Shown: one piece after another, positions 1 through 64,000 of the stretch
Layout of the letters: each line of letters begins with the position of its first letter
Numbering within the stretch: position 1 is the first letter of the stretch
Origin: a virus
Taxonomy: Duplodnaviria > Caudoviricetes
Strand: one strand, 5' to 3'
Length of the DNA stretch: 64,000 nucleotides
IMG/VR virus record: IMGVR_UViG_2936514734_000001
Location: 128,001-192,000 of that record
The notes under the pieces: generated by a model
The model's database searches: none
What the model was told of the DNA's origin: nothing
What the model saw: the letters and a program-made list of their open reading frames with translations, nothing else
Made by a program: the position numbers and the translations under genes

Positions 1-764
1 ACATTGTTTTGGAGTGGTGTACCTGTACTTGCGAATCGGTAAGTAGAAGGCAATGATTTAATTGCTTTATAGGTTTGAGACTCTTTATTTTTCAATCGAT
101 GGGCTTCATCAGCAATAATGACGTCATAATGAAATTCCTTCATCATATCTGCCATATTTCTTACTAGTTCATAGTTAGCTATACCAAACAGATAGCTACC
201 ATTAATAAATTTAAGAAAAGCATTCTTTTTCTCTTTTGTATTTTTTCCATCTATAACAATATTTTTATGTCCTAGGAATTTATCTATTTCAGATGACCAC
301 TGATACTTTAAAGAGCTAGGACAAATAACTAACACTTTCTTAACTTTTCCTTGTTTCCACAGCATATGAGCAGCACCCATTGTTTGTACGGTTTTACCTA
401 ACCCCATGTCGTCGCCAATAATACCGCTTCCTACATGAGCTAGAAATGAAATCCCTTGCTGTTGAAACTCATAGGGCTGTAACTCGAAGTCGCTAAAATC
501 CGTTAACATTGGAAATTCAGGAACTAATACTTCCTCAATGCCTTTTATGGATTCTATAGTTGTAAACCAAGCAGTTACGTCCTCATAACGCCTTGCAAAT
601 TCATCCACATGACGTTTTGGGACCATCCACTTGTATTTCTCTTCAATGTAATAAGCGCCCGGTAGTGACCTCATAAACTCTGTATAAGACTTAAATGATT
701 CACTAGATAATTTTGACTCTATACGAATATCTAAATAGTTATCCTGTAATCGGAGCGAAAACAA
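1..764 (-). CDS. SNF2-family (SF2) helicase, N-terminal part; runs off the window edge
   Basis: Manual minus-strand translation from a TTG at 764 (RBS GGAGG) gives motifs GIIGDDMGLGKT, VLVICPSSLKYQW, IIADEAHRLKN and STGTPLQN. Missing from the ORF track because it is truncated. Confidence 0.9.
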   Translation of the reverse strand, partial: MFSLRLQDNYLDIRIESKLSSESFKSYTEFMRSLPGAYYIEEKYKWMVPKRHVDEFARRYEDVTAWFTTIESIKGIEEVLVPEFPMLTDFSDFELQPYEFQQQGISFLAHVGSGIIGDDMGLGKTVQTMGAAHMLWKQGKVKKVLVICPSSLKYQWSSEIDKFLGHKNIVIDGKNTKEKKNAFLKFINGSYLFGIANYELVRNMADMMKEFHYDVIIADEAHRLKNKESQTYKAIKSLPSTYRFASTGTPLQNN

Positions 765-783
765 TAACGATCCCTCCTAGTAA

Positions 784-1680
784 TTAGTTAAGGATTTCAA
801 TTTTTATATTTCTCTTACCGAAATCAATAGCATGATCTAAAGATGTCATATAGATATCTACTCTATTTCCATCAATGGCACCGCCACGATCTGCAACCTC
901 ATAGACTCCATTAATAGAAGGGTAATCTTCGCATGTGATTCTTACTTTTGTTCCTAATGGAACCCAGCTATCCATTGCGACCATTCCAGGTTGCACAGTT
1001 TTTCCTGAAGCCGTTACTCCTGTAACACCCGGTTCATTTAAGGTATAAGCAGAAGCTACACCATTTACGACCTGTTTTGTTTCGGTAGTATTTTCTACTG
1101 GTTGTGATGTTTGATTACTAACTTTTTCTACCTTTGATTCTTCTGCTTTTAGTTTTTGCGGTTGTACATTGTTAGTAGCAGAAGATTTAGGAGTAGGTAT
1201 GTTAGTAACAGAAGCCTTTTTAGTCTGTTCTGATTTTACTGGTGAAGTTGTTTTAGCAGACGAATTATCGGCTTTTACTTGCCTGGGATAGTTCTTCTGT
1301 TCTTTTAATTCACTAGATAACGAACTGTTCTTTTGTTCAAGCTCCTTATTTTTTGCTTCAAGATTACTTTTCTGTTCAGACAGAGCTTCCTTTTCTTTTT
1401 TTAAGGACTCTTTTTCCTTGGAAAGTTTTTCTACTTGTTCAGCAAGTTTATCTATTTTTTCTTGCTCTTCTTTTTGATGCTGCTCTATTTCTTTGGCGTA
1501 TTTATTAGCAGCGGCTAATTGATGGACAGTTTTTTTATGGTCTTTACTTAAGGTGGTTAGATCCGCGTTTAGATCATGGTTCTCGTGAAATAGAAATCCT
1601 ACGCCGCCAGCCACTACAATTGCTGCTGAAACCTTCATGCAGTTTTGTATTACTTTGCCCTTTGTGATTTTTTGTTTCAT
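784..1680 (-). CDS. Membrane-anchored/secreted coiled-coil protein with C-terminal 3D domain (cell-wall lytic transglycosylase-like)
   Basis: N-terminal hydrophobic segment, coiled coil, then ASAYT...GVTASG...VAMD...PLGTKV...VADRGGAIDGNRVDIY, typical of 3D domains. Confidence 0.85.
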   Translation of the reverse strand: MKQKITKGKVIQNCMKVSAAIVVAGGVGFLFHENHDLNADLTTLSKDHKKTVHQLAAANKYAKEIEQHQKEEQEKIDKLAEQVEKLSKEKESLKKEKEALSEQKSNLEAKNKELEQKNSSLSSELKEQKNYPRQVKADNSSAKTTSPVKSEQTKKASVTNIPTPKSSATNNVQPQKLKAEESKVEKVSNQTSQPVENTTETKQVVNGVASAYTLNEPGVTGVTASGKTVQPGMVAMDSWVPLGTKVRITCEDYPSINGVYEVADRGGAIDGNRVDIYMTSLDHAIDFGKRNIKIEILN

Positions 1681-1760
1681 GTTGAATCAATCCTCTCGTG
1701 TTTTATTTCTGTTGTATTGGTAGTTAAATAAAACTTGGTGGATAATAAGATATGGAGAAT

Positions 1761-1795
1761 AAAAAAGAGTCCACCAAATAACGATGGACTCTTTT
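1761..1795. terminator. Bidirectional intrinsic terminator
   Basis: AAAAAAGAGTCCA...TGGACTCTTTT hairpin with A and T tails. Confidence 0.65.
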
Positions 1796-1885
1796 AATAT
1801 ATTTTAAATACATGTTTAATTTTAGTTGTTGGGTACTAGTCGATTAGTAAATGGATATGTAATGGGTTACACACACTGCATAGTG

Positions 1886-2128
1886 TTATTCACTAACAGG
1901 TGGGAACTCCTTCTTTTCATACCATTGATGACGACATGCACGCTTCAAGCAAGTATACTTAATACGAGTCTTCCATTCATCTTTATAAGACTTCGCATTT
2001 CCACACTCAGGGCATTGATTCTCGACGTAACGATCCTTGTAGGTATTGCCCTTAGTTTTATGACCTCTTGATTGTGCATTGTATGATACTACTTGTTTAG
2101 TTTCCATATCTATTCCACCCCTACGCAA
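1886..2128 (-). CDS. Small Zn-ribbon protein
   Basis: CPEC...CLKRAC motif; real start probably METKQ. Confidence 0.6.
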   Translation of the reverse strand: MRRGGIDMETKQVVSYNAQSRGHKTKGNTYKDRYVENQCPECGNAKSYKDEWKTRIKYTCLKRACRHQWYEKKEFPPVSE

Positions 2129-2253
2129 TTTTACAACAGTTATTTTTCACCTTAAATATTCCTAAACCATAATATTAAATGTCCAAGGAGAAACATAAGC
2201 ACTTCCCCTACCATTTGGCAAGTGCTTATTGTTAAAAAAATAAAATACAGTAA

Positions 2254-2853
2254 TTATTTTTTATTGTTGTAATGTTCTAGTAGATCGTATAGGATAGACA
2301 GTCTTTTTTCTTCATAACTCTGGTGGAGCTGAAAGTTTGCCTTGACCGCTTCCACACGATCGATATTGCCTGCAACTAAGTTTTCTACATCTTCTAAGAT
2401 TGCAGCCATCTCTTTATGAGCTTTACCAAACACTTCATCGAAATCCTTTGAAACAGCAAGAGGAAAGATACTATAGATTTTGGTAAATTCATTCATCATA
2501 TGACGATGAACATACATCATATATTGTTTAATCTTAGCTACTTCTTGTAAGCCGATAGAAACAGCTCTTGCTTCTTGATCACGGGTAAGGGGTGGCAAAG
2601 GTGTTCTACTAACGAATTGTTCCCATTTGTCGTCACCAATAGAAGGAGGAATATAATCCTGAGCTGCTTGTTCCATTTGTTCAGGTGTAAGTTCTTTCGC
2701 TTCTTCTGTAAATAAAGTATCTTCTAGTGTTTCATTAGCTTTGGGCATTACAACATTATTTTTCTTTGGTTCTTCACCATTTAGTAAATCGCCAAAAGTT
2801 TCTTCGAATACATTCTCTTTTTTGTTATCTTGGTTTTTTTGGTTTTCTTCCAT
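2254..2853 (-). CDS. Hypothetical protein
   Basis: 199-aa ORF with RBS, in operon. Confidence 0.7.
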   Translation of the reverse strand: MEENQKNQDNKKENVFEETFGDLLNGEEPKKNNVVMPKANETLEDTLFTEEAKELTPEQMEQAAQDYIPPSIGDDKWEQFVSRTPLPPLTRDQEARAVSIGLQEVAKIKQYMMYVHRHMMNEFTKIYSIFPLAVSKDFDEVFGKAHKEMAAILEDVENLVAGNIDRVEAVKANFQLHQSYEEKRLSILYDLLEHYNNKK

Positions 2854-2859
2854 ATAAAA

Positions 2860-3051
2860 TTACTCCCTCTTTGAAAAAATAAGTTTGTTACAATTAGTGC
2901 ACGAATATCGTATTTCAGTTTTTTCAGGGAGCTCGTTAAACTCTATCACTCTTCCAGCGGAATCTTTTTTATACGAGGCTAATACGCAAACCTCTTTTCT
3001 TAAATAGGCTTGTTCGCATTCACACCTAGTAAAATCCTCATGAAGTCTCAA
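2860..3051 (-). CDS. Small Cys-rich (Zn-finger) hypothetical protein
   Basis: CEC...CTNC; GGGAGG RBS. Confidence 0.6.
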   Translation of the reverse strand: MRLHEDFTRCECEQAYLRKEVCVLASYKKDSAGRVIEFNELPEKTEIRYSCTNCNKLIFSKRE

Positions 3052-3332
3052 TCATAATTCCTCCCTTGGATGTATTTACTGGTAGAAGTTATTTCCCCAT
3101 GTCTAACAACAAGTTATCTGCTATCCTAGGATAAGTAACTTGTTATATATTTCTATTCTTATATACCTTCAAAGTTAAAATCATTTATATCTGTATAGAC
3201 TTGGAAGATAAAAAGAAATATTAGTAAATAATTTGACAATGTTTTCTAATATAGTATAAATCGGTTTGTAAATTGAGTAAACATACTATTCGTGACTCAT
3301 AAGAAAACGCTTACATTAAAAAAAGAAAGCCT

Positions 3333-3740
3333 TCATCGGAAAGATGGCCGCTTTCTTAAAGTTACTGATCTATTAAGATTTCTATACTCTGATTTATTTA
3401 GATGGTTGTAGCACCTCTTAGTAATGGGTAGGCGCATTATTTTTAGGTCTGCCCACCACGGACCATAAGTAGCATTGTCCCATCCATAACCTATTAGCTT
3501 ATCGAGGTTAATTGCTGCATATCGGGTAACTTTTTCAAACCTGCAGTTACGCCTGTTGAAATAGTTAACCCAAAATGACAGCGAATCTTTAAATCTGTAT
3601 ACTACATTATTTGACACATACACAAGAACATGATGCTGTGTTTCTTCATCAAGCTTGATGCAATATATCTTTTCGTGAAAAGGTTGAAGTTCTGTAATTT
3701 CGTCTGGTAGCTTGCCTTGTACTTCGTAGATATCAGACAT
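3333..3740 (-). CDS. Stand-alone LytTR-type DNA-binding protein
   Basis: IYCI...SL...FEKVTRYAAINLDKL...LPITKR pattern resembles LytTR (F.R.HRSY.VN...I, lpvsR); no receiver domain. Confidence 0.65.
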   Translation of the reverse strand: MSDIYEVQGKLPDEITELQPFHEKIYCIKLDEETQHHVLVYVSNNVVYRFKDSLSFWVNYFNRRNCRFEKVTRYAAINLDKLIGYGWDNATYGPWWADLKIMRLPITKRCYNHLNKSEYRNLNRSVTLRKRPSFR

Positions 3741-3751
3741 ACTTTTTCACC

Positions 3752-3907
3752 TTAATGCCACCACCAAGATAAGCTTGAGGCTTCATATATAGATGAATCA
3801 TCAAAACCTGCCTCAGCTTGCATTGTGTCAGCTTCAGCATAAGCAACAGTGGCGAAGGTAGCTAAAATTAGAGACATTACAAAACCTAATGTAATTTTTC
3901 TAGTCAT
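3752..3907 (-). CDS. Unannotated 51-aa secreted pro-peptide (candidate signalling peptide)
   Basis: RBS GAGGAGGTG; MTRKITLGFVMSLILATFATVAYA-EADTMQAEAGFDDSSIYEASSLSWWWH; Sec signal with AYA cleavage site; start overlaps the upstream stop. Confidence 0.8.
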   Translation of the reverse strand: MTRKITLGFVMSLILATFATVAYAEADTMQAEAGFDDSSIYEASSLSWWWH

Positions 3908-4604
3908 GCTTGTTCACCTCCTCGATTGGTTTTAAGAATTGGATTTCATCGTGTTCTTTCTTTAAAGCATATGCTAGTAGAAAAACGAACACAAAAAATG
4001 AACTAATTGATAAGAATGTTAAGCTAGGGGTAATAGAATTAAGGTGTGTAAATATAATAGTAGAAGGAAGACAAAGTGATGCGCAAATTGATATTCCAAT
4101 TACTAAGTTACGCTCCCATTTGAAACGAATTCTTTCAAAATCAAATGTAAAACCCCATCCTTTTAGATAAAGCAAAACTGCTATTAAGCTATAAACCAGA
4201 CCAGAAGTAATATCCAAGGCATAATTGCGCCATATATGTTGTTTCAGTTCCGCCGGCATAAAAAAGCCAAACGAACTAAATATAATCCCGAGTTGAACCA
4301 CAAGCGGAAGAATAAGACCTCCCGAAACTGTCACCATTAATGACCAGATTGTTGGGATTTTAACTACAGCTGTTAGGTAGAGAAAGGTGATTAAGACTGA
4401 TATGATCGGGACCACATAACCAATTTTAGCATCCGTATTAAAATAGACTAAATAATTGATTATGCTATTTAAAAGTGAAACAACCGCAATCTTTTTAAAA
4501 TGACGACGTACCCTTAGTTGAAATAGGGCTGACATGATTACAAAAGTACCAATATTATAGATACTTTGTGATAGTACAAACCATTCTAAATTAGCGGAAT
4601 TCAA
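3900..4604 (-). CDS. Polytopic membrane protein (~7 TM), AgrC-sensor-like but with no kinase domain
   Basis: Successive hydrophobic helices; protein ends right after the last TM segment. Confidence 0.7.
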   Translation of the reverse strand: MNSANLEWFVLSQSIYNIGTFVIMSALFQLRVRRHFKKIAVVSLLNSIINYLVYFNTDAKIGYVVPIISVLITFLYLTAVVKIPTIWSLMVTVSGGLILPLVVQLGIIFSSFGFFMPAELKQHIWRNYALDITSGLVYSLIAVLLYLKGWGFTFDFERIRFKWERNLVIGISICASLCLPSTIIFTHLNSITPSLTFLSISSFFVFVFLLAYALKKEHDEIQFLKPIEEVNKHD

Positions 4605-4745
4605 ATATTTCTCCCCTTTTATTCTCTACTTCTACCTAGTAAAAATTTCATGCAGTTAATGTTTTCTTCCTTAATTGGGTGTCTTTTATCACAGGAATTA
4701 TTTTCGCATATATAGCCAATATAATCCACAATTTGATGATGAAAA

Positions 4746-5528
4746 TTAGATGACATTTCTGTTATTTTTCTGACCATTTTTACTAATTTGACTTCTCAAT
4801 TCTTCTACTTCTTCACGAAGTCTTCTTAGTTCCTGGTACATTTCTATTTCCATGTCAAATGACTTTACCAAATAAATAGATTCGTCATTTTTATAGCGGA
4901 ATGGTATTACCCAATACGGTCTGTTTTCTTGAAATGCTTCAAGCTCTTGCTTTTCAAGCCATTCTTTAGGAATACTGATAGTTTTCTCTCCTCGTGCATT
5001 TAACGTTCCCCTCTCTTTACATTCCATCAAATAGTCTTGGGTTTTGATGTCTCCTTTTGCATACCACATTGCTCCACTGTTGGCTTGACGCTTAGCGTCT
5101 TCAATAGGTTTTTTTCTCATTGTTGGTGTGGCACCCATTGTAGATAATGAAACTCGTGAAAGAGGATTTACAGGTATTTCTTTAGGGACTTCTTCCTTAT
5201 CATCAGATGATTCTACCTGTATACGAGGTTTTTGTATTTTAGTCTTTTTGTTCGATTGCTTGAAACCCGTAGAGGAAGTAGGACTTTTTGCTTGATAAGC
5301 TGAATTCCATTTCTTTGCTACGGTCTTTTCAAAGGCCATCCCCTCCTTTCGTTCGTCTTTATGAATTCGAAAAGCCGCATTACGCTCAGCTTGTTTTTTC
5401 TGTTCTCTTATTCTGAGCTTTTCTGCTCTTTCCTCATGACTGTTTTTATACAACCGCACACCATCACATAGGTGACAGAGTGCGGAATTCTCACACTTGT
5501 TATGAGTTTCTTGGCTACACTTATGCAA
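4746..5528 (-). CDS. PD-(D/E)xK nuclease, Holliday-junction-resolvase-like
   Basis: GMAFEKTVAK...NSGA...KGDI...LMECK motif; Cys-rich N-terminus. Confidence 0.55.
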   Translation of the reverse strand: MHKCSQETHNKCENSALCHLCDGVRLYKNSHEERAEKLRIREQKKQAERNAAFRIHKDERKEGMAFEKTVAKKWNSAYQAKSPTSSTGFKQSNKKTKIQKPRIQVESSDDKEEVPKEIPVNPLSRVSLSTMGATPTMRKKPIEDAKRQANSGAMWYAKGDIKTQDYLMECKERGTLNARGEKTISIPKEWLEKQELEAFQENRPYWVIPFRYKNDESIYLVKSFDMEIEMYQELRRLREEVEELRSQISKNGQKNNRNVI

Positions 5529-5799
5529 CAGCCATCAACTCCATTTCTAACTTTTCATTGTATTTATAATTAGTTGCATCTTCATTTAAGCGATAAATAG
5601 TTACAACACGGCTCTTATAGCAGACCGCTTGATACTTAGAAGTTACTAAGATATAGTGATCCTTTACCTTAGAAGGTTTACGGTACCTTACATCTCGTTG
5701 CAAGTCTCTATTTATTTGGGTAATGATTCGCTTTCGAGAAGCGGTTTTCTTACCGATACGCCCTTTATACCTCCTTACCGCATGTCTTGTAATTGTCAT
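5521..5799 (-). CDS. Hypothetical protein
   Basis: ITRHAVRRY...VVTIY small basic phage protein; RBS present. Confidence 0.6.
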   Translation of the reverse strand: MTITRHAVRRYKGRIGKKTASRKRIITQINRDLQRDVRYRKPSKVKDHYILVTSKYQAVCYKSRVVTIYRLNEDATNYKYNEKLEMELMAVA

Positions 5800-5825
5800 A
5801 CGATTAGCCCTCCTTTCTTTGAGTA

Positions 5826-6368
5826 TTATGAGTTCCTTGCAAATGAAGAAAATGAATCTTGTGAAACCATTAAGTCTTTATCTAGTTTCAATAAGCCATT
5901 AATTGTAATTAAGCGATTTTGCTTGTTAGTCAGAACATCAAGTATCCCTTTTACATACATATAACGGTCGGTTGTTTCACGTTGCATGTCATAGAGGGTT
6001 AAACCACTATCAGTTTTAACTTTTTGCACTTCTAACACCGCATTACGTTTACGATCATCTTCATTTCTACCTTTAAGACCTACTCTTTCAATCTCTTTTA
6101 CCATCAAGTCGATTCTCTCTTTAGATGCTTCTAAGTCTGAGAATTGTAAACGAAGAAAAGAATAAATGTTATCGATACGTGATAAGATACTAATCGCCAT
6201 ACCAGCATTAACATCTGTAGGGATTTGAATAGATGTAACATTTGCACTAAGAGCAGAACGATAACCGTTCCACTCCTCTTTTGTCATATCAACTATTGGG
6301 TTAGTTGCATGAACAACTATTGGATTTTCTCTAGGCGTAGTTGCTGGATTTACATTATTCATGGTCAT
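5826..6368 (-). CDS. Hypothetical coiled-coil protein
   Basis: 180-aa ORF overlapping the tmk stop. Confidence 0.65.
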   Translation of the reverse strand: MTMNNVNPATTPRENPIVVHATNPIVDMTKEEWNGYRSALSANVTSIQIPTDVNAGMAISILSRIDNIYSFLRLQFSDLEASKERIDLMVKEIERVGLKGRNEDDRKRNAVLEVQKVKTDSGLTLYDMQRETTDRYMYVKGILDVLTNKQNRLITINGLLKLDKDLMVSQDSFSSFARNS

Positions 6369-6979
6369 GCCACCTTCTTTTCTTCTAAAAGAGAAAGTGT
6401 GCGATCTAGGATTTGCTTATGCAATTCTTCAACTTCCTTTGTACCATCCAATATTAAAGCTCGATCTGATTCTTGCTCAATAGTCATGATGCGTAGATAA
6501 TTGTCGCGAGCTTTACTTAATAGAGCACTATCACTTTCATACTTGTCATTCTCTCCCCATTTACCTTTACGCTTCATAGATTCTTCTGGTGAGATATCTA
6601 AAAAGAATTCAAAATTAGGCTCCGGCATACGATCTAACAAGCTTAAAGTAAAGTCAATATCAACTCCATTAGCTGTGCTATAAGCAAATTGACTTGTAAG
6701 ATAGCGGTCTAGAATAAGCACATCTGTCTTTTCCTTAATTTCTTCAAACCAATCTAACTGAGCATACTTATCCGCTGCCATAATACATTCAATAGCAAGT
6801 TGATTTGCCTGGTATTCGCCATCTAAAAACTTACGAATAAGTTGACCCGTTGGTGTGTCATAACGATGAAATTCAGATTTCTCTACGTTATAACCACGTT
6901 CATATAATGCCTGATATAGTAACTCAGATTGAGATTTCTTACCGCTCTTATCTAATCCTTCAAACGTAATAATAATCAT
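6365..6979 (-). CDS. tmk: Thymidylate kinase
   Basis: ITFEGLDKSGKKSQ P-loop; ILDRY motif. Confidence 0.92.
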   Translation of the reverse strand: MIIITFEGLDKSGKKSQSELLYQALYERGYNVEKSEFHRYDTPTGQLIRKFLDGEYQANQLAIECIMAADKYAQLDWFEEIKEKTDVLILDRYLTSQFAYSTANGVDIDFTLSLLDRMPEPNFEFFLDISPEESMKRKGKWGENDKYESDSALLSKARDNYLRIMTIEQESDRALILDGTKEVEELHKQILDRTLSLLEEKKVA

Positions 6980-7461
6980 GCTGCCTTCACTCCTGTGCTT
7001 CCAAATCCTCCATTACGTTCCAGCTTACTAGATTGAGCATCTTCATCTGCTTTTAAGTAAGGTAGGAAAATTCCTTGGGCAATACGGTCCCCATGATTAA
7101 CTCTGAAGACTTCTTCTCCCTCGTTTCGAAGTAAGATTAAGATATGATTACCATAAAAATCTGAATCAATGACTCCTGTAGCATTTTGTAAAGTTAAGTT
7201 ATTTCCATAAGCTAACCCGCTTCTTACAAATAAAGCGAGCCATTCATCTACTCCCATATAAGCAGTTAAGCCAGTATTAACAATAGCTTTAGTGTTTGGC
7301 GGGATAACGTAATCGCCAATTGCACAAATATCGTATCCCGCTGAATCATTTGTTTTACGAACAGGCTTCTTTACTGATCCATTAGCAAAATGCTCCTGAA
7401 AGTTTTCCAATACTTCAAAACCTCTACGCTTTTTTCTTTTAAAAAAATTAAACAATTTCAT
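6976..7461 (-). CDS. dut: Trimeric dUTPase
   Basis: SAGYD, RSG, GVIDSDFYG, GDRIAQGIF and RNGGFGSTG motifs. Confidence 0.95.
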   Translation of the reverse strand: MKLFNFFKRKKRRGFEVLENFQEHFANGSVKKPVRKTNDSAGYDICAIGDYVIPPNTKAIVNTGLTAYMGVDEWLALFVRSGLAYGNNLTLQNATGVIDSDFYGNHILILLRNEGEEVFRVNHGDRIAQGIFLPYLKADEDAQSSKLERNGGFGSTGVKAA

Positions 7462-7490
7462 GTTGATTCTTCCTCCTGTAGAAAAATTGG

Positions 7491-9455
7491 CTATGCAGTT
7501 TGTACCATGACCGTTTTGTAATCTCCTGGTATTTCATCTAAAAACGGACTAGGTTTTTGCCTAATCGGTTTTTGAGAACCATACTCATACTTAAAGGCGG
7601 AATGGGTTAGATATAAACGTTTTCCTGCCCTGGTCATAGCTACATACATCAATCGCCGCTCTTCTTCCATATCAGCAGGATTTCCTTTAGAACGATAATG
7701 TGGGAATACATCATCTTCTAAACCAATAACGAATGTTTCAGGCCATTCTAAACCTTTTGCAGAGTGTACCGAAGTAAGAGTTACAAAATCATCTTCATCT
7801 TCTTCTGCCTCTCCATCTAAACTTATCTCTGAAACGAATTGAGCTAAGGTATTAATATCCTTTTCTTGTGCATCCCAGTGTCGTGCATAATCTCTCAAGT
7901 GGGTTACGTTCTCAATCCTTGCTTCATCCTCTTCTTTATCCCTATCAAATTGCTTCATAAAGTCAGTTTTCTTCAACAAGATACGTAAGAACTTAGCTGC
8001 AGAAAACTCCTCTTCTAAGCCAGCTTGATAAAGCTCCTGCATAATTGAGACATAACCTTTTATCTTCGTCACAGTACCTTTATTAATCTTACTTTGAGCT
8101 GCTACTTCATCAATATTCTGCAAAGCAACAAACATCGGTATTTTACGTTCTTGAGCAAACAATCGAACCTTATTAACAGTTGCTTCACCAATTGCTCTCT
8201 TAGGTACGTTAATCGTCTTTTCAATCGCATAATCGTCTGCCAGGTTATGACTAGCACGAATATAAGAAACGATATCTTTGATTTCTTTTCTGTCATAGAA
8301 AGAGGTTGTTCCTACTATTTTGTAAGGAATATTTTCATCTCTCAATGCAAGTTCTAGATGTTTTGATTGGAAGTTCATACGATACAGAACCGCGAAGTCT
8401 TTCCAATCACACTTCGATGTTTTACGGATATTCACTATTAATCGAGCTACAAAATCAGCTTCTCTTGAAGCATCATTAAAGCGGAATACATGAATATCGT
8501 CACCGGTTGTTCCAACGGAGAAAGCTTCTCTTTCTAATCGCATTTTGTTATGAGAAACCAAAGAGTTAGAGGCGTTCACGATTTTTTGTGTAGAACGATA
8601 ATTTTCTTGAAGTAAGATTACTTTTGTATCAGGATGTAATCTTTGATAATTTAGGATGTTTTCGATCTTAGCAGAGCGGAATGAATAGATAGATTGATCC
8701 GCATCACCTACTAAAAAAATGTTTCCGTGCTTCTGTGATAGCATTTCAATTAATTCAAATTGAACTTTGTTTGTATCCTGAAACTCGTCTACTAAAATGT
8801 AGCGAAATAGATTTTGATACTTCCCTAACAATTCGGGATTTGATTTAAATAAATTAACTGTCTTTAATAACAGATCATCAAAATCAAAATAATTATGAAC
8901 AGCTTTTAAATCTTCATATAATTGATAAACATTAGCTGCATCTGCTTTGTCTCGTTTCCCCTGTGTTTGTGATTGTGCTTCACCAGGTGTAATAGCATCA
9001 TTTTTCCATGAAGAAATTTGACCAAGAAGACTAAATACCGCCTGCTTATCGACTTCAATGCCTAACTGAACAGCCGCTGTTTTTATCATAGCCTTCTGAT
9101 CTGAATCGTCCATTAACGTAAACATTTCTAAGCCTAAATGATGAAGGTTAGTAGATAAGATTCTGTTACATACACTATGAAATGTACCTATCCATGCTTT
9201 AAATGCTCGAGAATCAATATTGTTTACACGTTCTTTCATCTCTTTTGCACTTTTGTTTGTAAATGTGATAGCTAAAATACGCCAAGGATCTACTCCTTGC
9301 TCTAATAAGTACGCAATACGAGTAGTTAGCACTTTTGTTTTTCCAGAACCAGCTCCTGCTAAAACAAGATTACGTCCTTCTGTTTCTAGTACCGCTCGTT
9401 TTTGGCTATCATTTAGCCCTTGCAATAAAGGGTTTTCCAATGCTGTTGTTAGCAC
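7491..9455 (-). CDS. pcrA: PcrA/UvrD ATP-dependent DNA helicase
   Basis: AGAGSGKT, TFTNK, VDEFQD, VGDADQSIY, QENYRST, HSAKGLE and EERRLMYVAMTRA motifs. Confidence 0.95.
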   Translation of the reverse strand: MLTTALENPLLQGLNDSQKRAVLETEGRNLVLAGAGSGKTKVLTTRIAYLLEQGVDPWRILAITFTNKSAKEMKERVNNIDSRAFKAWIGTFHSVCNRILSTNLHHLGLEMFTLMDDSDQKAMIKTAAVQLGIEVDKQAVFSLLGQISSWKNDAITPGEAQSQTQGKRDKADAANVYQLYEDLKAVHNYFDFDDLLLKTVNLFKSNPELLGKYQNLFRYILVDEFQDTNKVQFELIEMLSQKHGNIFLVGDADQSIYSFRSAKIENILNYQRLHPDTKVILLQENYRSTQKIVNASNSLVSHNKMRLEREAFSVGTTGDDIHVFRFNDASREADFVARLIVNIRKTSKCDWKDFAVLYRMNFQSKHLELALRDENIPYKIVGTTSFYDRKEIKDIVSYIRASHNLADDYAIEKTINVPKRAIGEATVNKVRLFAQERKIPMFVALQNIDEVAAQSKINKGTVTKIKGYVSIMQELYQAGLEEEFSAAKFLRILLKKTDFMKQFDRDKEEDEARIENVTHLRDYARHWDAQEKDINTLAQFVSEISLDGEAEEDEDDFVTLTSVHSAKGLEWPETFVIGLEDDVFPHYRSKGNPADMEEERRLMYVAMTRAGKRLYLTHSAFKYEYGSQKPIRQKPSPFLDEIPGDYKTVMVQTA

Positions 9456-9475
9456 ATATTTCTCCCCTTTCTATA

Positions 9476-9709
9476 TCAATAAACCTTGGCTAATGGGTAA
9501 AACGATAATACTTCTTTACTTACTTTCCATTCAGCAGCAGCATCTTTAATTGCCTTTTCATCACTGTCTGCCATATACGTGCCAAGAACAACTTCTTTTG
9601 GATTCTTAAGCTCTACCCATCCTTCTCCATCACGTTCTCCATCCGGATTACCAAGAAAACCTGTGGGATCTGTATAAGCCTCATTTGTGACTATTAGATA
9701 TTCCCTCAT
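9476..9709 (-). CDS. Hypothetical protein
   Basis: 77-aa ORF with AAAGGAG RBS downstream of a promoter. Confidence 0.65.
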   Translation of the reverse strand: MREYLIVTNEAYTDPTGFLGNPDGERDGEGWVELKNPKEVVLGTYMADSDEKAIKDAAAEWKVSKEVLSFYPLAKVY

Positions 9710-9750
9710 ATAAAATCTCCTTTATATCGTTCTGATTAATTCCTCAAAGA

Positions 9751-9779
9751 AACGTAAGCAGTTAAAACTGATTCGTCAA
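9751..9779 (-). promoter_or_regulatory. SigA-like promoter TTGACG-N17-TACGTT
   Basis: One of four promoters sharing the TACGTT -10 element. Confidence 0.65.
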
Positions 9780-9835
9780 TAACTGAAGACAAAAAAATAA
9801 GACGAGCATGTAAGCCCGTCTTGGTGAGGTGACTA

Positions 9836-10057
9836 TTATTTAGTTTTTTTCACTTCTTTTTTAGCCTTATTGTCACCTAATAGCGCCCATACAGACACTA
9901 CAAAAGTGATTACGCTAGATACTGCTTCTTCGTCTAAGACAGGAAGCGGTTGTAAACCTTTTGATACTAGATACTGGTTAATCCATGCTAGTAAGAAAAG
10001 AATGACACGAATTAAAGCTACTTTGTTAAAACCAAGTGAACTCAACATAGGCAACAC
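9836..10057 (-). CDS. Holin, SPP1 family
   Basis: IRVILFLLAWINQYL..KG..PLP...V..VIT....WA pattern; basic C-terminus. Confidence 0.8.
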   Translation of the reverse strand: MLPMLSSLGFNKVALIRVILFLLAWINQYLVSKGLQPLPVLDEEAVSSVITFVVSVWALLGDNKAKKEVKKTK

Positions 10058-10138
10058 CTCAAAAGGAAGATATGGTACATAGTGACTATAACGGTATTAT
10101 GTCAATTATATCCATCTCTTCCTTCGCCTTCTCCCAAC

Positions 10139-11038
10139 TTAAATCACACTTGATAAATCCCCTTGTTGGTTAGCAAATGGACTAGCTGCTTGTTGTTGGT
10201 TAGCAGCCATCCGTGAATCATGAATTTGTTTAATTTCATTCGACATTTCATTAATTTTTACAGCGGCTAACTCAGCTGGCATTTGTTTTGTGATTTGATA
10301 CTTTTCATAAATAGATTTCAACTGTGAAGTCGTTGATTCCTGTGTAGCCCCTGGACCTAAAGTTAAAGATGCAATCTGAACTGCTTTTTCACGTATATCG
10401 TTCATTTGCTGTTGTGTAATCATTTGCACCTGTGGAGGTACAAACTGTTGTTGTTGCTGTTGATAAGCACCTTGTTGTTGATAGCCTTGTTGCTGATAAC
10501 TTACAGGAGCCGTATTAGCTCCTGTTGATTGTGATTCATCAGCATCCGTCGGTAAATCTTCACCTGCATAAACATATAATCCTAGTCCATGACCGGCAAT
10601 CGCTTTTACTTTAGCACGTTGAATATTTTTATTAATATCAAACACAGTCGGTTTAGGAATAGGTTTATTTTTATAATCAAGTACTGGGAAAGGCTCAGAT
10701 ACAGAGATACCATTCACAATAACTTCTACCTCTACAAAGTAACCTAATGACGTTTTGATATATGGAACAGGTACTCCACCCATTTCCGGATCAGGGAAAC
10801 GTTTTACAATAATTTGAGCATCAGGGTGTTTTCTCTTTAGTTGTTCTACAGCATGGGCCCAACTTAAATATGAGAAACCATTTTTCTTTTCAAGAAATTT
10901 ACTTACATCAATACTAGCTAATTCAGCAAAATAGTTTTCGAGTACAACCGGATTTTCTATAATATCCTGAACTACCTCTTTTGGGTTTTCTAATGTATTT
11001 ACCTCTTGATCCGATTGTTGGAATAGTGCTTGAGTCAT
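10139..11038 (-). CDS. Sak/Rad52-like single-strand annealing protein (DUF1071)
   Basis: EKKNGFSYLSWAHA, FDINKNIQRAKVKAIAGHGLGLYVYAGEDLP. Confidence 0.88.
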   Translation of the reverse strand: MTQALFQQSDQEVNTLENPKEVVQDIIENPVVLENYFAELASIDVSKFLEKKNGFSYLSWAHAVEQLKRKHPDAQIIVKRFPDPEMGGVPVPYIKTSLGYFVEVEVIVNGISVSEPFPVLDYKNKPIPKPTVFDINKNIQRAKVKAIAGHGLGLYVYAGEDLPTDADESQSTGANTAPVSYQQQGYQQQGAYQQQQQQFVPPQVQMITQQQMNDIREKAVQIASLTLGPGATQESTTSQLKSIYEKYQITKQMPAELAAVKINEMSNEIKQIHDSRMAANQQQAASPFANQQGDLSSVI

Positions 11039-11523
11039 GCTACCACCTCTTCTTTCGCATCTAAATTGTGTTTTTCATTGTATGTTTTAATATTTTCTTC
11101 AGTAAACTGAAGGTAAAAGTCATCTTTTTCACTCACTACCCATAAAACAAACTCTTGTAATAACATTGGTTCATAAGCCGATTCATTAACCGTGCCGTCA
11201 CTGTTATAAAGATTAACTTCGTTATATGCATCCGTAATTTGAGTAGACGTGATTTTCCTTAACAATTCATAGTTAAGAGTTAGATCTTTTCCTTCGTTAC
11301 TACTAACCAAGTACTCTTCATCAAATTCGCGCATCTCTACTCGAATAACAAGGTACCCTTCTTCATTGATAGCTACCTGTTTGCTATTACTTGCCCAGTC
11401 AAATACAATTTCGTCCTGGTCTTCACCAACAGTAAATCCACCAACTGAAATATAAGCAACATCTTCCGCTTTATAATTAGCTTTATTTACTGAACGAAAT
11501 GTAACATATCCTCTTACCATCAT
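11035..11523 (-). CDS. Hypothetical protein
   Basis: 162-aa ORF with RBS. Confidence 0.65.
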   Translation of the reverse strand: MMVRGYVTFRSVNKANYKAEDVAYISVGGFTVGEDQDEIVFDWASNSKQVAINEEGYLVIRVEMREFDEEYLVSSNEGKDLTLNYELLRKITSTQITDAYNEVNLYNSDGTVNESAYEPMLLQEFVLWVVSEKDDFYLQFTEENIKTYNEKHNLDAKEEVVA

Positions 11524-11603
11524 AATAATTCTCTCCTCATATATTTATTTGAGGTATTAATTTATAAGGAAGGGAAACCCCCTTAAATAAGGAGGCTTCG
11601 GTT

Positions 11604-11738
11604 CTAGTTGTCTTTCTGCTTTGCATCTTCTTTCTTACTTACAACTTCCAAATAACCTTTACCTTTGCACATATGGCAAAACCCTTTTTCAGTTATTCCA
11701 GTGTGGTCGCACGCTGAACAAGAACGATGTTTTAGCAT
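11604..11738 (-). CDS. 44-aa DnaJ-type Zn-finger mini-protein (not in ORF track)
   Basis: MLKHRSCSACDHTGITEKGFCHMCKGKGYLEV...; RBS AAAGGAAG. Confidence 0.65.
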   Translation of the reverse strand: MLKHRSCSACDHTGITEKGFCHMCKGKGYLEVVSKKEDAKQKDN

Positions 11739-11795
11739 AGTAACTCTTCCTTTCGAAAGTATATTTTGAACAAATGATGGTTTAAATCATTTGGT

Positions 11796-12605
11796 TCATA
11801 CAGCAACATCAAAATATATTTGTGGATGTTTCTCATAGTTTTCTAAACGGAAGTCATCTGCTGTAAAACTATAAAAATCTTTCTTTTCTGGATTAATCCA
11901 TAGAGTAGGAGCACTATACGGCTCTCTCTCAAGAATCTCTTTTGCCTGTTCTAGGTGCTTGTTATAAATATGGCAATCGCCTATAACATGGACTAGCTCT
12001 CCTGCTTCTTGTCCAAGATGACGAGCTACCATATGTAGAAGTATTGAATATTCACATACATTAAAACTGTTTGCTGTTATAAAGTCTTGTGAACGTTGTT
12101 TAAGTATGAGATTTGTTTTCTTTGAATCAGACCAGAACTGTAAGTGATGGGCACATGGAGGAAGATTCATCTTTGTAAGATCATCAACGTTCCACATTTC
12201 AATTACTGCTCTTCGAGTGAATGGATCTCTCTCAAGTTCTCCTAAGACATAATCCATTTGATTGTCATATCCATACACAGGTTTAGCTACTTGTGCGCCG
12301 TAAGCTTCACCAATAGAACCTGTTTCATCTGCCCACTCGTCCCAAATTTTTGCCTTCATATCGTTTATGTTGTTGGAACGTTTACGATAAATCCAATCAA
12401 CTTCATCAAAGATAGTCTTTAGTGGTAATGGGCGTGTTGTTGGTGCAGGAAATTCTTTAGATAAATCGTAGCGGTTAACGACACCAAAAATTCGTTTTGT
12501 CATGATTGGTGTTCCATCTTTCCAAACAGCTCGATTATCTGGAGTCCATTCTTGCGCCAATATGCGTTCTAATGTCTCTTTTTGATATTCATCTATTAAA
12601 GCCAA
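11796..12605 (-). CDS. thyA: Thymidylate synthase
   Basis: IWDEWAD, AYG, LPPC, QRSQD, HVIGDCHIY motifs. Confidence 0.95.
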   Translation of the reverse strand: MALIDEYQKETLERILAQEWTPDNRAVWKDGTPIMTKRIFGVVNRYDLSKEFPAPTTRPLPLKTIFDEVDWIYRKRSNNINDMKAKIWDEWADETGSIGEAYGAQVAKPVYGYDNQMDYVLGELERDPFTRRAVIEMWNVDDLTKMNLPPCAHHLQFWSDSKKTNLILKQRSQDFITANSFNVCEYSILLHMVARHLGQEAGELVHVIGDCHIYNKHLEQAKEILEREPYSAPTLWINPEKKDFYSFTADDFRLENYEKHPQIYFDVAV

Positions 12606-12637
12606 TCCTTATCCTCCTTAATTCTTTTTCTTGCTAT

Positions 12638-12667
12638 AACGTAAGGATTTACAAAATAGAAAGTCAA
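12638..12667 (-). promoter_or_regulatory. SigA-like promoter TTGACT-N18-TACGTT
   Basis: Directly upstream of thyA; shared -10 element. Confidence 0.55.
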
Positions 12668-12683
12668 TGCTCTGTCATTAAAA

Positions 12684-13061
12684 TTATCGCAACTTGATAC
12701 GTTCTACACTTTCTTTTTCGATGTAATTATCAAGTAAAGATAAGAGAAAATCTTGAGAGGGTTTATTGATTTTAACATCATCAAAAAACTTAATCTGACC
12801 ATTTACTACACCCTTAGATTGAGGGCCGCGCAAATATAGATCACCTGAATTTTCTTTTGAATTAAAAACCACTACCTTTGTTTCTCCTATACCTGCATCA
12901 ACTAACATGGTAGTAACAATCCCTATGTTCTGCTGCTTAGCAGTAGGCTTGAATAACTTCACCTTACGAATACCAAGCTCTTTGTTGATAAAGCCGGTAT
13001 TGTTTTCTATAGTGAAACGAACATCTGAATCTTTTGTGATTGTGTTTTCTGTAGTTGTCAT
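12684..13061 (-). CDS. Hypothetical protein (possibly SpoVG-like fold)
   Basis: GDLYLRGPQSK...FFDDV loosely resembles SpoVG; weak. Confidence 0.5.
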   Translation of the reverse strand: MTTTENTITKDSDVRFTIENNTGFINKELGIRKVKLFKPTAKQQNIGIVTTMLVDAGIGETKVVVFNSKENSGDLYLRGPQSKGVVNGQIKFFDDVKINKPSQDFLLSLLDNYIEKESVERIKLR

Positions 13062-13126
13062 GTTTGCTCTCCTCCAAATAAAAAAGCCCTCCGCTAGGGA
13101 GAGCTAATTTTTCATATTATGTTCTA

Positions 13127-14749
13127 TCAATCCCAGCGATCAAGCTTATAAGTTGCTGTTCCTGTTTTTGTTGTAACGCGAATTAAAGTATTCCAATTTG
13201 AGCCATATTGTAATCGAACGCCACAAGCTGAAGCTTCGTCATAGCCTTCAATAGTTTCATTTCGAGAATATGCTTCAATAGTTGAACGAATCGCACGTAA
13301 TTCTGATTTAAGAGTTTCTGGGAACAACGCATTGCCTGCACCTTGATGTCTATTGTCTTTTGCACCTTCGATAATAAAGAACACACTTTTACCTTGATGT
13401 GCATTTTCATCATGCCACATTGAAGGCTGTAATGTGATTCCTGTAACCTTACGATAACCAGGAGAAAGATTCCATCTGTTAGCTGGTGATCCACCATTAT
13501 ATACATACCAAGAGAATGGATTTCTTTTTTCCTCTGTATCCCATTTTAGAATAGGTGGTGCATCTTCATGTACAGCCGTAAGAATAGCAGAGTAGTTGTC
13601 GCTTACACTCTTAACGTTATATTCAATTTCTTCAGCAAATGGAAGAACTGTTTCAGAAAACTTCTTCCATGTCATTGTAATTGCAGGCATGTCCATTTTA
13701 GGAAGCGCTTTTTTACCTTTCGTTTCAAGGTGCGAGAACATTCCTCCGCTTTTCACCGCTTCTTTTTTACCTTTTGGTGTCCATAATGTTTCTAGTTCAT
13801 CTAAACGTGCAAAACGACGAGCGAATGATTTCTGAATACCTAGTTTCTCAACAATTCTTTCTGCCTCAGCAATATTACCTGCAGAAGGAGCTGCTTGTGG
13901 ACGCTGATATTGTAAAGGATGCATTTTATCTGCAAATCGACGACTCACATCTTCAAATTCCATACCTGAAGCAATGTCATCAAGTAGAGTACCAATCATT
14001 GAACTTCTGATATGACAGAAACCTACAGGAGCTGTAGCAACCGCTAACCATACAAGGTTTTCTTTGTTACGGTAGTTTTTAATAGCAGCACGATGCTCAA
14101 TTAAGCTTAAGAACCATTCAGCTACACCTAAGCATTTTTCTGAGCGGTACAGAGATTCAGTCTTAAGAAGTGCAACTGCTTGTTCAACTACCTCTTGGGA
14201 GTAATCTAATAATGCATTAATTAACATTTTAAAGTCTTCACGCTTTTCTGCGCTGAGTTGTCTTGCGTTTAATAGATTAGGACGAAAAACTAACTCTTTT
14301 GGTAGTGATACAGATAAATGCTCCCACTCACCTGTAAATGGTTGTCCTAACGTTTGGAACTCAGAATAAAATACACCACTTACTTTTTCTTTGAGTACTA
14401 ATTCTTTCATATTATAAACAGACTCAACAAAGAAAGATGGTGTTTCATTTTCATCCCATAGTGCGGATTGCATTTCTCCACTATCAGAAATCGTTACTAA
14501 CGAACCGTATCTTTCAATAAAATTCTTACAACATCTACAATTGTAATGCTGTCTTGCTTCCTCTGGTAATCCACCTAGATAAGCTTCATACAGGCCTGTA
14601 GCATTTGTTGTGAATAGTTTTGTTCCTGCATTAACTAGTGATTTAAATCGTTTACGAACAGAGCTTAAAAACTCATTATATTGATCATCTTCATTTACAT
14701 ATGTACCGCTTGCCATGTCGTTATGAATACTTAATTTAATTTTACTCAT
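13127..14749 (-). CDS. Conserved phage hypothetical protein, 540 aa
   Basis: Long ORF with HYNCRCC motif; no function recognised. Confidence 0.75.
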   Translation of the reverse strand: MSKIKLSIHNDMASGTYVNEDDQYNEFLSSVRKRFKSLVNAGTKLFTTNATGLYEAYLGGLPEEARQHYNCRCCKNFIERYGSLVTISDSGEMQSALWDENETPSFFVESVYNMKELVLKEKVSGVFYSEFQTLGQPFTGEWEHLSVSLPKELVFRPNLLNARQLSAEKREDFKMLINALLDYSQEVVEQAVALLKTESLYRSEKCLGVAEWFLSLIEHRAAIKNYRNKENLVWLAVATAPVGFCHIRSSMIGTLLDDIASGMEFEDVSRRFADKMHPLQYQRPQAAPSAGNIAEAERIVEKLGIQKSFARRFARLDELETLWTPKGKKEAVKSGGMFSHLETKGKKALPKMDMPAITMTWKKFSETVLPFAEEIEYNVKSVSDNYSAILTAVHEDAPPILKWDTEEKRNPFSWYVYNGGSPANRWNLSPGYRKVTGITLQPSMWHDENAHQGKSVFFIIEGAKDNRHQGAGNALFPETLKSELRAIRSTIEAYSRNETIEGYDEASACGVRLQYGSNWNTLIRVTTKTGTATYKLDRWD

Positions 14750-14770
14750 TATTAGTCCCCCACTTTTTAA

Positions 14771-15094
14771 TTAGTTAATTTTATATTTTCGTTTAATGTT
14801 ATTAATTTCAATTTCATACATCTTTTGATTTAATGTATCTTCACCTAAGTTAATAAGCTTTTGTGCTTCATAATCCAACTTGTGAACTTCATGTCTTAAG
14901 TTAGACTGTTTATTGCGAATCTCTTTTTCTTTCAAAGCGCCCTCGCATTCACAATAATATTGGTCTTCTTCATTTCTGTGATAGCTACCTTCATATACTT
15001 TAACTTGTTCTCCACAGTGACAGCACAATACGACTCCTAAGATTTCTTTTGTAGCTGTAATAGAATAAGCCAAGATACCCCATCCCCTTTTCAC
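14771..15094 (-). CDS. Hypothetical Zn-binding protein
   Basis: CCHC...CEC. Confidence 0.55.
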   Translation of the reverse strand: MKRGWGILAYSITATKEILGVVLCCHCGEQVKVYEGSYHRNEEDQYYCECEGALKEKEIRNKQSNLRHEVHKLDYEAQKLINLGEDTLNQKMYEIEINNIKRKYKIN

Positions 15095-15330
15095 TTCTTG
15101 GTTTTGACAAACTTCTTATTTTTATCTATAGGTTCAATCTTTGAATAACTATCATTTAAAATTTCTAACCTGTAATTATCTCTTAAGTCAATAGCTCCAG
15201 AAGATTCTAATCTATCTTCATAGCATTTATTACAAAAAGGATTAGCTAAATATGCTCTACCTGAAACATTCATTTCACTTTTACAAAACTTACAGATATG
15301 CTTTTTAGCTACTACTTTAATTTGTCTCAT
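15091..15330 (-). CDS. Hypothetical Zn-finger protein
   Basis: CKFC...CNKC. Confidence 0.6.
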   Translation of the reverse strand: MRQIKVVAKKHICKFCKSEMNVSGRAYLANPFCNKCYEDRLESSGAIDLRDNYRLEILNDSYSKIEPIDKNKKFVKTKK

Positions 15331-15389
15331 AGTTGCCTCCTAAACCAAAAAGGGTAAGGGTGTTAACCCTTACCTTGGTAATCTATATA

Positions 15390-16508
15390 TTAAGCTGCGT
15401 ATTGTTTCATAAGTGTTTTAACGTCCATCAATACTCCAAATAATCCATCAGCAGTTGTCGATGTAAAAGGAATATTATTTTCATTACAAATAGCTGCAGC
15501 AGTGTTTGTTGTATCGTGACTATTCTCATAAGTACTTAACAGTACATAATCTGCTTTTAAAATATCGCCACGAATACGGGCTTTATTTTCGTCGCCTGTT
15601 AAGTGAATCAAGTTAATATCTTTATTCTTGTGTAGAATACTAGCAAAACCTTTTTTACGACTACGTAATCCAATTAATACAATTGTTTTATTCAGAAAAG
15701 GAGTTGTATCAAGTCGATCAATCATGGAGAGTCCCGATTCTGATTCAGTTTGATTATTTTGTCTATGGTTTAATTTGCGTGATTCAATAGATTCGACCTG
15801 CCCGTTTGTGCTTGTGTCAATCTTTTGTGTTACACGAAAACTGTTCGTTACATTATTTGTATAGAAGCGTCCATTAACTACATCTCCGTCTTTAATTTTC
15901 AAGCGGTTTGCATCTTTATCATTAATGTATAAACAGATAAACTTATCGTCATTTTCTGCATCTCTAATAGATCCGCTAGCTGTTTCCGTAATAACCAATC
16001 GTTTACCTACACTTTTGACAAATCCATAATTAATTTCTGCTAATGTAGGGTTCGGAATAATTGTCCGATCCACTACTTCAAAGTTGTAAATAGGGGAACC
16101 ATTTTCAAAATTCCCATCTGTACCGCTAATATATAGTTTATTACCGTTTTCCAAACCTCTTTTATATACAATTTCTTCTGGTATTGGATAATCTAACTCT
16201 TCAATAACCCCACCAAATGCTTTCTTTGTAAATGTTAGAGTATGACCAATAGGAAACGTTTCTTTTGCGGCCTCTTCAACATTTACTTCTTCCGGTGATT
16301 TTATTTCTTCTATAATATCTGGACTGCTTATAACGTCTTCTGAAGTTTGAGGCTTATAATCTATATGAGTTAATTTATTTAACTGTTCCATAATTGTTAG
16401 GTTAGGTTTTAACCATTCATAAAATCTATCAAAATCTTGTACGTTTACATTATTAAATTCTTGCAAAACTTTTGCTTTAACATCTTCAAATACACTCTCT
16501 GTATACAT
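15390..16508 (-). CDS. Protein with C-terminal DUF2325-like domain
   Basis: KTIVLIG...I.KADYVLLST...SH....AA..CNENNIPF. Confidence 0.6.
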   Translation of the reverse strand: MYTESVFEDVKAKVLQEFNNVNVQDFDRFYEWLKPNLTIMEQLNKLTHIDYKPQTSEDVISSPDIIEEIKSPEEVNVEEAAKETFPIGHTLTFTKKAFGGVIEELDYPIPEEIVYKRGLENGNKLYISGTDGNFENGSPIYNFEVVDRTIIPNPTLAEINYGFVKSVGKRLVITETASGSIRDAENDDKFICLYINDKDANRLKIKDGDVVNGRFYTNNVTNSFRVTQKIDTSTNGQVESIESRKLNHRQNNQTESESGLSMIDRLDTTPFLNKTIVLIGLRSRKKGFASILHKNKDINLIHLTGDENKARIRGDILKADYVLLSTYENSHDTTNTAAAICNENNIPFTSTTADGLFGVLMDVKTLMKQYAA

Positions 16509-16717
16509 TTATTAATTCCTCCAAAAATAAATTACAAATGTTATTATAACTCCAATAATTTGACAATGAAGAAAAATGACAGAGATGTCATATAGTATTC
16601 ATAATACCTATGTATCTCTGCCATTCCTTTAATTTATCTAAAAATATTATATTTTTTCTATATACAGAATAAAGTTTTCGAGTAGTTTTTTTCTTGTAGA
16701 AACGTATTCTGTATTAA

Positions 16718-17803
16718 TTAAGCAGCGGCTTGAAGTTCTTCAGTTGCTACTTCTGCTTCACCATAGCCATCTTCATCTACGCGTTCACCATCTGGAAGCT
16801 CAACTTCAACTCCACGGATTTTTGCCTCTAACTCTGCAGTTAAATCAGGGTTTTCATGTAAAAATGCTACAAGCTTGGCTTGTCCATTAAATTTAAGCTC
16901 AACACCATTATGCTGACGAATCTCGCCTGTGTCTTCATCAACAATACGGCACCAACCACCATTCTTTTGAATAATTCCAGCAAGAATAGCTACCTGAGCT
17001 ACTTCATCAACATTATCTACTCCATATCCATAAATAAGAGAAAATGAAGCTTCTTTAAATGGAATAGCAATTTTATTTTTGACGACTTTAATTTTCACTA
17101 AGTGACCAATAATGTCATTTCCATCTTTAATATATTCACCCATTTTAACTTGAATACGTTGAGAAGCGTAGAACGGTAATGCACGTCCACCACTTGTAGT
17201 AGTAGGTGTTCCAGCAGGGCTAAATCCACCGATTTTCTCACGAATTTGGTTAATGAAAGCTACTGTACAATCATGTTCATAGGAAATACCCGTTAGCTTT
17301 TGCATAGTTGTACTCATAAAACGTGCTAACAAACCCATTGTTTGTTGTTCAGCGGAAGATTCTACGATTTTAGTAGGAACCATTGCAGAAACTGAATCAA
17401 CTACAATTAGACGAACTTCACCTGAACGAATAAGACTATCAGCAATATCCACAGCATTTTCTGCTGTCTTTGGATTCACATAAATTAACTTATCTAAGTC
17501 TACCCCATATTGTTGTGCTAATTCTTTATTCATGGCATGCTCCATATCAATAAAGGCAGCATATCCATCACCTGAACGTTGCACTGCCGCAATATGAAGG
17601 AATGCAAGAGTAGTTTTACCAGCCATAGAGTTACCAAAATACTCTACAATACGGCCGTTAGCTACACCGCCACCTAATGCTAAATCCATTGTTAAAGAAC
17701 CGCTTGAATAAGTTTTAATCACTGGACCAGTGTTAACACTAAACCCAATAGTGTTGTCACCTAAAGTTTTATTGATTGTAGACATTAATTTATCTATGCT
17801 CAT
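16718..17803 (-). CDS. recA: RecA recombinase
   Basis: SSGSLTMDLALGGG, GRIVE, AGKTT, FIDMEHA, VVDSV, FINQIREKIG, TTSGGRALPFYAS. Confidence 0.95.
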   Translation of the reverse strand: MSIDKLMSTINKTLGDNTIGFSVNTGPVIKTYSSGSLTMDLALGGGVANGRIVEYFGNSMAGKTTLAFLHIAAVQRSGDGYAAFIDMEHAMNKELAQQYGVDLDKLIYVNPKTAENAVDIADSLIRSGEVRLIVVDSVSAMVPTKIVESSAEQQTMGLLARFMSTTMQKLTGISYEHDCTVAFINQIREKIGGFSPAGTPTTTSGGRALPFYASQRIQVKMGEYIKDGNDIIGHLVKIKVVKNKIAIPFKEASFSLIYGYGVDNVDEVAQVAILAGIIQKNGGWCRIVDEDTGEIRQHNGVELKFNGQAKLVAFLHENPDLTAELEAKIRGVEVELPDGERVDEDGYGEAEVATEELQAAA

Positions 17804-18132
17804 TTATTGCCCTCCGTCATGTTGTATTTTGCTAGAATCTCCTGAGCATTCATCAATGCTTCCATTTCTTCATAGAGTTCATGCTGTTTAACGGAGTCTT
17901 GTTCGTTTCTAGCAAGTTGTTCAATTTTCTTAACTAATTCAGCAAAATTAAAAGATTCATCTTGCTTTATAGCTTGTTTAGAGTAATACTCGTACTCTTC
18001 GGCTAAACAATCACTAATCTGCTTCACCGCTTCTTCATGTGATAAAGATTGACGATAAGAGTGGTACAAGGACATAGAGTACTGATGAAGTCCCTGTTTT
18101 AACTCTGATCGCATTCGTCGTTGCTCTGACAT
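17800..18132 (-). CDS. Hypothetical protein
   Basis: 110-aa ORF coupled to recA. Confidence 0.65.
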   Translation of the reverse strand: MSEQRRMRSELKQGLHQYSMSLYHSYRQSLSHEEAVKQISDCLAEEYEYYSKQAIKQDESFNFAELVKKIEQLARNEQDSVKQHELYEEMEALMNAQEILAKYNMTEGNK

Positions 18133-18166
18133 ATACTCACCTCAAGATAGAAAACAACCTACCGTA

Positions 18167-18697
18167 TTAAAACGGTAAGCTGTCATCACTGATATTCATT
18201 TCCATTCCAGCAAATTGATTTTGTCCTGGTTGTTGGAACTGTGGTTGAGCATATGGATTTGGTTGTTGTTGTTGATACATTTGTTGTTGCTGTTGGTAAG
18301 GATTTGGTTGAAACTGTTGTTGTCCTTGTGGTTGAAATTGTTGTTGCTGTTGATACTGCTGTTGTTGCCCTTGTTGTTGACCACCGTTACCTTGTCCGCC
18401 ATCATTGTTAGAAGAAAGGAATCGAACCTGATCAGCACGTAGTTCCCAATAAGTTTTGTCTTCTTTTTTACTAGATTTCATCTTACCTTCTACTAAAACA
18501 ACTGCACCTTTATGAGTGAATTTCTGTACATTTTCACCTTGTTTTCCCCATGCAGAGCAATTAAAGAAATCAGTTTGTTTCTTTTCGCCAAAACCATCAT
18601 CTACAGCAACAGAAAATCGACATACTGTATTTTCTCCATATGTGTTGCTTTCAGGATCACGAGTTAAACGACCTACAATAATTTGTTTTTGATACAT
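18167..18697 (-). CDS. ssb: Single-stranded DNA-binding protein
   Basis: VGRLTRDPE OB fold, Q-rich linker, ISDDSLPF acidic tail. Confidence 0.95.
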   Translation of the reverse strand: MYQKQIIVGRLTRDPESNTYGENTVCRFSVAVDDGFGEKKQTDFFNCSAWGKQGENVQKFTHKGAVVLVEGKMKSSKKEDKTYWELRADQVRFLSSNNDGGQGNGGQQQGQQQQYQQQQQFQPQGQQQFQPNPYQQQQQMYQQQQPNPYAQPQFQQPGQNQFAGMEMNISDDSLPF

Positions 18698-18730
18698 AGT
18701 AAATTACCTCCAAGTATTGTTTTTAATAAA

Positions 18731-19231
18731 TTAATAGCTCATATAAGTTTCATTAGCCAAATAATCATTAAGTGGCTTTAACAGTGAGAACACTGCATCT
18801 TGATTAGACATCTTCTTTTCCTTAAAGTCTTGAACAAACTCGATTTCTGTTAAATCAACACCTTCGTTTCTAGCGGTGTTATTTCGCATCTGTGATTGTA
18901 ATTTTTCTCGAGCTTCTTCTACTTGATTAGGTGTAGGATATGGCATATCTGAGTCACATGAATGATAAATATATGCTCTACATCCTACTGCCACAACATT
19001 GTCAGGAGCGTGTGAAATTTCTTGGTGGCGAATCCCTAACTTATCCAGTGTAGGAATTAAAGTTCTCGGCACACTAACTCCATTTGATCTTTCTCGACGG
19101 TTGTGAATATAAAGTGTCTTAAAATAAATTGTGTATTTTTCTCTGCCATGACGATGACCGTAGTAATTGTACTGCGGGTCATGGTAGTTAAATAAGATAC
19201 TGCCAACATCTAATTTCTTGTGCATTGCCAT
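18731..19231 (-). CDS. Hypothetical protein
   Basis: 166-aa ORF in operon. Confidence 0.65.
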   Translation of the reverse strand: MAMHKKLDVGSILFNYHDPQYNYYGHRHGREKYTIYFKTLYIHNRRERSNGVSVPRTLIPTLDKLGIRHQEISHAPDNVVAVGCRAYIYHSCDSDMPYPTPNQVEEAREKLQSQMRNNTARNEGVDLTEIEFVQDFKEKKMSNQDAVFSLLKPLNDYLANETYMSY

Positions 19232-19233
19232 TA

Positions 19234-19821
19234 TTACATCACTCTTTTCTCTCTCTCAGATTCGTTTTTGGCTTCTCTGAAACAGCGGCGGCATACACTT
19301 ACATATGATTCATTACCACCTGGTTGAATGACTTCTCCTTCAAATACAGGCTTAGAATCTAGTAAACGCATATTATGTGTTGCCTTACTTTCGCAATAAA
19401 GACATTGGTTTTTAATCTCTCGAAGACTTGCTCCTTCTTCAATCAGCTTTTTTGAACCTTCAAATAGCTTTCCTTGAAAGTCTGTTACAAGCCCATAGCA
19501 AATTACATCGATGTTGAATTGATCTACAACTAATGCTAAGGTGCTTATCATTTCTTCATCCATAAATTGCACTTCATCGACAAATAACCAATCAATTTCA
19601 TGCGTTTGAACAAGCTGAAGAATTTCAACAAAATGTGAAATTGGAGTACAATCCATTTCAGTATTCAAAGCCCTGGACTTAATCTTTGTATCTCTTGTAT
19701 CCTGTGAGCTTTTAATAATATGAAATTTCTTTCCCTGTTGTTCAAAATTAAAGGCATTCATAATAAGCTGTGCCGTCTTTGAACTGTTCATACTGCCATA
19801 GTAAAATACTAATTTAGCCAT
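19234..19821 (-). CDS. tdk: Thymidine kinase
   Basis: YYGSMNSSKT, VDEVQF, YGLVTDF...FEGS, YVSVCRRC. Confidence 0.95.
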   Translation of the reverse strand: MAKLVFYYGSMNSSKTAQLIMNAFNFEQQGKKFHIIKSSQDTRDTKIKSRALNTEMDCTPISHFVEILQLVQTHEIDWLFVDEVQFMDEEMISTLALVVDQFNIDVICYGLVTDFQGKLFEGSKKLIEEGASLREIKNQCLYCESKATHNMRLLDSKPVFEGEVIQPGGNESYVSVCRRCFREAKNESEREKRVM

Positions 19822-19847
19822 ATAGACCCTCTCCCTCTAGCGGGCAA

Positions 19848-20285
19848 TCAATGTTGAATGCTGCTTATTTTATTAAGACGTTCGTCCTCTGCAATTAAAA
19901 TGTGTGTCCATTCAAAGGCATACGCTTTTAAAAAACTAAAGTACGCTTTTTGTTCCGGTGTAGATGGAGTTAAGTTAAACACTCTGATTAATCCATTTAC
20001 TATATCAAAAGACTCTGCTTTGTTTTTCTCATTAAACACAAATAAAAAATGCGTTTCCCCTTGCTGGATTTTAATCTGCAAATTTGTTAGCAACAGACTT
20101 GCTATTGTCTGATTGCTAGAACTAGGGAAGAGACGCCTACATGTTTCAATAGAAATATGATTATCGTTATTTAAATCATGATCCTTAAAAAGAGCAGTAT
20201 TCTTTAAATCAGTAACTGATAAGATAAAGTGATTTGGATTAAACGATGTTAGTTTTTCTTCATTAATAGTGGATAAATGGATCAA
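19848..20285 (-). CDS. Hypothetical protein
   Basis: 145-aa ORF with RBS. Confidence 0.55.
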   Translation of the reverse strand: MIHLSTINEEKLTSFNPNHFILSVTDLKNTALFKDHDLNNDNHISIETCRRLFPSSSNQTIASLLLTNLQIKIQQGETHFLFVFNEKNKAESFDIVNGLIRVFNLTPSTPEQKAYFSFLKAYAFEWTHILIAEDERLNKISSIQH

Positions 20286-20441
20286 ATAAATAACTCCTCT
20301 CAGAACTTAAGCACTTAAAAATTAAAAATCAAGAAAAAAAGAACCTTCATTTGTAGTTTTTCTACAAAGGAAAGCTCTTTTAAAAGGTAAAGTAATTATG
20401 AAAAATTAAATATCAAATCGAGGGAGAGTAATATGATTTTT

Positions 20442-20515
20442 TGGCAGGGGCAGTAGGAGTTGAACCCACACTGACGGTTTTGGAGACCGTAGTTCTACCT
20501 TTAAACTATACCCCT
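20442..20515 (-). tRNA. tRNA-Trp(CCA)
   Basis: Canonical cloverleaf; ACGGT-CTCCAAA-ACCGT anticodon arm; encoded CCA. Confidence 0.9.
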
Positions 20516-20527
20516 AGAATATATTCA

Positions 20528-20723
20528 TGTGCTTACAGCGGGAGAGTCCTGACCCCTAGACGACATCGCTCCTTCCCCAGCCAGTAAAAGGTGAGAAATC
20601 TTTTACAGCAAGGTATGTAACACTGTACCCTAAAAAAGTTTCTCAGGCTTTTCTAAGTATTTTCAAGTGTATACGCAAAACGAAGCACGGATTCGAACCG
20701 TGGTTGCTCCCCTTGTAAGCACA
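20528..20723 (-). ncRNA. Circularly permuted tRNA-like RNA (YrlA/Y-RNA-like topology)
   Basis: Termini pair (UGUGCUUACA/UGUAAGCACA). T-arm CACGG-TTCGAAT-CCGTG lies 5' of D-arm GTCT-AGGGGTC-AGGAC; CTCCC/GGGAG stem continues into the terminal helix. Confidence 0.65.
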
Positions 20724-20881
20724 CGAAATATAAGGCGAGGTAATGGGGAATCGAACCCCAATAGTCACACCAGCGATAACCTACTTCTTTTAACTAGTAT
20801 TATACAAAGTAGAAAACAGGAATCGAACCCTATCGGTCAACCATGCTTACCTCATAAAAAGTGGGGGCGTTAGCCCCCGTA

Positions 20882-20995
20882 TAGACAAGGCAGGACTTGA
20901 ACCTGCAGTGGAGTTATTTATATATATCCTCTCATCCCATTTTTCAGGGCGTGTTTGCCAGGCGCGATCGCAACCTATATTCCACCACTTGTCTA
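20882..20995 (-). ncRNA. Aberrant class-II tRNA-like element (expanded D-loop, non-canonical anticodon arm)
   Basis: Acceptor AGACAAG/CTTGTCT; T-arm GCAGG-TTCAAGT-CCTGC; extra hairpin in the D-loop. Confidence 0.55.
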
Positions 20996-21136
20996 GTGTC
21001 CTTTGACCTGTACGCCTCCGAAGGGACACGTCTTTTAAGGGGAGACGCACAGGTTTTGCATTTCGCTAAGCTTAGATAGCTTAGACCGCCTGCTTGGCTA
21101 ACTTTTATAGTTCACATTAAAATGGTGAACCATTAA

Positions 21137-21209
21137 TGCCGACGATAGGACTTGAACCTACAACCTCCTGATTACAAGTCAGGCGCACTACCAATTGTGC
21201 TACACCGGC
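21137..21209 (-). tRNA. tRNA-Thr(UGU)
   Basis: Canonical cloverleaf; CCTGA-CTTGTAA-TCAGG; CCA not encoded. Confidence 0.9.
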
Positions 21210-21218
21210 ATAATAGCA

Positions 21219-21271
21219 ATCAACTAAGGGGAATTGAACCCTTTTCGACTACCGACAAGTCTCTTAGTTGA
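21219..21271 (-). ncRNA. Anticodon-less mini tRNA-like element
   Basis: TCAACTA/TAGTTGA acceptor, GACT/AGTC D-like hairpin, AGGG-TTCAATT-CCCC T-arm; no anticodon arm. Confidence 0.5.
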
Positions 21272-21278
21272 CCTTGAG

Positions 21279-21349
21279 TGATCTTAACAGGAGTTGAACC
21301 TGTGAGTGATAGTGTTTATCTATCGCGTTGACCGCTTCGCCATAAGACC
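21279..21349 (-). tRNA. Atypical tRNA (anticodon loop ATAAACA, nominal AAA); pseudo or mimic
   Basis: Full cloverleaf, but non-canonical anticodon loop. Confidence 0.55.
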
Positions 21350-21360
21350 ATATTACTGTG

Positions 21361-21552
21361 TTAGCTGCTTCTAACTTTAGAACGAATTGAATTATGTCCA
21401 TTTGGAAGACCAGTAGATGAAAACAACATACTTCCTGCATAATCTTTCTCCGCTACTTCACCGCATTCACATGTAGTTTCTGTTGTACCCATCTTTACGA
21501 TTTTCTCAAAAGATGTATCACATTTTTCACAATTAAATCTATAGATTGGCAT
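21361..21552 (-). CDS. FmdB-family zinc-ribbon protein
   Basis: MPIYRFNCEKCDTSFE...CECG. Confidence 0.85.
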   Translation of the reverse strand: MPIYRFNCEKCDTSFEKIVKMGTTETTCECGEVAEKDYAGSMLFSSTGLPNGHNSIRSKVRSS

Positions 21553-21554
21553 TG

Positions 21555-21773
21555 TTAATCTCCTAAGATTGGATTATGCGTTGAATACATAGGTGAACAA
21601 CCTTCATGAGATGGGAAAGTTAATTCTTGAACAGGTTCTTTACTTGTAAGAATTAGCACAGTATTATCTCTTTCAGCATCAAATCTTACATGAGAAATAT
21701 CTACTTCTTCAGGTAATTGCATAATCTTTTTTAATACAGATTTGCGTATAACAAGTTGTCCTTTAGCAGACAT
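21555..21773 (-). CDS. Hypothetical protein (true start probably MSAKGQ)
   Basis: RBS GAGGGG upstream of the ATG; the longer track ORF overlaps tRNAs. Confidence 0.6.
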   Translation of the reverse strand: MSAKGQLVIRKSVLKKIMQLPEEVDISHVRFDAERDNTVLILTSKEPVQELTFPSHEGCSPMYSTHNPILGD

Positions 21774-21801
21774 ATTGATCTTCCCCTCTATTAAATAAAG
21801 A

Positions 21802-21877
21802 TGGCGATCCCGACCGGATTTGAACCGGCGATCTCCTGCGTGACAGGCAGGCGTGTTAACCGCTACACTACGAGACC
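21802..21877 (-). tRNA. tRNA-Asp(GUC)
   Basis: CCTGC-CTGTCAC-GCAGG; CCA. Confidence 0.92.
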
Positions 21878-21880
21878 ATA

Positions 21881-21958
21881 TGGAGCGCAAGACAGGATTC
21901 GAACCTGTGAAATAATAGGGTTGCAACCTATCGCGTTAAGCCGCTTCGCCACATGCGC
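21881..21958 (-). tRNA. tRNA-Cys(GCA)
   Basis: ATAGG-TTGCAAC-CCTAT; U73; CCA. Confidence 0.88.
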
Positions 21959-21962
21959 GTAA

Positions 21963-22040
21963 TGGTCCGGGTGGAAAGACTTGAACTCTCGGCCTCCTGC
22001 TCCCAAAGCAGGCGCTCTAACCAAACTGAGCTACACCCGG
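21963..22040 (-). tRNA. tRNA-Pro(UGG)
   Basis: CCTGC-TTTGGGA-GCAGG; CCA. Confidence 0.9.
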
Positions 22041-22046
22041 ATTTTT

Positions 22047-22220
22047 TGGCGTGCACGGGCTGGAATCGAACCGCCCTTCCACTATGGTCTATCCTATTCT
22101 GACAATAGGGGTTTGTCATAGCTGATCTCTCGCCAACCTAACCGTATCCTTTCCTTCATGTTGTCAGATGCATGAAATACTCCAACGCTTCGTGAAAGGT
22201 TAGCTTCGCCTGAGCTGCAC
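22047..22220 (-). ncRNA. 174-nt CCA-terminated tRNA-like RNA with expanded internal domain
   Basis: GTGCA/GTGCAC-GCCA acceptor; T-arm GGGCGG-TTCGATT-CCAGCCC; two internal hairpins with complementary loops. Confidence 0.65.
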
Positions 22221-22231
22221 ATATTAAATAA

Positions 22232-22305
22232 TGGCTCTTGATTGACTTGAACAATCGACCTTTCCCTTATGAGGGGAACGCTCTAACCAACTGAGCTAAA
22301 GAGCC
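22232..22305 (-). tRNA. tRNA-Met/Ile2(CAU)
   Basis: TTCCC-CTCATAA-GGGAA. Confidence 0.85.
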
Positions 22306-22309
22306 GAAG

Positions 22310-22386
22310 TGGTGGACCTTACAGGATTCGAACCTGTGACCGGACGGTTATGAGCCGTCTGCTCTAACCAGCTGAGCTAAAGGTCC
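22310..22386 (-). tRNA. tRNA-Ile2(CAU), lysidine type
   Basis: GGACCTTTAGCTCAG...GACGG-CTCATAA-CCGTC; closely resembles Bacillus tRNA-Ile2 as recalled. Confidence 0.88.
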
Positions 22387-22389
22387 ATT

Positions 22390-22462
22390 TGGTTGCAGAG
22401 GCAGGAGTTGAACCTGCGTAGTCTTGGTTATGAGCCAAGATGGAATACCCATTCACACTGCT
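22390..22462 (-). tRNA. tRNA-Met(CAU), initiator-like (1:72 mismatch), short D-arm
   Basis: CTTGG-CTCATAA-CCAAG; ACCA end. Confidence 0.7.
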
Positions 22463-22596
22463 ATAATGAAAGACTCCTATGATATTCCCACACATCATAG
22501 GAGTTATTATGATACGGCTATATATCATAATTCTTCTTTTCATACTTCAAGAAAGGAGTGACTTCGTGGCGGGTTATCTTCATAACCCATAATAAA

Positions 22597-22669
22597 AGGT
22601 GCGCCTTACAGGAATTGAACCTGTCCTCGCCCGCGCGGTTGGGCAGTACTACCGCTATACTAAAGGCGC
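22597..22669 (-). tRNA. Atypical tRNA, undetermined anticodon (8-nt loop AACCGCGC)
   Basis: Good acceptor, D and T arms; aberrant anticodon loop; ends ACCT. Confidence 0.55.
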
Positions 22670-22735
22670 ATTGCGCTCAAAGGGATTAAGGAGACCCCTA
22701 AACCTGTAGGTTGTATTTTATGAGCGTCTTGGTAA

Positions 22736-22808
22736 TGGAAGATGAAGGAGTTGAACCTCCGACGCGTAGATCTTCAATCTACCGCTCTACCAACTGAGCT
22801 AATCCTCC
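22736..22808 (-). tRNA. tRNA-Phe(GAA)
   Basis: GTAGA-TTGAAGA-TCTAC. Confidence 0.88.
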
Positions 22809-22809
22809 A

Positions 22810-22884
22810 TGGAGCACCTCACGGGAATCGAACCCGTACTGTCTGCTTGGAAGGCAGAAGTCATAGCCATTAGACCAGAAGCGC
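22810..22884 (-). tRNA. tRNA-Gly(UCC)
   Basis: TCTGC-CTTCCAA-GCAGA; TCCA end. Confidence 0.9.
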
Positions 22885-23039
22885 ACAATCTACGGTTTTC
22901 CGATACCGTAGAAAGAATAAAATAGAGTTCTTATAAAGTGAAAGGAAGGATTTAAATGATAACAGGAAAAGCTATAAAACTAACCCGTACATTATTTAAA
23001 CGGTGACAGGAAGTACCTTTCGGTAAGCCCTGTCATGTA

Positions 23040-23127
23040 TGGAGGAGGGAGCGGGATTCGAACCCGCGGATGTTTTACCACCTCTGGTTTTCAAGACCAG
23101 TACAATAAGCCTCTCTGTCACCCCTCC
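23040..23127 (-). tRNA. tRNA-Ser(UGA)
   Basis: CTGGT-CTTGAAA-ACCAG; long variable arm. Confidence 0.88.
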
Positions 23128-23128
23128 G

Positions 23129-23219
23129 TGGCGGAAGGTAAGGGATTTGAACCCTTGCGCCGACTTAGCGACCTACACCCTTAGCAGGGGCGCCTCTTCA
23201 GCCTCTTGAGTAACCTTCC
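23129..23219 (-). tRNA. tRNA-Ser(GCU)
   Basis: CGCCC-CTGCTAA-GGGTG; long variable arm; GCCA end. Confidence 0.9.
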
Positions 23220-23221
23220 AT

Positions 23222-23305
23222 TGGCACCCATTGAAGGAATCGAACCTCTTGGGAATGGTTTTGGAGACCATCGACTTACCTCTCGTCTTTAACCCTCTAA
23301 TGGAT
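23222..23305 (-). tRNA. Second tRNA-Trp(CCA) with ~10-nt insertion between acceptor stem and D-arm
   Basis: ATGGT-CTCCAAA-ACCAT; acceptor ATCCATT/AATGGGT-GCCA. Confidence 0.65.
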
Positions 23306-23310
23306 ATTGA

Positions 23311-23384
23311 TAGCACTGACGGGATTCGAACCCGCGTATGACCGATAGAAAGTCGGCTGTGTTAGGCCACTTCACCACAGTGCT
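23311..23384 (-). tRNA. tRNA-Glu(UUC)
   Basis: GCCGA-CTTTCTA-TCGGT. Confidence 0.82.
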
Positions 23385-23418
23385 AGATTAAGATGTGACT
23401 TAGAGCCACATCGATTAA

Positions 23419-23811
23419 TTAACTTTTTAATAAGAAATTGAAGTTAGTAAACACTCTTCGTTCAGGGCTAGTATCCCATTGTGATACTTTTTCTTCTGGA
23501 AAATGCACAAAGTCTACAATAACATGAGCATTTACATCCGGAAGTAAGTAAAGGAGTTTCACTATTTTGATGTAATTATTGTCTTGGATAGTTTCAGCTT
23601 CAACTAGTTCAGCTTCAATAGTAGGAAAATCCGTTGCACCGCTTCCTTTATAATTCAACGAAGAAACATAGGTACGGGCATCTGTTAAGCTATTTCTAGA
23701 TGTGTCATTGATGAATCGAGTATTAGTTAACCCATCTACATAGGCAACTACTTGTTCTTCTAAACCATCATACTTAAATAAATAAGTAGCTTCTTTTTTT
23801 ACTACTGACAA
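23419..23811 (-). CDS. Hypothetical protein within the tRNA array
   Basis: 130-aa ORF, RBS GAGGGTG. Confidence 0.65.
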   Translation of the reverse strand: MSVVKKEATYLFKYDGLEEQVVAYVDGLTNTRFINDTSRNSLTDARTYVSSLNYKGSGATDFPTIEAELVEAETIQDNNYIKIVKLLYLLPDVNAHVIVDFVHFPEEKVSQWDTSPERRVFTNFNFLLKS

Positions 23812-23833
23812 TTTAACACCCTCTTCAAAGATT

Positions 23834-23908
23834 TGGCTGCGGGGGAAGGATTCGAACCCTCGTATCCATGAACCAAAATCATGTGCCTTACCGCTTGGCT
23901 ACCCCGTA
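23834..23908 (-). tRNA. tRNA-Gln(UUG)
   Basis: CATGA-TTTTGGT-TCATG; GCCA end. Confidence 0.88.
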
Positions 23909-23911
23909 ATA

Positions 23912-23987
23912 TGGCTCCACCTGCAGGTCTCGAACCTGCGACCACTTGATTAACAGTCAAGCGCTCTACCAACTGAGCTAAGGTGGA
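23912..23987 (-). tRNA. tRNA-Asn(GUU)
   Basis: CTTGA-CTGTTAA-TCAAG; GCCA end. Confidence 0.92.
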
Positions 23988-24062
23988 ATAATGAGTAAGG
24001 AGCAACCCTCTGCACCACGGACTCGAACCGTGACCCCTACTACTTAATGTGACTGTTTGAAT

Positions 24063-24091
24063 AAGGTAAACACTTCATTTCCATTTGTCAA
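24063..24091 (-). promoter_or_regulatory. SigA-like promoter for the tRNA array
   Basis: TTGACA-N17-TACCTT with AT-rich upstream region. Confidence 0.7.
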
Positions 24092-24125
24092 CACTTTTAG
24101 AAAATATTTTTATTTTTTATAATAT

Positions 24126-24452
24126 TTGCTACCTACACTGCCTAGCAGTGATTGAAGGTGTGTATAAAAGCCATTTTACTGTTATCCAGGGTTTTTAAAG
24201 AATGTTAAGGCCTTTACCATTTTAGCTTTAGAAATTAAAAAACTTTAAGTCCTAAGCTTTACTCTTTATAACTTTAAGGTTTAAACTTTTCACCCATTTG
24301 TCTTGTATCTACAAGATATCTGTATTGTTCTCTCTTATTATGAGAAACCTTTTAGTTTAGCCCTATGCTATACAAAGTAATTGGAGCGGGGAAAGTTTAA
24401 CGTCCTCCCTGCAAAGACGTATACACGTTTTAACGTTCCGTGTAAGTAGCAA
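24126..24452 (-). ncRNA. Candidate 327-nt structured RNA with TAAAG repeats
   Basis: 13-bp terminal helix with a G-U pair only on the minus strand; ~7-nt periodic AAAG tract. Confidence 0.55.
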
Positions 24453-24467
24453 GTTATAATTTAGCTA

Positions 24468-25088
24468 TTAGTCTAATTCGATGAATGTAGTTGCGTTTAC
24501 CTCAGATAAACAAGCATCTACCTCAACTAAGAAACTATTAATTTCTTCTTCAAGTTTCTTGATTTCTTCACGAATTGAAATAGGATCAACCATGTTAGGT
24601 TCATTACGTTTCTTGAAGTCAGCGGTTGTTTTCTCTACTTCTTCAGCAAAGTTCTTACGATCCTTACCAAAGTCAGAATTCAAACGTTGATCAAGACGGA
24701 TCTCCATTTCACGACGTTCACGTTCAATCTCTTGATTTACTACAGCGAGTTGACGATTTAATTCATGGAGTAATGACTGCTTATAGTGAATAGCATCTTT
24801 CTGATCAATTGCCTCAGCAATAGTCATTACGACACCAGCAATCTTCACTTCAGTCGTTGCATTTACCAGAATTAATTTAGATTTAATTTCGTTACGACGT
24901 TTGATTAGGTCATTAGCAGATTGGTATCCGCTTTTCGCTAATTCTTCGAACTGCTCTTTAGAGTTATATCCACGAGGCTTCTCGCTTCCTGTTTGAAAAG
25001 TAACAAACTTCTCTCCATTAATAGCTCCTGCAATTCGTTTGTCCAGCATCTTTAATTCAGATAGTGCACGGTGTAAAGATAATTTCAT
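24468..25088 (-). CDS. Coiled-coil protein (DIP1984/DUF6847-like)
   Basis: MKLSLHRALSELKMLDKRI...MTIAEAI...EVDACLSEVNATTFIE pattern. Confidence 0.65.
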   Translation of the reverse strand: MKLSLHRALSELKMLDKRIAGAINGEKFVTFQTGSEKPRGYNSKEQFEELAKSGYQSANDLIKRRNEIKSKLILVNATTEVKIAGVVMTIAEAIDQKDAIHYKQSLLHELNRQLAVVNQEIERERREMEIRLDQRLNSDFGKDRKNFAEEVEKTTADFKKRNEPNMVDPISIREEIKKLEEEINSFLVEVDACLSEVNATTFIELD

Positions 25089-25269
25089 CTATTATCGTCT
25101 CCCTTATGTTTTTATTCTCACAGATTGTAAAAGAATCTATAAAGATTACCCTAGAATCTATTTAAAAAACGTTGATTTTAGTGGAATCAATTACTGTTTT
25201 ACTAATTCAACCCTAAGAGAATAAAAAGTCAAGAGAAAAAGATGGATTTCTCCATCTTTTTTAAAAAAA

Positions 25270-25974
25270 TTATTTAAGTTTTAATACCTGTCCGATGCTA
25301 AGTAAATCAGACTTTAAGCCGTTGAGAGATTTTAGCTTTTCAACTGTCATCTTGTGGTCTTTAGCGATTCCCCAAAGAGTGTCACCTTTTACAACTTTGT
25401 AATTCTCACAAGTTGAAGGTGAACCTGATACTGTTTTACCAGTTAAAGCATGAACAATTGCATTACATGCTCTTTCGATGCCACCGCTAACCATTAATTT
25501 GTTCATATCATCTTTATTATCGATGAAAGCAACTTCAATTAAGATAGCCGGTGCATTAGTACTATTGATAAAACCAATTTTCTTACCATCTTTAGGTCCG
25601 CGATCTGTCGTACCTAATTTAGCAGAAAGTTCTTTTGAAACTTTAGCAGCTAAATCTTTTTGGTTATAGAAAAGAACTTCAGTACCATGTCCTTTTCCAT
25701 TACTAGCGTTTAAATGAATACTAACGTCTAAACGACCAGATGCAGAGTTTTTGTTGCAGTTCTTAACTGCATTAGACCAAACAGCGGTTTTAGTTCTACC
25801 TACATCATCAGTACAGATTTTCACATTTTGACCAACTGATTTTAACTGCTTCTCTAATTCCTTAACAATTGTACGAGCTACTTCGTGTTCTTTATAGCCA
25901 CATCCACTTGCTCCAGGTATGATTGCGTTATGACCAGCGGTTAATGTAATAAGTTTATAACTCATATTAGCCAT
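25270..25974 (-). CDS. N-acetylmuramoyl-L-alanine amidase (Amidase_3) + LysM; endolysin
   Basis: AGH, E, SIHLNA, AILIEVAFIDN; YKVVKGDTLWGIA LysM. Confidence 0.92.
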   Translation of the reverse strand: MANMSYKLITLTAGHNAIIPGASGCGYKEHEVARTIVKELEKQLKSVGQNVKICTDDVGRTKTAVWSNAVKNCNKNSASGRLDVSIHLNASNGKGHGTEVLFYNQKDLAAKVSKELSAKLGTTDRGPKDGKKIGFINSTNAPAILIEVAFIDNKDDMNKLMVSGGIERACNAIVHALTGKTVSGSPSTCENYKVVKGDTLWGIAKDHKMTVEKLKSLNGLKSDLLSIGQVLKLK

Positions 25975-26067
25975 GCACCTCCGATAATTTGCATTAATAA
26001 TGCATGGCTAAATTAACCAGTTCACAAATAAAGCTCAAGCCTAAGCTTGAGCTAGTTACACCGATTA

Positions 26068-26913
26068 TTATGCTACACGGATTTTTTGACCAACAGTGAT
26101 TTTATTAATGTCTTGAATATCAGGATTCAAAGCTTTAATTTTATCAACTGTTGTATTGTACTTAACTGCAATTGCAGAAACTGTATCACCTGCTACTACC
26201 GTATAGTACACCGCTGTAGACTTCACTTTTAACACTTGACCGATAGTGATAATGTCTGAAGTTAAACCGTTTAATTGTTTAAGTTCATCTACAGTCATTT
26301 GATATTTATTAGCGATAGACCAAAGAGTATCACCTGCTACAACTGTATATGTGTCAGTTGCAAGAGATGGTTCAGTAACACCAGCAACTTTACCTGTTAA
26401 GGTTTTAACAATTGCTTGAGCTACTTTCTGAACACCACCAGGGCCCATTACTTTGTCCATATCAGATTGAGTATCAATGAAGCCAGTTTCGACAAGAATA
26501 GCCGGAGCATTTGTTGAGTTAAGGAAACCAATTCCTTGTCGCTCTTGAGGACCACGATCTTTATAACCCATTGCAGTAGCAAGGTCTTTTGATACTTTAG
26601 CTGCAAGTTCTACTTCGCTGTAATAAAGAACCTCACAACCAGTTCCACCACCAGCATTTAAGTGAATACTTACATCTAAACGTCCTTCTTTTGGAAAGCT
26701 ATTAGCTTTTCTTACAGCGTTAGTCCAAACTTCAGTTTGAGTTGTTCCAATGTCATCTGTTACAACTTCTACGTTTTGACCTACTGCCTTCATCTGCTTT
26801 TCAAGTTCAGCAACAATCAATCTAGCTACTTCATGTTCCTTGTAGCCACATCCGTATGCTCCTGGAACAATCGCATTATGGCCCGCTGTTAAAGTGATTA
26901 AATTATAACTCAA
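26068..26913 (-). CDS. Amidase_3 + 2 LysM; paralogous endolysin
   Basis: Same catalytic motifs; two YTVVAGDT LysM repeats. Confidence 0.92.
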
Positions 26914-26998
26914 TAGTCATGCACCTCCGGTAATATTTCGCACTATAAACGATGCATGACTAAATTAACCAGTTAATTACCAAATCTCAATGTTTTAC

Positions 26999-29482
26999 TT
27001 ATGCTATTTTGTTAAAGTTACCTAAACGCATAGTTACTACATGTCCAACTTGTGCTTGAGAGAAGTTTACTACTTCTAGGATTGTTGCTTCATGTTGTTT
27101 GCCGTCCAACAATACAGCTTCAGTCATAGACGCTAGCCCTTGCGCTACAATCTGACCTTCCTTACCTAGAATTGAAACTACTTTACTAGTAATAGGGCCA
27201 CCGTTCATTTGTAATTCACTTACTACTTGAACCCGTTTGCCGACGGATTTTTGCCAAGAGACAGGAGGGAATCCTGTTGTGAATTGAATAACGGTTTCTG
27301 TTTCAGATAGATTGCCTGATCCATCTTGAATGTTACCTACTACTTGTGTTGTTTGCTTCTCTTCTGTTTGAGCATGAATACCTGTTTCTTTTAAAGTCTG
27401 AGTAATCACACCAGAAATTGCACCTTGTGCTTGATCTAAGACATTTTGACGATCCTGTGGTGTTAAAGCCGTTTGGTTACGAATTTCTTGTACAGCTCCA
27501 CCCGGATCTTTTGATTGAGATGTTACTAATTCTTGATAACCTTGAGCATAATTTGCTTGCGGATTTGGTTCTAGCAATTGTTTAGCTTGTTCTGGATTAT
27601 AATCTTTGTTTAATACTTGCTCCGCTGAAACAGTTTGTTCAGCTGCTGGTTGTGTTGCTTCTTGTGTATTTACAGATTGAACTTCTTCTGTAGTTTGAAC
27701 CAGTTGAGAAGCAGCTTTAGCTTCTTCTTGTTTTTGTGCAAGTTCGCGTTGTCTGAACGCAAATGCATCTTCAGTGATTGGTGCAAAGCTAGTTACATCT
27801 AACACTTCATCTTTATTTTCATACGGGAATGCATCTACTTCGATTAAGTAATCAAACTTAACAACTAATTTCTTACGTTGCGTTGATTCATCAGTTACTA
27901 AATCAACATCTGTTAAACGGGCAACCCATTTAGAGTTACGCATTTGTTGTTTGGATAAGATATTTTCTGTAGTAGCCATTTCAAACACGTCATACATTAA
28001 CGCAATACGGTTTGTGTTGTCTGATGTATTATGATAGAATCCCAAACTTAATGACTGTCCAACCATAGCTTTAGCAGCTTCTAAACTAAACATTGCCTCT
28101 GCTTTAGGGTGAAGTACTAACTCTAGTTTATCAGTTACAGGGAAGTCAGCTGGAACTTCACCTTGTGCTTGTAATTGAACTGCTGGTTTAGCAGGTTGTT
28201 CTTGAGTAACTGGCGGCGCCTGCACAGTTTCCCCGATCACTTCTGCATCTAATTTAAATTGAATAAATGTATTACCATTTGCTTCTTTAATTGTATAATC
28301 TAGAATTTTAGCAGAGTAGTTGTTTGGTTTTAATGGTGATTTTTCATCAATACCAATAACTACTGTTCCGTTAGCGTTCTTAGTAAAGAAACGAGCTGTA
28401 CCATTAGCACATGTAATTCCATAAGGTTGTTGTACAACTACGTCTTTTTGATTTTTAAAGATGTCTACAAAGTTAGGGTGAATTAAGAAGCTAGTAACTA
28501 AGAAAGGTTTTTCTTCAGTTGTTGCTTCTTCTTGAACAGGTTGGACTTCTGATTGAGTAGTAACCTCTTCATCCTTTTGTTCAGTAACTGTTGTTTCTTT
28601 AGCTGATTCCTCTTCTTTTTCCTTAGCATGTTCTGGAACCTCTCCTTTTTCAAGAAGGTTTCTCACGTTCTTAACAATCCAATGATCGTCATCTAGTAAT
28701 TGAAGATTTTTATAAGTCACATCTGTGTAACGTGCACGAGATTTCTTAGTGATTTCACTAAATGACACAACTTGTACAGAGATAAATCCATTATTCTTTA
28801 AGTGGTCTTGTACATGTTGTGGGAATTGTTCTAACTTAATTGTTTTTGCAATAGCAACTACTTCATCATCTAAGCAAAGAACTAATGTGAATGAACGTTT
28901 TTCACGGAACATTACACCGCCACGTTCAATGATAGTATCTAAATGTTTATCATTTGTTGGTGAAATAAGTCCAAAAGTTTCTACATACTCCGTTTCATCT
29001 ATAGGTTGTGTCTCTGCAGATACTTCAGCTTTTACTTCTTGCTTAACTTCAGCAACAGGTGCTTCTGCAACTACAGGAGCTGGTTGAGTTTCAACTTTAA
29101 CTTCCTCTACTTCTAGGCTCATTTCTTCTTGAAGTTCTTGCGCTGGTTCTGTTTGCTTTTCTACTACAACAGACTCAGTTGCAACTTCCTCTTGCTTAGC
29201 TTCTTCATTTGTTGTTTCCTGAACAGCTGGTGTTTCAACTACCTCAGAAGTAGTTTCTTCAATACTTACAGGTTCTTGGATTTCTTTCGTAGCAGATGGG
29301 ACAATATCGTCGATTGCGCGTTCAATATTAAAATCCGGTGCTTCCACATTTGCTACTTCTACGCCTTCAACAGCGAATACTTCTAAGTATTTATGAATAG
29401 CAGAGATAATCCCTTGCTTAACCTCAGTATCTTCTTCAAAATTTACACGTTTTAATAGTTTATCAAATTGTTCTACTTTCAT
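26999..29482 (-). CDS. Large acidic multi-domain hypothetical protein (start probably MKVEQF)
   Basis: RBS AAGGAGAG before the ATG near 29480; E/Q/T-rich linkers between globular segments. Confidence 0.7.
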   Translation of the reverse strand: MKVEQFDKLLKRVNFEEDTEVKQGIISAIHKYLEVFAVEGVEVANVEAPDFNIERAIDDIVPSATKEIQEPVSIEETTSEVVETPAVQETTNEEAKQEEVATESVVVEKQTEPAQELQEEMSLEVEEVKVETQPAPVVAEAPVAEVKQEVKAEVSAETQPIDETEYVETFGLISPTNDKHLDTIIERGGVMFREKRSFTLVLCLDDEVVAIAKTIKLEQFPQHVQDHLKNNGFISVQVVSFSEITKKSRARYTDVTYKNLQLLDDDHWIVKNVRNLLEKGEVPEHAKEKEEESAKETTVTEQKDEEVTTQSEVQPVQEEATTEEKPFLVTSFLIHPNFVDIFKNQKDVVVQQPYGITCANGTARFFTKNANGTVVIGIDEKSPLKPNNYSAKILDYTIKEANGNTFIQFKLDAEVIGETVQAPPVTQEQPAKPAVQLQAQGEVPADFPVTDKLELVLHPKAEAMFSLEAAKAMVGQSLSLGFYHNTSDNTNRIALMYDVFEMATTENILSKQQMRNSKWVARLTDVDLVTDESTQRKKLVVKFDYLIEVDAFPYENKDEVLDVTSFAPITEDAFAFRQRELAQKQEEAKAASQLVQTTEEVQSVNTQEATQPAAEQTVSAEQVLNKDYNPEQAKQLLEPNPQANYAQGYQELVTSQSKDPGGAVQEIRNQTALTPQDRQNVLDQAQGAISGVITQTLKETGIHAQTEEKQTTQVVGNIQDGSGNLSETETVIQFTTGFPPVSWQKSVGKRVQVVSELQMNGGPITSKVVSILGKEGQIVAQGLASMTEAVLLDGKQHEATILEVVNFSQAQVGHVVTMRLGNFNKIA

Positions 29483-29567
29483 TATTATTCTCTCCTTTGC
29501 AAATGCTTGTATTGTATTTTCAATTTCAACTAATGTACTCAAACGACTTACTCCTCTCAGTCTTTTG

Positions 29568-29701
29568 AGCAACCTTCTAGGCAAGGCTGGGTTAGGGCGT
29601 CACACCTAACCCATTCTCCTTTGCCTTTAAAACAGAAAAGGATGATATCTGTATGTCCAGAACAGAAAAGGAGGGTAGTCAGCCCTCCCTAGAAGGTTGC
29701 T
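29568..29701 (-). ncRNA. Scaffold sRNA, copy B
   Basis: Terminal helix GCAACCTTCTAG/CTAGAAGGTTGC; GGAGGG-CTGACTA-CCCTCC hairpin; CCTTGCCTAG 3' motif. Confidence 0.6.
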
Positions 29702-29715
29702 AATGCTTTTGTTTT

Positions 29716-29847
29716 AACAGTCCTCTAGGCAAGGAAAGATGTTTCATCACGACATCTTTGTAATCCTCACCCAATCTAAAATCTGGAGGTAAAGTAAAAT
29801 AATTTACGAAAAGCTGGAGGATAGTCACCCCTCCCTAGAAGACTGTT
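29716..29847 (-). ncRNA. Scaffold sRNA, copy A
   Basis: Terminal helix AACAGTCTTCTAG/CTAGAGGACTGTT; GGAGGG-GTGACTA-TCCTCC hairpin; same 3' motif. Confidence 0.6.
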
Positions 29848-29863
29848 TTAAATGACTGAAAGT

Positions 29864-29892
29864 AACGTAAGCAGTTTGTATAAAAAAATCAA
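29864..29892 (-). promoter_or_regulatory. SigA-like promoter TTGATT-N17-TACGTT driving the tandem sRNAs
   Basis: Shared TGCTTACGTT motif about 15 nt upstream of copy A. Confidence 0.65.
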
Positions 29893-30011
29893 TGCTTGGG
29901 CTATTTAATTTACTTAATTTCGGCAAAAAATTTAGGCAAAAGAAAAAGCCCTTCGGCAAAAGGACTCTTTCGTTTAACTAAATTCAAAAAGGATAGGGGC
30001 GTTAGCCCCTA

Positions 30012-30824
30012 TTATTTGATTGGCAACAATGTTGCTCTTGAAGAATGCGTAAGTGCATTAAAGTTAGTGTAGTGATGATACAATCTTCTCTCCGCTAGGA
30101 TTTGATTCAAATAACCCATCGTAATCAAAGCGGCCATCTCATTTGATTGCATTCTTTGTGGTTGAGATACTACATTTTGTCCACAACTTTGAGAAGGTAA
30201 AAGACTCTCTTCATCTTCTAAAATATCAGGATATACACTAGCTACCGGTGGCAGAATTGTATCGTTATGATGAATTCCACATACACAATGACCTGCATAG
30301 CCTGAACGTCTTTTGTCTTCATCGGTTCCTTCTTGCAAGATACCATCTACTCCACAATCAATATAAATAAGATTTTGGTCTTGTTCGAAATATTTATGCA
30401 TAATCTTTCTTGAAGCGTGATTATCCACCGCTCCAATAAGAACCCTAAATAACAAACGTGATTCTTCTAAAACAAATGTTTCTTGATTAGATTGAAAGCA
30501 TTTTGCTAATTCTTCTTCAGACTCTACATATTCTTCTCGATAGAAGATAGGAAACTGATAGGACTTGCCGTAACGTTCCGCTAATATTTTAGCCTTGTTC
30601 TTATTTAAGTCCCTTGGTAGAAAAGGTTGACGCTGTAGATTCTTTTCTTCAACATGATCTAAATCGACAATCGTGTAAGAAAATGTAGTATGAGAAGAAT
30701 TGCTAGATAAAGAGGATAATAACTTAGCTAAACGCTGAGTTATGTACCCACCATTCCCTCCCGCACCAACCTGTACAATATCAAAGTGAATTGTTTTTTC
30801 AGGGAAAAAGTCTAGTGCTTTCAT
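30012..30824 (-). CDS. ThiF/E1-like Ubl-activating enzyme (PRTRC-type), module 1
   Basis: VGAGGNGG, DLDHVEEKNLQRQ, KAKILAERY, GAVDN, SCG candidate catalytic Cys. Confidence 0.88.
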   Translation of the reverse strand: MKALDFFPEKTIHFDIVQVGAGGNGGYITQRLAKLLSSLSSNSSHTTFSYTIVDLDHVEEKNLQRQPFLPRDLNKNKAKILAERYGKSYQFPIFYREEYVESEEELAKCFQSNQETFVLEESRLLFRVLIGAVDNHASRKIMHKYFEQDQNLIYIDCGVDGILQEGTDEDKRRSGYAGHCVCGIHHNDTILPPVASVYPDILEDEESLLPSQSCGQNVVSQPQRMQSNEMAALITMGYLNQILAERRLYHHYTNFNALTHSSRATLLPIK

Positions 30825-30828
30825 CTAA

Positions 30829-31395
30829 TCACCCTTTCTTTGCGCCTGAGACAACAGGAACAACAAGCTTTTTCTCTTCATCTACTTCCATACGACAACG
30901 TTCCTTTGAGAGTTCAGGGTAATCTAATTCCAGCCATTGTCTTAATGCATCTAATGTCATATCGTCCTCTGGTGGATTATGTTGTTGAGCAGCATAAGCA
31001 ACAGTCCATGTTTTATCTACCTTCATATCTTCTTTCTTTTTAACCTGATTCTTAATAGCTTTCGATACAGCGGAATTTTTCTTAGGCTTAGCTTTACTCT
31101 CCTTTTTAACAGGAACTACAGGTGGTTCTTCTTTTTCCTCTTCCTTTTTAACTTCTACCACAGGTGGTTCTTCTTTTTTCTCCTGTGCTTGAGGTTGTGC
31201 AAATGGATTGTCCGTTGTATTTGCGTTTAAATTAGCAAATGGATCAGCGGCAGGCATATTAAATAAATCCGCCCCTGCAGGTTGTTGAAACACGTTATCA
31301 AACCCTTTTGCTTCATTATTTTCTAAGAATGTATTAGCTGTTAAATCTACACTTCCAAATAAATCGTTTGTTTTATTGTTATTATTTTCGCTCAT
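30829..31395 (-). CDS. Disordered N-terminus + C-terminal prokaryotic ubiquitin-like domain ending KKG
   Basis: MTLDALRQWLELDYPELSKE...VVSGAKKG resembles Prok_Ub/PRTRC-C (YPEL...KG). Confidence 0.7.
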   Translation of the reverse strand: MSENNNNKTNDLFGSVDLTANTFLENNEAKGFDNVFQQPAGADLFNMPAADPFANLNANTTDNPFAQPQAQEKKEEPPVVEVKKEEEKEEPPVVPVKKESKAKPKKNSAVSKAIKNQVKKKEDMKVDKTWTVAYAAQQHNPPEDDMTLDALRQWLELDYPELSKERCRMEVDEEKKLVVPVVSGAKKG

Positions 31396-31424
31396 ATGTT
31401 TAACCTCTTTCTATTATTGTTATA

Positions 31425-32129
31425 TTAAGCTTCTGGATAATATTTTCTAACAAATTGTTTTACGATATCCTGTACTGACCAATTAGTTTCTACGAGTTTG
31501 TCATAATCAAAAACAGATTCATTTTGTAATTTCATAAATACATGTCTTAATGAAGTATTCCAGTTGTTCGTTGTCGCTTCAGAATAATAGTGATCTGTAA
31601 ACGAAGCGGACATCCAGTTATGAATAAACGATGACATCTGCGCTAAGTCTTGTACTTCAGACATAAAGAAGAAACACATGTCGCCATCAGATTGAACATG
31701 CGAAAATGGGAACCTATAAAGTTTTGTTGTGTCCCGTAAAACTTTATCCTTAAAACAGAAACATCTTTTTCTCTCTAGTACATACTTACCTTCTGAAGGC
31801 TTAAATACAAAAATGAATAATAAGTTCGGAAAAAGAACATTATCAAATTTTGTTTCATGATATTTGATATTGTGATTTTTCTGTTTCATCTCCATAAATA
31901 AAACAACCTTATCGTCTGGTAGTGTTAAATACTTCACAGTACCTGGTGGTAAAGCAGGTGTTTCAAATACAGGCATTTCATATTTCTTTCTAGTGGTTTT
32001 TCTTTCATAACAATTACGCATTAAAAATTCAAACAATGTATTGTGATCAACGTCAAAAGAACGTTTTAACCCGTCGTGTTCGTACTCTATATGTGGTAAT
32101 TTTTGATCTCCTAATGTAATTTGTATCAT
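31425..32129 (-). CDS. Prokaryotic E2 family D (PRTRC protein B-like), module 1
   Basis: TPALP, FPNLLFIF, LYRFPFSHV..DGDMC. Confidence 0.72.
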   Translation of the reverse strand: MIQITLGDQKLPHIEYEHDGLKRSFDVDHNTLFEFLMRNCYERKTTRKKYEMPVFETPALPPGTVKYLTLPDDKVVLFMEMKQKNHNIKYHETKFDNVLFPNLLFIFVFKPSEGKYVLERKRCFCFKDKVLRDTTKLYRFPFSHVQSDGDMCFFFMSEVQDLAQMSSFIHNWMSASFTDHYYSEATTNNWNTSLRHVFMKLQNESVFDYDKLVETNWSVQDIVKQFVRKYYPEA

Positions 32130-32692
32130 GCAATGTTTTCTCTCCCTTCAGGTTCAAGTAATAAGTAAATATATTCGTTTATTTCTCTAAGTTCTAACAA
32201 GAATTCAATAGTTGTGTGAACATCTATGCCACCATTGTCTTGCATACCAATCATAAAAGTTGCAGGCTGCCGTGCAAATTCACGAAATATAGGCTCTTCG
32301 CTAGTAGCCATAGTTGAATCAGGTAAATATACAAACTCAACTAAGTTACCTCCACCTTTTGAGTGTAGAAGCTGAATGTTTCTAGTAAACTCAAGGAATG
32401 CAGGATGATTAGCATATGGAAGTAGTTCTGGTATACGAAATGCACCTAAGATGTAATAATTCCACCCCTCTGCATGTTCATCATGGATTACGCTAGGGAC
32501 ATCTATCCATTCAAACTGAAAATCAAACATAAGATCCAGAGAGTTATAAATATCGTGAAGATACAAGTCCATATCATCGTCCAATGAATTTCTTAAGAAA
32601 TCTACAAAACGTTCATCCTCTATTCCATGTTTTAATTCAACCGTCTGAATGAATAAATTTTTTTTAATCTCTGCTGCAGAATATTTAAACAT
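32126..32692 (-). CDS. Hypothetical protein
   Basis: 188-aa ORF coupled to the E2 gene. Confidence 0.65.
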   Translation of the reverse strand: MFKYSAAEIKKNLFIQTVELKHGIEDERFVDFLRNSLDDDMDLYLHDIYNSLDLMFDFQFEWIDVPSVIHDEHAEGWNYYILGAFRIPELLPYANHPAFLEFTRNIQLLHSKGGGNLVEFVYLPDSTMATSEEPIFREFARQPATFMIGMQDNGGIDVHTTIEFLLELREINEYIYLLLEPEGRENIA

Positions 32693-32693
32693 A

Positions 32694-33341
32694 TTAAGCT
32701 ACACCTACTTTCTTTCGCTTCTTTATTTCTCCTACAAGATCCTCATAAAATTCACGATAAAACCTTGCGAAATCCATATATGCATTCATAAAGCTAGGGC
32801 CGTAATCATCTACCGTGTGACACTCTATGTCGAAATATATAATGAAGGTGTACTTCATATGGTTCATGTACCTTGTGTAGGACTTACTATCTCCTCCAAA
32901 AAACTGCGTCATAAAGAATGCTTTGTAGAATTCAAGGAAATTCATGAATGAACCATTCATTCCTTCAAACAATTGATTCATACGTAAGGTCCAATCAATT
33001 TGTTCTTGTTCGCTAAATAGATGGAGATTATCAAACAAAAGACCAAAATGAAAAATGCCACCAAATTCGATGGAGAACTGGTCTTCCACGTTCGCCCTTA
33101 TATTTTCTAAACAACCTGCAAATCCATCTTCGGGCCAATCTAATATCACTGATCCACATAGTCTTGATACGGTTTCAGGAACAAATACAGCAAAAACCAA
33201 ATCATCATACATATCGAAAGTTCCTTTACTAGGTGGCTCTTCTGGATTATCAGACAGAGTATTAACATATTCTTGGCATCTTACATAACTTTCATAGAGT
33301 AAAATATTTTTAAAGTATACAAACCCATAGTCCTTAATCAT
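32694..33341 (-). CDS. Hypothetical protein
   Basis: 215-aa ORF in operon. Confidence 0.65.
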   Translation of the reverse strand: MIKDYGFVYFKNILLYESYVRCQEYVNTLSDNPEEPPSKGTFDMYDDLVFAVFVPETVSRLCGSVILDWPEDGFAGCLENIRANVEDQFSIEFGGIFHFGLLFDNLHLFSEQEQIDWTLRMNQLFEGMNGSFMNFLEFYKAFFMTQFFGGDSKSYTRYMNHMKYTFIIYFDIECHTVDDYGPSFMNAYMDFARFYREFYEDLVGEIKKRKKVGVA

Positions 33342-33733
33342 ATAAAGTCACTTTCTTCATCAATAAATTCTTTCAATACAGAAGCTTGTTGTTCTACTCC
33401 AAGGCTTCTTCCGAATTCATAGTAATAATCACGTCCATTTGAAGAAGATGCCTTATCCATAATGTCTTGTAAATCATCATTTATATGTTCATATGCTATT
33501 TCTAATATTTCTCCGCTGTATTCATCCAACATACTTTTTGGAAGTTCACCCTGAGTGAAAAGAACCTTATAAATTTTAGCTATCTTTCCGTAGCGGATTA
33601 ACCAATCCATAGGCATGCTCTTATCTAAATTAGCTTCAAATGTAGTAATTAAGTTTGCAACGTTAACTTTTTCTGTTGGTATCTTTTCTACAACAGTAGT
33701 AAGATCTTGAATGCCATGTAATTTTACCTTCAA
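33338..33733 (-). CDS. Hypothetical protein
   Basis: Overlapping ORF chain. Confidence 0.6.
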   Translation of the reverse strand: MKVKLHGIQDLTTVVEKIPTEKVNVANLITTFEANLDKSMPMDWLIRYGKIAKIYKVLFTQGELPKSMLDEYSGEILEIAYEHINDDLQDIMDKASSSNGRDYYYEFGRSLGVEQQASVLKEFIDEESDFI

Positions 33734-33948
33734 TGTACTTCCTCCTTTGTAAGAGAATTTATAAGGCTATTAAAGTACTTATCATCGGCTCCCAACTGTT
33801 CTGCTAATTCACGTAATGCAATAGATTTACCGTATTCTACATTCATTTTTTGAAAATCATTAAACTTTCTATATTCATCAGCTTTTACTTCAGCCATGAC
33901 TATATTTAAAGCGATTATATTCAATATCTTTATTTGAGCTATAAACAT
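33730..33948 (-). CDS. Hypothetical protein
   Basis: RBS AAGGAGTG. Confidence 0.6.
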   Translation of the reverse strand: MFIAQIKILNIIALNIVMAEVKADEYRKFNDFQKMNVEYGKSIALRELAEQLGADDKYFNSLINSLTKEEVH

Positions 33949-34007
33949 AAAATCACTCCTTCTAAAAAAGTAAAACCGCTACTGTACTAAGCAGCGGTTC
34001 ATGTTTA

Positions 34008-34118
34008 TTATTTATTCGGACGCTTGATTACAATATCTCCGTCAATTAATCCTCGAATGATAGTAATTGTAAGCGCAAAAGATATTATCGTAGAAATAAC
34101 TGTAATGAAACTAGTCAA
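34008..34118 (-). CDS. 36-aa single-TM peptide (not in track)
   Basis: RBS AGGAGGTG, TTG start; MTSFITVISTIISFALTITIIRGLIDGDIVIKRPNK. Confidence 0.55.
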   Translation of the reverse strand: MTSFITVISTIISFALTITIIRGLIDGDIVIKRPNK

Positions 34119-34141
34119 AAGATCACCTCCTGAAGATTTAA

Positions 34142-35026
34142 TTAATAATCATCATTATCTTCTAAATATCTGCGTTTCATTTCATCAGTAATAGAGATAA
34201 CTTTCTTAGCTAAAACATTATGCATTTCAAATTCTTCAGCTTGACTCCCCATTCCGCTTTGAATACTCCAATGTTTTCGAAGTCGCAACAACATAATCTG
34301 CATCGAGATAAGATCAATGATTGCATCTGCTAATTCTAAATTGTTTGATTTAGCTACTTCCATAACTAAAGACTTCATTAGATACCAACCATCTGCAGAA
34401 GATGAAACAGCTTCAATAAAGATATTTCCTGCACCTTCATTAAAATGGTGTAAGCTATAAGGGAAATCTAATTTTCTTTTTTCATCTTTAAAAACATCTG
34501 GATACTTCTCTTCAAGTTCCTCTCTTAGCTGTTTAATTTCCTGCTCATATTTAGAGACAAATAATTCAGCACCTTGTCTGTATTGTAATCGTAGGTGTTT
34601 GATGTTATCTGATAGAGTGTCAAACACGTCTTGACGCACCATCATAAAACCAATATCTTTATAAACACCTCGTTCAATATAATCATTGATTAATTCATCA
34701 AGATTTGCAGGCTTGCCATTGAGTCTATTATGATTTAATTCTTCTTCATCAATTTTGAAATTGATATTGTCACTCATTAAGTGGGTAAATGCTATTTCAT
34801 GAAGACCTGTAAAATTCTCTACACCGCCATAATCATTGTATTCACCATAGATAGGCATAGAGATTGGAAACCATTGATCCCACGGATAACAAAAACCACC
34901 TGAATTTGTTTCTGCATGTTTTTGATGTTTTAAAACAAAAAGAACTACTTTCTCCCCGCTTAAAATTGGTAAATTACTTAATCCACATGTACCATTCCAA
35001 CAACCCATTATAATTACCCCCGTCAT
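34142..35026 (-). CDS. Phage hypothetical protein
   Basis: MGCWNGTCGLSNLPI...GEYNDYG. Confidence 0.7.
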   Translation of the reverse strand: MTGVIIMGCWNGTCGLSNLPILSGEKVVLFVLKHQKHAETNSGGFCYPWDQWFPISMPIYGEYNDYGGVENFTGLHEIAFTHLMSDNINFKIDEEELNHNRLNGKPANLDELINDYIERGVYKDIGFMMVRQDVFDTLSDNIKHLRLQYRQGAELFVSKYEQEIKQLREELEEKYPDVFKDEKRKLDFPYSLHHFNEGAGNIFIEAVSSSADGWYLMKSLVMEVAKSNNLELADAIIDLISMQIMLLRLRKHWSIQSGMGSQAEEFEMHNVLAKKVISITDEMKRRYLEDNDDY

Positions 35027-35028
35027 TT

Positions 35029-35355
35029 TTAATTTGATTCTATATATAATTCTTTAAAACGTTTTGTATTGATTACGTTAATTTGATTGTCAGTAATAAC
35101 AACCCAATCATTATGTTTAACACGAACTCTTTGTTCATTGATTACCACGTAAGGAATAAGATCCTTTTTTGGTCTTCTAAACAATTTTCGTTGTCTTTCA
35201 AATTCTTCAAGCGATAAGTCTTCGCTATATATCCAGTTCTGGTTGAACCAAGTGCGAGTATTAAAGCATACTCCAGCTTCTTGGCCACGCTTGAATTGAA
35301 AGGCTTGTACCTTTTTAGGCTCAACAGGTTTCTCCTGATAAGTAGTAAGGTTCAT
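35029..35355 (-). CDS. Hypothetical phage protein
   Basis: KPVEPKKVQAFQF...NDWVV...F..LY pattern. Confidence 0.65.
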   Translation of the reverse strand: MNLTTYQEKPVEPKKVQAFQFKRGQEAGVCFNTRTWFNQNWIYSEDLSLEEFERQRKLFRRPKKDLIPYVVINEQRVRVKHNDWVVITDNQINVINTKRFKELYIESN

Positions 35356-35469
35356 GTTGCTACCTCCATATTTTTATGTTTACAAGCAGCGGTTCGACAT
35401 CGCTAGGTCAAATCGTTGTTTCTAAACATAAAGAAAGGAACGCCCCAGTTAAGGAGCAATTCCTTCATT

Positions 35470-35832
35470 CTAGATAACAAACCCAACGTAAGGTTCACTA
35501 TCAATAGTTTTTATAATTTCCATATCCATAAACTTTTCAACGATATTAGAAGTATCCGTGTAATCATGGTAAAAATTCGTGTTAGACACTAACTTCATAT
35601 AGTCGTTATGCATTACGAATAATTTATTTGGGTAAATACCATTTCTTCTTACAAATTCATGGTATTTGTAAAAAATCGCATCTACAAGATCGCGTGTTTT
35701 AAATTTATATCTGTCACGTCGGGCATAATCCATAATTTCATCTACCTCTTCATGATATCCACGAAAAGGAGTGCCAATGTATTCACTTGCAAACACTGGA
35801 TTATTGCCTATAAATCTAGTGTCGCCTGACAT
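35470..35832 (-). CDS. Hypothetical protein
   Basis: 120-aa ORF. Confidence 0.6.
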   Translation of the reverse strand: MSGDTRFIGNNPVFASEYIGTPFRGYHEEVDEIMDYARRDRYKFKTRDLVDAIFYKYHEFVRRNGIYPNKLFVMHNDYMKLVSNTNFYHDYTDTSNIVEKFMDMEIIKTIDSEPYVGFVI

Positions 35833-35837
35833 TGTAA

Positions 35838-36971
35838 TTAACCTACTCGACGTTTTACTACAGGGCGAGGAGCTAATTGAGCATGGATTAGGCGAGAATG
35901 CTTTAATACACGTTTACGTACTGAATCTTTACGAATGATATCTGATGCATTTCCATCTTCTACAGATACAATATCAAATACTTTTTTAAATAATTCATCT
36001 ACGAATAACTTACGTTGTTCGTATGTTGCATATTGTTGCTTCCATTTAACAACACCATTGCGATTTACTTCTACACCAACACTTGCTAGTCCAGCTACTA
36101 GAAGTAATCCAATACCTTTTAAAATACCTGTTTTCTTTTCAGCACCACGTTTTTTAATCCAGTTTTGACCTACGCTAGACTTAAGTGGTTTTAGTTGGAT
36201 AACAAATTCTTCATTAAATAATGCATATGATGCAATTTCATGAACATCTTTCGCAATCCATTTAAGAGTATTTTCAAAGAATGTGCTTGAAGCATTTACA
36301 CGATTTAAGAAGCTAACGTTAGCATGTTCTGATTGTTCGATATTTAATAGAATATCAATTTTCTTAGTTTCACCATCATGTTTGAATAAGTTTAAGAAAG
36401 CAACTTCTTCCTTAATTTCAACAGTGCCAGAATCACCTTCGTGATAAATAACGTCTGCTGCTTTTTCTTCAATACAGTTTTTGTGCCAATCAAAAGCACC
36501 TTCTTTATTTTTTAAGCTGTATACTTGTAGTCGTTTATTTAAGTTTAGAGCTTCAGCTACTTTACCGATATTTGCTCTATTAATACCAATTTCAATTGTT
36601 ACTTTTACTTGGCTTACATCTCTACCATGTGCTTTTAATGCGTGGTATGTATGTCCACCATTCGCAATGCCATCTTCATCACCAAACGTAATTGTGAAAG
36701 AACCATCACCATTTGAATCACAAGATGAAGCAAAGATTGTAATACCACTAGAATTCTTGCGAGCAAACATTTCAGGTTCAGAAATTAGAGTCTTAACCAT
36801 TTCTTTATAGTTGAGGTTTGCTTCCCCGATAAATTGACGTGGATTTGGCTTTGTTGGAAGTTCTAACCCTACAAAACTATCACCGCGTACTGTACCTACC
36901 ATTTGTTTTGAACCATCTGAAAAAGTTGTCTCTACAAATTTTGCATTTCTTAATACTACTGAATTTGTCAT
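35838..36971 (-). CDS. AIPR-like (ParB-superfamily) protein
   Basis: PNPRQF...TL..EPEMF..KNSSGITI...GIANGGHT. Confidence 0.65.
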   Translation of the reverse strand: MTNSVVLRNAKFVETTFSDGSKQMVGTVRGDSFVGLELPTKPNPRQFIGEANLNYKEMVKTLISEPEMFARKNSSGITIFASSCDSNGDGSFTITFGDEDGIANGGHTYHALKAHGRDVSQVKVTIEIGINRANIGKVAEALNLNKRLQVYSLKNKEGAFDWHKNCIEEKAADVIYHEGDSGTVEIKEEVAFLNLFKHDGETKKIDILLNIEQSEHANVSFLNRVNASSTFFENTLKWIAKDVHEIASYALFNEEFVIQLKPLKSSVGQNWIKKRGAEKKTGILKGIGLLLVAGLASVGVEVNRNGVVKWKQQYATYEQRKLFVDELFKKVFDIVSVEDGNASDIIRKDSVRKRVLKHSRLIHAQLAPRPVVKRRVG

Positions 36972-37007
36972 AATAAAATCATACTCCCTGTCCTCTATTT
37001 GCTAAGT

Positions 37008-37036
37008 AACGTAAGCATTTATATATATGAATTCAA
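37008..37036 (-). promoter_or_regulatory. SigA-like promoter TTGAAT-N17-TACGTT
   Basis: Shared TGCTTACGTT -10 region. Confidence 0.65.
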
Positions 37037-37251
37037 GGGCCATTTTTCCTATTTAGTCAAATTAAAGCATAGAAAAAATAAAAAAGAGTGACCGGTTAAG
37101 ATCACTCTGTTATTCAAAAGTTATTTAGATTTTTTACATTTTAAAAGCCTATATGTTAAAAAAATAACCCTTGAAGGATTTTATTTTATTGTAAAACACT
37201 ATTTTCCACTAGAATGAACTAGAAAAAAATATATTTTAATTCAAACTAGTG

Positions 37252-37719
37252 TTAATTCACAACAGCATATAATTCATGCTCATATGAACCAGTATATTTA
37301 TCACCAGAAAAATCCACTACGGTAAGTGTCCGAATGGATGGGTGGGATTCTTTTATAATATTATAAACTTCATCAATTGAAGAATAGCAAGGATCTCCTA
37401 ATTTAGAAGGTGTACTTTTTAGATGTATTTCAGCTGTTCCATTTCCAAAGTCATGAATACGGAAATAGATTCTTTTGATGTTTTTAGAATCATCATAATA
37501 GCGAAAACGGTAGTTGTTTTCAACTACATATGTTTCAATACCTTCTTTTTTTAACCGCTGAATATTCTCCTCCATTGAATACCCCAACCAGCTTACTAAT
37601 AAGTAACCACCAATAAACAGGTCTGCCTCATAATTAATTGATATTTTGACAGCCTCTAATAAGTCATCTGTTGGCAGTTGCTGTTTGCGTCCATAGCTTG
37701 GGCACATGTAATAAGGCAT
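37252..37719 (-). CDS. Hypothetical protein
   Basis: 155-aa ORF with RBS. Confidence 0.6.
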   Translation of the reverse strand: MPYYMCPSYGRKQQLPTDDLLEAVKISINYEADLFIGGYLLVSWLGYSMEENIQRLKKEGIETYVVENNYRFRYYDDSKNIKRIYFRIHDFGNGTAEIHLKSTPSKLGDPCYSSIDEVYNIIKESHPSIRTLTVVDFSGDKYTGSYEHELYAVVN

Positions 37720-37962
37720 AGTATCTTCCCCTTTATTAAATTATTTCTATATAGATTATTTCTTTTTCTTTTTACGTGGTAATCCGTATTTGTCGCCTGT
37801 CTCTAAACATTCTTTTGCAAGTTTCTTCGCGTCTGAAGAACTAAGTTTAATCTTGATTGCCATCTTAAATCGCCTCCTGGTTCCCCAGTATGTCCAAAAA
37901 AAATAATTTTATACATACTCCCCCATCCCCTCTCATAATCATAAAAGTGTTAGACACTTAGA

Positions 37963-38643
37963 TTGTGTCCCAAACTTAAAATACGATTTTTGGAGGGAAA
38001 TAGAATGGGTGAGACAAAGAGGAAGGTCAGAAGTGATCGCAAAAAAGATGTGAAGCCGACAGTCGATATTGAACTTTACGAATGCGTTTCACGAATCTCA
38101 CATATTACGAAAACACCAATCAAAGATGTTGGTGAAATATTTTGCAAACATGGATTGTATTCTAAGAAAGTAATTGATAATTTATCACAATATTTTAGAA
38201 GGAACATTCAATTCAACAATACCTTGTATATGGGAAATCGTGAATTACTTTCTGAGCGTGTAACTCGAAAGCCTAGTGAGAATAGAACTCGAATCACAAT
38301 TCGTTTTAGACAAGAAGTATATGACCACATATCTGATTTAGCTTATGCATTAGATCGTACTGTTTCTACAACAGTAGCTATGCTATTAGATGCAGCAGTT
38401 CGGAACACAGATATTCTTAATCAATATGTCGGTGAATATGTTGACGAAGTTCTAGATGACAATCGAAAAAAAGAATTAAGGCATGTCCTAAAATATATAA
38501 ACAAAAATAATCCATATGAAGATGAAGTTACACTTTATCACCTTATTAATAACATAATGGATAAAGCGGTAGACAAAACCATTAACGCACGAATTGCTAT
38601 TGATTCATGGTTAGACCAAGTTATTGACAGGGAAGAGGATTAA
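37963..38643 (+). CDS. Putative DNA-binding regulator with two RHH-like segments (start probably MGETK)
   Basis: RSDRKKDVKPTV..ELYE and RITIRF..EVYDHI..LAYALD; one of the few + strand genes. Confidence 0.55.
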   Translation: MCPKLKIRFLEGNRMGETKRKVRSDRKKDVKPTVDIELYECVSRISHITKTPIKDVGEIFCKHGLYSKKVIDNLSQYFRRNIQFNNTLYMGNRELLSERVTRKPSENRTRITIRFRQEVYDHISDLAYALDRTVSTTVAMLLDAAVRNTDILNQYVGEYVDEVLDDNRKKELRHVLKYINKNNPYEDEVTLYHLINNIMDKAVDKTINARIAIDSWLDQVIDREED

Positions 38644-39062
38644 GCTAATGCTTCCCTCTCCTGCTGTTTCAATAACTCTTCAATGTAATTCTTAAAGGTA
38701 TCACCACACCCGACCATTCCACGGAAAGAAATGGATTCGAATGCTTCAATTTTGCCATCATTATGTTTATAGCATGTCCACCATTCGTCTCCACCATTCA
38801 CTTGGTTCACAAATAGTAAACGATCATAAGCAAAAGCAGAGCGAATAGACCAATTCCCTTGCTCGAATTTCTTTTCTAGTTCTTCAATCGTTTGGCAAGT
38901 GTGAAGACCATAATCATAATCAAGCTCCATTAATGGATCATCTTGAAAATCATAGCCACCTATTTTTAGCCATGGATTCTCTTGGCATTTATTTTTGACT
39001 TCTTCTTCTGTATAGAAAGGCTTTATCGTTTTTACTTCACTCATTTTATTCTCTCCTTTCAA
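38640..39062 (-). CDS. Hypothetical protein
   Basis: FVNQVNGGDEWW motif. Confidence 0.65.
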   Translation of the reverse strand: MKGENKMSEVKTIKPFYTEEEVKNKCQENPWLKIGGYDFQDDPLMELDYDYGLHTCQTIEELEKKFEQGNWSIRSAFAYDRLLFVNQVNGGDEWWTCYKHNDGKIEAFESISFRGMVGCGDTFKNYIEELLKQQEREALA

Positions 39063-39077
39063 TAAAAAAAGAGCAGG

Positions 39078-39566
39078 TTATACCCGCTCTCCTGTCATTA
39101 AATCTGTTCTTAATTGGGTTAATACTTCACCTAACCAGTTCTTACCTTTCCATTTACTTCTATCGAAGCGGTCAGGATGATCTGGGCCCAGTTTAATTCC
39201 CCAAATAGCATCAAACGGACTAGCTTCTACCAGTGTCGTTCCTGCTGTTTCATATAAGGCATGTAATAGTTTTGGATTCTGAGTAAACTTTAGAAAGTTT
39301 CCTTGATACACAACATCTTTACATTTCTTGTCCCACAGTTCTTTATTAAAAGGCTTAACTTGACGACCCAATGCTTTATACTTTTTCGGATTATATGGTG
39401 TTGCCATAATCTCCGCCGCCGTTGCTTGATCCCCCATCATTTCAGCCTTTTTAAACATCATGTATTGTTCCGCACAAGTAAACAATAAATCTCCTAGTCT
39501 AAAAATAGCAGGATGAAACTGTGAGAATGGCGACTTGTCTTGCCAAAAGAATGTAAACTTCTCCAT
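39078..39566 (-). CDS. NADAR (YbiA-like) ADP-ribose/N-glycosidase
   Basis: FSQF, AEQYMM..KA, KFTQN, LVEASPFDAIWGI, GKNWLGEVL. Confidence 0.92.
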   Translation of the reverse strand: MEKFTFFWQDKSPFSQFHPAIFRLGDLLFTCAEQYMMFKKAEMMGDQATAAEIMATPYNPKKYKALGRQVKPFNKELWDKKCKDVVYQGNFLKFTQNPKLLHALYETAGTTLVEASPFDAIWGIKLGPDHPDRFDRSKWKGKNWLGEVLTQLRTDLMTGERV

Positions 39567-39580
39567 TAATTAATTCTCCC

Positions 39581-40588
39581 TTAATTTCCGAGTTTGTATG
39601 TGTAGATACGAACAAAAAAGGCTTCAGCCGCTTCTTCTAAAATACCCTTAACGATATTCCAGTCTCCACCGCCACGAGCACAACCAATAAACTTAGGAAC
39701 GCCAACCTTTAAGTCTGATATATTATGGGTACGTTTCTTCAAATCTTCCAAATAACTAAAGATAGCAGAGCGTAATGCTTCATAATCAGTGTGTTGTATG
39801 TCTGTTCCATATCTAAATTGTCCATAAAGATTTACAACCTCAACAGGCTTTAGTTGGTTTTGTACACGAGCATACGTATATTTACCAAGCTTTTCTTTAG
39901 GTGAAAGCGGTGATTCACAATCTACTTTATACACTTCCGGAAAAGTTTTTTTGATCTGTTTTGCAATACCTGAACCCATTGTTGACTGACAGTTTGCTTG
40001 ATGCATCATCACGTCACAATCACTCTTCAATAAGTCTCCTTTTACTTCAACCACCAATGCCATAGGATTCACCTCTATAATCTTTTTCTCTTTCTTTTTG
40101 GCATAATTAACACAATTAGAGGTGCCACCTTTTGAACCATCAAATATAGCAATTAATTCATCACATGAATTAACCATATACTCATTACGAACCTGCATTA
40201 GATATGGTTGATAATACATAGTACTTGTATAAGTAACAAAATCAGCTTGATCTACAATACTGTGCCACATTTTCTGTGATTCTTTAGGCCATTTCTTTTC
40301 ATGATTCATACAGGGGATAGCAGCTTCAAACTGAACAGGAAATCCCTGCTTCTTTAACTTGAGAGCTACTAATGCAAAAATTGTATCGGCACCTAATGCC
40401 ATCCCACCTATAGCAATGATCTTTTTCCCCTGTTTTATATGGGAAAGAAGATGTTCTCGTAGTTTAAAAGCAATCGCTATATTAACAGGACTATAATAGT
40501 CATATCCTCCAAGACGGCTAGGTCTATGACCAGTAAGGGCTATTCTAATTGTTTGTTTTCCAGCCAAAATAATCTCCTCCTTATTCAA
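39581..40588 (-). CDS. YspA/SLOG domain fused to a macrodomain
   Basis: ALTGHRP, GMALGAD, RNEYMV, GGTSNCV; then VKGDLL, HQANC..MGSGIAKQI, PKFIGCARGGGDW. Confidence 0.85.
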   Translation of the reverse strand: MNKEEIILAGKQTIRIALTGHRPSRLGGYDYYSPVNIAIAFKLREHLLSHIKQGKKIIAIGGMALGADTIFALVALKLKKQGFPVQFEAAIPCMNHEKKWPKESQKMWHSIVDQADFVTYTSTMYYQPYLMQVRNEYMVNSCDELIAIFDGSKGGTSNCVNYAKKKEKKIIEVNPMALVVEVKGDLLKSDCDVMMHQANCQSTMGSGIAKQIKKTFPEVYKVDCESPLSPKEKLGKYTYARVQNQLKPVEVVNLYGQFRYGTDIQHTDYEALRSAIFSYLEDLKKRTHNISDLKVGVPKFIGCARGGGDWNIVKGILEEAAEAFFVRIYTYKLGN

Positions 40589-40645
40589 AACAGGTGGAGG
40601 CGTTAGCCTCCGTCCTAATAGAAGGAGTGCTAATCTCCAATTTAA

Positions 40646-41854
40646 TTAATGCGCCTTAAAGTTATAAAGCGGCTTAATAATATTATCAATAACAATTGAG
40701 TCTTTTACGTTTTGAACAATTTCCTCTATTGGCTTGTATACCATAGGAGCTTCATCTAGCGTAGATTGCTCTACAGATGTTGTCCATACACCAGACATTG
40801 TTTCTTTAAATTCATCTAATGACAGTTTTTCCTTAGCTTTAGAACGAGACATGATACGTCCAGCTCCGTGCGGTGCTGAGAAATTCCAATCCGGATTGCC
40901 AAGACCTGTAGCAATAATACTACCATCTCTCATATTGATAGGAATGATTACACGTTCTCCTTTTTGTGCAGAAATTGCACCTTTACGAAGAATCATATTT
41001 TCCATGTCAATGTAGTTATGGATAGTAGTAAAATCATCTATTACATTCCAGTCCATGCGTGTAACTATTTCATCAATCATTGCCTTACGATTAAGAAGTG
41101 CATAATGCTGTGCAATCTTCATATCATTCATGTAATCGTCAAAAAGTTGGCCTTCTGCATAAGCAAGTTCCTTTTGAATTTTCGGTTTCTTGATATTTTT
41201 AAGTGCATCTTGAATTTCAGATTGACGACCAGCAGCTATTAATTCAGCAATTAAGCGATCTTTTTCATGTTTTACATTCATCAATTCATCATAAGCACGA
41301 TTTTGATAATGCTCAGCTATTTGTTTTCCTAGATTACGAGAACCCGAGTGAATTACAAGAACGACCTTATCATCTAATTCATTAAGCTCAATAAAATGAT
41401 TTCCTCCGCCTAGTGTCCCAATAGAATCCTTAGCACGATCTAGATTAAATGGTGCTCGAACGTTTCTAAAATCTACGCGTTTAGATAATAGGTGTCGTTG
41501 ACTATTAGAGCGAACACTAAATCCGCTTGGAACATGTTTGCGAATAACATCATCAAGCTGGTCAAAATTAACTTCTGTTTTGTTCTTATCAATAATTGCT
41601 ACTTCCATACCACAGCCAATATCAACACCAACTAAATTAGGAACAATCTTGTCTTGAATAGTCATTGTTGTGCCAATCGTACATCCAGCACCAGCATGTG
41701 TATCAGGCATAATACGAATCTGACTGTCTTTTACAAATTCTTGATTACATAGCTGAACAATTTGAGACATAGCTGTAGTTTCTACATTGTCAGTGAACAC
41801 TTTTGCTGTATTATATTTACCTGTTAGTTCTATCATTGGTATCATTCTCCCCAT
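40646..41854 (-). CDS. rtcB: RtcB RNA ligase
   Basis: MPDTHAG, VGVDIGCG, GTLGGGNHFIE, HSGSR, HNY, HGAGR, DEAPMVYK. Confidence 0.95.
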   Translation of the reverse strand: MGRMIPMIELTGKYNTAKVFTDNVETTAMSQIVQLCNQEFVKDSQIRIMPDTHAGAGCTIGTTMTIQDKIVPNLVGVDIGCGMEVAIIDKNKTEVNFDQLDDVIRKHVPSGFSVRSNSQRHLLSKRVDFRNVRAPFNLDRAKDSIGTLGGGNHFIELNELDDKVVLVIHSGSRNLGKQIAEHYQNRAYDELMNVKHEKDRLIAELIAAGRQSEIQDALKNIKKPKIQKELAYAEGQLFDDYMNDMKIAQHYALLNRKAMIDEIVTRMDWNVIDDFTTIHNYIDMENMILRKGAISAQKGERVIIPINMRDGSIIATGLGNPDWNFSAPHGAGRIMSRSKAKEKLSLDEFKETMSGVWTTSVEQSTLDEAPMVYKPIEEIVQNVKDSIVIDNIIKPLYNFKAH

Positions 41855-42020
41855 TCTGTTGTGCTTTCGGATTAAACCCTTCTACTATATCAAAAGATAC
41901 TTCTTTTCTGCCGTACATTTCACAAGCCACTACATAATCTCTAAATAGTTCATTCATATACTCTAACGGTCCATAACCATAAAAGTTTCCATTTAGATAA
42001 CAAGTGTATTTTTTACTCAT
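41817..42020 (-). CDS. Hypothetical protein
   Basis: 67-aa ORF. Confidence 0.5.
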   Translation of the reverse strand: MSKKYTCYLNGNFYGYGPLEYMNELFRDYVVACEMYGRKEVSFDIVEGFNPKAQQNGENDTNDRTNR

Positions 42021-42058
42021 TAATCATCTCACTTACTTTCTTTTAAAAGAAGTGGCAT

Positions 42059-45000
42059 TTAAGCCACTCCACTTGTTACGGTATTCTTCTCGATTTTCTT
42101 CCAAATATCCTTATTGATTTTCTTTGGAATATTAATCGAGTTAATAATATAATCGCGTTGATTGCGTTGCCAGTTCATTTGAGCCCGAATACCAACCTTC
42201 ATGATCATGCCCGGAACTAATCCATCTTTTGCTGTCTCATATTGTTTAGGGAATAGCGTTAAGCTACGTTGTCCTTCCAATGTATCTACTGTTAAGAAAG
42301 CCATGTTATCGCCTTTTTTAGTGCGAATAACGCGTGCATCTACAAGTGATACAACAGTATGATGAACAGCATCATCTAGACCTTCCCAATCTGTTGGTTC
42401 AGCTAATCGATCAAGTACATGTCCGCTTACATATAAGCCAAGGACTTCACGTTCTTTTTCAAACTTTAAGCGGTCAGTATATTTAGCTATAGCATCTACG
42501 AGATCAGGATCTGGTGACTCTCCACGAAGACCTAGAATATAAGCCATTTGTTCAAAGCGGTTATTGAATTCTCCATTTGTAAGAGAATCCAGTGAGCCAC
42601 TATAGTTGAGAGCTGTTAAACTCGCTTTGTTTAAGTTTTTCTTAGGCACACGATTCATAAGGTCATTTATTGATTCAAATGGTCCACCTACTGTTTCAAG
42701 ACCAATAACTATTTCAGGGTCTACTTCTGAGGCTATATCAAGCACTTGAGCTTCATCGTCAGTTAGGTAGGTTAGCCCTCCATCTTCATCTCTAGTACAA
42801 GGAACATCTCGAACCTTACGTTCTTCTAGAATTGCATCCAATGTTGCTTCACCAAGACCTTTAATAGAACCTAGGCCAAATCGAATTGCATTATCCCCAT
42901 CGATAGTAAATCCAACTTCTGAGCGGTTAATGTCAGGAGGAAGGATCTCAAATCCCATATCTCTTGCAACTTTTACATACTTTACAACTTTATCTTCATC
43001 TGTGTAGAACACTTGAAGAACCGCTGTCATATATTCTAGAGGATAGTTAGCTTTAAGGTATCCTGTTTGATAAGCAATGTAAGCATAAGCTGCAGCATGT
43101 GAACGGTTAAATGCATAGCCGGCAAACGGGCGAATATCCTCACAAATTTTAGTTGCTACATGTTCCGGTGTTCCATTTGCCACTAATCTTTTGTGTAGTT
43201 CTTCTAATGCTGGGTTAAGAATCTCAATCTTCTTCTTACCCACCGCTTTACGTAGTACGTCCGCCTCTCCCATGGAGTATCCAGCCATTTCAACCGCTAC
43301 TTCCATCACTTGCTCTTGATAAATCATAATTCCAAATGTATTTTTGGTGATTTTATCAAAGACAGGGTGAACCTCTGGAATCTCTTCATGTCCATTTGCT
43401 AATGCTGTATATTTCGGAATATAATCCATCGGGCCTGGACGATAAAGTGCTACTCCCGCTATAAGAGTCTCAAAGTTTACTTGGTTCATACCATTAAACA
43501 TCTTCTTCATACCATCTGATTCAATTTGGAATAACGAATCTGTTTCTCCACGCCGAATCATTTCGAAAGTATTAGTGTCTTCAGGAATAAGATTATCAAC
43601 ATCAATCAAGAAACCATGACGTTTTTCTACTAATCTACGGCATATTTCAATTACAGATAAGTTCTTTAGTCCCAGGAAATCAAACTTGATAAAACCTTTT
43701 TGTTCAAGTGTTGGTCCATCATAAGCAACAACACGTTCTCCTGCTTTCTTTCCTTTGATTAGAGCAACTTCCTCTGTTATTGGTTCCGGTGTAATTAAAA
43801 CACCACAAGCGTGAACTCCTTGCGTTCTAGGCATACTTTCAACCTCTAACGCTAATTCGAACAGACGAGGATATCTTTCTGCATAAGCTTTAACTTGTTT
43901 AATTTCATCTAATGCATCTGATATAGGCATAACCTTACCTTGGTGAGAAGGAATATGCTTGTTCAGTTCATTAATTTCATTGTGATCAATATTTAATGCA
44001 CGCCCAATATCTTTTAAAGCAGACTTAGTTGATAGCGTACCAAACGTAGCAATTTGAGCTACTTTATCCCATCCATACTTGTTTGTTACATATTCAATTA
44101 CTTCATGACGACGTAAGTAGTCAAAGTCAGTATCCACATCCGGGAATCCAGGGCGTTCTGGATTGATAAAGCGATAGAATAACAGATTATACAAGATAGG
44201 ATCTAAGTTTGTAATACCTAATACGTATGCAACTAGCGAGCCTGCAGCTGAACCCCGACCAGGACCAACAAGAATACCATTACGTTTTGCAAAATCAATA
44301 TAGTCCCAAACGATAAGCATATAGGCACTAATACCTTTGTTCGCAATAACTTCCAATTCATAATCAAGACGTTTCTTGTATGTTTCAAATACCTTATAAG
44401 CAGTTTCACCAATGAAATTTCCATCAGCTAATTTCTCAACTAATCCTTTGTTTGCTAAATGAGATAGGTATGTATCGAAATTATAGCCTTCTGGAACAGT
44501 AAATTCCGGATACTTAATTGTGGTATCATCTAAATCTACATGGCATGAATGAGCAATGTTGTAAGCATTAATTAGGGCTTGTTCCGGGATACCCATATCT
44601 AACATTTCTTGTGCTGAATAGAATACACAGTGCTCATAAACATCGATATCTGATTCATCATCATCTTTACCTTTGTTGATAGAGGTAATTGCTTTATGAA
44701 CAGGACGATCTTCTGGACGCAACATATGAGCATCTGAAGTTGCTACAAGCGGAATACCTAATTCCTCTGACCATTGGATTAAAACACTGTTCACTAACTG
44801 TTGTTCTTCCATTGTGCTAGGTTGAATCTCTAGATAAAATTCATCAAAACATCGTTGATAAAACTTAATATGATTTTTAGCAACGCGCATTTTACCTTTG
44901 CGAATTAACTGAGGAATAGTACCACCTAAACAGCTACTTGTTGCAATAATGCCTTTACCGTATTTTTTAATGTCATGATAATCAATACGTGGCTTACCAT

Positions 45001-45601
45001 AGAACCCTTCAAGTGAGCCAATGGAGGTCATCTTTATTAGGTTTTTATAGCCTTCGTTGTTTTTAGCTATCATAAGCAAGTGAGCTATTCTAGGAGACCA
45101 TTCAAATAAACGTTTTTGTTTGTCATCTTGCTTTCCAGATAGATACCAGCGGTGAGATTTCTTAAGACTTTCAAAATACTCAGGGTTTGCTTCTTTAAAT
45201 TTTTGAAGAAACTCCTCATGCTCAGGTTTTGTAGGTTTGTTTTTAGTAAAAGAATCTTTTTTCTTTTTTTCAAACGCTACATAACCTTCGCTTTCTAATG
45301 CAGCTAGTTCATCTTTTGTACGATAAGCTACATCAGTGTAGTTGATTGTCTCAAAATCTGCTTTTTTCCACTGTTTTTTAGGGGCGATATAACCTTCCAT
45401 CCCTAAAACAGGATGAAGACCTGCCTTTTTACATTTTTGATAAAACTGAATATGGGCGAAGCATGTACCGTGATCACTTACACCGATGGAATCCATTCCG
45501 AATTCTTTTGCTAACTTAATCATTGGATCAATACGACAAAAACCATCTAATAGACTTCCCTCTGGTGTGTGAAGGTGTAAATGTGCAAAAGGTACAGTCA
45601 T
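42059..45601 (-). CDS. dnaE: DNA polymerase III alpha subunit (DnaE)
   Basis: PHP HLHLHT..SLLDG, GPGRGSAAGS, PDVDTDF, KFDFLGL, YAFNRSH, C-terminal OB. Confidence 0.96.
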   Translation of the reverse strand: MTVPFAHLHLHTPEGSLLDGFCRIDPMIKLAKEFGMDSIGVSDHGTCFAHIQFYQKCKKAGLHPVLGMEGYIAPKKQWKKADFETINYTDVAYRTKDELAALESEGYVAFEKKKKDSFTKNKPTKPEHEEFLQKFKEANPEYFESLKKSHRWYLSGKQDDKQKRLFEWSPRIAHLLMIAKNNEGYKNLIKMTSIGSLEGFYGKPRIDYHDIKKYGKGIIATSSCLGGTIPQLIRKGKMRVAKNHIKFYQRCFDEFYLEIQPSTMEEQQLVNSVLIQWSEELGIPLVATSDAHMLRPEDRPVHKAITSINKGKDDDESDIDVYEHCVFYSAQEMLDMGIPEQALINAYNIAHSCHVDLDDTTIKYPEFTVPEGYNFDTYLSHLANKGLVEKLADGNFIGETAYKVFETYKKRLDYELEVIANKGISAYMLIVWDYIDFAKRNGILVGPGRGSAAGSLVAYVLGITNLDPILYNLLFYRFINPERPGFPDVDTDFDYLRRHEVIEYVTNKYGWDKVAQIATFGTLSTKSALKDIGRALNIDHNEINELNKHIPSHQGKVMPISDALDEIKQVKAYAERYPRLFELALEVESMPRTQGVHACGVLITPEPITEEVALIKGKKAGERVVAYDGPTLEQKGFIKFDFLGLKNLSVIEICRRLVEKRHGFLIDVDNLIPEDTNTFEMIRRGETDSLFQIESDGMKKMFNGMNQVNFETLIAGVALYRPGPMDYIPKYTALANGHEEIPEVHPVFDKITKNTFGIMIYQEQVMEVAVEMAGYSMGEADVLRKAVGKKKIEILNPALEELHKRLVANGTPEHVATKICEDIRPFAGYAFNRSHAAAYAYIAYQTGYLKANYPLEYMTAVLQVFYTDEDKVVKYVKVARDMGFEILPPDINRSEVGFTIDGDNAIRFGLGSIKGLGEATLDAILEERKVRDVPCTRDEDGGLTYLTDDEAQVLDIASEVDPEIVIGLETVGGPFESINDLMNRVPKKNLNKASLTALNYSGSLDSLTNGEFNNRFEQMAYILGLRGESPDPDLVDAIAKYTDRLKFEKEREVLGLYVSGHVLDRLAEPTDWEGLDDAVHHTVVSLVDARVIRTKKGDNMAFLTVDTLEGQRSLTLFPKQYETAKDGLVPGMIMKVGIRAQMNWQRNQRDYIINSINIPKKINKDIWKKIEKNTVTSGVA

Positions 45602-45634
45602 TCAGCCACCTCCTTGCTAGTTGTTCTATAGATG

Positions 45635-46213
45635 TTATTCATCGTCATCTTCTTCATACTCATAGATGTCTTCAATTTCAGAAAGTACGTCATCGTTAAG
45701 TATGGTGAAAATGTCGAATCCTTCTTTGTATTTATAAAACCCACCAAAATTTTCGTTTAATTTACGTGCTGGTCCTAAAATATTATAAGTTCTAGATTTT
45801 TCAATGTTATCCCTTAAGTAGATAGCTAATTTAGCAGCTAAAGTAATGAGACCATCATTTTCATAACCATAATCATCATGAGTATCTAAATATTTATAGG
45901 CAAAATCATAGGCTTGTTCAACTATGAAGAAGTCTATGAACTCTACTCTAGAGACAGGTTGACCATCTGCATGCTTTAAATATGCTAAATATTTTTCAAG
46001 GACTTCACATTTTAAATCAAAACCATTGTAGCTTGAATAATACGCCTTCTTTGCTTCAGCAATAGAAGCGGGTGGGACGGCTATTTCCTTACCAATATCC
46101 ATTATTTTTTTAGAAGAGATAAGATTGTTACGACTCCCTTTAATTACACTCTTATTATTACTTCCTAATTGACCTACATTGTATAGAAGAGTTTGAATCA
46201 TCTGACTAATCAT
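45635..46213 (-). CDS. Hypothetical protein
   Basis: 192-aa ORF. Confidence 0.65.
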   Translation of the reverse strand: MISQMIQTLLYNVGQLGSNNKSVIKGSRNNLISSKKIMDIGKEIAVPPASIAEAKKAYYSSYNGFDLKCEVLEKYLAYLKHADGQPVSRVEFIDFFIVEQAYDFAYKYLDTHDDYGYENDGLITLAAKLAIYLRDNIEKSRTYNILGPARKLNENFGGFYKYKEGFDIFTILNDDVLSEIEDIYEYEEDDDE

Positions 46214-46268
46214 TGCGTTATTTTCCTTTCAAAGGATTGGGGTAGCGGGAAGCCACCCCTTAATTGTT

Positions 46269-47171
46269 TTACTCAGCTTGTTTAGGCTTAATCATTACTG
46301 GAACAACAGAACCGCGTTCGAATCTGAAAGCTAATTCAAAGCCTTCTTTACTTGATAAGTACTCAGCAATTTTAAGCATGATGTAGATAGTGTGTTCAGG
46401 TTTATATTCTGTTCCTTCTTCACTCTCTAAACCTTTCTCAATTAGTTTGTGTGCAAAACCACCAAAGAACAATTGCTCATATGCTGCGATAGCATCATCA
46501 CTAATAGAGAAGCTTTTAATAGGTGTATTTTTTGTTAACTGTTCAATAACTTCCTCTGCAACTTCATCTAAGATACTTTGAATAACATCTTCGAGTGTGT
46601 ATTCTTGGGCACCTGAAATAGCTTGTGCGATAATATCCGCTAAATTAGGTTGTAAGTTTGTCTTAGTAGGGTCCGTATCAGCAGTTTCTGTGTATTCAGC
46701 AAAGCGAGCACGAACACTTTCATTTAGTTCTTGCTGCTTAATTTGCTGTTTAATTACTTCAGATAAATCAACCGCTGGAGTGTGTACAGAGCCTGGTTGA
46801 ATATAATCAACAAATAATGGTTTAACTTCTACTGGTTGATTGATTTGTTCACGAATTTGCTTAGATAGTTGTTGAGCTGTTACTTGAGCAGCAATAACAT
46901 CTTTAAGAGGTGTTTCCTCCACTTCTTCTTCTACTGATTCCTCCTCTTCTGCAAGAGCAAGCACTGCTCCAATTCCAGGTAGGATTTCTCCAAAGATGTC
47001 TTGTACAAGAACACCCATTAATTCTTTAGCAACTCCATCCATGATTTCTTGACCATCTGGATGATCCTTAAGTGTTAATGCTAATTCAGCTACTTCTTGA
47101 GGTGTAGCAGTTTCTAATGCCTTTACGATTGATTCCACCATAGTTTGTTTTGAAATGATTCCTACTGTCAT
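46269..47171 (-). CDS. Acidic hypothetical protein with repeated L[SA][ED]xI..Q helices
   Basis: DLSEVIKQQI, NLADIIAQAI, PLKDVIAAQV. Confidence 0.7.
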   Translation of the reverse strand: MTVGIISKQTMVESIVKALETATPQEVAELALTLKDHPDGQEIMDGVAKELMGVLVQDIFGEILPGIGAVLALAEEEESVEEEVEETPLKDVIAAQVTAQQLSKQIREQINQPVEVKPLFVDYIQPGSVHTPAVDLSEVIKQQIKQQELNESVRARFAEYTETADTDPTKTNLQPNLADIIAQAISGAQEYTLEDVIQSILDEVAEEVIEQLTKNTPIKSFSISDDAIAAYEQLFFGGFAHKLIEKGLESEEGTEYKPEHTIYIMLKIAEYLSSKEGFELAFRFERGSVVPVMIKPKQAE

Positions 47172-47193
47172 AATTAATTTCCTCCCGAGATTA

Positions 47194-47442
47194 TCAATGT
47201 GATTGTTTTGGTGATACTGGTTTTACGTACTGTTCGATTCCTTCTACTTCAAACACATGAAGCTCTACTCTCGTTGAGAAATGCTTAATGACCTTTAGAA
47301 TGTCCTCTTGTGTTTTTAGCTTAGTAGGATCTAAGATAAACTTTCCATGAAACTCAAATACTGCTACATCAGGTACCGTATCTGAAGGTATTCCTCCTAC
47401 AGGTTCCAATGTTTCAATCTCCAAGCTCTTCATCCCCCTCAT
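47194..47442 (-). CDS. Hypothetical protein
   Basis: 82-aa ORF. Confidence 0.6.
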   Translation of the reverse strand: MRGMKSLEIETLEPVGGIPSDTVPDVAVFEFHGKFILDPTKLKTQEDILKVIKHFSTRVELHVFEVEGIEQYVKPVSPKQSH

Positions 47443-47587
47443 GTTTAATGAATTCTCATGTTCTTAGTTTTTGTAGTCTTTTAGGTTACTAACTATCAAT
47501 TAGCTTGTTAGTTGTTTTTATGTTCGTTGTGATTTGTGATTTTGTTTAGTTGTTAGTCTAACTGACAAGTTAATAACCTAAATGGAG

Positions 47588-48020
47588 TACACAACTGTTT
47601 AACAGGTACTTTATACTTTTGGTAAGCTGCCGAGTTACGTTAGACCAGAAGATACACCTATCCCTTGGAAGGGGAAAAAGGTGTAAATAGCTACTTTACT
47701 TTTGTATAAGTGCCTGAGAACTTATGAGCCACCGTTATGTTACACGAGATTTCTCTCTAAGTAAGCACAACATCAATCCTCCCCGATGCTGTATCGCTTA
47801 CTTACTATGTCCCCGTAAGGACTAAGGATTCCTCCCAACCTTTTTATTGCAAGAGGTAGTTGTCACCTCTCTGAGACTCCTTTTCCACAATCCATAACGG
47901 TAGATTGCTTGCCTAATGAAAAGTACGCTGATATTATTTGCAGTTGCTTCAGCTCGCCTGACCTTTTATTTTCACGTCGTTTAAGGGCGATTCGACGATT
48001 ATGTATTCAGTTATTGTGCC
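47588..48020 (-). ncRNA. Candidate ~430-nt structured RNA
   Basis: ORF-free; terminal helix plus several long G-U-containing helices on the minus strand. Confidence 0.55.
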
Positions 48021-48133
48021 TACATAAAACAACCCTTTAGTTTTAAAAAGTCAATAGGTCAGGAGTAAGTTATATAATTTAATTTATTCTGACAATTATA
48101 GAAAACAAAAAAGAGAAGGCTACAAAAACCTTC

Positions 48134-48637
48134 TCAGGAAGATACTTTACGTATAGATTTAACTAATATACGAAACGGATCATCATCTTGTTTAACCGTT
48201 ATAGTTGTATTTGCCTCCGATACAAAGTCGCATACTTTTTCGGGTCTAAACACAATACCGGTAGTAATTATAATATCCCCAATAGCAATATCCAGTTGGT
48301 CCCAAAATACTGGTGGTACCACTACAAGTAATTCTCCAAGAGTATCATCAATTGTTACAAATATAATCCGCTGCCTTTGATCATCAATCAGCATACCTGT
48401 ATCGACTATATATTTAACTTTACCACCGCATGTAACTTCATCTTTTTGTTTGCTACTTTTTTGAATAGTATAAGAGAATGCTGTTATATGTGGCTTAATA
48501 GTATCGATAATATTTTTAATCTCTTTTTGTCTTTCTTTTTCGTGATTAGTTAATGGCAAATTCTTCGCCCCTTTCATACATATCCATGAGTTGATTAACA
48601 AGCGCATCTGTGATTTTATTGTGTTCTCTTGGTACAT
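48134..48637 (-). CDS. Stand-alone OB-fold protein (DnaE C-terminal-like)
   Basis: VTCGGKV...IIFVTIDDTLGELLVVVPP..W. Confidence 0.55.
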   Translation of the reverse strand: MYQENTIKSQMRLLINSWICMKGAKNLPLTNHEKERQKEIKNIIDTIKPHITAFSYTIQKSSKQKDEVTCGGKVKYIVDTGMLIDDQRQRIIFVTIDDTLGELLVVVPPVFWDQLDIAIGDIIITTGIVFRPEKVCDFVSEANTTITVKQDDDPFRILVKSIRKVSS

Positions 48638-49226
48638 GCTTCAACTCTACATTAGGGAATGAGTACAATTTATTCTTTAATTCTAGGGCGTAATCTCTAA
48701 ATATCTTTTGTGCAGGTAGTTTAGTTGATACATGCTGTACCATGGATGCACTATCTGTTACAAATATGATTCTGTCTGCTTTAACCTTATATTTTTCTAC
48801 AAACAATAAAGCTTGTAGTAAGCCATGATACTCCGCAAGAGTCGAATTAATATCTACTGTTTCACCTGTTGGTAAAGTAATTTTGTCACCAATAAATGTC
48901 GCATCATGTTTTAACATCTTTTGATCACCGTAGATAGCAAAAGCACTAGCCGATAATGAACGTAAGTTGTTGTCATGATTATTTCGAACACCTCCATCAG
49001 TAAAGACAACCACAGTGTTATATTTCTCTTGAAATGTTTTCTGAGTCTTTAAATCTTCTAATAGAGCGCCTACATCGTATCCATTTTCCTTCATCTCTTT
49101 CAATAGCAAATCTTGTTTTAAAGAAATTTCTTTTGCTGAACTATGATTACCGCTATCAACTTGTTCATAAAAAGAAAAAAACAGATGACTAAACTCACTA
49201 GCCATCTGCTCGACTGTATTAACCAA
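48546..49226 (-). CDS. Ribonuclease HI-like protein
   Basis: VFTDGG.R.N, NSTLAEYHGL..AL, TDS, HVPREHNKITDALVN. Confidence 0.85.
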   Translation of the reverse strand: MVNTVEQMASEFSHLFFSFYEQVDSGNHSSAKEISLKQDLLLKEMKENGYDVGALLEDLKTQKTFQEKYNTVVVFTDGGVRNNHDNNLRSLSASAFAIYGDQKMLKHDATFIGDKITLPTGETVDINSTLAEYHGLLQALLFVEKYKVKADRIIFVTDSASMVQHVSTKLPAQKIFRDYALELKNKLYSFPNVELKHVPREHNKITDALVNQLMDMYERGEEFAIN

Positions 49227-50094
49227 GGTATTGATTAATGATACTTTCTTTATTTAGGAACGTGCGGTAAATTCCTTTTCGCGTATCAAAAGTGATAGCA
49301 AAACAATGTAATCCAGGCATATCCTCATTATCTATTCTTGCAGTTAGGAGGATATTTGCAAAGTTAAACAATAGGTTAGCAGCTGTAATGTTAGTCATAA
49401 TGTTTTGTGGGTGAGATACCGCTGCTTCGTCACAACTTAGCTCTGTAGGTAGTTTATCCGCACCTTCTAGTACTTCAGGAAACATTTCACCTACCATTGG
49501 TGTGCGGAACCAAGAGTTTTGACCAAGTTCATTTACATAACCTCTTCCTGGTAAAAATCCGCATACAACTTGACCATTCAAGAATTCATTACCACTACTT
49601 AATGAAAAAACGCCTCTAGTTTTTTGTTGAAGCTCTAATGCTGCCTCATGAATGAATACGCGTGTTTTATTATTATCAACACAATCAACTAATACAGGAA
49701 TCATAGGAGGTTCATTTTCCAATAAAGATAAAACCAACTTAGTTAACATTTCTGTATTAGTGATATATTCATCTAAATATTGAATGTTTGTGCTAAAAGC
49801 AACACCGTAACGGGTAGATAGAACTTCTGCTTTATTCTTTTCTAAATCCTTTTCTACAAAGTTCTGACGATTAAGGTTAGATAAAGACACAGTATCTGCA
49901 TCAATAAGAACTAACTTATGCGGAGGTAGTCCTTCCATTTTTCTTAATTTATTTGTAATTGAGATTTGTCTTGCTAGGTTAGGAATAAGGTAACCACCTG
50001 TTCCACCCGCACCCACTACTACGAATAGTTTAGATATGTGATATGATGTGTCAAGATTGTATGTAGTTTCTAAATTTAATTGTAACGTTGACAT
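49219..50094 (-). CDS. ThiF/E1-like Ubl-activating enzyme, module 2
   Basis: VVGAGGTGG, DADTVSLSNLNRQ, KAEVL..RY, DCVDN, SCDE candidate catalytic Cys. Confidence 0.9.
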   Translation of the reverse strand: MSTLQLNLETTYNLDTSYHISKLFVVVGAGGTGGYLIPNLARQISITNKLRKMEGLPPHKLVLIDADTVSLSNLNRQNFVEKDLEKNKAEVLSTRYGVAFSTNIQYLDEYITNTEMLTKLVLSLLENEPPMIPVLVDCVDNNKTRVFIHEAALELQQKTRGVFSLSSGNEFLNGQVVCGFLPGRGYVNELGQNSWFRTPMVGEMFPEVLEGADKLPTELSCDEAAVSHPQNIMTNITAANLLFNFANILLTARIDNEDMPGLHCFAITFDTRKGIYRTFLNKESIINQYLG

Positions 50095-50150
50095 ATTAAT
50101 TCCCCTCTCTATAACCGAAAAGTGTAGGGGCGTTAGCCCCCACTATCTTA

Positions 50151-51416
50151 TTAAATTTGGTTTTGTTTAACCGCACCGATTGCGGCTTCAATAATTTGGT
50201 TGTAACCTAACTTTGTATAATCAGCTGTGATATCAGCAACATTATCCGCTACATCCAACTTCCTTACTTCATCTTTTAAGTCTAAGAACTGAACAATTTC
50301 TGCGTTTTCAAAATCATTCGTACTGAATGGTAGTGCTGAATGACCACCATATCCTTCATTTAGAAGGTGACTGCTGTACATAGCTTCCTCCAAGCCGTAG
50401 AGATCGCCTTCAAAATCCTCTGGAAATAATGTTGTTTGCCCTGATAAAGGCTGAAGTTTTCCGTTTGCTTTGGCGAGATAACTGTTACTGGGATAGGTTG
50501 ATTTCAAATTCGGAACATATTTCTTAGTATGTTGTTCCATCCATTCCGCTGGGTATTCAATATTTTCGAATGGTCCTCGATAAAGCTCCTCTGTAGTTTC
50601 TGTAAACGTCTGTGACTCGAAACCTGGAACAGTAGAGCTAACAACATGAGTTGATGTCGTAACCATCATAGGCCAATCAAACAATACAGAAGGGCATACT
50701 AATTTTTTAGATTTACCTGTAACATAACGAAATGCGAAAGCAGGTTGTTCATTTTTAATCTGACCCCATACTCCATAAAACTGCGTGCTGTTTTCATTGG
50801 CGTCATCTGTAGAGCTAAAAAATGCATTCATAGTATGGTGTGAATGAGTTTCTGCTAATAAGGATAAGTTTTGTCTTAGCCAGTCAACCATTGGGTCGCC
50901 ATGAAATTCTGACAAACTAGCACTATTTTCTTGTCGTGGAACATACACAACTAATTGCCCATCAACCAACAACCCCTTCATTGGAGTATCATCAGAGTAC
51001 TTAACTGGCAATGCTTTGTTGTCTTTATTCCAAAAGAAAAGCAATGATGCTTCAGTTCCATCCTTAGCGTGAACATCACGATAAAAGCTTAAAGCCATTT
51101 GAAGATACTTGAATGGAATTTTCGGAACAAGTAGTTCTGTTCCTTCAGTCATTTTATTTAAACCAGGGATGCTATCTTTAAAATCTTGTACCTTTGTTTT
51201 AAATACTGCTGTATCAGTTTTCTCTACACGGAATAAACCGTTAGCTGCTGTCACAAAGTTAATCTTTTTCAAAGAGTCTGTGTTGTAATTAGAGTCATAA
51301 GCTAAGTATTCCGTTACTTGACTTGCAATCTGACTCGCTAGTAGATTTGATAGATTAAGTGTCATTTGTATGCTCTCCATTCTAACTTTTTCTCTTGTAA
51401 TAAATGTTATTAACAC
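50151..51416 (-). CDS. JAB/MPN+ metalloprotease (PRTRC protein A-like)
   Basis: Upstream GTEA Glu and ETHSHHTMNAFFSSTDD JAMM motif. Confidence 0.88.
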   Translation of the reverse strand: MLITFITREKVRMESIQMTLNLSNLLASQIASQVTEYLAYDSNYNTDSLKKINFVTAANGLFRVEKTDTAVFKTKVQDFKDSIPGLNKMTEGTELLVPKIPFKYLQMALSFYRDVHAKDGTEASLLFFWNKDNKALPVKYSDDTPMKGLLVDGQLVVYVPRQENSASLSEFHGDPMVDWLRQNLSLLAETHSHHTMNAFFSSTDDANENSTQFYGVWGQIKNEQPAFAFRYVTGKSKKLVCPSVLFDWPMMVTTSTHVVSSTVPGFESQTFTETTEELYRGPFENIEYPAEWMEQHTKKYVPNLKSTYPSNSYLAKANGKLQPLSGQTTLFPEDFEGDLYGLEEAMYSSHLLNEGYGGHSALPFSTNDFENAEIVQFLDLKDEVRKLDVADNVADITADYTKLGYNQIIEAAIGAVKQNQI

Positions 51417-51508
51417 ATATTCCCCTTATAAACAGTGTTACTTAGTTTATTCTAGGGGAATCTGTTATTTTATAGGTTAATACAGTGTTTATGAGTTGAT
51501 TCTCAAAG

Positions 51509-52279
51509 TCATTCAAAGATGCCTGGAAGATAGTTTTTCACTGCTTGTTGCACATCTAATGTTGAAGATGATTTAAGCGAGTCAAAGGGATAAACAAATT
51601 CTTCTCCCGCTTCTTTGCTTGCTTGTAGTTTTCTAGATAAATCAACCATATGATAAACAGCACAATCTGTATTAAATGGTGAATATTCCTCGGATTCAGG
51701 ATCTGGATTCCATTCAAATTCTTTTACTCGATTATGAGAAAGATCAAAGTTAAATGGTTGAGCAAAGAAACGTGCTGGAATATTTTGAATCGATTTACCC
51801 GTTGGTACCTCTGGATTTTCATGTCCCCAACAAATACCATGAGCAACACCGATATTAGGAAAAGGCGCATGTAAGACCTTATCCTTAAATGAAAGCAATT
51901 CGTGTTTAAGTACGTACATCATAGAATGTCTTAAACGTTTTCTTCCATTTCCATCAGTAAATACTTCAAAAATCCAAAGCATTGGCGGTACTGGAATAGT
52001 AAACTCTTTAGGAACACCAGTATCACGCGATGCAAAAACAACCTGTCTCTCTGTTGCAGGTGTGGTCATTACATAGCCTTCGTAATGATTCTTACGATAA
52101 TACTTAACAACTCCCCATTGAGAAGGAAGAAGCGGTGTTTCCATGGCCTGCTCCTTCATAAAGATTTCTTGAATAGTTTCGATGTTTGTATGTTTAATTG
52201 TTTTAATCCCTTGCTCATTAACAGTCGTTACTGTTACCTTTTCTGGTTCTAAAACAATAGTTGTGCTTGGTGTAGCCAT
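51509..52279 (-). CDS. Prokaryotic E2 family D (PRTRC protein B-like), module 2
   Basis: TPLLP, PVPPMLWIF, HAPFPNI...GICWG, FF..PFN.DL. Confidence 0.8.
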   Translation of the reverse strand: MATPSTTIVLEPEKVTVTTVNEQGIKTIKHTNIETIQEIFMKEQAMETPLLPSQWGVVKYYRKNHYEGYVMTTPATERQVVFASRDTGVPKEFTIPVPPMLWIFEVFTDGNGRKRLRHSMMYVLKHELLSFKDKVLHAPFPNIGVAHGICWGHENPEVPTGKSIQNIPARFFAQPFNFDLSHNRVKEFEWNPDPESEEYSPFNTDCAVYHMVDLSRKLQASKEAGEEFVYPFDSLKSSSTLDVQQAVKNYLPGIFE

Positions 52280-52551
52280 TATTTTACCTCCCTAATGTTC
52301 AATACGCCTTGAATGAATTCTGCATTTTTATCACTATTAAAATCCGCTTTGATTTTATCAATATCAATTCCTAGCTCTACTGCTTGCTCAAAGGATATTC
52401 CAGCTTCACTCATTACTTCATCCGTAATTTTCTCTTCTAAAAGCTCACCCTTATCTAAAGAGGCGGACTGAATAGCTTCCTCTTTAGATAATGCCTTTAC
52501 CTTATATTTTTGTTCAGCAAGAACTAATAAAGTTACCTCATACTCTTTCAT
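52279..52551 (-). CDS. Hypothetical protein
   Basis: 90-aa ORF in operon. Confidence 0.6.
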   Translation of the reverse strand: MKEYEVTLLVLAEQKYKVKALSKEEAIQSASLDKGELLEEKITDEVMSEAGISFEQAVELGIDIDKIKADFNSDKNAEFIQGVLNIREVK

Positions 52552-52565
52552 TAGTAATCCTCCAA

Positions 52566-54203
52566 TCAGCCTGCAAAGCTATGAATAGTGAGCAATGCCT
52601 GTTGTTTTGTACTGTGTCGATCTACAAATTTATAAATAGAATAAAGACCAGGTGGTAATTGTAATGCACGCAATGCCTTATCTATATCTTGATGTATTGT
52701 GTACAATCTTTTTACTCCCTCTTCATCTATTCGTATCGCGCCTATTGTACCTGAGCTGTCTCTAACAACTACAAAGCCATTAGGATGTTTCGCATTTTTT
52801 GTAAGTAATTCCTTACTGAAATCTATAGAAGTTCTTTCGAAACTGTATAAATCATTATCAATGAAAGTTGAAGCTGAACTTGAGTCTTCTTCACTTTGTC
52901 CTTCTAACAGTTTAGAAGTCGTAAGGAATTTCTCCACAACCGCTTTAGGATCTAACGATCTATCTTGTTTAATAAAATCAACTACAGCACTAAATACTGT
53001 ATTCTCCTGCATTTCAAGTTTTTCTAATGGTTTCTCTAAAGATTCCACTAGTTTCTTACAGATTTCAATTTCTTCTACTAACTCTTCCGGTATTAATTGT
53101 TTAAAATCTTCATGTGATGCTTTTACAAAGATATTATTATTAATAATGTAAGGATTAGCTCCATCTAGACTACGAGGTGATTCATTATCATAATCAGTGT
53201 ATTGACCTACTCCTAAATACTTAAGTTCCTCAGTATCAGCGGGCAAAGTATCTGAAATGATAATTGGCTTAGCTACATAACTCGCATCATCACTCATATC
53301 ATGTGAAGAATAGATATGGACAGAAGAACCTAAGAAAAGCAGATCCTCAAATGATGGCTCTTTAACAAACACATCTCTATTGTGTTCTACACAAAGATTG
53401 CGTAAAGCTTCATCTTCTATAAGTGAAACGGGAACAATCATCTTAGAAAGCAACTCTTTAAGAATAGAAACTCCAAACTTCATATGTTCTTCACGTAGTG
53501 ATTCTTTTAGTCGTTCATTAAAAGCATCAACCGCATCATTTAAAGTGCTGTAGTCATCAGATAAATCTTGGATATACCTTTTCTCTGATTTAACTACCTG
53601 ATAAATATTTGAGAAATATGTGCTACCTGCACTTAGTCCAAATAAGCGTCCTCTACTATCATGTGGAAGACAGAAATCCCCACTTAAAGGAATCTTATTT
53701 CTCACGAGAATCAAGTTATCATCTTCATCTTTTGTGCATAGGCTCCTAATACGGTCATAATAGTAATTAGAACGAAACTTACGCCAAAAACCTGAGTTGT
53801 AACTTTGCAAAAATGAATCTCTAAAGCGAGCCATATTCTTATACTTTTCAAACTTCTCAATCATAGCTGCTGTCTCTTCGTCAATTACTAATTTAAAGAC
53901 ATCAGAATGATTATCGTTACTTACTAATTCTTCGTGAGTAATCTCATAGTATTGATTTAGCTCCTTAAGGATTTCATTAGTAACTTCAAAGAATAGCTGC
54001 TTAGATTGTTCAAGATTATTAGAAGGAACATTCTCCATCTTTTCTTGCAGGATATTAATAATTTCTGTAAAGCGTTCCTCGGGCATACTATTCTTTAGAC
54101 TATGTAAAAGATTAAAAACCCCACGTCTATATTCAACTTCTGTAGTCATAAGCTCATTTGACATGTAAACTCTCCTTTCTTTATTAGATGTAATCGACAT
54201 CAA
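52566..54203 (-). CDS. Hypothetical protein, 545 aa, within the Ubl operon
   Basis: Long ORF; no motif recognised. Confidence 0.7.
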   Translation of the reverse strand: MMSITSNKERRVYMSNELMTTEVEYRRGVFNLLHSLKNSMPEERFTEIINILQEKMENVPSNNLEQSKQLFFEVTNEILKELNQYYEITHEELVSNDNHSDVFKLVIDEETAAMIEKFEKYKNMARFRDSFLQSYNSGFWRKFRSNYYYDRIRSLCTKDEDDNLILVRNKIPLSGDFCLPHDSRGRLFGLSAGSTYFSNIYQVVKSEKRYIQDLSDDYSTLNDAVDAFNERLKESLREEHMKFGVSILKELLSKMIVPVSLIEDEALRNLCVEHNRDVFVKEPSFEDLLFLGSSVHIYSSHDMSDDASYVAKPIIISDTLPADTEELKYLGVGQYTDYDNESPRSLDGANPYIINNNIFVKASHEDFKQLIPEELVEEIEICKKLVESLEKPLEKLEMQENTVFSAVVDFIKQDRSLDPKAVVEKFLTTSKLLEGQSEEDSSSASTFIDNDLYSFERTSIDFSKELLTKNAKHPNGFVVVRDSSGTIGAIRIDEEGVKRLYTIHQDIDKALRALQLPPGLYSIYKFVDRHSTKQQALLTIHSFAG

Positions 54204-54534
54204 AAGAGAAAACGTTTGGTAGTCGATCTAAACCAACAAGGTATTTCTTATACTCTTGCAAGTACGTTTTCAATTGACGATCCATATTGTTAATAATGTT
54301 TGAGTTTTGATTTGTCATGTATTCATTAAATTCAAGAAAAGTCATTGGCTTTGTTAAGGTAGCAGAAGCTTCTGCAATTTCCGATGGCCAAAATTCAGTT
54401 TCTTGCACTTGTTCAAAACCATTTATAACTCTTAAAGTGAGCGGCGCTTGCTTTTCCATAAAGGAACCTCCGTATCTATTAAAATAAAACAAAATATGAG
54501 GGAAACCAGTTTTAAACACCAGTTTCCCTTTCAA
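54184..54534 (-). CDS. Hypothetical protein (start probably MEKQAP)
   Basis: GGAGG RBS before the internal ATG. Confidence 0.55.
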   Translation of the reverse strand: MKGKLVFKTGFPHILFYFNRYGGSFMEKQAPLTLRVINGFEQVQETEFWPSEIAEASATLTKPMTFLEFNEYMTNQNSNIINNMDRQLKTYLQEYKKYLVGLDRLPNVFSFDVDYI

Positions 54535-54628
54535 TAAAACATATTCTGTTAGAATCCACTAGAAATCAGTGGATGTGACCTTAAAAAGGTACTGACTATC
54601 TATTGGATTCTAGTATTTTCTATTAGAA

Positions 54629-55336
54629 TTAGTTGCCTTTAGTTCCTGCTTTAGCAGAGAAAGTAACTGTGTTTCCATTTTGAACAACGTTAGCATTTTC
54701 TAATTCCGGAAAGTTTTCTGCCATTGCTACTTTAAGTTGGTTAAGGTCTGTTGTTGCTGGCACGTTGATTTTTGTATCACCGTAAACCACTTCTAGTTGA
54801 TCTGCACCTTTTGTACCTGCTTTTGCGTTGAAGATAATTTGACCTTCATTTACTGTTACGTTAGCATTTTCTAATTCAGGGAAGTTCTCAGCCATTGCTA
54901 CTTTGATGTCCGCTAATTCAGTGCTTGCTGGTAAGTTAATTTTAGTATCTCCATAAACTACTTCTACAGTTTCCATTTCACCCGCTCCTTTAGTTCCTGC
55001 TTTTGCTTTAAATACGATTTCATTGTCGTTCACTTGTACATCAGCGTTTTCAAGCTCCGGGAAATTCTCAGCCATCGCTGCTTTGATGCTTGATAATTCA
55101 GTACCTACTGGTAAATCGATTTTAGTATCTCCGTAAATCACCTTTAAGTTTTCCATGTTTGTTGCCCCTTTCGTTCCTGCTTTCGCTGTGAATTCAATTA
55201 CATTACCGTTTACTGCTACATTTGCATTTTCAAGTTCTGGGAAGTTTTCAGCCATAGCTACCTTAATACTTTCTAAAGCTGTACCTTCTGGAAGATTGAT
55301 TTTTGTATCACCATAAATTACTTGTAATGTGTTCAT
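54629..55336 (-). CDS. Tetrameric prokaryotic ubiquitin-like precursor (4 x Prok_Ub, each ending AKAGTKG)
   Basis: Four ~57-aa repeats V.YGDTKI.LP...AMAENFPELENA...F.AKAGTKG; RBS GAGGAG before the ATG at 55336. Confidence 0.85.
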   Translation of the reverse strand: MNTLQVIYGDTKINLPEGTALESIKVAMAENFPELENANVAVNGNVIEFTAKAGTKGATNMENLKVIYGDTKIDLPVGTELSSIKAAMAENFPELENADVQVNDNEIVFKAKAGTKGAGEMETVEVVYGDTKINLPASTELADIKVAMAENFPELENANVTVNEGQIIFNAKAGTKGADQLEVVYGDTKINVPATTDLNQLKVAMAENFPELENANVVQNGNTVTFSAKAGTKGN

Positions 55337-55513
55337 TTGAAATTCTCCTCTTATAGAAACCATTAGTTTTTTATTTTTCAATAGGGTTTCGTTAATTTTT
55401 TTTATTTTTTTTAGGGCATTGTGTATGCATATAGAAATCTAGGTTAATACCCTATAAAAACTTAGATTCCACTAGAAATTACTCAAAAAAAATAGACCTG
55501 CTTGATCAGCGGG

Positions 55514-55774
55514 TTATTCCCAACCAATCAATACAGGTCCTTTAAAGTCTACAATTCCAGAAACTAATTCTAGATGTGCTGTACCGCAATCTGGACAAAT
55601 AGAAAAGATACTTTCAAATTCTGTTTTTGTATGCGGCATTCCCGCTACATTTAAGAATTCTTCAATAAGCTCTAAATCATTATTACACATTGTGCAAGTA
55701 GATTGATTTGTAGCTCCTACTTGTCTAAGGTGTTTCGTGTAATCCATCGGTACCAATACCAGTTCGTAACTCAT
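55514..55774 (-). CDS. Zn-ribbon hypothetical protein
   Basis: CTMC...CPDCG. Confidence 0.6.
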   Translation of the reverse strand: MSYELVLVPMDYTKHLRQVGATNQSTCTMCNNDLELIEEFLNVAGMPHTKTEFESIFSICPDCGTAHLELVSGIVDFKGPVLIGWE

Positions 55775-56180
55775 TTAATTTTTCCTCCCAATGATAAAGC
55801 CCAGCTACAGCATTCTTATTTGTAACTGGCTTCAGCTCTACATATATAGAAACTACAGTTTTATCATTTCTTAGAGTGACAATATCATCACCAGTAACGT
55901 AATAGCCTTTAATTGATATGTAGAACTCTTTAAGCGTTTGTTCTAAGTTGTTTTGATTACAATAATTAACGTAATAGCTTTCTAGATTCTTATTAAAAGA
56001 TGTAATAGAACTTATGAATCGATTATAGTGTGATCTTCCATCAAATAAGCCTCTAGTAAATCGTAATTCATATACACCATTTGTATTAATTACTCTTTGT
56101 ATAAAATGGTCAATTGATGATTCGTTCATTACACTTTCAAAAACTTCAACTGCGTCGAGTTTCTTATCTAATTTTTGCAA
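55725..56180 (-). CDS. Hypothetical protein
   Basis: 151-aa ORF. Confidence 0.6.
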   Translation of the reverse strand: MQKLDKKLDAVEVFESVMNESSIDHFIQRVINTNGVYELRFTRGLFDGRSHYNRFISSITSFNKNLESYYVNYCNQNNLEQTLKEFYISIKGYYVTGDDIVTLRNDKTVVSIYVELKPVTNKNAVAGLYHWEEKLNELRTGIGTDGLHETP

Positions 56181-56204
56181 CAGGATCCTCTCCCTTTATT
56201 ATGC

Positions 56205-56672
56205 TTAACTAGCTTCCTGGTACTCGACTTGTTCAGATTGTACTTTTTCTTGAGCTTTTAATCTTACTTGCTTTGCATACATTTCTTGTTGCTCTTGTTT
56301 TCTAACGTGTCGAGGAAGGAACATCCTTGCGCCATTAAGACCATACGCAATGCGGTTCCAATCTGTCAAGATGGTTGTTTTGAGCAATTTCGGATTTTGT
56401 AAAATAACATTGTATGCTTCTCTTAGGGTTAAGTCATCTAAATCAATCCCTTGTTCAGTTAAGAAATCGATTGTACTGCCCCGCTGTGTTAATAAGTCAT
56501 CTAAGCCATCTTCAGTAAGATGTAGTAGTGCTTGAAATTCTTTAAAAGTAAAGCGATCTCGCACAATGTGCTTGATTGTGGCATTAAGATTATACTTAGA
56601 TAGTTTTTCAGCCACTTTTTCTCCTTCGGATGTATTGATTGTGTAAATAGTTATAAATTGATTCTCCAACAA
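56205..56672 (-). CDS. Spx/ArsC-family regulator-like protein lacking CxxC
   Basis: ITIYT...LL.LTEDGLDDLL..R...DLDDLTL......I.QNPKLL...I.D..R..G....R.FLPRHVR aligns by eye with Spx. Confidence 0.75.
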   Translation of the reverse strand: MLENQFITIYTINTSEGEKVAEKLSKYNLNATIKHIVRDRFTFKEFQALLHLTEDGLDDLLTQRGSTIDFLTEQGIDLDDLTLREAYNVILQNPKLLKTTILTDWNRIAYGLNGARMFLPRHVRKQEQQEMYAKQVRLKAQEKVQSEQVEYQEAS

Positions 56673-57360
56673 TAATTCCTCCTGATGTTTTGCTTAGCGA
56701 CAACATAAGCACTTGGTTTGAAAAATGCTAGTAGTTTTATCAAAGAAACCACCACCTTTCAAAAATTTTTTTAGCAAAACATCAGTAAACCAAAAAAGGT
56801 GAGGGCGTTAGCCCTCAACCCTTATCTACGAAGTATCGTATTTCATGTATAATTCCCACCTTTCTGATAAATTACAATATCGACATTTTATATTTCATAA
56901 TTCGAGAAAAATTGTCGATATTTATCAATCTTTTACATATTTTTTGTAGATTTCAGCGAAAATGACAATTTTGTAATCAAAAAAAATAACCTTTTCAATT
57001 TAGAAAAAGGTTGTTGCAATAGTATTTTATCCCTTGTATGATTAAAATAAGACAAAAAGATAGCGTATAAAAAATTTGTCAATAGGTTTTTAACATATAT
57101 AAATTTTTTTACGAAAAAAGTACAAAAAAAATAGGCTATCGATGTTCGCTGCATCGTAGCCCGGATAAAAAACTAAAAAAACCAAGAACACATACAATTT
57201 CAGTTACCCACAAAAATTGTGATGTTTAAATAAGAATTTCGATGTACTAATCTTATCATGACTTTTTTAAAAGTTCAATAGTACATATAGTTTTTCTTTG
57301 CCTTTTTTAGTCTTTTATCCTAGTAAACTACAAAAATACTATGGATTGGAGGCTTTTTTC

Positions 57361-58506
57361 ATGTCAAAAAAGCTCATTAAACTTAGCGATATTATTAAAC
57401 AAGAATTCTACCAATTACCTAAACTAGTTGTTTGGAACCAGACATACCGTGAAGGATTAAGCGACGGTGCTAAATTGCTTTACATGATTATTCGTGACCG
57501 CTTTTCATTATCTGTTCATACTTCTGAACAAGAAATTAAACAAGGTAAACCATTAACATATGTAGATCAAGACGAAAACGTATTTTGTATTTTAGACAAT
57601 GGTGAAATCGAATTCACTTTAAATAAAACTAAGAAAACGGCTATTAAATGTATGCAAGAATTAGAAACCTTCGAATTAATTGAAACAAAAGAAGTTGAAG
57701 GTGGCGCAAACAGAATCTACTTGAAAGACTTAGATTCTAGTGGAATCTCTTTAGCAACATTTATTGGCGAGAAAGATTATTATAAGCATGTTCAATCTCG
57801 CAAGAAAAAAGGCAAAGATCCATCTAAGACTTTGGAGGAATTTATCGAAGCTGCTGAAAGACGATTACAAGGTAAAGATGAAAGTAATGAATCCGACAAG
57901 AGTTCAAAAAACAGGGGTGGAAATAATACACCCCCTAGGGATGGAAAAGATACACCCCCCGGGGAGGAAGAAAGTACACCTCTAGGGGATGGAGAAACTG
58001 CACCCCCAGGGGTGGAAAAACTACACCCTAATAAGAATGACTCTAACTCTAATAACTCTAAATCACCTGAAAGTAATGAGAATGAGTTTAATGAATCTTC
58101 TTCTAGTGATAAAGAGCCTAGCGGTTTAGAAGAAGAACAACCAATGATTATCACAGTTGATAATAACTATGCTTTATTGGAGTCTATTAAGCCAATTCAT
58201 GAAATATGCAAAACCCAAAAAGATATTAATGTCGTCAAAAAAGCCCTGATTGAAGCTAAAATAGAGGGTTTCTATAAGTGTGATGTACTTAATGCAATTG
58301 GTTCACATGCTAAGAACATGAATGCTTACAGAGCTAAAGGTGAAACTATCCGCTATGAGCCTGCATTCTTTGCTAATAATCTAGTTGACCGTATCATTTC
58401 TAATGCTGCAGAAAGACAAGCTAAGTCTGAAAAAGAAGCTAAAAAAGCAAAACAACAAACCTTAAATTCTGGACGTATACCCTTTTATAACTTTCTAGAA
58501 GAATAA
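57361..58506 (+). CDS. RepA_N-like replication initiator
   Basis: FYQLPKL....Y..LSDGAKLLY..IRDR..LS...VD...F; central proline-rich iteron-coded linker; PFYNFLE C-terminus. Confidence 0.85.
   Translation: MSKKLIKLSDIIKQEFYQLPKLVVWNQTYREGLSDGAKLLYMIIRDRFSLSVHTSEQEIKQGKPLTYVDQDENVFCILDNGEIEFTLNKTKKTAIKCMQELETFELIETKEVEGGANRIYLKDLDSSGISLATFIGEKDYYKHVQSRKKKGKDPSKTLEEFIEAAERRLQGKDESNESDKSSKNRGGNNTPPRDGKDTPPGEEESTPLGDGETAPPGVEKLHPNKNDSNSNNSKSPESNENEFNESSSSDKEPSGLEEEQPMIITVDNNYALLESIKPIHEICKTQKDINVVKKALIEAKIEGFYKCDVLNAIGSHAKNMNAYRAKGETIRYEPAFFANNLVDRIISNAAERQAKSEKEAKKAKQQTLNSGRIPFYNFLEE
57914..58030. repeat. Five ~24-bp iterons (GGGGTGGAAAnnnTACACCCCC); probable replication origin
   Basis: Tandem imperfect repeats inside rep, as typical for RepA_N origins. 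Confidence 0.8.
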
Positions 58507-58659
58507 GATTCTAGGGGAATCCACTAGAATACATTGTTTTGTAACAAAAAATCATATAATGTCGTAAAAATCTAGTACAATTTATTAGCAATGTATGGTA
58601 TATTGAGTGAGAACACATACAAATATTAATTGATTTAGAGAGAGGAGTTTCGATTTTTT

Positions 58660-59649
58660 ATGGCATTAAATTTGATTTTAGGTGTTGACGCTGGGCTTAA
58701 CTCAGTTAAAGTTGTAGGTCAAAAAGGTGAAACAAAATTCGCATCTGTTGTCACTAGAAAACCTGCACATGCTAAGACTTTCAAAGGCGTTTTAAGCTAT
58801 GAGGAAAAGAATAAACAAAACAGATTTGAATTAACAGTTGATAACAAAGAATATTACTTAGGTGAGCATGCGATCTTTGCTACTAAAAACAGCGGTGTAA
58901 GACGTGGTGGCGGTAGTGATGGTACTGGCTCTAAGAATAATACTAAAGCATTTATCCGCGCTCTAGGTGGAATCTGCTTATATATTGATCATTATGAAAG
59001 ATTCGATGATACAGAGATTAATGTATTTTTAACATATGGTACTCCTATAAACAGTGCAACAAATGATGATGAAATCGAAGAAATTGAAGAGCGCTTCAAA
59101 AACCAAGGACGTCCTATCGAGCTTACATATAACGGCGTTAAACTAAGTATTTCAATCAAGGACATTATTGTATTACCAGAAGGTGCAGCGGCATATTACG
59201 CCAAAGAGGATTATGAAGAAGAAGATGTATATATCCTTGATGCTGGATCACAAACTGTTAACCTTACACACTTAGAAGATGGAGCTCCTGTTCCAAATAG
59301 CTCTGACAACTTAACTGTAGGTGTTGAATTCTACAAAGAAACATACCCTGACAATACCGCTGAAGTATTGAGCGAGGATGCTATTGAGATGTTAAGTGAA
59401 GAGTTAAGATGGCCTAAAGGTTCGAAAATTCATGTGTGTGGTGGATATGCTAATCAATTAGCTTTGGCATTTAATGTAGTAGCTGATGGTAACTATACTG
59501 CAGAAGTATTAGTGCCAGAGATTCCTTTATCAGGAAGACGTGTTAAGACACTTGACCCTATTTATGCAAATGCAACAGGTCTTTTCTTCCTTGCTCTAGA
59601 AGCTTTCCAAGATTACATCAATGTTGCTAAGCCAAAGGTAAAAGGGTGA
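58660..59649 (+). CDS. ParM/Alp actin-like segregation ATPase
   Basis: LGVDAGLNSVK, YGTP, LPEGAAAY, ILDAGSQTVN, VCGGYA, PIYANATG. Confidence 0.88.
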   Translation: MALNLILGVDAGLNSVKVVGQKGETKFASVVTRKPAHAKTFKGVLSYEEKNKQNRFELTVDNKEYYLGEHAIFATKNSGVRRGGGSDGTGSKNNTKAFIRALGGICLYIDHYERFDDTEINVFLTYGTPINSATNDDEIEEIEERFKNQGRPIELTYNGVKLSISIKDIIVLPEGAAAYYAKEDYEEEDVYILDAGSQTVNLTHLEDGAPVPNSSDNLTVGVEFYKETYPDNTAEVLSEDAIEMLSEELRWPKGSKIHVCGGYANQLALAFNVVADGNYTAEVLVPEIPLSGRRVKTLDPIYANATGLFFLALEAFQDYINVAKPKVKG

Positions 59650-59654
59650 TTTAA

Positions 59655-60215
59655 TTGGCTAATAACGAAAACAAATCCAAAGCTAAAAAGAAACCTTCAA
59701 ATCAACAGCATAAAACTGTTTACTTCAATACGCACAATGTAAATGATGTTCAGTTGTACAAATATGCTCAAAGTGTGGGTGTTAGAAACTTTAGCGGTTG
59801 GGTTAAAAGTCTAATTTATCAAGAGATGGTTAGACGAAATGGTGCTCCACCTAACCCATATGAATACGCATCACTTCCTGCTATGGAAGTTGAACAGCAA
59901 GAATCGGTAGAAATTCCTGTTAGATCGATACCAGCTAAAACACAAGGACAATCAATCAAGTTGAAGCCTAAACAGGAAACGGTACCTGAGCAACCTACGA
60001 AACCTGTTGTAGAAGAAACAGAAGTTATTGAAGAAAAACAACAAGTAAAAGAAGAAGAGCCTGCAGTGCAGGAAGTAAATAAAACCAATGAAACAAATGA
60101 GGAAGTAGTTGTAGAGGCTAGTTCTGAAGGGTCTAATGGTGATGAAATAGACATTAGTCGTACTAATCGTGCAGCTAAAGCAAGAAGCATGTTAGGTAAT
60201 AGAGCAAGAAGATAA
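59655..60215 (+). CDS. ParR-like DNA-binding adaptor
   Basis: KTVYFN....D.QLY.YA.....NFSGWVKSLI RHH-like N-terminus, disordered tail; follows the actin gene. Confidence 0.7.
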   Translation: MANNENKSKAKKKPSNQQHKTVYFNTHNVNDVQLYKYAQSVGVRNFSGWVKSLIYQEMVRRNGAPPNPYEYASLPAMEVEQQESVEIPVRSIPAKTQGQSIKLKPKQETVPEQPTKPVVEETEVIEEKQQVKEEEPAVQEVNKTNETNEEVVVEASSEGSNGDEIDISRTNRAAKARSMLGNRARR

Positions 60216-60219
60216 TTAG

Positions 60220-60260
60220 AAATAAGCCCCGTCAAATAATGACGGCGGCTTATTTTTTTT
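60220..60260 (+). terminator. Intrinsic terminator of the par operon
   Basis: AAATAAGCC-CCGTCA...TGACGG-CGGCTTATTTTTTTT. Confidence 0.75.
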
Positions 60261-60298
60261 GTGAGAAATTACTAGTTTTTAATAGATTCCACTAGAAT

Positions 60299-60877
60299 CT
60301 AGGCTAATAACCTAAGATCCATTAAACCTGTTGCTTGGAAGTTCTTATTACTTTCCGTAGCGTATGACCTTATATGAGGGACTAAGTTAATACCTTCTTC
60401 AATGTTTTTTAATAAGATTTTTTTAAAAGTATCTAAGTCATTTGTAGAAGTTAATTCAATTATATTTAATATAAATTCAGCAGAAATAACTGGGCCTTCT
60501 ATATCTGGATGTTCTAATTGACTAAATAATTCTTCTGATATTTCAGGACGATACTTATACAAAATCATTTCATTGCCTTGTATGCTGTCGAATGGGATTT
60601 TTTTAGAAATAAGGTGGTTTTCAATATTAACTAAGCGTTCTTCATCCCATATATCATTATCCATGATGGAAAATACTCCATTGTCATCCCATATGTCCAT
60701 ATGTGTAACAGATTCAATAGCATCAATACAGTGTTTAACTAGGGCAGGATCATCCTTTGAGATACCTAAATTATTTGCTATTGCATCTACATTTATATTA
60801 ATAGACTGATCAGAAACAATATATCTAATACTTTCTATATCTAATAACAATGTTGGAACGTGAATAAAAGCGGACAT
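60299..60877 (-). CDS. Hypothetical protein
   Basis: 192-aa ORF, AAAGGAG RBS. Confidence 0.65.
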   Translation of the reverse strand: MSAFIHVPTLLLDIESIRYIVSDQSININVDAIANNLGISKDDPALVKHCIDAIESVTHMDIWDDNGVFSIMDNDIWDEERLVNIENHLISKKIPFDSIQGNEMILYKYRPEISEELFSQLEHPDIEGPVISAEFILNIIELTSTNDLDTFKKILLKNIEEGINLVPHIRSYATESNKNFQATGLMDLRLLA

Positions 60878-60936
60878 TTAAAAACTCCTTTCTAAAAATA
60901 GGGGAGGGGTAGAAAAGTTACACCCCCCTAAATTAT

Positions 60937-61419
60937 TTATCTGTCATAAGTTAATACTAAATCCATTTCCATTCGCTCTTCTTCAGACATTTTGTTCAAA
61001 CCTAATTTTGCTACAGCTGGATTAGCATAATATAGTTCATACACTAATTTCTGTAGTTTAGATAGACCAAGTATTCTTTTGACTTTTTCTTTACATTGAA
61101 GTTTTATAACATAATTAGATTCTTTTTCAACGGTGAGTTTGTCACTTATAAAAAGTGCTGTATTTAATTCTCTTTCAAACAATGATACTTCATCCATGGC
61201 GAGAACATTGCGTTCACACAATTGGAATAAATCAATTCGGAATGTTTTTCCGGTATTCACAATTTCGTTTTCAATCCATTCTAAAGACTTTTTGGCAAGG
61301 ATACTTACATCATTTGATTCGTTTCTTACAGCAACAATAACTGATTCTAATTTAGTCATCACTTTTTTATCATTAACATTAAACATTATTTGGTTTCCCC
61401 CTCGTGGTGATTGTTTCAA
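60937..61419 (-). CDS. Hypothetical protein
   Basis: ORF; start probably MFNVND. Confidence 0.6.
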   Translation of the reverse strand: MKQSPRGGNQIMFNVNDKKVMTKLESVIVAVRNESNDVSILAKKSLEWIENEIVNTGKTFRIDLFQLCERNVLAMDEVSLFERELNTALFISDKLTVEKESNYVIKLQCKEKVKRILGLSKLQKLVYELYYANPAVAKLGLNKMSEEERMEMDLVLTYDR

Positions 61420-61594
61420 GTCATGTTGGATTCTCTGTTGTAAGAGTTTCTCATATAATCTATTGAAAACTACTAATTTCTATTTAATTTTAGTGGATTA
61501 AACTATATTTCAATACATTCTAATTTGTTTCACTAGTATCTACGTTATTGTAGTTATTAGTATGTATAATATGAGTGCGATTGTTTCAAATATA

Positions 61595-61894
61595 TTAGTT
61601 TATTAATGCAAAAATTTCATTACTTAAAGTTGTTAATCTATTGTATTCACCAATAACTGCGTCTTCAATAATCTTTCTAGCTTCAGCATTGACTGGGTTA
61701 GCCATATCTTTAAATTTGCCTCCAGGCATCTTCTTAGAAGGCATAGCAACCATTAATTTACCGCTTCTATTTTCTACTATGCGGATATCATTCAGAGCAA
61801 TCATGCCATTGACGATAATATTGCAAATTGCTTTCATTCCATTCCCATCTTTGATTTTCATTTTAATATCTGTAATTGTTAGTCCGTATTCCAT
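61595..61894 (-). CDS. spoVG: SpoVG-family protein
   Basis: ITDIKM....GMKAIC.I......NDIRIVE..GKLMVAMPSKK...GKFKDMANPVN.EAR..IEDAV..EY. Confidence 0.9.
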   Translation of the reverse strand: MEYGLTITDIKMKIKDGNGMKAICNIIVNGMIALNDIRIVENRSGKLMVAMPSKKMPGGKFKDMANPVNAEARKIIEDAVIGEYNRLTTLSNEIFALIN

Positions 61895-62106
61895 GTCATA
61901 ATCTCTCCTTTAAAATTTATATCTATTTATATTTTAAGGATAAGTGTAATTGATCATCCCTTATATTATAGTAACCTTAGAATATACCCCATTTTTATAT
62001 ATACGTTTTAACTGTTGTGTTGTACCCTAATATAAATTCACAGATGCATAAAAAAAGACCCCCTAGAATTAGGGGATCATTGAATTTATCGCATCAACTC
62101 CATAAT

Positions 62107-62829
62107 TTATGATAATTGCTTTTTTACTTCATTGCTTAATACTTGTTGACGAATAGCTTTTGATAGATCCTGTACATTAGTTCCGGCCTGTTGTACTAAT
62201 GAGTTAGTAGCTTGTTCCGTAGAAGCATCAACCTCGACTGTTACATCTCGGCGTAACTCTGCAATGATGTCACTCATATTGCGAGTAGTAGTTGAAGTCT
62301 CCTGTGGAGCTGAAGGCTCCGTAGATGTTTCAACAGCTTCTGATTGTTCAACAGCTTCTTGAATAGTTTCAGGAGCTACAACTGATAAGTTTTGTTGTGC
62401 TTGAACTTGATTAGCAATTAACTCAGATAAGTTTACTGCTGGCTGAGCTTCTTGTTCAGTAACTTGTTGTTTAATAATTTCAGATAAAGATGGTGTCGGA
62501 GCAGAAGGGACAACCACTACAGGTTCTGCATTTTGTTGAGCAGCAATTTGACTAGCTATTTGTTGATTTAGTACAGATTGGCGCACTCGATCTTCAACAG
62601 AAACTTCCTCGTCCTCAAAATCTTCTTCATCATCTTCAAAATCCTCTTCGATGTCCTCGTCGTCTTCGATATCTTGAAGTTCTGCCATACGATTATGAAC
62701 AGTATCAAGTAGACCCTGAGTTTTCTCGTTGATGTAACTAATTAATCCTGCCTTAAATGATTCAAGCTCTGATCTAACCTCTTCTAATACTGCTAATTCT
62801 TCATGTTTTTCCATTGTAAAACCCTCCAA
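62107..62829 (-). CDS. Acidic, largely disordered protein with repeated LSExI..Q helices
   Basis: SLSEIIKQQV, NLSELIANQV, NMSDIIAEL, DLSKAIRQQV. Confidence 0.7.
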   Translation of the reverse strand: MEGFTMEKHEELAVLEEVRSELESFKAGLISYINEKTQGLLDTVHNRMAELQDIEDDEDIEEDFEDDEEDFEDEEVSVEDRVRQSVLNQQIASQIAAQQNAEPVVVVPSAPTPSLSEIIKQQVTEQEAQPAVNLSELIANQVQAQQNLSVVAPETIQEAVEQSEAVETSTEPSAPQETSTTTRNMSDIIAELRRDVTVEVDASTEQATNSLVQQAGTNVQDLSKAIRQQVLSNEVKKQLS

Positions 62830-62915
62830 TAAATTATATAAAAGATAAATGTTATATTTGGCTTAACAAACATAACGGTTTGAACACGAAAGTCAATACT
62901 TCCTGAAAAATAATA

Positions 62916-63004
62916 GGGGAATGTGAACGGGATTCGAACCCGTGACCCAAGTACCTAGCATACGCATTATAGGTCCATCGCTCTACCTACTGAGCTATCA
63001 CATC
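62916..63004 (-). ncRNA. Isolated tRNA-like RNA with expanded anticodon arm
   Basis: Acceptor GATGTGA/TCACATT; canonical D-arm GCTC/GAGC; T-arm ACGGG-TTCGAAT-CCCGT; ACCTA/TAGGT stem with 12-nt loop. Confidence 0.6.
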
Positions 63005-63272
63005 ATGGAATACAAAAAGGGTAGGGGCGTTAGCCCCTAAACCCCAATGTAATTAATATTTTTAAAAATAAAAAGCTACGAGCCTCATAGACCCGTAGCG
63101 GTTAACTAACTTTAGTATTGTATTCACGTGTCTTCCTTTTAGCAGAGGACTCGCTTGTTCTTGGTTTTTTCTTACGTGTCGGTTCGCCTTCACGCTTTTT
63201 CTTTTTCATTTAAATTCCCCCTAGATTAATCTTCTAGAGTATATGGGATTGTGTCCTGAAATATGAGTCTAA

Positions 63273-63461
63273 TTATTCATACTTAACCGTGCCAACAACA
63301 TTGCCGTTAATATCTAAGAGCTTGCTTGGCTTGTTATTGTTAGCAATATTCTCAGCTAAACCTATCAATATTCTAGATAATTCAAGATGACCATTATCAT
63401 CAAATGCTGAATTACATGTTTCTATACTAACCGATACTTTCTCCAAAAATTTCACCTCCAA
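63273..63461 (-). CDS. Hypothetical protein
   Basis: NSAFDD...EL.RIL...LLDINGNVVG. Confidence 0.6.
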   Translation of the reverse strand: MEVKFLEKVSVSIETCNSAFDDNGHLELSRILIGLAENIANNNKPSKLLDINGNVVGTVKYE

Positions 63462-63680
63462 TCAATGCAAGGGGATTAATGTAATACTGTCTGACTCTGA
63501 CTTAATAAACTCTTCTAGTTCGCCAAGATTTCTAAAACACTTGTCGTGCTCAAAACCATTGTCGATGTTTTGTAGTTTAATATGTAAGAAGTCATTAGTA
63601 ACTTTATAAACTAGTTTTCCAAGGATCCCTGTGTCTTCAATTAACAGGTCACCAATCTCTACATGGTTGCTATGGATCAA
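63462..63680 (-). CDS. Hypothetical protein
   Basis: 72-aa ORF with GAGGTG RBS. Confidence 0.55.
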   Translation of the reverse strand: MIHSNHVEIGDLLIEDTGILGKLVYKVTNDFLHIKLQNIDNGFEHDKCFRNLGELEEFIKSESDSITLIPLH

Positions 63681-64000
63681 ACCAACTCACCTCAATTCTA
63701 TATGTTTTATGTTTGATAAAATGTCTAGCCATTGTTGAACACCTCCTTCGTGTAGAATTAATCATGATAAAAACTCCCCAATCAATAGAAAGGGGAGTGA
63801 GGAGCTAAATTAAAAAACACTAATTAAAACTAATAATAACTGTTTTCCACTAGAATCTATCAAAAAATAATTTATTTTAATTTATAATGTTATATTAAAT
63901 TGTTTTGTACTATAAAAAACTGAAATCTAATGTGTCGTCTTACCGCATGGTTGGGTGTAAATAGCCGTACATATAGCTATCAATAAAGTTACGACACAAT

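Follow-up and report, generated by a model that had tools for sequence, protein, structure and literature searches.

In arbitrium (AimP) and in the Phr/PapR systems, the signal precursor starts with a signal peptide, continues with a variable spacer and ends with the short active peptide, and the receptors are cytoplasmic RRNPP proteins, so that re-import of the peptide is required. To our knowledge, the phage peptide communication characterised so far (arbitrium, Rap-Phr) uses cytoplasmic receptors; agr genes have been reported in phages, and our literature search found no tests of their function. The canonical agr system combines a membrane sensor kinase, a LytTR-type response regulator and a cyclic peptide that AgrB forms by cleaving off the C-terminal tail of AgrD (PMC10482373). 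In the LRS systems HdrRM and BrsRM, a stand-alone LytTR protein is paired with a membrane protein that is not an enzyme (Zou et al. 2018, PMC6193735); the membrane protein inhibits the regulator. Finally, a cassette of AgrB, AgrD and membrane proteins without HATPase_c has been mentioned, merely in passing, for the phages Davies, Emery and Abouo (Hargreaves et al. 2014, PMC3901668).

The locus described here lies in a window of 64,000 nucleotides (the whole stretch of DNA that was analysed) from a single-contig virus record of 239,374 bases, a phage-plasmid of Priestia megaterium (239 kb); P. megaterium assemblies encode near-identical proteins (97%). The presence of RepA_N and of an actin-like partition protein (57.3–59.6 kb of the window), together with synteny to pBtic235, a jumbo plasmid prophage, identifies the element as a pBtic235-like phage-plasmid. 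The cassette is surrounded by genes of nucleotide metabolism and recombination, lies at a distance of 53 kb from repA and comprises the following features:

3900..4604, minus strand: predicted kinase-less seven-helix membrane sensor, 234 aa, TTG start (structure model, profiles, dN/dS)
3752..3907, minus strand: ORF of a predicted 51-aa pre-pro-peptide (conserved slot, strong ribosome-binding site, tail in 15 distinct loci)
3333..3740, minus strand: predicted stand-alone LytTR-fold DNA-binding protein, 135 aa, no receiver (family Pfam matches, predicted structure)
4700..4777, minus strand: candidate operator/promoter element, non-coding and conserved (7 aligned phage upstream regions)
3312..3356, minus strand: terminator-like hairpin with a U-tract at the operon end (conserved in relatives, fold energy)

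The initial annotation had noted three tightly linked genes at this position, namely a protein of about seven transmembrane helices without a kinase, a small ORF with a strong ribosome-binding site and a stand-alone LytTR-like protein, and the ORF read-out contains all three on the minus strand. The peptide ATG (3907–3905) lies within the end of the membrane gene, with 8 nt shared by the two reading frames, and is preceded, 7 nt upstream, by GAGGAGGTG, while 11 nt separate the peptide stop from the LytTR ATG; the overlap of stop and start and the 11-nt gap are as originally described. Only the statement that the small ORF is unannotated has to be amended: NCBI lists it as a hypothetical protein in P. 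megaterium and in pBtic235. Homologous three-gene cassettes were found, in which peptide, kinase-less sensor and stand-alone LytTR recur as a unit in the same slot order, and the small ORF retains its slot next to sensors that are 29–75% identical, which argues that it is not a chance reading frame.

The closest relatives of the locus are the uncharacterised kinase-less agr cassettes of Paenibacillaceae and of the phages Davies, Emery and Abouo, which share with it a homologous membrane protein (hhalign clade-to-clade E-value 1.9e-38) and, among the relatives fetched, the stand-alone LytTR and the gene order: the sensor comes first and LytTR last, and the sensor carries a cytoplasmic G-F-x-F-x-F motif. 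They differ in encoding agrB and a tailed AgrD in place of the tail-less, signal-bearing aromatic peptide found here, and in the conserved polar membrane residues of the sensor. Canonical agr (PMC10482373) resembles the locus in the sensor fold, the LytTR output domain and a five-residue peptide core starting with Ser/Thr, whereas the kinase, the receiver, AgrB and the C-terminal tail of the peptide are all missing here, and the amphipathic leader of AgrD is replaced by a Sec-type signal. The similarity to LRS (PMC6193735) extends beyond the stand-alone LytTR and its non-enzymatic membrane partner to a likely phosphorylation-free mode of control and to repeats upstream of the operon. In LRS, however, the membrane protein belongs to DUF3021/DUF2154 (neither of which is matched by any of 93 members of the AgrC-like sensor family), its gene follows that of the regulator instead of preceding it, and there is no cognate peptide; moreover, the LRS repeats are 9-bp direct repeats, spaced by 11–13 bp, that lie immediately upstream of the -35 site and are bound by the regulator, while the element described here shows no clear fit to a 9 bp–12 bp–9 bp pattern, has a periodicity of roughly 20 bp and occurs also in phages without LytTR. 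With arbitrium and Phr/PapR the locus shares the precursor layout (by inspection) and the location on a mobile element, but the cassette neighbour of the peptide is a membrane protein and not a cytoplasmic TPR receptor, and no match to AimR was found in the element. By its defining features the cassette thus falls outside canonical agr, LRS and arbitrium and is a variant of the kinase-less agr-derived cassette; by analogy, it would be expected to work like agr sensing without phosphorylation, with a precursor laid out like Phr or AimP.

The 135-aa protein itself shows no Pfam LytTR match, but 7 of 11 aligned members of its family match PF04397 (best E-value 2.5e-5). The assignment is supported by the predicted structure (pLDDT 86), for which the top 13 matches in the PDB are LytTR structures without exception, including 3D6W (E-value 5e-4; a LytTR domain from B. 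cereus), ComE and AgrA. The protein is too short to accommodate a receiver domain, and none was found. The gene evolves under purifying selection (dN/dS 0.04–0.16 where computable), and in L004 it is an open frame with a probable ATA start. LytTR is present in 10 of the 17 loci with an aromatic-tail peptide, one of the other 7 being cut at a contig end. The Pfam LytTR search of the genome missed even the query, so that distant LytTR proteins could escape it, and the absence of LytTR from the pBtic235-type replicons therefore rests on the family alignment.

The 234-aa protein was modelled with seven long helices (pLDDT 85) and a predicted N-out, C-in topology, derived from the distribution of K/R in alternate loops and at the C-terminus. 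Domain searches revealed no kinase domain, and the length of the protein also excludes a histidine kinase. Searches of Pfam, NCBIfam and PHROGs with the three query proteins yielded nothing useful, scanned with one protein at a time, viral contigs and the INPHARED phage set revealed no relatives, and PDB fold searches with the sensor returned generic helical matches only; a match to 7TMR-DISM was too faint (E-value 0.004) and was rejected. The profile search, in turn, identified 91 relatives, mostly of 200–240 aa. Three lines of evidence lead us to conclude, from sequence profiles and models, that the protein corresponds to the sensor domain of AgrC-type (AgrC/HPK10) proteins minus the kinase. 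First, a structure search of the Atlas aligned it with the N-terminal part of GHKL kinases (TM-score 0.68 over 214 residues). Second, in 401 Bacilli genomes the matches to long ORFs were confined to the first ~225 residues of proteins of 418–471 aa; 9 of the 10 such ORFs that were fetched directly precede agrB, and L121, the only one with clear Pfam matches, contains HATPase_c_5 (L116 has none). Third, hhalign related the sensor family to the kinase N-termini (P=96%, E=4.5e-9; reversed control 0.2%), a comparison that is partly circular, as the kinase set was chosen with the same family profile. A narrow profile of 19 sequences against a single kinase gave no significant match, and the link hence depends on the broader profiles and on structure. 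Longer, fused relatives of the sensor were not found, but the same search also missed known kinase relatives. The sensor gene is under purifying selection as well (dN/dS 0.12–0.33).

Inspection of the 51-aa peptide bears out the Sec-like signal, acidic pro-region and aromatic tail ascribed to it at the outset: a basic N-region leads into a hydrophobic core with a hydropathy of 2.5 in its best 10 residues, the putative signal (residues ~1–24) ends with A-Y-A at residue 24, the pro-region has a net charge of -6, and the C-terminal core reads S-W-W-W-H. Fifteen distinct peptides (16–82 aa) accompany the sensors of this clade; 12 of them begin with basic residues and have a strong hydrophobic core, and 8 contain an A-x-A-type motif near residues 21–25, as judged by a simple pattern, whereas spacer length and sequence vary freely. 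The tail is far more constant. Position -5 is occupied by S (7), T (7) or Y (1), compared with a background of 35% S/T/Y in the preceding residues, position -2 by W (14) or F (1), position -4 almost throughout by Trp and position -3 by Trp or Pro; the last residue (-1) is variable. In distant members Phe, Pro or Arg takes the place of Trp and the hydroxyl residue at -5 stays constant. Two further checks were made once the pattern had been fixed: the short ORF of L159, an unlabelled member of the same branch, carries Thr at -5, and the P0042 sensor, picked solely by the signature of the clade, adjoins a signal-bearing peptide ending with T-W-P-W-E. A search of viral contigs with a nucleotide pattern of the tail gave 54 stretches, none of them with the sensor, and a literature search covering few subscription papers found no description of the peptide or the cassette.

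The signal peptide is shortened or absent in L020, L021, L030 and L159. In the large plasmids pBWB401 and pH3-552 (L020:4698–4778 and L021:4698–4781) the peptide gene encodes 26–27 aa, with most of the signal core gone and the tail retained, and is missing from the gene tables of those records; the sub-branch of L030:3214–3264 and L159:2190 has peptides of 16–19 aa with a strong ribosome-binding site and no signal peptide.

The AgrD proteins of the relatives show a Ser five residues ahead of an H/N-Q-P/E tail (25 of 30 matches to a noisy pattern), and five residues is the known size of the AgrD ring (PMC10482373). The last five residues of the aromatic peptides are therefore in register with the AgrD lactone ring, and the peptide resembles an autoinducer core shifted to the very end of its precursor, ending right after it, without the tail on which AgrB acts. 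Searches for AgrB (PF04647) came up empty in the element, pBtic235 and the whole genome carrying L026, and no peptide-modifying enzyme adjoins the cassette. The missing tail and the missing AgrB together suggest that the product is probably linear. Linear peptides do not activate staphylococcal AgrC (PMC10482373), so that such a ligand would require a remodelled pocket.

Sensor homologues occur in 127 of 401 Paenibacillaceae genomes, usually in the order sensor-agrB-agrD-LytTR, and in 55 fetched loci the middle slot of sensor-X-LytTR holds agrB, with or without agrD, with LytTR behind. As this order mirrors agrC-agrB-agrD-agrA, the Paenibacillaceae cassette looks like an agr operon minus the kinase and the receiver. 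Chromosomal Paenibacillus variants (L008–L010, L013, L157, L168) have either sensor, AgrD and LytTR without agrB, or sensor and LytTR without a peptide, which implies that their signals are supplied in trans. L046 and L047 encode a kinase-less sensor, agrB, agrD and then a 253-aa protein with a receiver-like start, possibly an intermediate in the loss of the two-component pair, to judge from sequence. In the sensor tree all aromatic-tail sensors fall into one branch (support 99/95), nested among the kinase-less agrBD sensors, in which agrB is absent and the middle slot is taken by a different small ORF, usually with a Sec-type signal. Leaving aside L024, L030, L167 and L159 (the contigs of the first three are too short to show genomic context), the members of this branch reside on jumbo phage-plasmids, plasmids or prophage-like DNA. 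Two distant loci have an MpsC/DUF2294-like gene after the cassette (L025:3904–4287, L026:3980–4369), and L030 possibly as well.

At the sequence level all evidence points to descent of the cassette from agrC-agrB-agrD-agrA by loss of the kinase and the receiver, followed by replacement of agrB and agrD, rather than to the hybrid of arbitrium/Rap-Phr, agr and LRS parts that the initial annotation had envisaged. What is new is the sensor clade with an AgrB-less, signal-type peptide, the parent cassette having been mentioned already in 2014 (PMC3901668). The sensors of the agrBD type conserve F12/S13/E16, R54 and Q131 (83–97%), while those of the aromatic-tail clade have S12 (100%), Q13, R126, N127 (100%) and D131 at the switched columns; F152, F154, K162, E164 and K216-E217 are common to both kinase-less groups and mostly missing from the kinases. 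The switch of the receptor columns, which represents one evolutionary event and not independent replicates, would fit a new ligand with a retained output.

Taken together, the cassette is probably a kinase-less agr-derived sensing unit with a switched ligand class, and the best reading of its signal is an AgrB-independent, probably linear peptide sensed by the kinase-less protein. It is very likely, judging from the comparisons above, that the peptide is the ligand of the membrane sensor. The peptide would be exported by Sec and the signal cut after A-Y-A, host proteases would trim the spacer, and an aromatic peptide of 5–7 residues with a free C-terminus, most likely linear, would bind the outer face of the sensor; from what is known of related families, export, trimming and binding, taken together, appear likely. 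For the next step the balance tips only slightly in favour: the cytoplasmic face of the sensor may control LytTR directly, as proposed for the LRS partners (PMC6193735) and perhaps by the release or sequestration that the initial annotation had in mind, in which case signalling without phosphorylation would proceed via the conserved cytoplasmic loop (residues 150–164) and the C-terminal helix. With similar reserve, the LytTR protein may act on the promoter of its own operon and on other phage promoters.

The pBtic235-type elements are informative in this respect. Sensor and peptide are retained in pBtic235, in a viral relative of 245 kb and in two plasmids of the B. cereus group, and alignment with the family found no LytTR of this kind anywhere on the replicon. 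Their sensors nevertheless remain under selection (dN/dS ~0.21 at dS 0.67), with the cytoplasmic motif and the upstream element retained, so LytTR is not the sole output, and there must be another partner or function in these elements. In pBtic235 the peptide orthologue is transcribed, and mitomycin C co-induces the sensor (log2FC 5.7) and the peptide (5.5), i.e. ~50-fold (PMC9700832, Suppl. Data 1), similarly to the neighbours of the cassette (4.9 and 5.7); gp7 represses both genes, as it does neighbouring ones (PMC9700832). This expression suggests that the module comes on as the phage develops lytically; it may convey how dense the surrounding population of infected cells is. On the DNA studied here, reads from a single RNA run matched 204 nt, which carries no information on expression.

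A complete chain from a Sec-exported linear aromatic peptide through the kinase-less AgrC domain and LytTR to a developmental decision of the phage, with the last residue setting group specificity, can be proposed only tentatively. If true, it would be phage communication of an undescribed kind, with a peptide derived from the agr ring core and sensed at the cell surface, and would provide a case of surface sensing without phosphorylation. The cassette would also document a case in which an AgrC-type pocket has exchanged, in nature, its cyclic ligand for a probably linear one, and would mark candidate pocket residues (positions 12–16, 54 and 127–131) in a receptor class on which there is little structural information (PMC10482373). 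Testing should be easy, as the ligand is short and synthesisable, no processing enzyme is necessary, and pBtic235 offers a sensor-peptide pair with published RNA-seq data.

Could the output be the choice between lysis and the plasmid state, as had been suggested at the outset? In an arbitrium-like switch the peptide would build up in the course of infection and favour or maintain the plasmid prophage via the sensor and LytTR. We regard this as somewhat unlikely, although several facts agree with it: the element is a plasmid prophage lacking a recognisable AimR, the variable last residue of the peptide resembles a pherotype, the expression seen on induction would suit a signal produced in infection, and the L027 cassette lies two genes behind an MrpR-like repressor, near yorF. 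On the other hand, the clear-plaque deletion of pBtic235, which removes quiescence functions, falls within 212–230 kb, while the cassette is at 52–53 kb; pBtic235 forms lysogens without a LytTR of the cassette family; and the metabolic and recombination surroundings of the cassette, its distance from repA and an induction in pBtic235 that matches that of its neighbours do not single it out. With the evidence from pBtic235 set against the neighbour in L027, a role in lysis/lysogeny is possible but not the leading expectation for the phage.

It is also conceivable, if unlikely, that sensor and peptide are directed at the host or at co-resident elements, for example by pairing with a host LytTR protein or HPK10 kinase, or by jamming the agr-type signalling of competitors with an AIP mimic. 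Long retention of sensor and peptide under purifying selection without LytTR would be explained in this way, 3D6W indicates that such hosts possess LytTR proteins, and inhibition of AgrC tolerates varied peptide sequences (PMC10482373); yet LytTR accompanies 10 of the 17 aromatic-tail loci and is itself under purifying selection. More doubtful still is cyclisation of the peptide by an unlinked enzyme, joining the Ser/Thr at -5 to the C-terminal carboxyl in an AIP-like lactone. The hydroxyl residue is invariant at exactly the ring position, but AgrB closes the ring by cleaving off a C-terminal tail (PMC10482373), which these peptides do not have. The replicons and the L026 genome likewise yielded no AgrB, nor the cassette an adjacent modifying enzyme. 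Leader and arrest peptides have precedents in rtpLP and MifM of B. subtilis. That the small ORF is such a cis-acting leader, gating LytTR translation by Trp-codon stalling or secretion-monitoring arrest, is highly improbable, for although the stop codon, which overlaps the Shine-Dalgarno sequence of LytTR, comes after three Trp codons and a signal with a conserved C-terminal tail is the layout of an arrest peptide, pBtic235-type loci keep the tail where only a terminator comes next, distant members exchange Trp and not the -5 hydroxyl residue, and the ORF sits in the agrBD slot beside a peptide-sensor fold.

The candidate operator/promoter element upstream of the sensor gene (4700..4777) is an imperfect palindrome ATGACA-N4-TGTCAT inside two imperfect repeats with a spacing of ~20 bp; a weak extended -10-like site comes after it. 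A matrix built from the LytTR-carrying phages only gives the LytTR-less phages 33–35 bits, compared with 13 in a shuffled genome. The -10-like motif has 2 sense matches in 115 upstream regions, which rules it out as a genome-wide class of phage promoters. A perfect ATGACA-N4-TGTCAT, the only one in the genome, lies at 16564–16620 of the window between recA and a 372-aa DUF2325-like gene and is the second-best match to the cassette element (18.9 bits, 13 in the shuffled genome); from sequence similarity, the two sites possibly share a regulator.

At the other end of the operon, the terminator-like hairpin (-13 kcal/mol, z -2.6) is conserved in relatives; a scan with a terminator consensus did not call it. 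A conserved gene for a 63-aa Cys-rich protein follows (window 2860–3051). In L005:3436, L007:3439, L020:4842 and L015:3099 the upstream element occurs a second time, after the cassette and before this gene; in the window this second copy is unrecognisable and an inverted repeat is found in its place (~3098–3145). The gene upstream of the cassette (4746–5528) matches a Holliday junction resolvase family (phrog_2002, E-value 1e-16), and at 784–1680 a membrane-anchored coiled-coil protein with a 3D peptidoglycan-related domain is encoded, syntenic in all jumbo relatives.

What the first reader, a model, noticed from the sequence alone, without database searches (positions are those of the whole stretch)
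22047..22220. 174-nt CCA-ended tRNA mimic with an internal kissing-loop domain
Seen: an acceptor (GUGCA.../GUGCAC-G-CCA) and a T-arm (UUCGAUU loop) enclose ~130 nt containing helices CUAACC/GGUUAG and CUAUG/CAUAG. It also holds two hairpins, UUCAUG-CAUCUGACAA-CAUGAA and CCUAU-UGUCAGA-AUAGG, whose loops are complementary (UCUGACA / UGUCAGA). It sits in tandem between tRNA-Pro and tRNA-Met, so it is probably processed like a tRNA. It lacks the tmRNA G3-U70/A73 identity and a tag ORF. Inference: an unclassified, possibly aminoacylatable, tRNA-like ncRNA.
Basis: seen in the sequence. Interest (0 to 1): 0.72.

Follow-up and report, generated by a model that had tools for sequence, protein, structure and literature searches.

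The report
tRNA-like phage RNA with kissing loops
A 174-base RNA gene sits among a giant Bacillus-type phage's tRNA genes: it keeps the top half of a tRNA but replaces the decoding half with two arms whose tips can pair. It belongs to an undescribed small family and is built like phage T4's 'species 1 RNA', whose job is still listed as unknown.

Summary
On the minus strand, 22047-22220 encodes a 174-nt RNA between tRNA-Met and tRNA-Pro, with spacers of 11 and 6 nt. It has a 5-bp acceptor stem, G discriminator, encoded CCA, a canonical UUCGAUU T-loop on a 6-bp stem with a bulged A, and two internal arms. Their loops are complementary over 7 Watson-Crick pairs (chance about 2e-4).

It is not a tRNA, intron-containing tRNA, tmRNA or any Rfam family. 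Homologues of 179-181 nt lie unannotated in the tRNA arrays of Bacillus Tsarbombavirus phages and three IMG/VR contigs. Across 9 sequences, 94.6% of pair cells are paired (38-47% when slid), and 9 pairs show compensatory changes. Variants in public runs change only nt 22-90 and keep five of the six stem pairs they touch.

Loop complementarity persists in the Bacillus-phage homologues but is weaker (5 bp, one G-U).

The closest known thing is T4 species 1 RNA (rnaC), which has the same layout and complementary loops (UUGACG/CGUCAA). Covariance models do not link the two.

Function is inferred: a non-decoding tRNA top-half mimic cut out of the tRNA precursor, possibly a decoy or adaptor for tRNA-binding proteins. 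Charging is untested.

First-stage notes of this scan had already flagged this stretch.

The parts
22047..22220 (-). Whole 174-nt tRNA-like RNA (RNA nt 1 = 22220, nt 174 = 22047)
   Evidence: Sequence. Model R1 scores it 119.5 bits, but it was one of the sequences the model was built from. Homologues appear.
22216..22220 (-). Acceptor 5' strand GUGCA (nt 1-5)
   Evidence: Pairs with nt 166-170. Paired in 100% of cells across 9 sequences, with U-A/U.G and G-C/G.U alternation at pairs 2 and 3.
22047..22055 (-). Acceptor 3' strand UGCAC (nt 166-170), discriminator G171, encoded CCA (nt 172-174)
   Evidence: Two relatives (Emiliahah, BC-T25) end in CCG instead of CCA.
22209..22215 (-). GCUCAGG (nt 6-12): candidate D-loop mimic. 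The GG may contact the T-loop, and CUC pairs with GAG at nt 92-94.
   Evidence: All but one position invariant in all 9 sequences: nt 6 is A in Emiliahah. The CUC/GAG helix is in the consensus fold. The elbow contact is inference.
22135..22206 (-). Long arm (nt 15-86): AA/UU plus CUAACC/GGUUAG base, a variable middle, and the apical hairpin
   Evidence: Consensus helices 3-5 show both-side changes. All natural variants fall in nt 22-90.
22154..22177 (-). Hairpin 1 (nt 44-67) with the 10-nt loop CAUCUGACAA; kissing residues nt 53-59 = 22162-22168
   Evidence: The stem covaries fully between the window copy (UUCAUG/CAUGAA) and the Bacillus-phage copies (CGCAGG/CCUGUG), while the loop core AUCUG is kept.
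22124..22129 (-). Invariant junction GAGAUC (nt 92-97)
   Evidence: Invariant in all 9 sequences.
22081..22122 (-). Second arm (nt 99-140): GCUAUG/CAUAGU stem, internal loop, and the CCUAU-UGUCAGA-AUAGG hairpin; kissing residues nt 117-123 = 22098-22104
   Evidence: The basal stem covaries: CUAUG/CAUAG versus GUGGUGAG/CUCAUUAC in L008, and C-G versus A-U. The loop core CAGA is invariant.
22057..22076 (-). T arm (nt 145-164): 6-bp stem with bulged A160 (22061) and T-loop UUCGAUU (22064-22070)
   Evidence: T-loop motif hit at 22063-22071. G-C, G.U and A-U alternate at one stem pair.
22232..22305 (-). Upstream tRNA-Met(cat), CCA encoded; 11-nt spacer to the RNA
21963..22040 (-). Downstream tRNA-Pro(tgg), CCA encoded; 6-nt spacer

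Best explanation
It is a genuine, conserved, non-decoding tRNA-like stable RNA.

Shown:
- The gene lies inside a tightly packed, same-strand phage tRNA array.
- Its 5' and 3' ends form an acceptor stem that stacks on a canonical T arm. That gives 5 bp, one G.G layer and 6 bp, or 12 layers, as in the 7+5 of a tRNA. It ends in G-CCA.
- The D and anticodon halves are replaced by two arms closed by hairpins with mutually complementary loops.
- The fold is maintained by compensatory changes in homologues from unrelated Bacillus phages.

Inferred biogenesis: it is transcribed as part of the polycistronic tRNA precursor. RNase P releases its 5' end, and RNase P cutting at the next tRNA leaves a 6-nt trailer that is trimmed back to CCA. 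Copies ending in CCG would need the RNase Z and CCA-adding route.

Inferred fold: the GG of the conserved GCUCAGG docks on the T-loop to form a tRNA elbow, and the two apical loops pair, either within one molecule or between molecules.

Inferred function (about 0.3 on its own): the RNA presents a tRNA top half to tRNA-recognising proteins but cannot be decoded or cut in an anticodon loop. It would therefore act as a decoy, sponge or adaptor in the phage-host conflict over tRNAs. It is the Bacillus-phage counterpart, by architecture, of T4 species 1 RNA.
For: - Position and ends.
- No known family.
- Homologues at 78-82% identity lie in unannotated gaps of Tsarbombavirus tRNA arrays and in three identical IMG/VR contig copies, plus a fourth IMG/VR hit that is the TsarBomba genome itself.
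- Structure conservation: 94.6% of pair cells paired versus 38-47% when slid; 9 pairs with both-side changes; no shuffle of 500 reached the observed pairing, covariation score or count of compensated cells, and 1 of 500 reached the number of compensated pairs.
- Natural variants in public runs: all changes fall in nt 22-90. C22U, C47U and C61U each keep a G.U pair, U44.G67 becomes G.U in one lineage, and the 3' half and both kissing loops are unchanged.
- Loop-loop match: P about 2e-4 in the window copy; retained as UCUGU/GCAGA in relatives, with an A-U to U.G double change.
- T4 rnaC has the same layout, with complementary loops UUGACG/CGUCAA that are invariant over five divergent Tevenvirinae while the stems beneath them covary.
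- tRNA-conflict context: the same phage genome encodes RtcB and a PolyA_pol/CCA-adding family protein. Phage tRNAs are known to counter tRNA-cleaving defences (PMC10264068, PMC11464382, PMC11555353).
Against: - There is no expression, end-mapping or binding data for this RNA or any homologue.
- The kissing interaction is predicted only. In the Bacillus-phage copies it shrinks to 5 bp including a G.U, which alone is not significant (P about 0.07).
- The two arms differ greatly in length in the Bacillus-phage and T4 versions, so an intramolecular kiss would need a sharp bend.
- The decoy role has no direct support. T4 RNAC has no known function (PMC3014915, PMC9697503).
- Covariance models give no evidence of common descent with rnaC.
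- The folding energy is not exceptional (z = -1.44).
Confidence: 0.6

Rival explanations
1. An aminoacylated RNA. The acceptor/T minihelix with CCA is charged by a host synthetase and delivers an amino acid outside normal decoding, in a tmRNA-like rescue role or as a donor for a transferase.
For: It has an encoded CCA, a 12-layer acceptor/T minihelix and a canonical T-loop. Seven of nine family members carry G3.U70, the main AlaRS determinant, which works even in minihelices by established knowledge.
Against: - G3.U70 is replaced by G3-C70 in the window copy and in Emiliahah, so it is not under selection.
- The discriminator is G, not A, and pair 2-71 is U-A or U.G rather than G-C.
- There is no tag reading frame or tmRNA call.
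- There is no anticodon for synthetases that need one.
Confidence: 0.12
2. A self-assembling RNA. The two non-self-complementary loops pair between molecules, giving closed dimers or head-to-tail oligomers that display several tRNA-like heads. This would resemble the ROOL and GOLLD assemblies found in tRNA arrays.
For: - Loop complementarity is kept in three sequence versions.
- The arm lengths are very unequal in the Bacillus-phage and T4 versions, which disfavours a simple intramolecular kiss.
- In KaAlpha the two hairpins are complementary over about 17 nt.
- ROOL and GOLLD lie in tRNA arrays and form homo-oligomers, in part through kissing loops (PMC12286853, PMC12990946).
Against: In the window copy the two arms are of similar length (about 19 versus 18 layers), which suits an intramolecular kiss. 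There are no data on oligomeric state. The RNA is far smaller than the known ornate RNAs.
Confidence: 0.15
3. A processing or scaffold element for the array. Its only role is to supply RNase P and 3'-processing sites, or a folding insulator, so that neighbouring tRNAs mature properly.
For: It is always embedded between tRNAs with very short spacers. No sigma-70-like promoter matching the scan's criteria lies immediately upstream of it.
Against: A spacer would not need two conserved internal arms, invariant loop cores, an invariant GAGAUC junction or a 3' half that is unchanged across lineages. Other tRNAs in the array are separated by only 3-11 nt with no such element.
Confidence: 0.08
4. A decayed tRNA gene, either a pseudo-tRNA with insertions or a tRNA with an unrecognised intron, and no present function.
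For: The same array holds several other aberrant tRNA-like pieces. At lowered thresholds ARAGORN can force a 'tRNA-Ser(aga) with a 25-nt intron' onto nt 72-174.
Against: - The forced model ignores the conserved 5' end and has a mismatched acceptor. At default thresholds nothing is called.
- The element is conserved between a 239-kb phage and 160-kb Herelleviridae, with compensatory changes and invariant loops.
- Variants avoid the 3' half.
Confidence: 0.05

Closest known systems
Bacteriophage T4 species 1 RNA (rnaC / RNAC), 139 nt
   Same: - It is encoded inside the phage tRNA cluster and is part of the same primary transcript (PMC2330249).
- Its termini form an acceptor-like stem next to a canonical T arm, again 12 layers.
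- An AGG(A) motif follows the acceptor.
- It has one long arm and one short arm in the same order.
- The two apical loops are mutually complementary (UUGACG/CGUCAA). They share the UGAC/GUCA core with the window copy.
- Its function is unknown (PMC3014915, PMC9697503).
   Different: - There is no detectable sequence or covariance-model relationship in either direction.
- The T4 acceptor has 7 layers with a tandem U.U, and the T stem has 5 bp with no bulge.
- No CCA is encoded.
- It lacks the GCUCAGG and GAGAUC motifs.
- Its hosts are enterobacteria rather than Bacillus.
- It is 139 nt, against 174-181 nt here.
tmRNA tRNA-like domain
   Same: Acceptor and T arm are formed by the two RNA ends, a single-stranded GG-containing D-loop substitute is present, a long helix leaves the junction, and the RNA ends in CCA.
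   Different: There is no conserved G3.U70/A73, no tag ORF and no pseudoknot series. ARAGORN and Rfam tmRNA searches are negative. A second arm lies between the long helix and the T arm.
Bacterial and phage Y RNA-like YrlA (RF02553)
   Same: It is a noncoding tRNA mimic with a T-arm and D-loop-like module, and it is also found in phages (PMC4201824).
   Different: In YrlA the tRNA-like module is internal and permuted, and the ends form a Ro60-binding stem. Here the ends form the acceptor. The genome has no TROVE/Ro60 gene. The Rfam YrlA model hits only junctions of adjacent tRNAs, not this element.
ROOL and GOLLD ornate RNAs
   Same: They are phage- or prophage-associated structured RNAs located in tRNA arrays, and kissing loops matter to their architecture (PMC12286853, PMC12990946).
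   Different: They are 3-5 times larger, have no tRNA-like termini, and show no Rfam match here.

Membership tests
tRNA (RF00005 / ARAGORN) | Acceptor stem plus a T arm with a T-loop and a 3' NCCA | tested here: met
   GUGCA/UGCAC, UUCGAUU loop and G-CCA are present. The acceptor has 5 bp and the T stem has 6 bp with a bulged A.
tRNA (RF00005 / ARAGORN) | D arm and anticodon arm with a 7-nt anticodon loop, in a 70-95 nt cloverleaf | tested here: not met
   No tRNA call from ARAGORN or Rfam, even at E<=10. The RNA is 174 nt and its two arms are 72 and 42 nt.
Intron-containing tRNA | Removing one insertion leaves a canonical cloverleaf with conserved ends | tested here: not met
   ARAGORN with introns finds nothing at default thresholds. 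At ps70-80 it gives only a 78-nt 'tRNA-Ser(aga)' with a mismatched acceptor that ignores the conserved 5' end.
tmRNA | G3.U70 with A73 (alanine identity) | tested here: not met
   The window copy has G3-C and G73. G3.U is present in 7 of 9 relatives but is not conserved, and the discriminator is always G.
tmRNA | Tag reading frame with resume codon, plus pseudoknots | tested here: not met
   ARAGORN tmRNA search is negative, including at lowered threshold. There is no Rfam tmRNA hit on the element.
T4 species 1 RNA (rnaC) | Gene inside a phage tRNA cluster, on the same strand, with tRNA-like termini and a T arm | tested here: met
T4 species 1 RNA (rnaC) | A long arm plus a short arm with mutually complementary apical loops | tested here: met
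   Window copy UCUGACA/UGUCAGA; T4 group UUGACG/CGUCAA. Pairing itself is predicted, not measured.
T4 species 1 RNA (rnaC) | Sequence or covariance-model similarity to rnaC | tested here: not met
   Model R2, built from 5 Tevenvirinae rnaC sequences, gives no hit on the element. Model R1, built from this family, gives no hit on T4 rnaC.
YrlA / Y RNA | A Ro60 (TROVE) partner gene and the permuted T-acceptor-D module | tested here: not met
   No TROVE match in the 239-kb genome, while the control genomes were positive. The topology is not permuted.
GOLLD / ROOL | Match to the Rfam covariance models | tested here: not met
   No match at gathering threshold or at E<=10.

The most novel reading that the evidence does not exclude
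Phage tRNA arrays in unrelated lineages (Tevenvirinae, Bacillus Herelleviridae, a Bacillus-type jumbo phage) carry a shared but unrecognised architectural class of RNA. It has a tRNA top half whose decoding half is replaced by two arms with complementary loops. The loop-loop contact either locks a rigid mimic or links molecules into multivalent assemblies. The class acts as a decoy or inhibitor for tRNA-targeting host immunity or tRNA-processing enzymes. If true, this would finally give a function to T4 species 1 RNA.
Probability: 0.22. Interest if true: 0.85.

Novelty: new variant of a known kind. Interest (0 to 1): 0.62.

Why it matters
T4's RNAC has been known since the 1970s as a stable product of the tRNA operon, and recent papers still list its role as unknown. 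This finding shows a second, sequence-unrelated RNA with the same design in Bacillus phages: tRNA-like ends, a long arm, a short arm and complementary loops.

That suggests the design itself is under selection. It also gives comparative leverage, because three different loop-pair sequences all stay complementary, and it offers a culturable system (TsarBomba-type phages on the B. cereus group) for testing the idea.

The family is unannotated in all the deposited genomes examined here, and in one it is overlapped by a spurious 'hypothetical protein'. A covariance model would improve phage annotation. If these RNAs act in the tRNA-centred arms race between phages and bacterial defences, they would be a new type of RNA-based counter-defence.

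Tried and rejected
- **Pattern scans of IMG/VR.** Scans for the exact 3' end, a relaxed 3' end, and the T arm with its bulge returned only three identical-sequence contigs (L007, L008, L010) plus TsarBomba itself.
- **Looser patterns.** The hits were mostly adjacent tRNAs or coding sequence. Neither model R1 nor a regex/acceptor screen found a new member.
- **GTDB genome contigs.** Two chance pattern matches and no family member.
- **Relatives of the window phage.** tblastn with the 861-aa neighbouring protein and a search with the 206-aa neighbour found nothing, so no syntenic arrays could be fetched.
- **Home-made descriptor search** for oversize tRNA-like elements with complementary loops. 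It missed my own positive controls (5-bp acceptor; U.U mismatches) and was dropped.
- **Cross-searching the two covariance models** gave no link between this family and rnaC.
- **Expression.** No RNA holder was listed among the public runs.
- **Promoter and terminator scan.** Uninformative; counts were at the shuffle level.
- **Literature.** Searches found no description of this RNA or of the rnaC loop complementarity. The T4 genome review could not be opened.
- **Readings considered and rejected.** tmRNA, intron-containing tRNA, YrlA, and an anticodon-like reading of the UGUCAGA loop. The last fails because position 33 is G and the loop has 6 nt in relatives.

Full report
**Context.** The window is part of a 239-kb IMG/VR virus record that CheckV rates complete. 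Its genes include Amidase_3+LysM endolysins, RecA, SSB and thymidine kinase. This points to a large phage of a Gram-positive, probably Bacillus-like, host. Public runs that hold the stretch are rhizosphere, root and soil metagenomes plus some coded isolates. Between about 20.4 and 24.0 kb the minus strand carries a packed array of 17 tRNA genes called by ARAGORN, 16 of them also by Rfam.

**The observation.** The finding lies on the minus strand. The 174-nt RNA starts 11 nt after the CCA of tRNA-Met(cat) and ends 6 nt before tRNA-Pro(tgg).

- I add that the T stem has 6 bp with a bulged A. A G6.G165 layer separates it from the 5-bp acceptor, so the acceptor/T stack has 12 layers, as in the 7+5 of a tRNA.
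- A hand-drawn structure has 43 nested pairs and 7 loop-loop pairs, all of them standard pairs.
- A 7-nt Watson-Crick match between these two loops has a chance of about 2e-4.
- The minimum free energy is not remarkable (z = -1.44).

**Not a known family.**

- Rfam 15 gives nothing on the element at gathering thresholds or at E<=10.
- ARAGORN calls no tRNA or tmRNA.
- With introns allowed it still calls nothing at default thresholds. At 70-80% thresholds it forces a poor tRNA-Ser(aga) with a 25-nt intron that ignores the true 5' end.

**Homologues.** blastn against 50,697 phage records found the 3' 100 nt at 78-82% identity in nine records, representing eight Bacillus phages of the genus Tsarbombavirus (Herelleviridae). 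In all nine the match lies under no annotated feature.

- Wherever tRNAs are annotated, the full 179-181-nt element fills a gap in the tRNA array between tRNA-Asn or tRNA-Ser and tRNA-Gly.
- In BC-T25, whose record annotates no tRNAs, ARAGORN places it between tRNA-Ser and tRNA-Gly. A 'hypothetical protein' CDS is annotated just upstream, over a second tRNA-like element.
- Three IMG/VR contigs carry one further variant.
- Invariant or nearly invariant in all nine distinct sequences are the 5' GUGCA(G/A)CUCAGG, the GAGAUC junction, the loop cores AUCUG and CAGA, and GGUUCGAUUCCAG.
- Two phages end in CCG rather than CCA.
- I found no members in GTDB genomes and no further lineages in IMG/VR or the one metagenome scan.

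**Structure support.** RNAalifold gives the same four-way layout for all sequences: acceptor, a 3-bp CUC/GAG helix closing a long three-segment arm, a second arm, and the T arm.

| Measure on the 9-sequence alignment | Result |
|---|---|
| Pair cells forming standard pairs | 94.6% |
| Same, with partners slid by 1-3 columns | 38-47% |
| Pairs with changes on both sides | 9 |
| Shuffles (of 500) reaching the observed pairing or covariation score | 0 |
| Shuffles (of 500) reaching the observed number of compensated pairs | 1 |

Striking cases:
- The apical hairpin stem is completely replaced (UUCAUG/CAUGAA versus CGCAGG/CCUGUG).
- The base of the second arm is replaced in L008 (CUAUG/CAUAG versus GUGGUGAG/CUCAUUAC).
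- One T-stem pair alternates among G-C, G.U and A-U.

Independent support comes from natural variants of the window copy in contigs of public runs. Relatives differ at 4 or 9 positions, all within nt 22-90.

- C22U, C47U and C61U each convert a C-G pair to U.G.
- U44.G67 flips to G.U in one lineage. In the other lineage it becomes a C/U mismatch.
- The remaining changes fall in unpaired positions.
- The whole 3' half (nt 95-174) and both kissing loops are unchanged.

**The loop-loop contact.** In the window copy it is UCUGACA with UGUCAGA, 7 Watson-Crick pairs. In the Bacillus-phage copies the loops are UAAUCUGUGU and AGCAGA, which still allow UCUGU with GCAGA. That is 4 Watson-Crick pairs plus one U.G, where the window's A57-U119 has changed on both sides.

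On its own the Bacillus-phage match is not significant (P about 0.07). Complementarity is therefore conserved but weakened. I treat the contact as likely, not proven.

**T4 species 1 RNA.** The closest known object is rnaC of T4, one of two small stable RNAs made from the T4 tRNA region. Their roles are unknown (PMC3014915, PMC9697503), and they are part of the same primary transcript as the tRNAs (PMC2330249).

I fetched it and folded it. It shows, in order:
- an acceptor-like stem of 7 layers with a tandem U.U;
- an AGGA motif;
- a long arm;
- a linker;
- a short hairpin;
- a 5-bp T arm with UUCGAAU;
- the 3' strand.

Its two apical loops, UUGACG and CGUCAA, are perfectly complementary (P about 1e-3). 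They are invariant in five divergent Tevenvirinae (T4, IME523, KM16, KaAlpha, NM4.3), while the stems under them are replaced and the T and acceptor stems covary. The UGAC/GUCA core is the same as in the window copy. In KaAlpha the two hairpins are complementary over about 17 nt.

rnaC has no Rfam family. Covariance models built from each family do not detect the other. I therefore claim the same architecture, not common descent.

That three different loop-pair sequences in three phage groups all remain complementary is the best evidence that the contact matters.

**Mechanism.**

*Shown:* position, ends, fold conservation and loop complementarity.

*Inferred from established tRNA-processing knowledge:*
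- The 12-layer acceptor/T minihelix with a canonical T-loop is the substrate form recognised by RNase P and by the 3'-end machinery.
- With spacers of 11 and 6 nt, and no sigma-70-like promoter matching the scan's criteria immediately upstream, the RNA is most simply cut out of the array transcript.
- From memory, and not checked here, T4 species 1 precursors are RNase P substrates.

*Inferred fold:* the GG of GCUCAGG plays the part of G18-G19 at the elbow, and the loops kiss.
- In the window copy the two arms are of similar length, so an intramolecular kiss is easy.
- In the Bacillus-phage and T4 versions the long arm is much longer. The kiss then needs a sharp bend, for example at the conserved 4x4 internal loop ACAG/GAAG, or it is intermolecular.

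*Function is not shown.* The arms are not anticodon-like, and the only synthetase identity element (G3.U70) flips to G3-C70 among close relatives. I therefore favour a non-decoding mimic that engages tRNA-binding proteins.

The genome's own RtcB ligase and PolyA_pol/CCA-adding family enzyme indicate investment in tRNA repair. So does the clutter of other aberrant tRNA-like pieces in the array. This fits current views that phage tRNAs counter tRNA-cleaving defences (PMC10264068, PMC11464382, PMC11555353). A decoy or adaptor role is my best guess, at about 0.3. Charging, oligomerisation, a pure processing role and decay are the rivals.

**Verdict.** The feature is real and conserved. It is unannotated in the phage genome records examined and absent from Rfam. 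It is a new family that shares the design of T4 species 1 RNA, so I rate it a new variant of a known kind of unknown function. Interest is moderate to high, mainly because the cross-family parallel turns an old open question into a testable one.

Noticed in passing
window 20516-21135, 21211-21277, 23220-23308, 23988-24060 (minus strand): At least seven further T-loop motifs are not called as tRNAs by ARAGORN or Rfam. They include a roughly 115-nt element closed by AGACAAG/CUUGUCU with an expanded interior (about 20880-20995), a roughly 55-nt mini element UCAACUAAG...CUUAGUUGA (21219-21271), small T-arm-only pieces at about 20690-20830, and a degenerate Trp-like element at about 23225-23305.
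   Followed up: partly
L013:167-300 (Emiliahah) and L014:157-300 (BC-T25): A second oversize tRNA-like RNA (about 130-145 nt) lies directly upstream of the homologue in these two Bacillus phages. It has an 8-bp acceptor (GAAUCGUG/CACGGUUC), a T arm (UGUGGG-UUCGAGU-CCCAUCA) and an ACC tail. It is called by neither ARAGORN nor Rfam, and in BC-T25 it is annotated as part of a hypothetical protein.
   Followed up: partly
window 22598-22669, 21278-21349, 62917-63004 (minus strand): ARAGORN makes three odd tRNA calls: a tRNA with a 4-base anticodon (ccgc), which could be a frameshift-suppressor-type 8-nt loop; a tRNA-Phe with anticodon aaa; and a tRNA-Tyr with anticodon ata, far from the array.
   Followed up: no
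window about 40685-41725 (minus strand) and genome C1:194968-195336 (outside the window): The phage encodes an RtcB RNA ligase (411-aa frame) and a PolyA_pol/CCA-adding family protein (512-aa frame), which together form an RNA/tRNA repair toolkit. The genome has no TROVE/Ro60 gene.
   Followed up: partly
L256:128-266 (Klebsiella phage KaAlpha rnaC): In this rnaC variant the two apical hairpins are reverse complements of each other over about 17 nt, so the minimum-energy fold joins them into one long duplex. A kissing-to-extended-duplex switch is conceivable.
   Followed up: no
L254:120-259 (Enterobacter phage IME523 rnaC): The T-loop of this rnaC homologue reads UGCAUGC instead of UUCGAAU, while its stem is kept.
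   Followed up: no
window 22473-22504 (minus strand): A 13-bp hairpin (ACUCCUAUGAU...AUCAUAGGAGU) followed by a weak U-tract lies in the 135-nt gap upstream of tRNA-Met at 22390-22462, inside the array.
   Followed up: no
window 22042 (run X12): In one relative, the contig sequence just beyond the RNA's 3' end (below position 22042) is not tRNA-Pro. Its letters match part of the window's own tRNA-Asp gene at 21802-21877. The element therefore appears to move between array positions.
   Followed up: no

What the first reader, a model, noticed from the sequence alone, without database searches (positions are those of the whole stretch)
24126..25088. Coiled-coil protein gene followed by a 327-nt closed RNA with periodic AAAG repeats: candidate ribonucleoprotein
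Seen: 15 nt after the stop of the 206-aa coiled-coil gene begins UUGCUACUUACAC, which pairs with GUGUAGGUAGCAA 327 nt later; the G-U wobble exists only on the gene's strand. Inside are small hairpins and an unstructured tract of ~7-nt-spaced (U)AAAG units (AAAAGUUUAAACCUUAAAGUUAUAAAGAGUAAAGCUUAGGACUUAAAG…CUAAAGCUAAAAUGGUAAAGG), followed by AAAAACCCUGG. My unverified recollection is that similar genes in other Firmicutes carry a similar downstream tract. Inference: an oligomeric protein binds the repeat RNA (TRAP-like or type III antitoxin-like), forming an undescribed protein-ncRNA module.
Basis: partly seen in the sequence, partly recalled or inferred. Interest (0 to 1): 0.72.

Follow-up and report, generated by a model that had tools for sequence, protein, structure and literature searches.

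The report
Conserved phage gene-plus-structured-RNA module
A 327-nt pseudoknotted RNA with about ten 7-nt repeats lies right after a 206-aa helical protein gene, and this pair recurs in large phages from Bacillus jumbo phages to E. coli phage T5, unannotated in the records I checked and absent from Rfam.

Summary
Window 24126-24452 (- strand) is a 327-nt element closed by a 13-bp stem. It starts 15 nt after the stop of gene 24468-25088 (PHROG 1491, no Pfam family).

The same architecture follows homologous genes in Bacillus, Clostridioides, Lactococcus, Vibrio, Pseudomonas, Xanthomonas, Erwinia, Salmonella and E. coli phages, including T5 (after T5.085). The shared parts are a closing stem, a 5' H-type pseudoknot, a variable middle, a tract of ~10 heptads (GYUYAAA), and a long-range helix next to the 3' strand of the stem.

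Helices covary. The closing stem holds 61 G·U against 1 A·C pair, which puts the RNA on the gene's strand.

In 80 viral contigs found by the protein alone, a strict detector found the RNA within 100 nt of the stop in 66. Controls gave 2 and 0.

Rfam gives no match, and six full-text searches plus two papers checked gave no description. The element usually sits beside tRNA arrays.

Protein-RNA binding is not shown. It is an inference from linkage and the repeat period. The element is not a TRAP or type III toxin-antitoxin member. This scan also noted the same stretch in an overlapping window.

The parts
24468..25088 (-). 206-aa helical protein gene (PHROG 1491; T5.085 homologue; labelled 'tail fiber protein' in some records, probably wrongly)
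   Evidence: ORF. PHROG 1491 at E 2.4e-65. No Pfam, NCBIfam or PADLOC family. AF2 model pLDDT 92.8, helical hairpins plus a small beta sheet.
24126..24452 (-). Whole 327-nt structured RNA element
   Evidence: Coordinates. Conserved in relatives. Single copy in the 239-kb genome. No Rfam match at E<=10.
24440..24452 (-). Closing stem P1, 5' strand
   Evidence: 13 bp with 24126-24138. 115 of 117 cells canonical and 6 of 13 pairs compensatory among 9 close relatives. Family-wide: 268 Watson-Crick, 61 G·U, 1 A·C.
24126..24138 (-). Closing stem P1, 3' strand
   Evidence: Same as above.
24386..24420 (-). 5' H-type pseudoknot. S1 is 24416-24420 with 24400-24404. S2 is 24407-24412 with 24386-24391 and has one A·C mismatch.
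   Evidence: Coordinates. The same topology with different sequences is seen in T5, Vibrio, Cronobacter, Xanthomonas, Pseudomonas and Bacillus copies. Two ~5% diverged strains show no listed substitution in 24385-24452 (table truncated).
24292..24385 (-). Variable middle region with local hairpins
   Evidence: Least conserved part, 0.53-0.68 nt identity to relatives. Indels and many substitutions between strains.
24211..24291 (-). Heptad-repeat tract, about 10 units, family consensus G-Y-U-Y-A-A-A
   Evidence: Autocorrelation over 53 non-redundant copies peaks at 7, 14, 21 and 28 nt.
24141..24190 (-). 3' domain. Long-range helix CCUGG (24186-24190) with CUAGG (24141-24145). Inner helix CAG (24179-24181) with CUG (24146-24148).
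   Evidence: 43 of 45 cells canonical with 2 compensatory pairs among relatives. Family variants are CCUAG/CUAGG, CCAAG/CUUGG, CCUGG/CCAGG and CUCGG/CCGAG.
24086..24091 (-). Conserved -35-like TTGACA downstream of the RNA, probably the promoter of the tRNA array
   Evidence: Invariant columns in the alignment with relatives. The -10 is weak in the window and the site was not called by the scan.
20442..23987 (-). tRNA array (17 genes) directly downstream
   Evidence: ARAGORN and Rfam. It holds 17 of the genome's 18 tRNAs.

Best explanation
Shown: 24126-24452 (- strand) encodes a member of a large, undescribed family of ~300-450-nt structured phage RNAs. The RNA lies immediately 3' of the PHROG 1491 gene. 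In most copies no terminator separates them, so it is probably made as the 3' extension of that mRNA.

The fold has five parts:
- a terminal closing stem;
- a 5' H-type pseudoknot;
- a variable middle;
- a probably single-stranded tract of ~10 heptads;
- a long-range helix that abuts the closing stem.

Inferred: the RNA and the helical protein act together as a ribonucleoprotein. The heptad tract would offer regularly spaced sites for copies of the protein, whose conserved residues cluster at one end of the molecule. The structured ends would define and protect the particle.

The pair sits at tRNA arrays of large virulent phages. Its role is therefore most likely in phage control of tRNA or translation, or in countering host RNA- or tRNA-directed defence. 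This last step is a guess from context.
For: Conservation near the window:
- The 5' and 3' domains keep 0.73-0.94 nt identity. The adjacent coding gene keeps 0.65-0.74.

Same architecture in distant phages:
- T5, Deep Blue, KLEB27-3, phiCDIF1296T, Lactococcus AM3, Vibrio Noelle, phiPsa397, Bitten, XaC1, KKP_3711, Salmonella 7-11, EspYZU08 and Erwinia RAY.

Covariation:
- RNAalifold predicts 33 pairs, 12 of them compensatory.
- P1 strands pair at 0.97 within a copy and 0.46 between copies.

Strand:
- P1 holds 61 G·U against 1 A·C.

Repeats:
- The heptad period is seen across 53 non-redundant copies.

Linkage:
- 66 of 80 protein-found loci carry the RNA within 100 nt of the stop. The antisense control gave 2 of 80 and the upstream control 0 of 78.
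- All 10 loci found by an RNA motif carry the gene upstream.
- The RNA region is present in 440 T5-like records.

Transcription:
- The RNA starts 37 nt or less after the stop in 17 of 24 copies.
- An intrinsic terminator follows the RNA in 10 of 24.

Protein:
- 3,718 clusters at 50% identity; the listed best matches are nearly all ~195-217 aa.
- Conserved residues lie at the N-terminal helix, 61-97 and 186-203, near the small sheet.
Against: - No direct evidence of expression, processing or binding.
- The protein family is mildly acidic (median pI 5.7) and has no recognised RNA-binding domain.
- Its best structural relative, 3kdq, has unknown function.
- In some phages the RNA is 0.3-1.35 kb from the gene with ORFs between (L012, L013, KLEB27-3). 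In 3 of 24 copies a terminator-like hairpin separates gene and RNA.
- 7 or more of the 80 blind-test loci show no recognisable copy.
- Linkage alone cannot separate a complex from mere co-regulation.
Confidence: 0.55

Rival explanations
1. The RNA acts without the neighbouring protein. It would work as an RNA-only assembly or with a universal host factor, as proposed for other large phage RNAs near tRNA genes (ROOL, GOLLD). The gene linkage would reflect a shared cassette or promoter.
For: The RNA has rich structure of its own. It lies next to tRNA arrays, as reported for ROOL and GOLLD (PMC12286853). The protein is acidic and has no RNA-binding domain. The RNA can lie 1.35 kb from the gene.
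Against: Linkage, order and strand are kept across phages that share no other synteny, and this holds in both directions of the test. There is no Rfam match to ROOL or GOLLD.
Confidence: 0.25
2. The element is a cis-acting 3' UTR. It would stabilise the mRNA or serve as an operator through which the protein controls its own synthesis.
For: It starts 6-37 nt after the stop in most copies and is often followed by a terminator.
Against: A pseudoknotted RNA of 300-450 nt with about 10 periodic repeats is far more than known 3' stabilisers need. It is kept even when it is separated from the gene by other ORFs.
Confidence: 0.1
3. It is a type III-like toxin-antitoxin pair. The protein would be toxic and the repeat RNA would neutralise it.
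For: The pairing of a protein gene with a repeat-bearing RNA. A terminator-like hairpin lies between them in 3 of 24 copies.
Against: There is no ToxN-, AbiE- or AbiF-like family hit in Pfam or PADLOC. The fold is helical. The repeats are 7 nt, not ~36 nt, and lie downstream of the gene.
Confidence: 0.05
4. It is a DNA-level element, such as an inverted-repeat mobile element, a replication origin or a recombination site.
For: It has terminal inverted repeats and an A+T-rich repeat tract. The fold z-score is the same on both strands.
Against: P1 holds 61 G·U against 1 A·C. Compensatory changes occur in several helices. A 7-bp period does not match the DNA helical repeat. The orientation relative to the gene is fixed.
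Confidence: 0.02

Closest known systems
ROOL and GOLLD large ornate RNAs of phages and prophages
   Same: Large structured non-coding RNAs carried by phages, often beside tRNA genes, with unknown function (PMC12286853).
   Different: No covariance-model match. This RNA is smaller, ~300-450 nt. It has a heptad tract and is tied to one protein gene.
TRAP with the trp leader, and HutP with the hut leader (oligomeric proteins on periodic short RNA repeats; from my own knowledge)
   Same: Short repeats at a regular spacing in a probably unpaired RNA tract. HutP sites also recur every 7 nt.
   Different: The motif differs: YAAA(G) rather than GAG, UAG or UAG-N4. The protein is helical, with no TRAP or HutP family hit. 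The RNA lies 3' of the gene and is not an attenuator.
Type III toxin-antitoxin systems (ToxIN and relatives)
   Same: A protein gene paired with a repeat-containing RNA in phage-related DNA.
   Different: In those systems the repeats are ~36-nt tandem units upstream of an endoribonuclease gene. Here the repeats are 7-nt units inside a closed structured RNA downstream of a helical protein gene.
tmRNA-SmpB and RNase P (tRNA-linked ribonucleoproteins whose RNA is closed by a terminal helix and holds pseudoknots)
   Same: The 5' and 3' ends pair. Both have a pseudoknot, a long-range helix next to the terminal helix, a small protein partner and a tRNA context.
   Different: ARAGORN and Rfam are negative. 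There is no T-arm or CCA at the 3' end. The long-range helix encloses only ~40-70 nt. The conserved P4-type sequence is absent.
PDB 3kdq, an uncharacterised Corynebacterium diphtheriae protein
   Same: Best sequence-profile match (E 0.014) and best fold match (Foldseek probability 1.0; VIA Z 9.9, rmsd 8.6 over 151 residues). It shares the central N..T....mT.AeAi motif.
   Different: It is 154 aa rather than ~206 aa, is cellular, and has unknown function. No linked RNA was examined.

Membership tests
PHROG 1491 (labelled tail fiber protein) | Full-length match to the family profile | tested here: met
   E 2.4e-65 over residues 2-205 of 206.
Phage tail fibre (the label carried by PHROG 1491 and T5.085) | Location in the late structural module and a fibre-like fold | tested here: not met
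   In T5 the gene lies in the early region, among genes annotated exonuclease, endolysin and 'tRNA amidotransferase'. In the window it lies between endolysins and the tRNA array. The AF2 model is a helical hairpin bundle. Presence in virions could not be tested.
TRAP / trp attenuation system | TRAP-fold protein | tested here: not met
   No Pfam hit. The model is helical.
TRAP / trp attenuation system | 9-11 (G/U)AG triplets spaced by 2-3 nt in a 5' leader | tested here: not met
   The period is 7 nt, the motif is YAAA(G), and the tract lies 3' of the gene.
Type III toxin-antitoxin | Endoribonuclease toxin family (ToxN, AbiF and the like) | tested here: not met
   No hit in Pfam or PADLOC apart from a weak coiled-coil match to JetC at E 0.0013.
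Type III toxin-antitoxin | Tandem ~34-36-nt RNA repeats upstream of the toxin gene | tested here: not met
   Only a period-14 (2 x 7) array of 3.5 copies was found, and it lies downstream of the gene.
Any Rfam 15 family (including ROOL, GOLLD, tmRNA, RNase P, 6S, Y RNA) | Covariance-model match | tested here: not met
   No credible match at E<=10 in the window region; four chance-level rows, all far below their gathering scores. Only tRNAs at E<=0.1 in six loci that hold homologous copies, including T5.
tmRNA | tRNA-like domain with T-arm and tag reading frame | tested here: not met
   ARAGORN reports no tmRNA. There is no T-arm between the long-range helix and the 3' strand of the stem.
3kdq-like proteins | Shared fold and central motif | tested here: inconclusive
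   Profile E 0.014. Foldseek probability 1.0 but TM 0.42-0.55. VIA Z 9.9 with rmsd 8.6 A.

The most novel reading that the evidence does not exclude
A widespread and ancient phage ribonucleoprotein. About ten copies, or an oligomer, of a ~206-aa helical protein would load onto the heptad repeats of a stem-closed, pseudoknotted RNA. The particle would serve phages that carry tRNA arrays, for instance by engaging tRNAs or tRNA-handling enzymes, or by acting as a decoy against tRNA- or RNA-targeting host defences. The heptads read like strings of T-loop-type pentamers (UUCAA, UUUAA). One copy, in Erwinia phage RAY, even carries a permuted tRNA-like insert.
Probability: 0.3. Interest if true: 0.9.

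Novelty: categorically new. Interest (0 to 1): 0.8.

Why it matters
If this holds, the classical model phage T5 and many other large phages of Gram-positive and Gram-negative hosts carry a large structured RNA, with a dedicated partner gene, that I found annotated in no record examined.

- Scale: 736 records in the phage collection encode the protein, and the protein family has 3,718 clusters at 50% identity.
- Biology: the module adds a new RNA class to phage biology and links it to the unexplained biology of phage tRNA arrays.
- Testability: T5 and E. coli offer an easy system for genetics, RIP-seq and cryo-EM.
- Annotation: it corrects a widely propagated 'tail fiber protein' label.

Tried and rejected
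- Rfam at gathering and at E<=10 on the window, and at E<=0.1 on T5 and five other loci: only tRNAs.
- blastn of the region against the phage collection: no match.
- Single-protein pattern scan of viral contigs: nothing.
- Exact RNA motif in genome contigs: nothing.
- The metagenome scan with a 15-base motif returned 118 loci. These were chance matches: nhmmer and tblastn found no RNA or gene in them apart from one weak nhmmer row with no protein gene, so the scan was wasted.
- A generic pseudoknot scorer did not beat shuffles (observed scores 11-15, shuffled mean 12.0). The pseudoknot therefore rests on homologous position and covarying sequences, not on that score.
- MAFFT columns misalign S1 and S2 in the two most divergent close relatives, so the column counts for them are low.
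- Sequencing runs: no RNA holder is listed. DNA contigs were laid only for strain variation.
- The last contig look-up (L158) ended 112 nt after the gene, so only the start of a likely copy is visible.
- Aeromonas LAh_9 and seven or more of the blind-test loci gave no clear copy.
- Six full-text searches with varied phage, T5, ncRNA and tRNA terms, plus a seventh for 'T5.085' (no paper holds it), and targeted look-ups in two papers found no description. A bulk catalogue of viral RNA candidates of 29-151 nt (PMC10690425) may contain fragments. I could not check its tables.
- An RNase P-like reading of the AAAUCC...GGCUG helix was considered and dropped. The P4-type pairing does not form and the topology differs.

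Full report
**1. The observation**

The window is part of a 239-kb viral record. Gene 24468-25088 on the - strand encodes 206 aa.

On the same strand, 15 nt after the stop, UUGCUACUUACAC (24452-24440) pairs over 13 bp with GUGUAGGUAGCAA (24138-24126). This closes a 327-nt element. One pair is U·G.

The tract 24291-24211 holds 8 AARG in 90 nt, against 4.4 in dinucleotide shuffles (P = 0.011). Tandem Repeats Finder sees a period-14 array there.

Fold z-scores are -2.9 on both strands, so energy does not pick a strand. No ORF of 40 aa or more overlaps the element.

**2. Close relatives**

Protein homologues of 56-72% identity lie on ~235-kb contigs of Bacillus cereus-group and Gottfriedia assemblies and on SRA contigs.

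Synteny is kept: a ~850-aa protein, an endolysin, this gene, the element, a TTGACA promoter-like site and a tRNA array.

The ends of the element are more conserved than the coding gene. The 5' 70 nt keep 0.73-0.94 identity and the last 85 nt keep 0.74-0.88. The gene keeps 0.65-0.74 and the middle of the element 0.53-0.68.

Two ~5% diverged strains show no listed change in the stem or the 5' domain, but many changes and indels in 24320-24384 (that table omits 24 further differences).

**3. The wider family**

The protein is PHROG 1491 (E 2.4e-65). tblastn finds it in 736 phage records.

Every record I opened has a 340-640-nt unannotated gap after the gene. In all but Aeromonas LAh_9 the gap holds the same architecture. 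The records are:
- T5 (after T5.085) and Enterobacter KKP_3711;
- Deep Blue and KLEB27-3 (there 1.35 kb downstream);
- phiCDIF1296T and Lactococcus AM3;
- Vibrio Noelle, phiPsa397 and Bitten;
- Xanthomonas XaC1 and Erwinia RAY;
- Salmonella 7-11 and Cronobacter EspYZU08.

These are documented.

The T5-type sequence is present at 89% identity or more in 440 records. None of the 60 records listed annotates it as an RNA.

**4. Architecture and covariation**

All copies share the following order:
- closing stem P1;
- a G-AAA junction;
- an H-type pseudoknot (S1, S2);
- a variable region;
- the heptad tract;
- AAAWCC plus a 5-bp long-range helix that encloses a 3' hairpin domain;
- GG-C-UG running into the P1 3' strand.

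RNAalifold on 8 close relatives gives 33 pairs, 12 with compensatory changes. My column counts on 9 relatives give P1 115 of 117 canonical cells with 6 compensatory pairs. The long-range helix has 43 of 45 canonical cells with 2 compensatory pairs.

Across 24 diverse copies, P1 strands pair at 0.97 within a copy and 0.46 between copies. P1 cells are 268 Watson-Crick, 61 G·U, 1 A·C and 8 other. Stems were defined with G·U counted as a pair, so the count is somewhat biased. Even so, the asymmetry puts the structure in RNA of the gene's strand and argues against a DNA palindrome.

The long-range helix varies as CCUAG/CUAGG, CCAAG/CUUGG, CCUGG/CCAGG and CUCGG/CCGAG.

Pseudoknot stems differ entirely in sequence between lineages yet stay complementary. 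Examples:
- T5: ACCUCG/CGAGGU and CAGCGGUU/GACCGCUG;
- Vibrio: ACUCUU/GGGAGU and AAGCGGUA/UACCGCUU;
- a Bacillus relative: CGCCG/CGGCG and GUUGGG/CCCAAC.

Over 53 non-redundant copies, YAA starts autocorrelate at 7, 14, 21 and 28 nt. The unit consensus is G-Y-U-Y-A-A-A.

**5. Linkage tests**

Protein first: a profile scan of viral contigs gave 368 loci, of which 80 were kept. A strict detector required P1 plus the long-range helix, a start within 100 nt of the stop, and a length of 250-480 nt.
- It found the RNA in 66 of 80 loci, with 29 distinct P1 sequences.
- The antisense control gave 2 of 80.
- The upstream control gave 0 of 78.
- About seven of the 14 misses hold variant copies.

RNA first: all 10 loci found by an RNA motif carry the gene upstream on the same strand. 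These ten are closely related to each other.

The window's own genome has one RNA copy and one gene copy.

**6. The protein**

It has no Pfam, NCBIfam or PADLOC family.

The AF2 model (pLDDT 92.8) consists of long helical hairpins with a four-stranded mini-sheet at one end. Conserved residues fall in the N-terminal helix, residues 61-97, the GKDRK motif and residues 186-203.

The best PDB relative is 3kdq, of unknown function.

The family has 3,718 clusters at 50% identity. The listed best matches are nearly all ~195-217 aa. Median pI is 5.7.

**7. Genomic context**

tRNA genes lie within 2.5 kb in most loci. In the window the RNA heads the only tRNA array of the genome.

In 17 of 24 copies the RNA starts 37 nt or less after the stop. 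In 10 of 24 a terminator follows the RNA. In 3 of 24 a terminator-like hairpin lies between gene and RNA.

In T5 the annotated promoters bracket T5.086, T5.085 and the RNA as one unit.

**8. Comparison with known systems**

- Rfam 15 gives no match.
- ARAGORN finds no tmRNA.
- TRAP and type III toxin-antitoxin memberships fail on protein fold, repeat length and gene order.
- Literature searches found no description.

**9. Reading**

Shown: a new, widespread structured RNA family on the gene's strand, tightly linked to one protein family.

Inferred: the two form a ribonucleoprotein in which the heptads are protein sites, with a role tied to tRNA or translation or to defence evasion. I put about 0.55 on the ribonucleoprotein reading. 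The rivals are listed separately.

**10. Limits**

There are no expression or binding data. The detectors are home-made. Many sampled loci are close relatives of one another. A full-length covariance model was not attempted, because the model builder's stated limits rule out a model of this length.

Noticed in passing
window 22598-22669 (-): tRNA-like gene with an 8-nt anticodon loop (four-base anticodon ccgc, per ARAGORN). It may be a frameshift-suppressor-type or aberrant tRNA.
   Followed up: no
window 21278-21349 (-) and 62919-63004 (-): tRNAs with unusual anticodons: Phe-AAA in the window, and Tyr-ATA by ARAGORN on the whole genome.
   Followed up: no
window 23992-24047 (-): A T-arm-bearing tRNA-like fragment without a matching acceptor 5' strand. 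It lies between the TTGACA site and the first intact tRNA. Another first-stage note, e1-5466392, also flagged it.
   Followed up: partly
window 25270-25974 and 26068-26913 (-): Two tandem paralogous ORFs upstream of the module. The first has Amidase_3 and LysM domains and matches endolysin PHROGs. The second was not scanned; its translation looks alike.
   Followed up: partly
L026 (Erwinia phage RAY) 2740-2815: The variable region of this RNA copy holds what looks like a circularly permuted tRNA-like insert: T-arm, a capped acceptor-like hairpin, a D-arm and an anticodon-like arm. ARAGORN does not call it.
   Followed up: partly
L027 (Aeromonas phage LAh_9) 1600-1896: A gene annotated as ProQ-like RNA chaperone lies directly upstream of the PHROG 1491 homologue. 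The downstream 606-nt gap has no clear copy of the RNA.
   Followed up: no
protein P0153: A 474-aa family member with three matched stretches. It may be a tandem duplication or a fusion of the ~206-aa unit.
   Followed up: no
L019, L023, L025 (phiCDIF1296T, KKP_3711, EspYZU08): A terminator-like hairpin lies between the gene's stop and the RNA. It could set the protein-to-RNA ratio or mark a separate RNA promoter.
   Followed up: no
L022 (Pseudomonas phage Bitten) 1506-2594: The deposited annotation calls a 1,089-nt ORF on the opposite strand over the PHROG 1491 homologue. This is probably a mis-annotation.
   Followed up: no

What the first reader, a model, noticed from the sequence alone, without database searches (positions are those of the whole stretch)
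29568..29892. Tandem sRNAs with a conserved scaffold and a variable segment antisense to ribosome-binding sites
Seen: immediately downstream of a promoter (29864-29892) are two ~132-nt units. Each is closed by a different 12-13-bp helix ending in CTAG/CTAG, begins with a GGAGGG-(G/C)TGACTA-(T/C)CCTCC hairpin, and ends with a second hairpin plus CCTTGCCTAG. G-U pairs place them on the minus strand. The middles differ completely, yet both are complements of translation-initiation-like sequences: copy A is antisense to ...AATCTGGAGGTAAAGTAAAAT..., copy B to ...AGAAAAGGATGATATCTGTATGTCCAGA... (SD + spacer + ATG). Inference: a modular scaffold-plus-guide antisense family that silences specific host or phage mRNAs, perhaps with a protein partner. 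A riboswitch-like leader for the downstream large gene is the alternative.
Basis: partly seen in the sequence, partly recalled or inferred. Interest (0 to 1): 0.8.

Follow-up and report, generated by a model that had tools for sequence, protein, structure and literature searches.

The report
Clamp-closed phage leader RNA modules
The two flagged units are real members of a previously uncatalogued family of about 105-155-nt folded RNA modules that Bacillus-type phages and prophages carry between a promoter and a gene start; what they do is still inferred, not shown.

Summary
Observation confirmed. Window 29714-29847 and 29568-29700 (minus strand) are two tandem units. They share a frame: a closing helix, CUAGG-GAGGG-loop-YCCUC at the 5' side and CCUUGCCUAG at the 3' side. 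Their middles are unrelated.

With patterns and three covariance models I found 14 more units (16 aligned): close relatives of this 239-kb phage, five unrelated phage or prophage contigs, and chromosomal copies in one Bacillaceae genus. None matches Rfam 15, GenBank phages or PLSDB.

The closing rod covaries strongly: 14 of 25 pairs change on both sides, and 0 of 500 shuffles reach the observed score. The 4-nt segment after CUAG-R-G pairs with two different partners, and all three segments co-vary across lineages, so the core has two exclusive folds. Without the clamp, most cores fold as 5' hairpin, single-stranded CU-rich (anti-Shine-Dalgarno-like) stretch, 3' hairpin.

Units sit after a promoter and 10-50 nt before the ribosome-binding site of unrelated genes. 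Relatives carry 0, 1 or 2 units at the same site.

No extended antisense target turned up in the phage or in two lysogen genomes, and no RNA-seq holder is listed. My best model is a leader-borne precursor that is processed and refolds into a small RNA exposing the CU-rich stretch (confidence about 0.4).

The parts
29864..29892 (-). Promoter of the leader: TTGATT (29892-29887), 17-nt spacer with TG, TACGTT (29869-29864). It belongs to a promoter class that recurs in this phage.
   Evidence: The motif recurs at least 7 times on the minus strand of the genome and is conserved in relatives with and without units. It falls below the generic sigma-70 scan threshold.
29714..29847 (-). Unit A. Clamp P1 is 29847-29834 with 29729-29716. 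Segment a is 29832-29829. The P2 3' arm (b) is 29821-29817. The variable middle is 29816-29773. Purine-rich c is 29772-29765. Hairpin P4 is 29759-29735. Segment d (CCUU) is 29734-29731.
29701..29713 (-). 13-nt A-rich spacer between the units.
   Evidence: The spacer is also present in L028 and L029.
29568..29700 (-). Unit B. Clamp P1 is 29700-29688 with 29581-29569. Segment a is 29686-29683. Segment b is 29675-29671. The middle, with a duplicated UCCUUUUCUGUU, is 29670-29627. Segment c is 29626-29618. Hairpin P4 is 29612-29589. Segment d is 29586-29583.
29540..29557 (-). Ribosome-binding site GAGAGGAG (29557-29550) and the probable TTG start (29542-29540) of the 861-codon frame. Unit B ends about 10 nt upstream.
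   Evidence: The same SD-start arrangement lies directly behind the promoter in relatives that lack units. The start codon is inferred.
29942..29971 (-). Intrinsic terminator of the upstream E2/Ubl/ThiF operon. It separates that operon from the leader transcript.
   Evidence: The terminator is conserved in relatives.

Best explanation
Each unit is an autonomous, clamp-closed RNA module transcribed as part of the 5' leader of whatever gene follows it.

Shown in silico:
- A 10-20-bp closing helix (P1) ends in CUAG(G)/(C)CUAG.
- The next four bases (a: AGGG here) can pair either with d (CCUU, just before GCCUAG) or with b.
- Pairing a with d across a conserved G-G mismatch extends the clamp to a rod of about 17-25 bp.
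- Pairing a with b forms a local 5-6-bp hairpin, P2.
- A purine-rich segment c pairs with d plus GCC around hairpin P4.

Inferred:
- The primary transcript forms the rod.
- A double-strand-specific nuclease (RNase III is the obvious candidate) or end-trimming removes the clamp.
- The core then refolds into 5' hairpin P2, a single-stranded variable middle carrying a CU-rich anti-Shine-Dalgarno-like stretch, and a 3' hairpin P3/P4. That is the layout of a base-pairing small RNA.
- The exposed CU-rich stretch then pairs with Shine-Dalgarno regions, either of the gene just downstream or of other mRNAs.
- The cut also leaves the downstream mRNA starting in the conserved polypurine AGARGR of the clamp's 3' strand, which could stabilise it.

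The existence of a conserved structured RNA family is close to certain. The processing step and the pairing function are inference.
For: Family:
- 16 aligned units come from the window, close relatives (L028, L029, L030), unrelated phage or prophage contigs (L005, L060, L062=L068, L069, L070=L071=L072) and chromosomal copies in 5 of 10 species of one Bacillaceae genus (L040-L044).
- The two largest phages carrying it share only 13 ORFs.

Rod:
- 90.4% of cells are paired and 14 of 25 pairs change on both sides.
- 0 of 500 shuffles reach the score, and slid controls give 40-51% paired.

Two exclusive helices:
- a, b and d read AGGG/CCCU/CCUU in phage units, AGAU/AUCU/AUCU in chromosomal units, AGAG/CUCU/CUUU in L060 and AGAG/CUCU/CUCU in L069.
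- a:d is 4 of 4 paired in 13 of the 14 units tabulated and in L069, but 3 of 4 in L062 and L070. P2 is 5 of 5 in nearly all.
- The two folds lie within 2.6 kcal/mol in 9 of 16 units. Otherwise the rod wins.

Core without the clamp:
- 10 of 12 distinct units fold as terminal P2, an open middle and a terminal P3/P4.

Position:
- In all seven phage contexts the order is promoter, unit, 10-50 nt, then SD-ATG of unrelated genes.
- The predicted transcription start lies at the foot of P1 in L005 and L069.

Non-coding:
- 1-nt indels occur in relatives that are about 97% identical.
- There is no conserved frame.

Precedent:
- CU-rich small RNAs that pair with SD regions (LhrC, PMC5880928).
- SD-like 5' stabilisers in Bacillus, including on phage SP82 mRNA (PMC7509114).
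Against: - There is no transcript data. No discrete RNA, cleavage site or 5'/3' end has been seen.
- The units have no terminator of their own.
- No target beyond chance was found in the phage genome or in two lysogens.
- The conserved lipoprotein-gene RBS complementary to the chromosomal type is within chance expectation.
- The natural host genome of this phage was not available.
- Chromosomal copies are not consistently followed by an ORF or a terminator, so one uniform cis role does not fit them.
- Co-variation of a, b and d could also arise by gene conversion between two similar hairpins rather than by selection for a switch.
Confidence: 0.4

Rival explanations
1. The units are purely cis-acting leader modules. 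They stay on the mRNA as a 5'-terminal structured cap that protects it from 5' exonuclease attack, or tunes translation of the gene just downstream. No small RNA is released.
For: - The position is regular: promoter, unit, 10-50 nt, RBS in seven phage contexts.
- The predicted transcription start lies at the foot of the clamp in L005 and L069.
- There is no own terminator.
- Copy number is 0, 1 or 2 at one site.
- 5' structures and SD-like sequences stabilise Bacillus mRNAs (PMC7509114, PMC3997798).
Against: - A simple 5' hairpin would be enough for protection. That does not explain the conserved two-fold core, the always-free CU-rich stretch or the terminal hairpins of the core.
- Chromosomal copies lack a consistent downstream ORF.
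- Complementarity to the downstream SD is only the generic 5 nt (by eye).
Confidence: 0.3
2. This is the first reader's model: a programmable scaffold-plus-guide antisense family, in which each middle silences one specific host or phage mRNA through long complementarity at its RBS, possibly with a protein partner.
For: - The frame is conserved and the middles are unrelated.
- Different middles occur in near-identical genomes.
- Most natural variation falls in the middles.
- The middles contain anti-SD-like motifs.
Against: - No extended complement was found in the phage or in two lysogen genomes.
- The interior of L028a looks like a recombinant of a unit-B-type copy rather than a new guide.
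- No RNA-related protein is shared by the carrier phages.
- The middles of the chromosomal copies are conserved, not variable.
Confidence: 0.15
3. This is a DNA-level element: a MITE-like transposon with terminal inverted repeats, or a folded single-strand recombination site, rather than a functional RNA.
For: - The clamp is an inverted repeat ending in the palindrome CTAG.
- Presence varies at one site.
- Chromosomal copies lie in non-syntenic places.
Against: - No target-site duplication appears when filled and empty sites are compared.
- There are one or two copies per genome.
- All mismatches are G-U on one strand and would be A-C on the other.
- Internal helices covary too.
- Orientation is always that of the promoter and of the downstream gene.
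Confidence: 0.07
4. This is a ligand- or protein-sensing riboswitch-like leader that controls the downstream large gene.
For: The units lie in a leader and have two exclusive conserved folds.
Against: - Relatives keep the gene without the units.
- The downstream genes are unrelated: an acidic 861-aa protein, an amidoligase, a primase-like protein and small HTH-like proteins.
- Conserved bases lie in helices, the junction strand is the variable part, and there is no expression platform next to the RBS.
- There is no Rfam match.
Confidence: 0.05

Closest known systems
LhrC family of sibling small RNAs of Listeria (Rfam RF00616; PMC5880928)
   Same: Several related copies of about 100-nt RNAs, some adjacent. 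Single-stranded CU-rich stretches pair with AG-rich Shine-Dalgarno regions, including that of the oligopeptide-binding lipoprotein gene oppA.
   Different: LhrC genes have their own promoters and terminators and no closing clamp. There is no sequence or model match here. Pairing has not been shown for the present family.
RNase III processing signals of phage early transcripts (T7 R sites; SP82 sites in Bacillus) together with the polypurine 5' stabiliser of SP82 mRNA (Hue et al. 1995, cited in PMC7509114; details from my own knowledge)
   Same: Conserved, repeated, double-stranded elements in phage leaders or intergenic regions. A purine-rich SD-like sequence would end up at the new 5' end.
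   Different: Those sites are simple hairpins of about 50-60 nt. They have no branched, variable interior and no alternative inner helix. Cleavage is untested here.
5'-terminal mRNA stabilisers of Bacillus (STAB-SD of cry3A, aprE and ermC leaders; PMC3997798, PMC7509114)
   Same: They lie right behind the promoter, have structure at or near the 5' end, and contain SD-like sequences.
   Different: The SD-like segments here are base-paired in both folds. The module is far more elaborate and also occurs without a downstream gene.
Promoter-stem-loop cassettes of T4-type phages (PeSL; from my own knowledge)
   Same: Small portable regulatory cassettes found in front of unrelated phage genes, with presence/absence variation between relatives.
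   Different: PeSLs are short promoter-plus-hairpin DNA modules thought to drive recombination. They have no covarying multi-helix RNA.

Membership tests
Any Rfam 15 family | Score at or above the family's gathering threshold | tested here: not met
   No hit on the units at gathering threshold. At E up to 10 only chance-level hits appear. The chromosomal copies also have none.
LhrC-type CU-rich anti-SD small RNA | Single-stranded CU-rich stretches | tested here: met
   An AYCCUYY-type motif lies in the predicted open middle of nearly all units. This is prediction only.
LhrC-type CU-rich anti-SD small RNA | Own promoter and Rho-independent terminator, giving a discrete transcript | tested here: not met
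   No terminator lies between a unit and the next RBS.
LhrC-type CU-rich anti-SD small RNA | Demonstrated pairing with SD regions of target mRNAs | not testable with these tools
   Only complement searches were possible, and nothing exceeded chance.
RNase III processing site | Coaxial duplex of roughly two helical turns | tested here: met
   P1 plus a:d gives about 15-25 bp with one G-G mismatch in all units.
RNase III processing site | Cleavage by RNase III | not testable with these tools
   No RNA holder is listed among the public runs.
Riboswitch | Conserved junction or pocket nucleotides and functionally coherent downstream genes | tested here: not met
   The junction strand is the variable part. 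The downstream genes are unrelated.
MITE / TIR transposon | Target-site duplication and many dispersed copies | tested here: not met
   Comparing filled and empty sites shows no duplication. There are 1-2 copies per genome.
Protein-coding small ORF | Conserved reading frame | tested here: not met
   The frame is open in A and B but closes after 6 codons in L005. Close relatives have 1-nt indels.

The most novel reading that the evidence does not exclude
A phage-borne, cassette-like family of precursor RNAs. A conserved clamp and frame direct processing and refolding. The exchangeable middle acts as a guide that silences chosen host or rival-phage mRNAs at their ribosome-binding sites. In effect this would be a natural, modular scaffold-plus-guide antisense system arrayed in gene leaders.
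Probability: 0.15. Interest if true: 0.85.

Novelty: new variant of a known kind. Interest (0 to 1): 0.62.

Why it matters
Few structured RNAs of Gram-positive phages are characterised. This family is well defined by covariation and absent from Rfam. It is shared by otherwise unrelated Bacillaceae phages and by some chromosomes.

Its design is unusual. A clamp sequesters both ends, and the inner segment has two mutually exclusive, co-varying partners.

If the processing-and-refolding model holds, the family would show how phages make small RNAs from mRNA leaders without terminators. It would also supply a compact natural frame for presenting RNA cargo in Bacillus. If it is only a leader stabiliser, it is still a portable expression element of practical interest.

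Tried and rejected
- Rfam at gathering and at permissive thresholds gave nothing.
- BLAST of the units against GenBank phages and PLSDB plasmids at E up to 10 gave only chance fragments.
- Pattern scans of genome and metagenome contigs gave only chance matches without a clamp (L006-L010). L037, L045 and L067 are also chance or terminator hits.
- Expression: no RNA holder is listed among public runs.
- A contig lay-up gave DNA variants only.
- Protein partner: the 13 ORFs shared by the two large carrier phages are metabolic or anti-defence genes (TerC, NAMPT, PRPP synthetase, Apyc1, ThyA, RecA, TK, NADAR). None is RNA-related.
- The small ORFs behind L061 and L062 are unrelated to each other.
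- Target searches: the phage genome gives at best 12 nt. Lysogens G083 and G152 give only the unit itself. The chromosomal type has a conserved lipoprotein-gene RBS with 17 of 18 pairs, but the count equals that of the reversed-pattern control.
- A UGAY motif in the hairpin loops of the first three units did not hold in later members.
- The terminator scan flags P2 plus a U-rich tail. Other members lack the U-run, so P2 is not read as a terminator.
- A resemblance of CCTAGAA to the Bacillus dif arm was recalled from memory only and was not pursued.
- A model built only from chromosomal copies detects phage units weakly (21 bits, E about 0.006). This supports homology but is not strong.

Full report
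**What is there.** On the minus strand lies a promoter-like site at 29892-29864, then about 16 nt, then unit A (29847-29714). A 13-nt spacer follows, then unit B (29700-29568), then about 10 nt, then GAGAGGAG and a TTG start of an 861-codon frame.

The 5' motif CTAGGGAGGGNTGACTANCCTCC occurs only at these two places in the window and in the whole genome. The window is bases 128001-192000 of a 239-kb virus record.

Both units fold much better than shuffles. Upstream is a terminator (29971-29942) that closes an E2/Ubl-like/ThiF operon. Downstream of the large gene is an amidase-LysM endolysin. The large protein matches no Pfam or PHROG family.

**Promoter.** The generic scan misses it. However, TTGAyT, about 14 nt, aaNTGCTTACGTT recurs at least seven times on the same strand of this genome. 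It is also conserved in relatives. I therefore accept it as a promoter of a phage-typical class.

**The units are optional at this site.** I used ThiF homologues to fetch relatives.
- L002, L032 and L033-L036 have the same promoter directly followed by the same RBS, with no unit.
- L030 has one unit.
- L028, L029 and the window have two.
- Comparing filled with empty sites shows no target-site duplication.
- L028's first unit keeps unit A's clamp, but its interior has a 3' half resembling unit B. Interiors are therefore exchanged by recombination between copies.

Contigs of three isolates hold both units at about 97% identity. Most differences lie in the middles and several are 1-nt indels, so the units are non-coding. 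The two changes in frame helices (29591, 29673) turn G-C into G-U on the minus strand.

**The family is wider.**
- A pattern scan found a third type in an unrelated 158-kb provirus (L005), directly behind a perfect TTGACA-17-TAAGAT promoter and between two amidoligase genes. That phage shares only 13 ORFs with this one, none RNA-related.
- Covariance models R1-R3 and two looser patterns added more:
  - L060/L061 and L062=L068, in prophage-like regions.
  - L069, in a 70-kb viral contig with a YopX neighbourhood.
  - L070=L071=L072, in front of a 949-aa protein with a weak, sub-threshold CHC2 zinc-finger (primase-type) match.
  - A shorter chromosomal type in 5 of 10 species of one Bacillaceae genus (L040-L044), one copy each, in non-syntenic places, with a conserved promoter block upstream in four of them.
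- Nothing matches Rfam, GenBank phages or PLSDB.
- About 530 genomes were sampled, and the family is sparse in them.

**Structure.** On 16 aligned units, the clamp plus its inner extension is 90.4% paired. Fourteen of 25 pairs change on both sides, no shuffle reaches the score, and slid controls give 40-51% pairing (the 8-unit version is).

The four bases after CUAG-R-G (segment a) pair with the four bases before GCCUAG (segment d). They also pair with the 3' arm of the adjacent hairpin (segment b). The three segments change together:
- AGGG/CCCU/CCUU in phage units.
- AGAU/AUCU/AUCU in the chromosomal type.
- AGAG/CUCU/CUUU in L060.
- AGAG/CUCU/CUCU in L069.

A fifth a:d pair shows G-U, C-G, G-C, A-U and U-A. 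The two helices exclude each other. Forcing one or the other gives energies within 2.6 kcal/mol in 9 of 16 units, and otherwise the rod is favoured.

A purine-rich segment c, which begins GGYR, can pair with d plus GCC around the last hairpin. When the clamp is removed, 10 of 12 distinct cores fold as a 5'-terminal hairpin, an open middle and a 3'-terminal compound hairpin. The open middle nearly always holds an AYCCUYY motif that resembles the 3' tail of 16S rRNA. That resemblance is from my own knowledge of that sequence.

**Function.** In all seven phage contexts the order is promoter, unit(s), 10-50 nt, RBS, and the genes are unrelated. This fits either a cis leader role or a leader-derived small RNA.

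I favour a combined model. The rod is a processing signal. Its removal lets a switch from d to b and lets d pair with c. The result is a small RNA with protected ends and an exposed CU-rich stretch. This is the only reading that explains why both partners of a are conserved. It is an inference.

Precedents exist. CU-rich small RNAs bind SD regions (LhrC, PMC5880928). SD-like sequences stabilise Bacillus and SP82 phage mRNAs (PMC7509114, PMC3997798).

Against a specific-guide reading:
- There is no extended complement in the phage or in two lysogens.
- The conserved lipoprotein-gene RBS complementary to the chromosomal type is no better than the reversed-pattern control.
- No RNA-seq holder is listed.

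**Verdict.** This is a real, new structured RNA family with an unusual clamped, two-fold design. The mechanism is proposed at about 0.4 confidence.

Noticed in passing
window 2192-2204, 9751-9763, 12638-12650, 20304-20316, 29864-29876, 37008-37020 (all minus strand): A recurring promoter-like motif: TTGAyT, about 14 nt, aaNTGCTTACGTT. It may define a phage-specific promoter class, possibly read by a phage sigma factor or polymerase.
   Followed up: partly
window 30012-33341 (minus strand): An operon with a Prok-E2_D protein, a 188-aa protein with a weak ThiS-like C-terminus and a ThiF-type E1 (PRTRC-like). It is conserved in 200-250-kb elements of many Bacillaceae: B. cereus group, Priestia, Gottfriedia, Cytobacillus and B. 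inaquosorum.
   Followed up: partly
window 26999-29542 (minus strand): An 861-aa acidic, Glu/Gln/Thr/Val-rich protein with no Pfam or PHROG match. It is followed by an amidase-LysM endolysin at 26068-26913 and is conserved in relatives at about 815-876 aa.
   Followed up: no
window 20445-23987 and 62919-63004 (minus strand): Seventeen tRNA genes, sixteen of them in one array.
   Followed up: no
L040-L044, about 100-150 nt upstream of the unit (e.g. L040:1370-1420): A conserved block with a palindrome-like AACCTTGTATAAAT..TATAAAAGGTAT overlapping a TTGTAT-17-TAyrAT promoter. It travels with the chromosomal units although the neighbouring genes differ. It may be an operator.
   Followed up: no
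L044:1741-1848: A SAM riboswitch (94 bits) lies about 130 nt downstream of the chromosomal unit, in front of a periplasmic-binding-protein gene.
   Followed up: no
G000 versus G004 (L019-L026): The two otherwise unrelated phages share a set of accessory genes: Apyc1-like anti-Pycsar, NAMPT plus PRPP-synthetase-like, NADAR, TerC, ThyA, TK and RecA. This suggests exchange of counter-defence and nucleotide modules.
   Followed up: partly
L005:2188-4213 and 7380-8606: Three amidoligase (PF12224) genes and a gamma-glutamyl cyclotransferase-like gene cluster around the unit in the 158-kb provirus.
   Followed up: no
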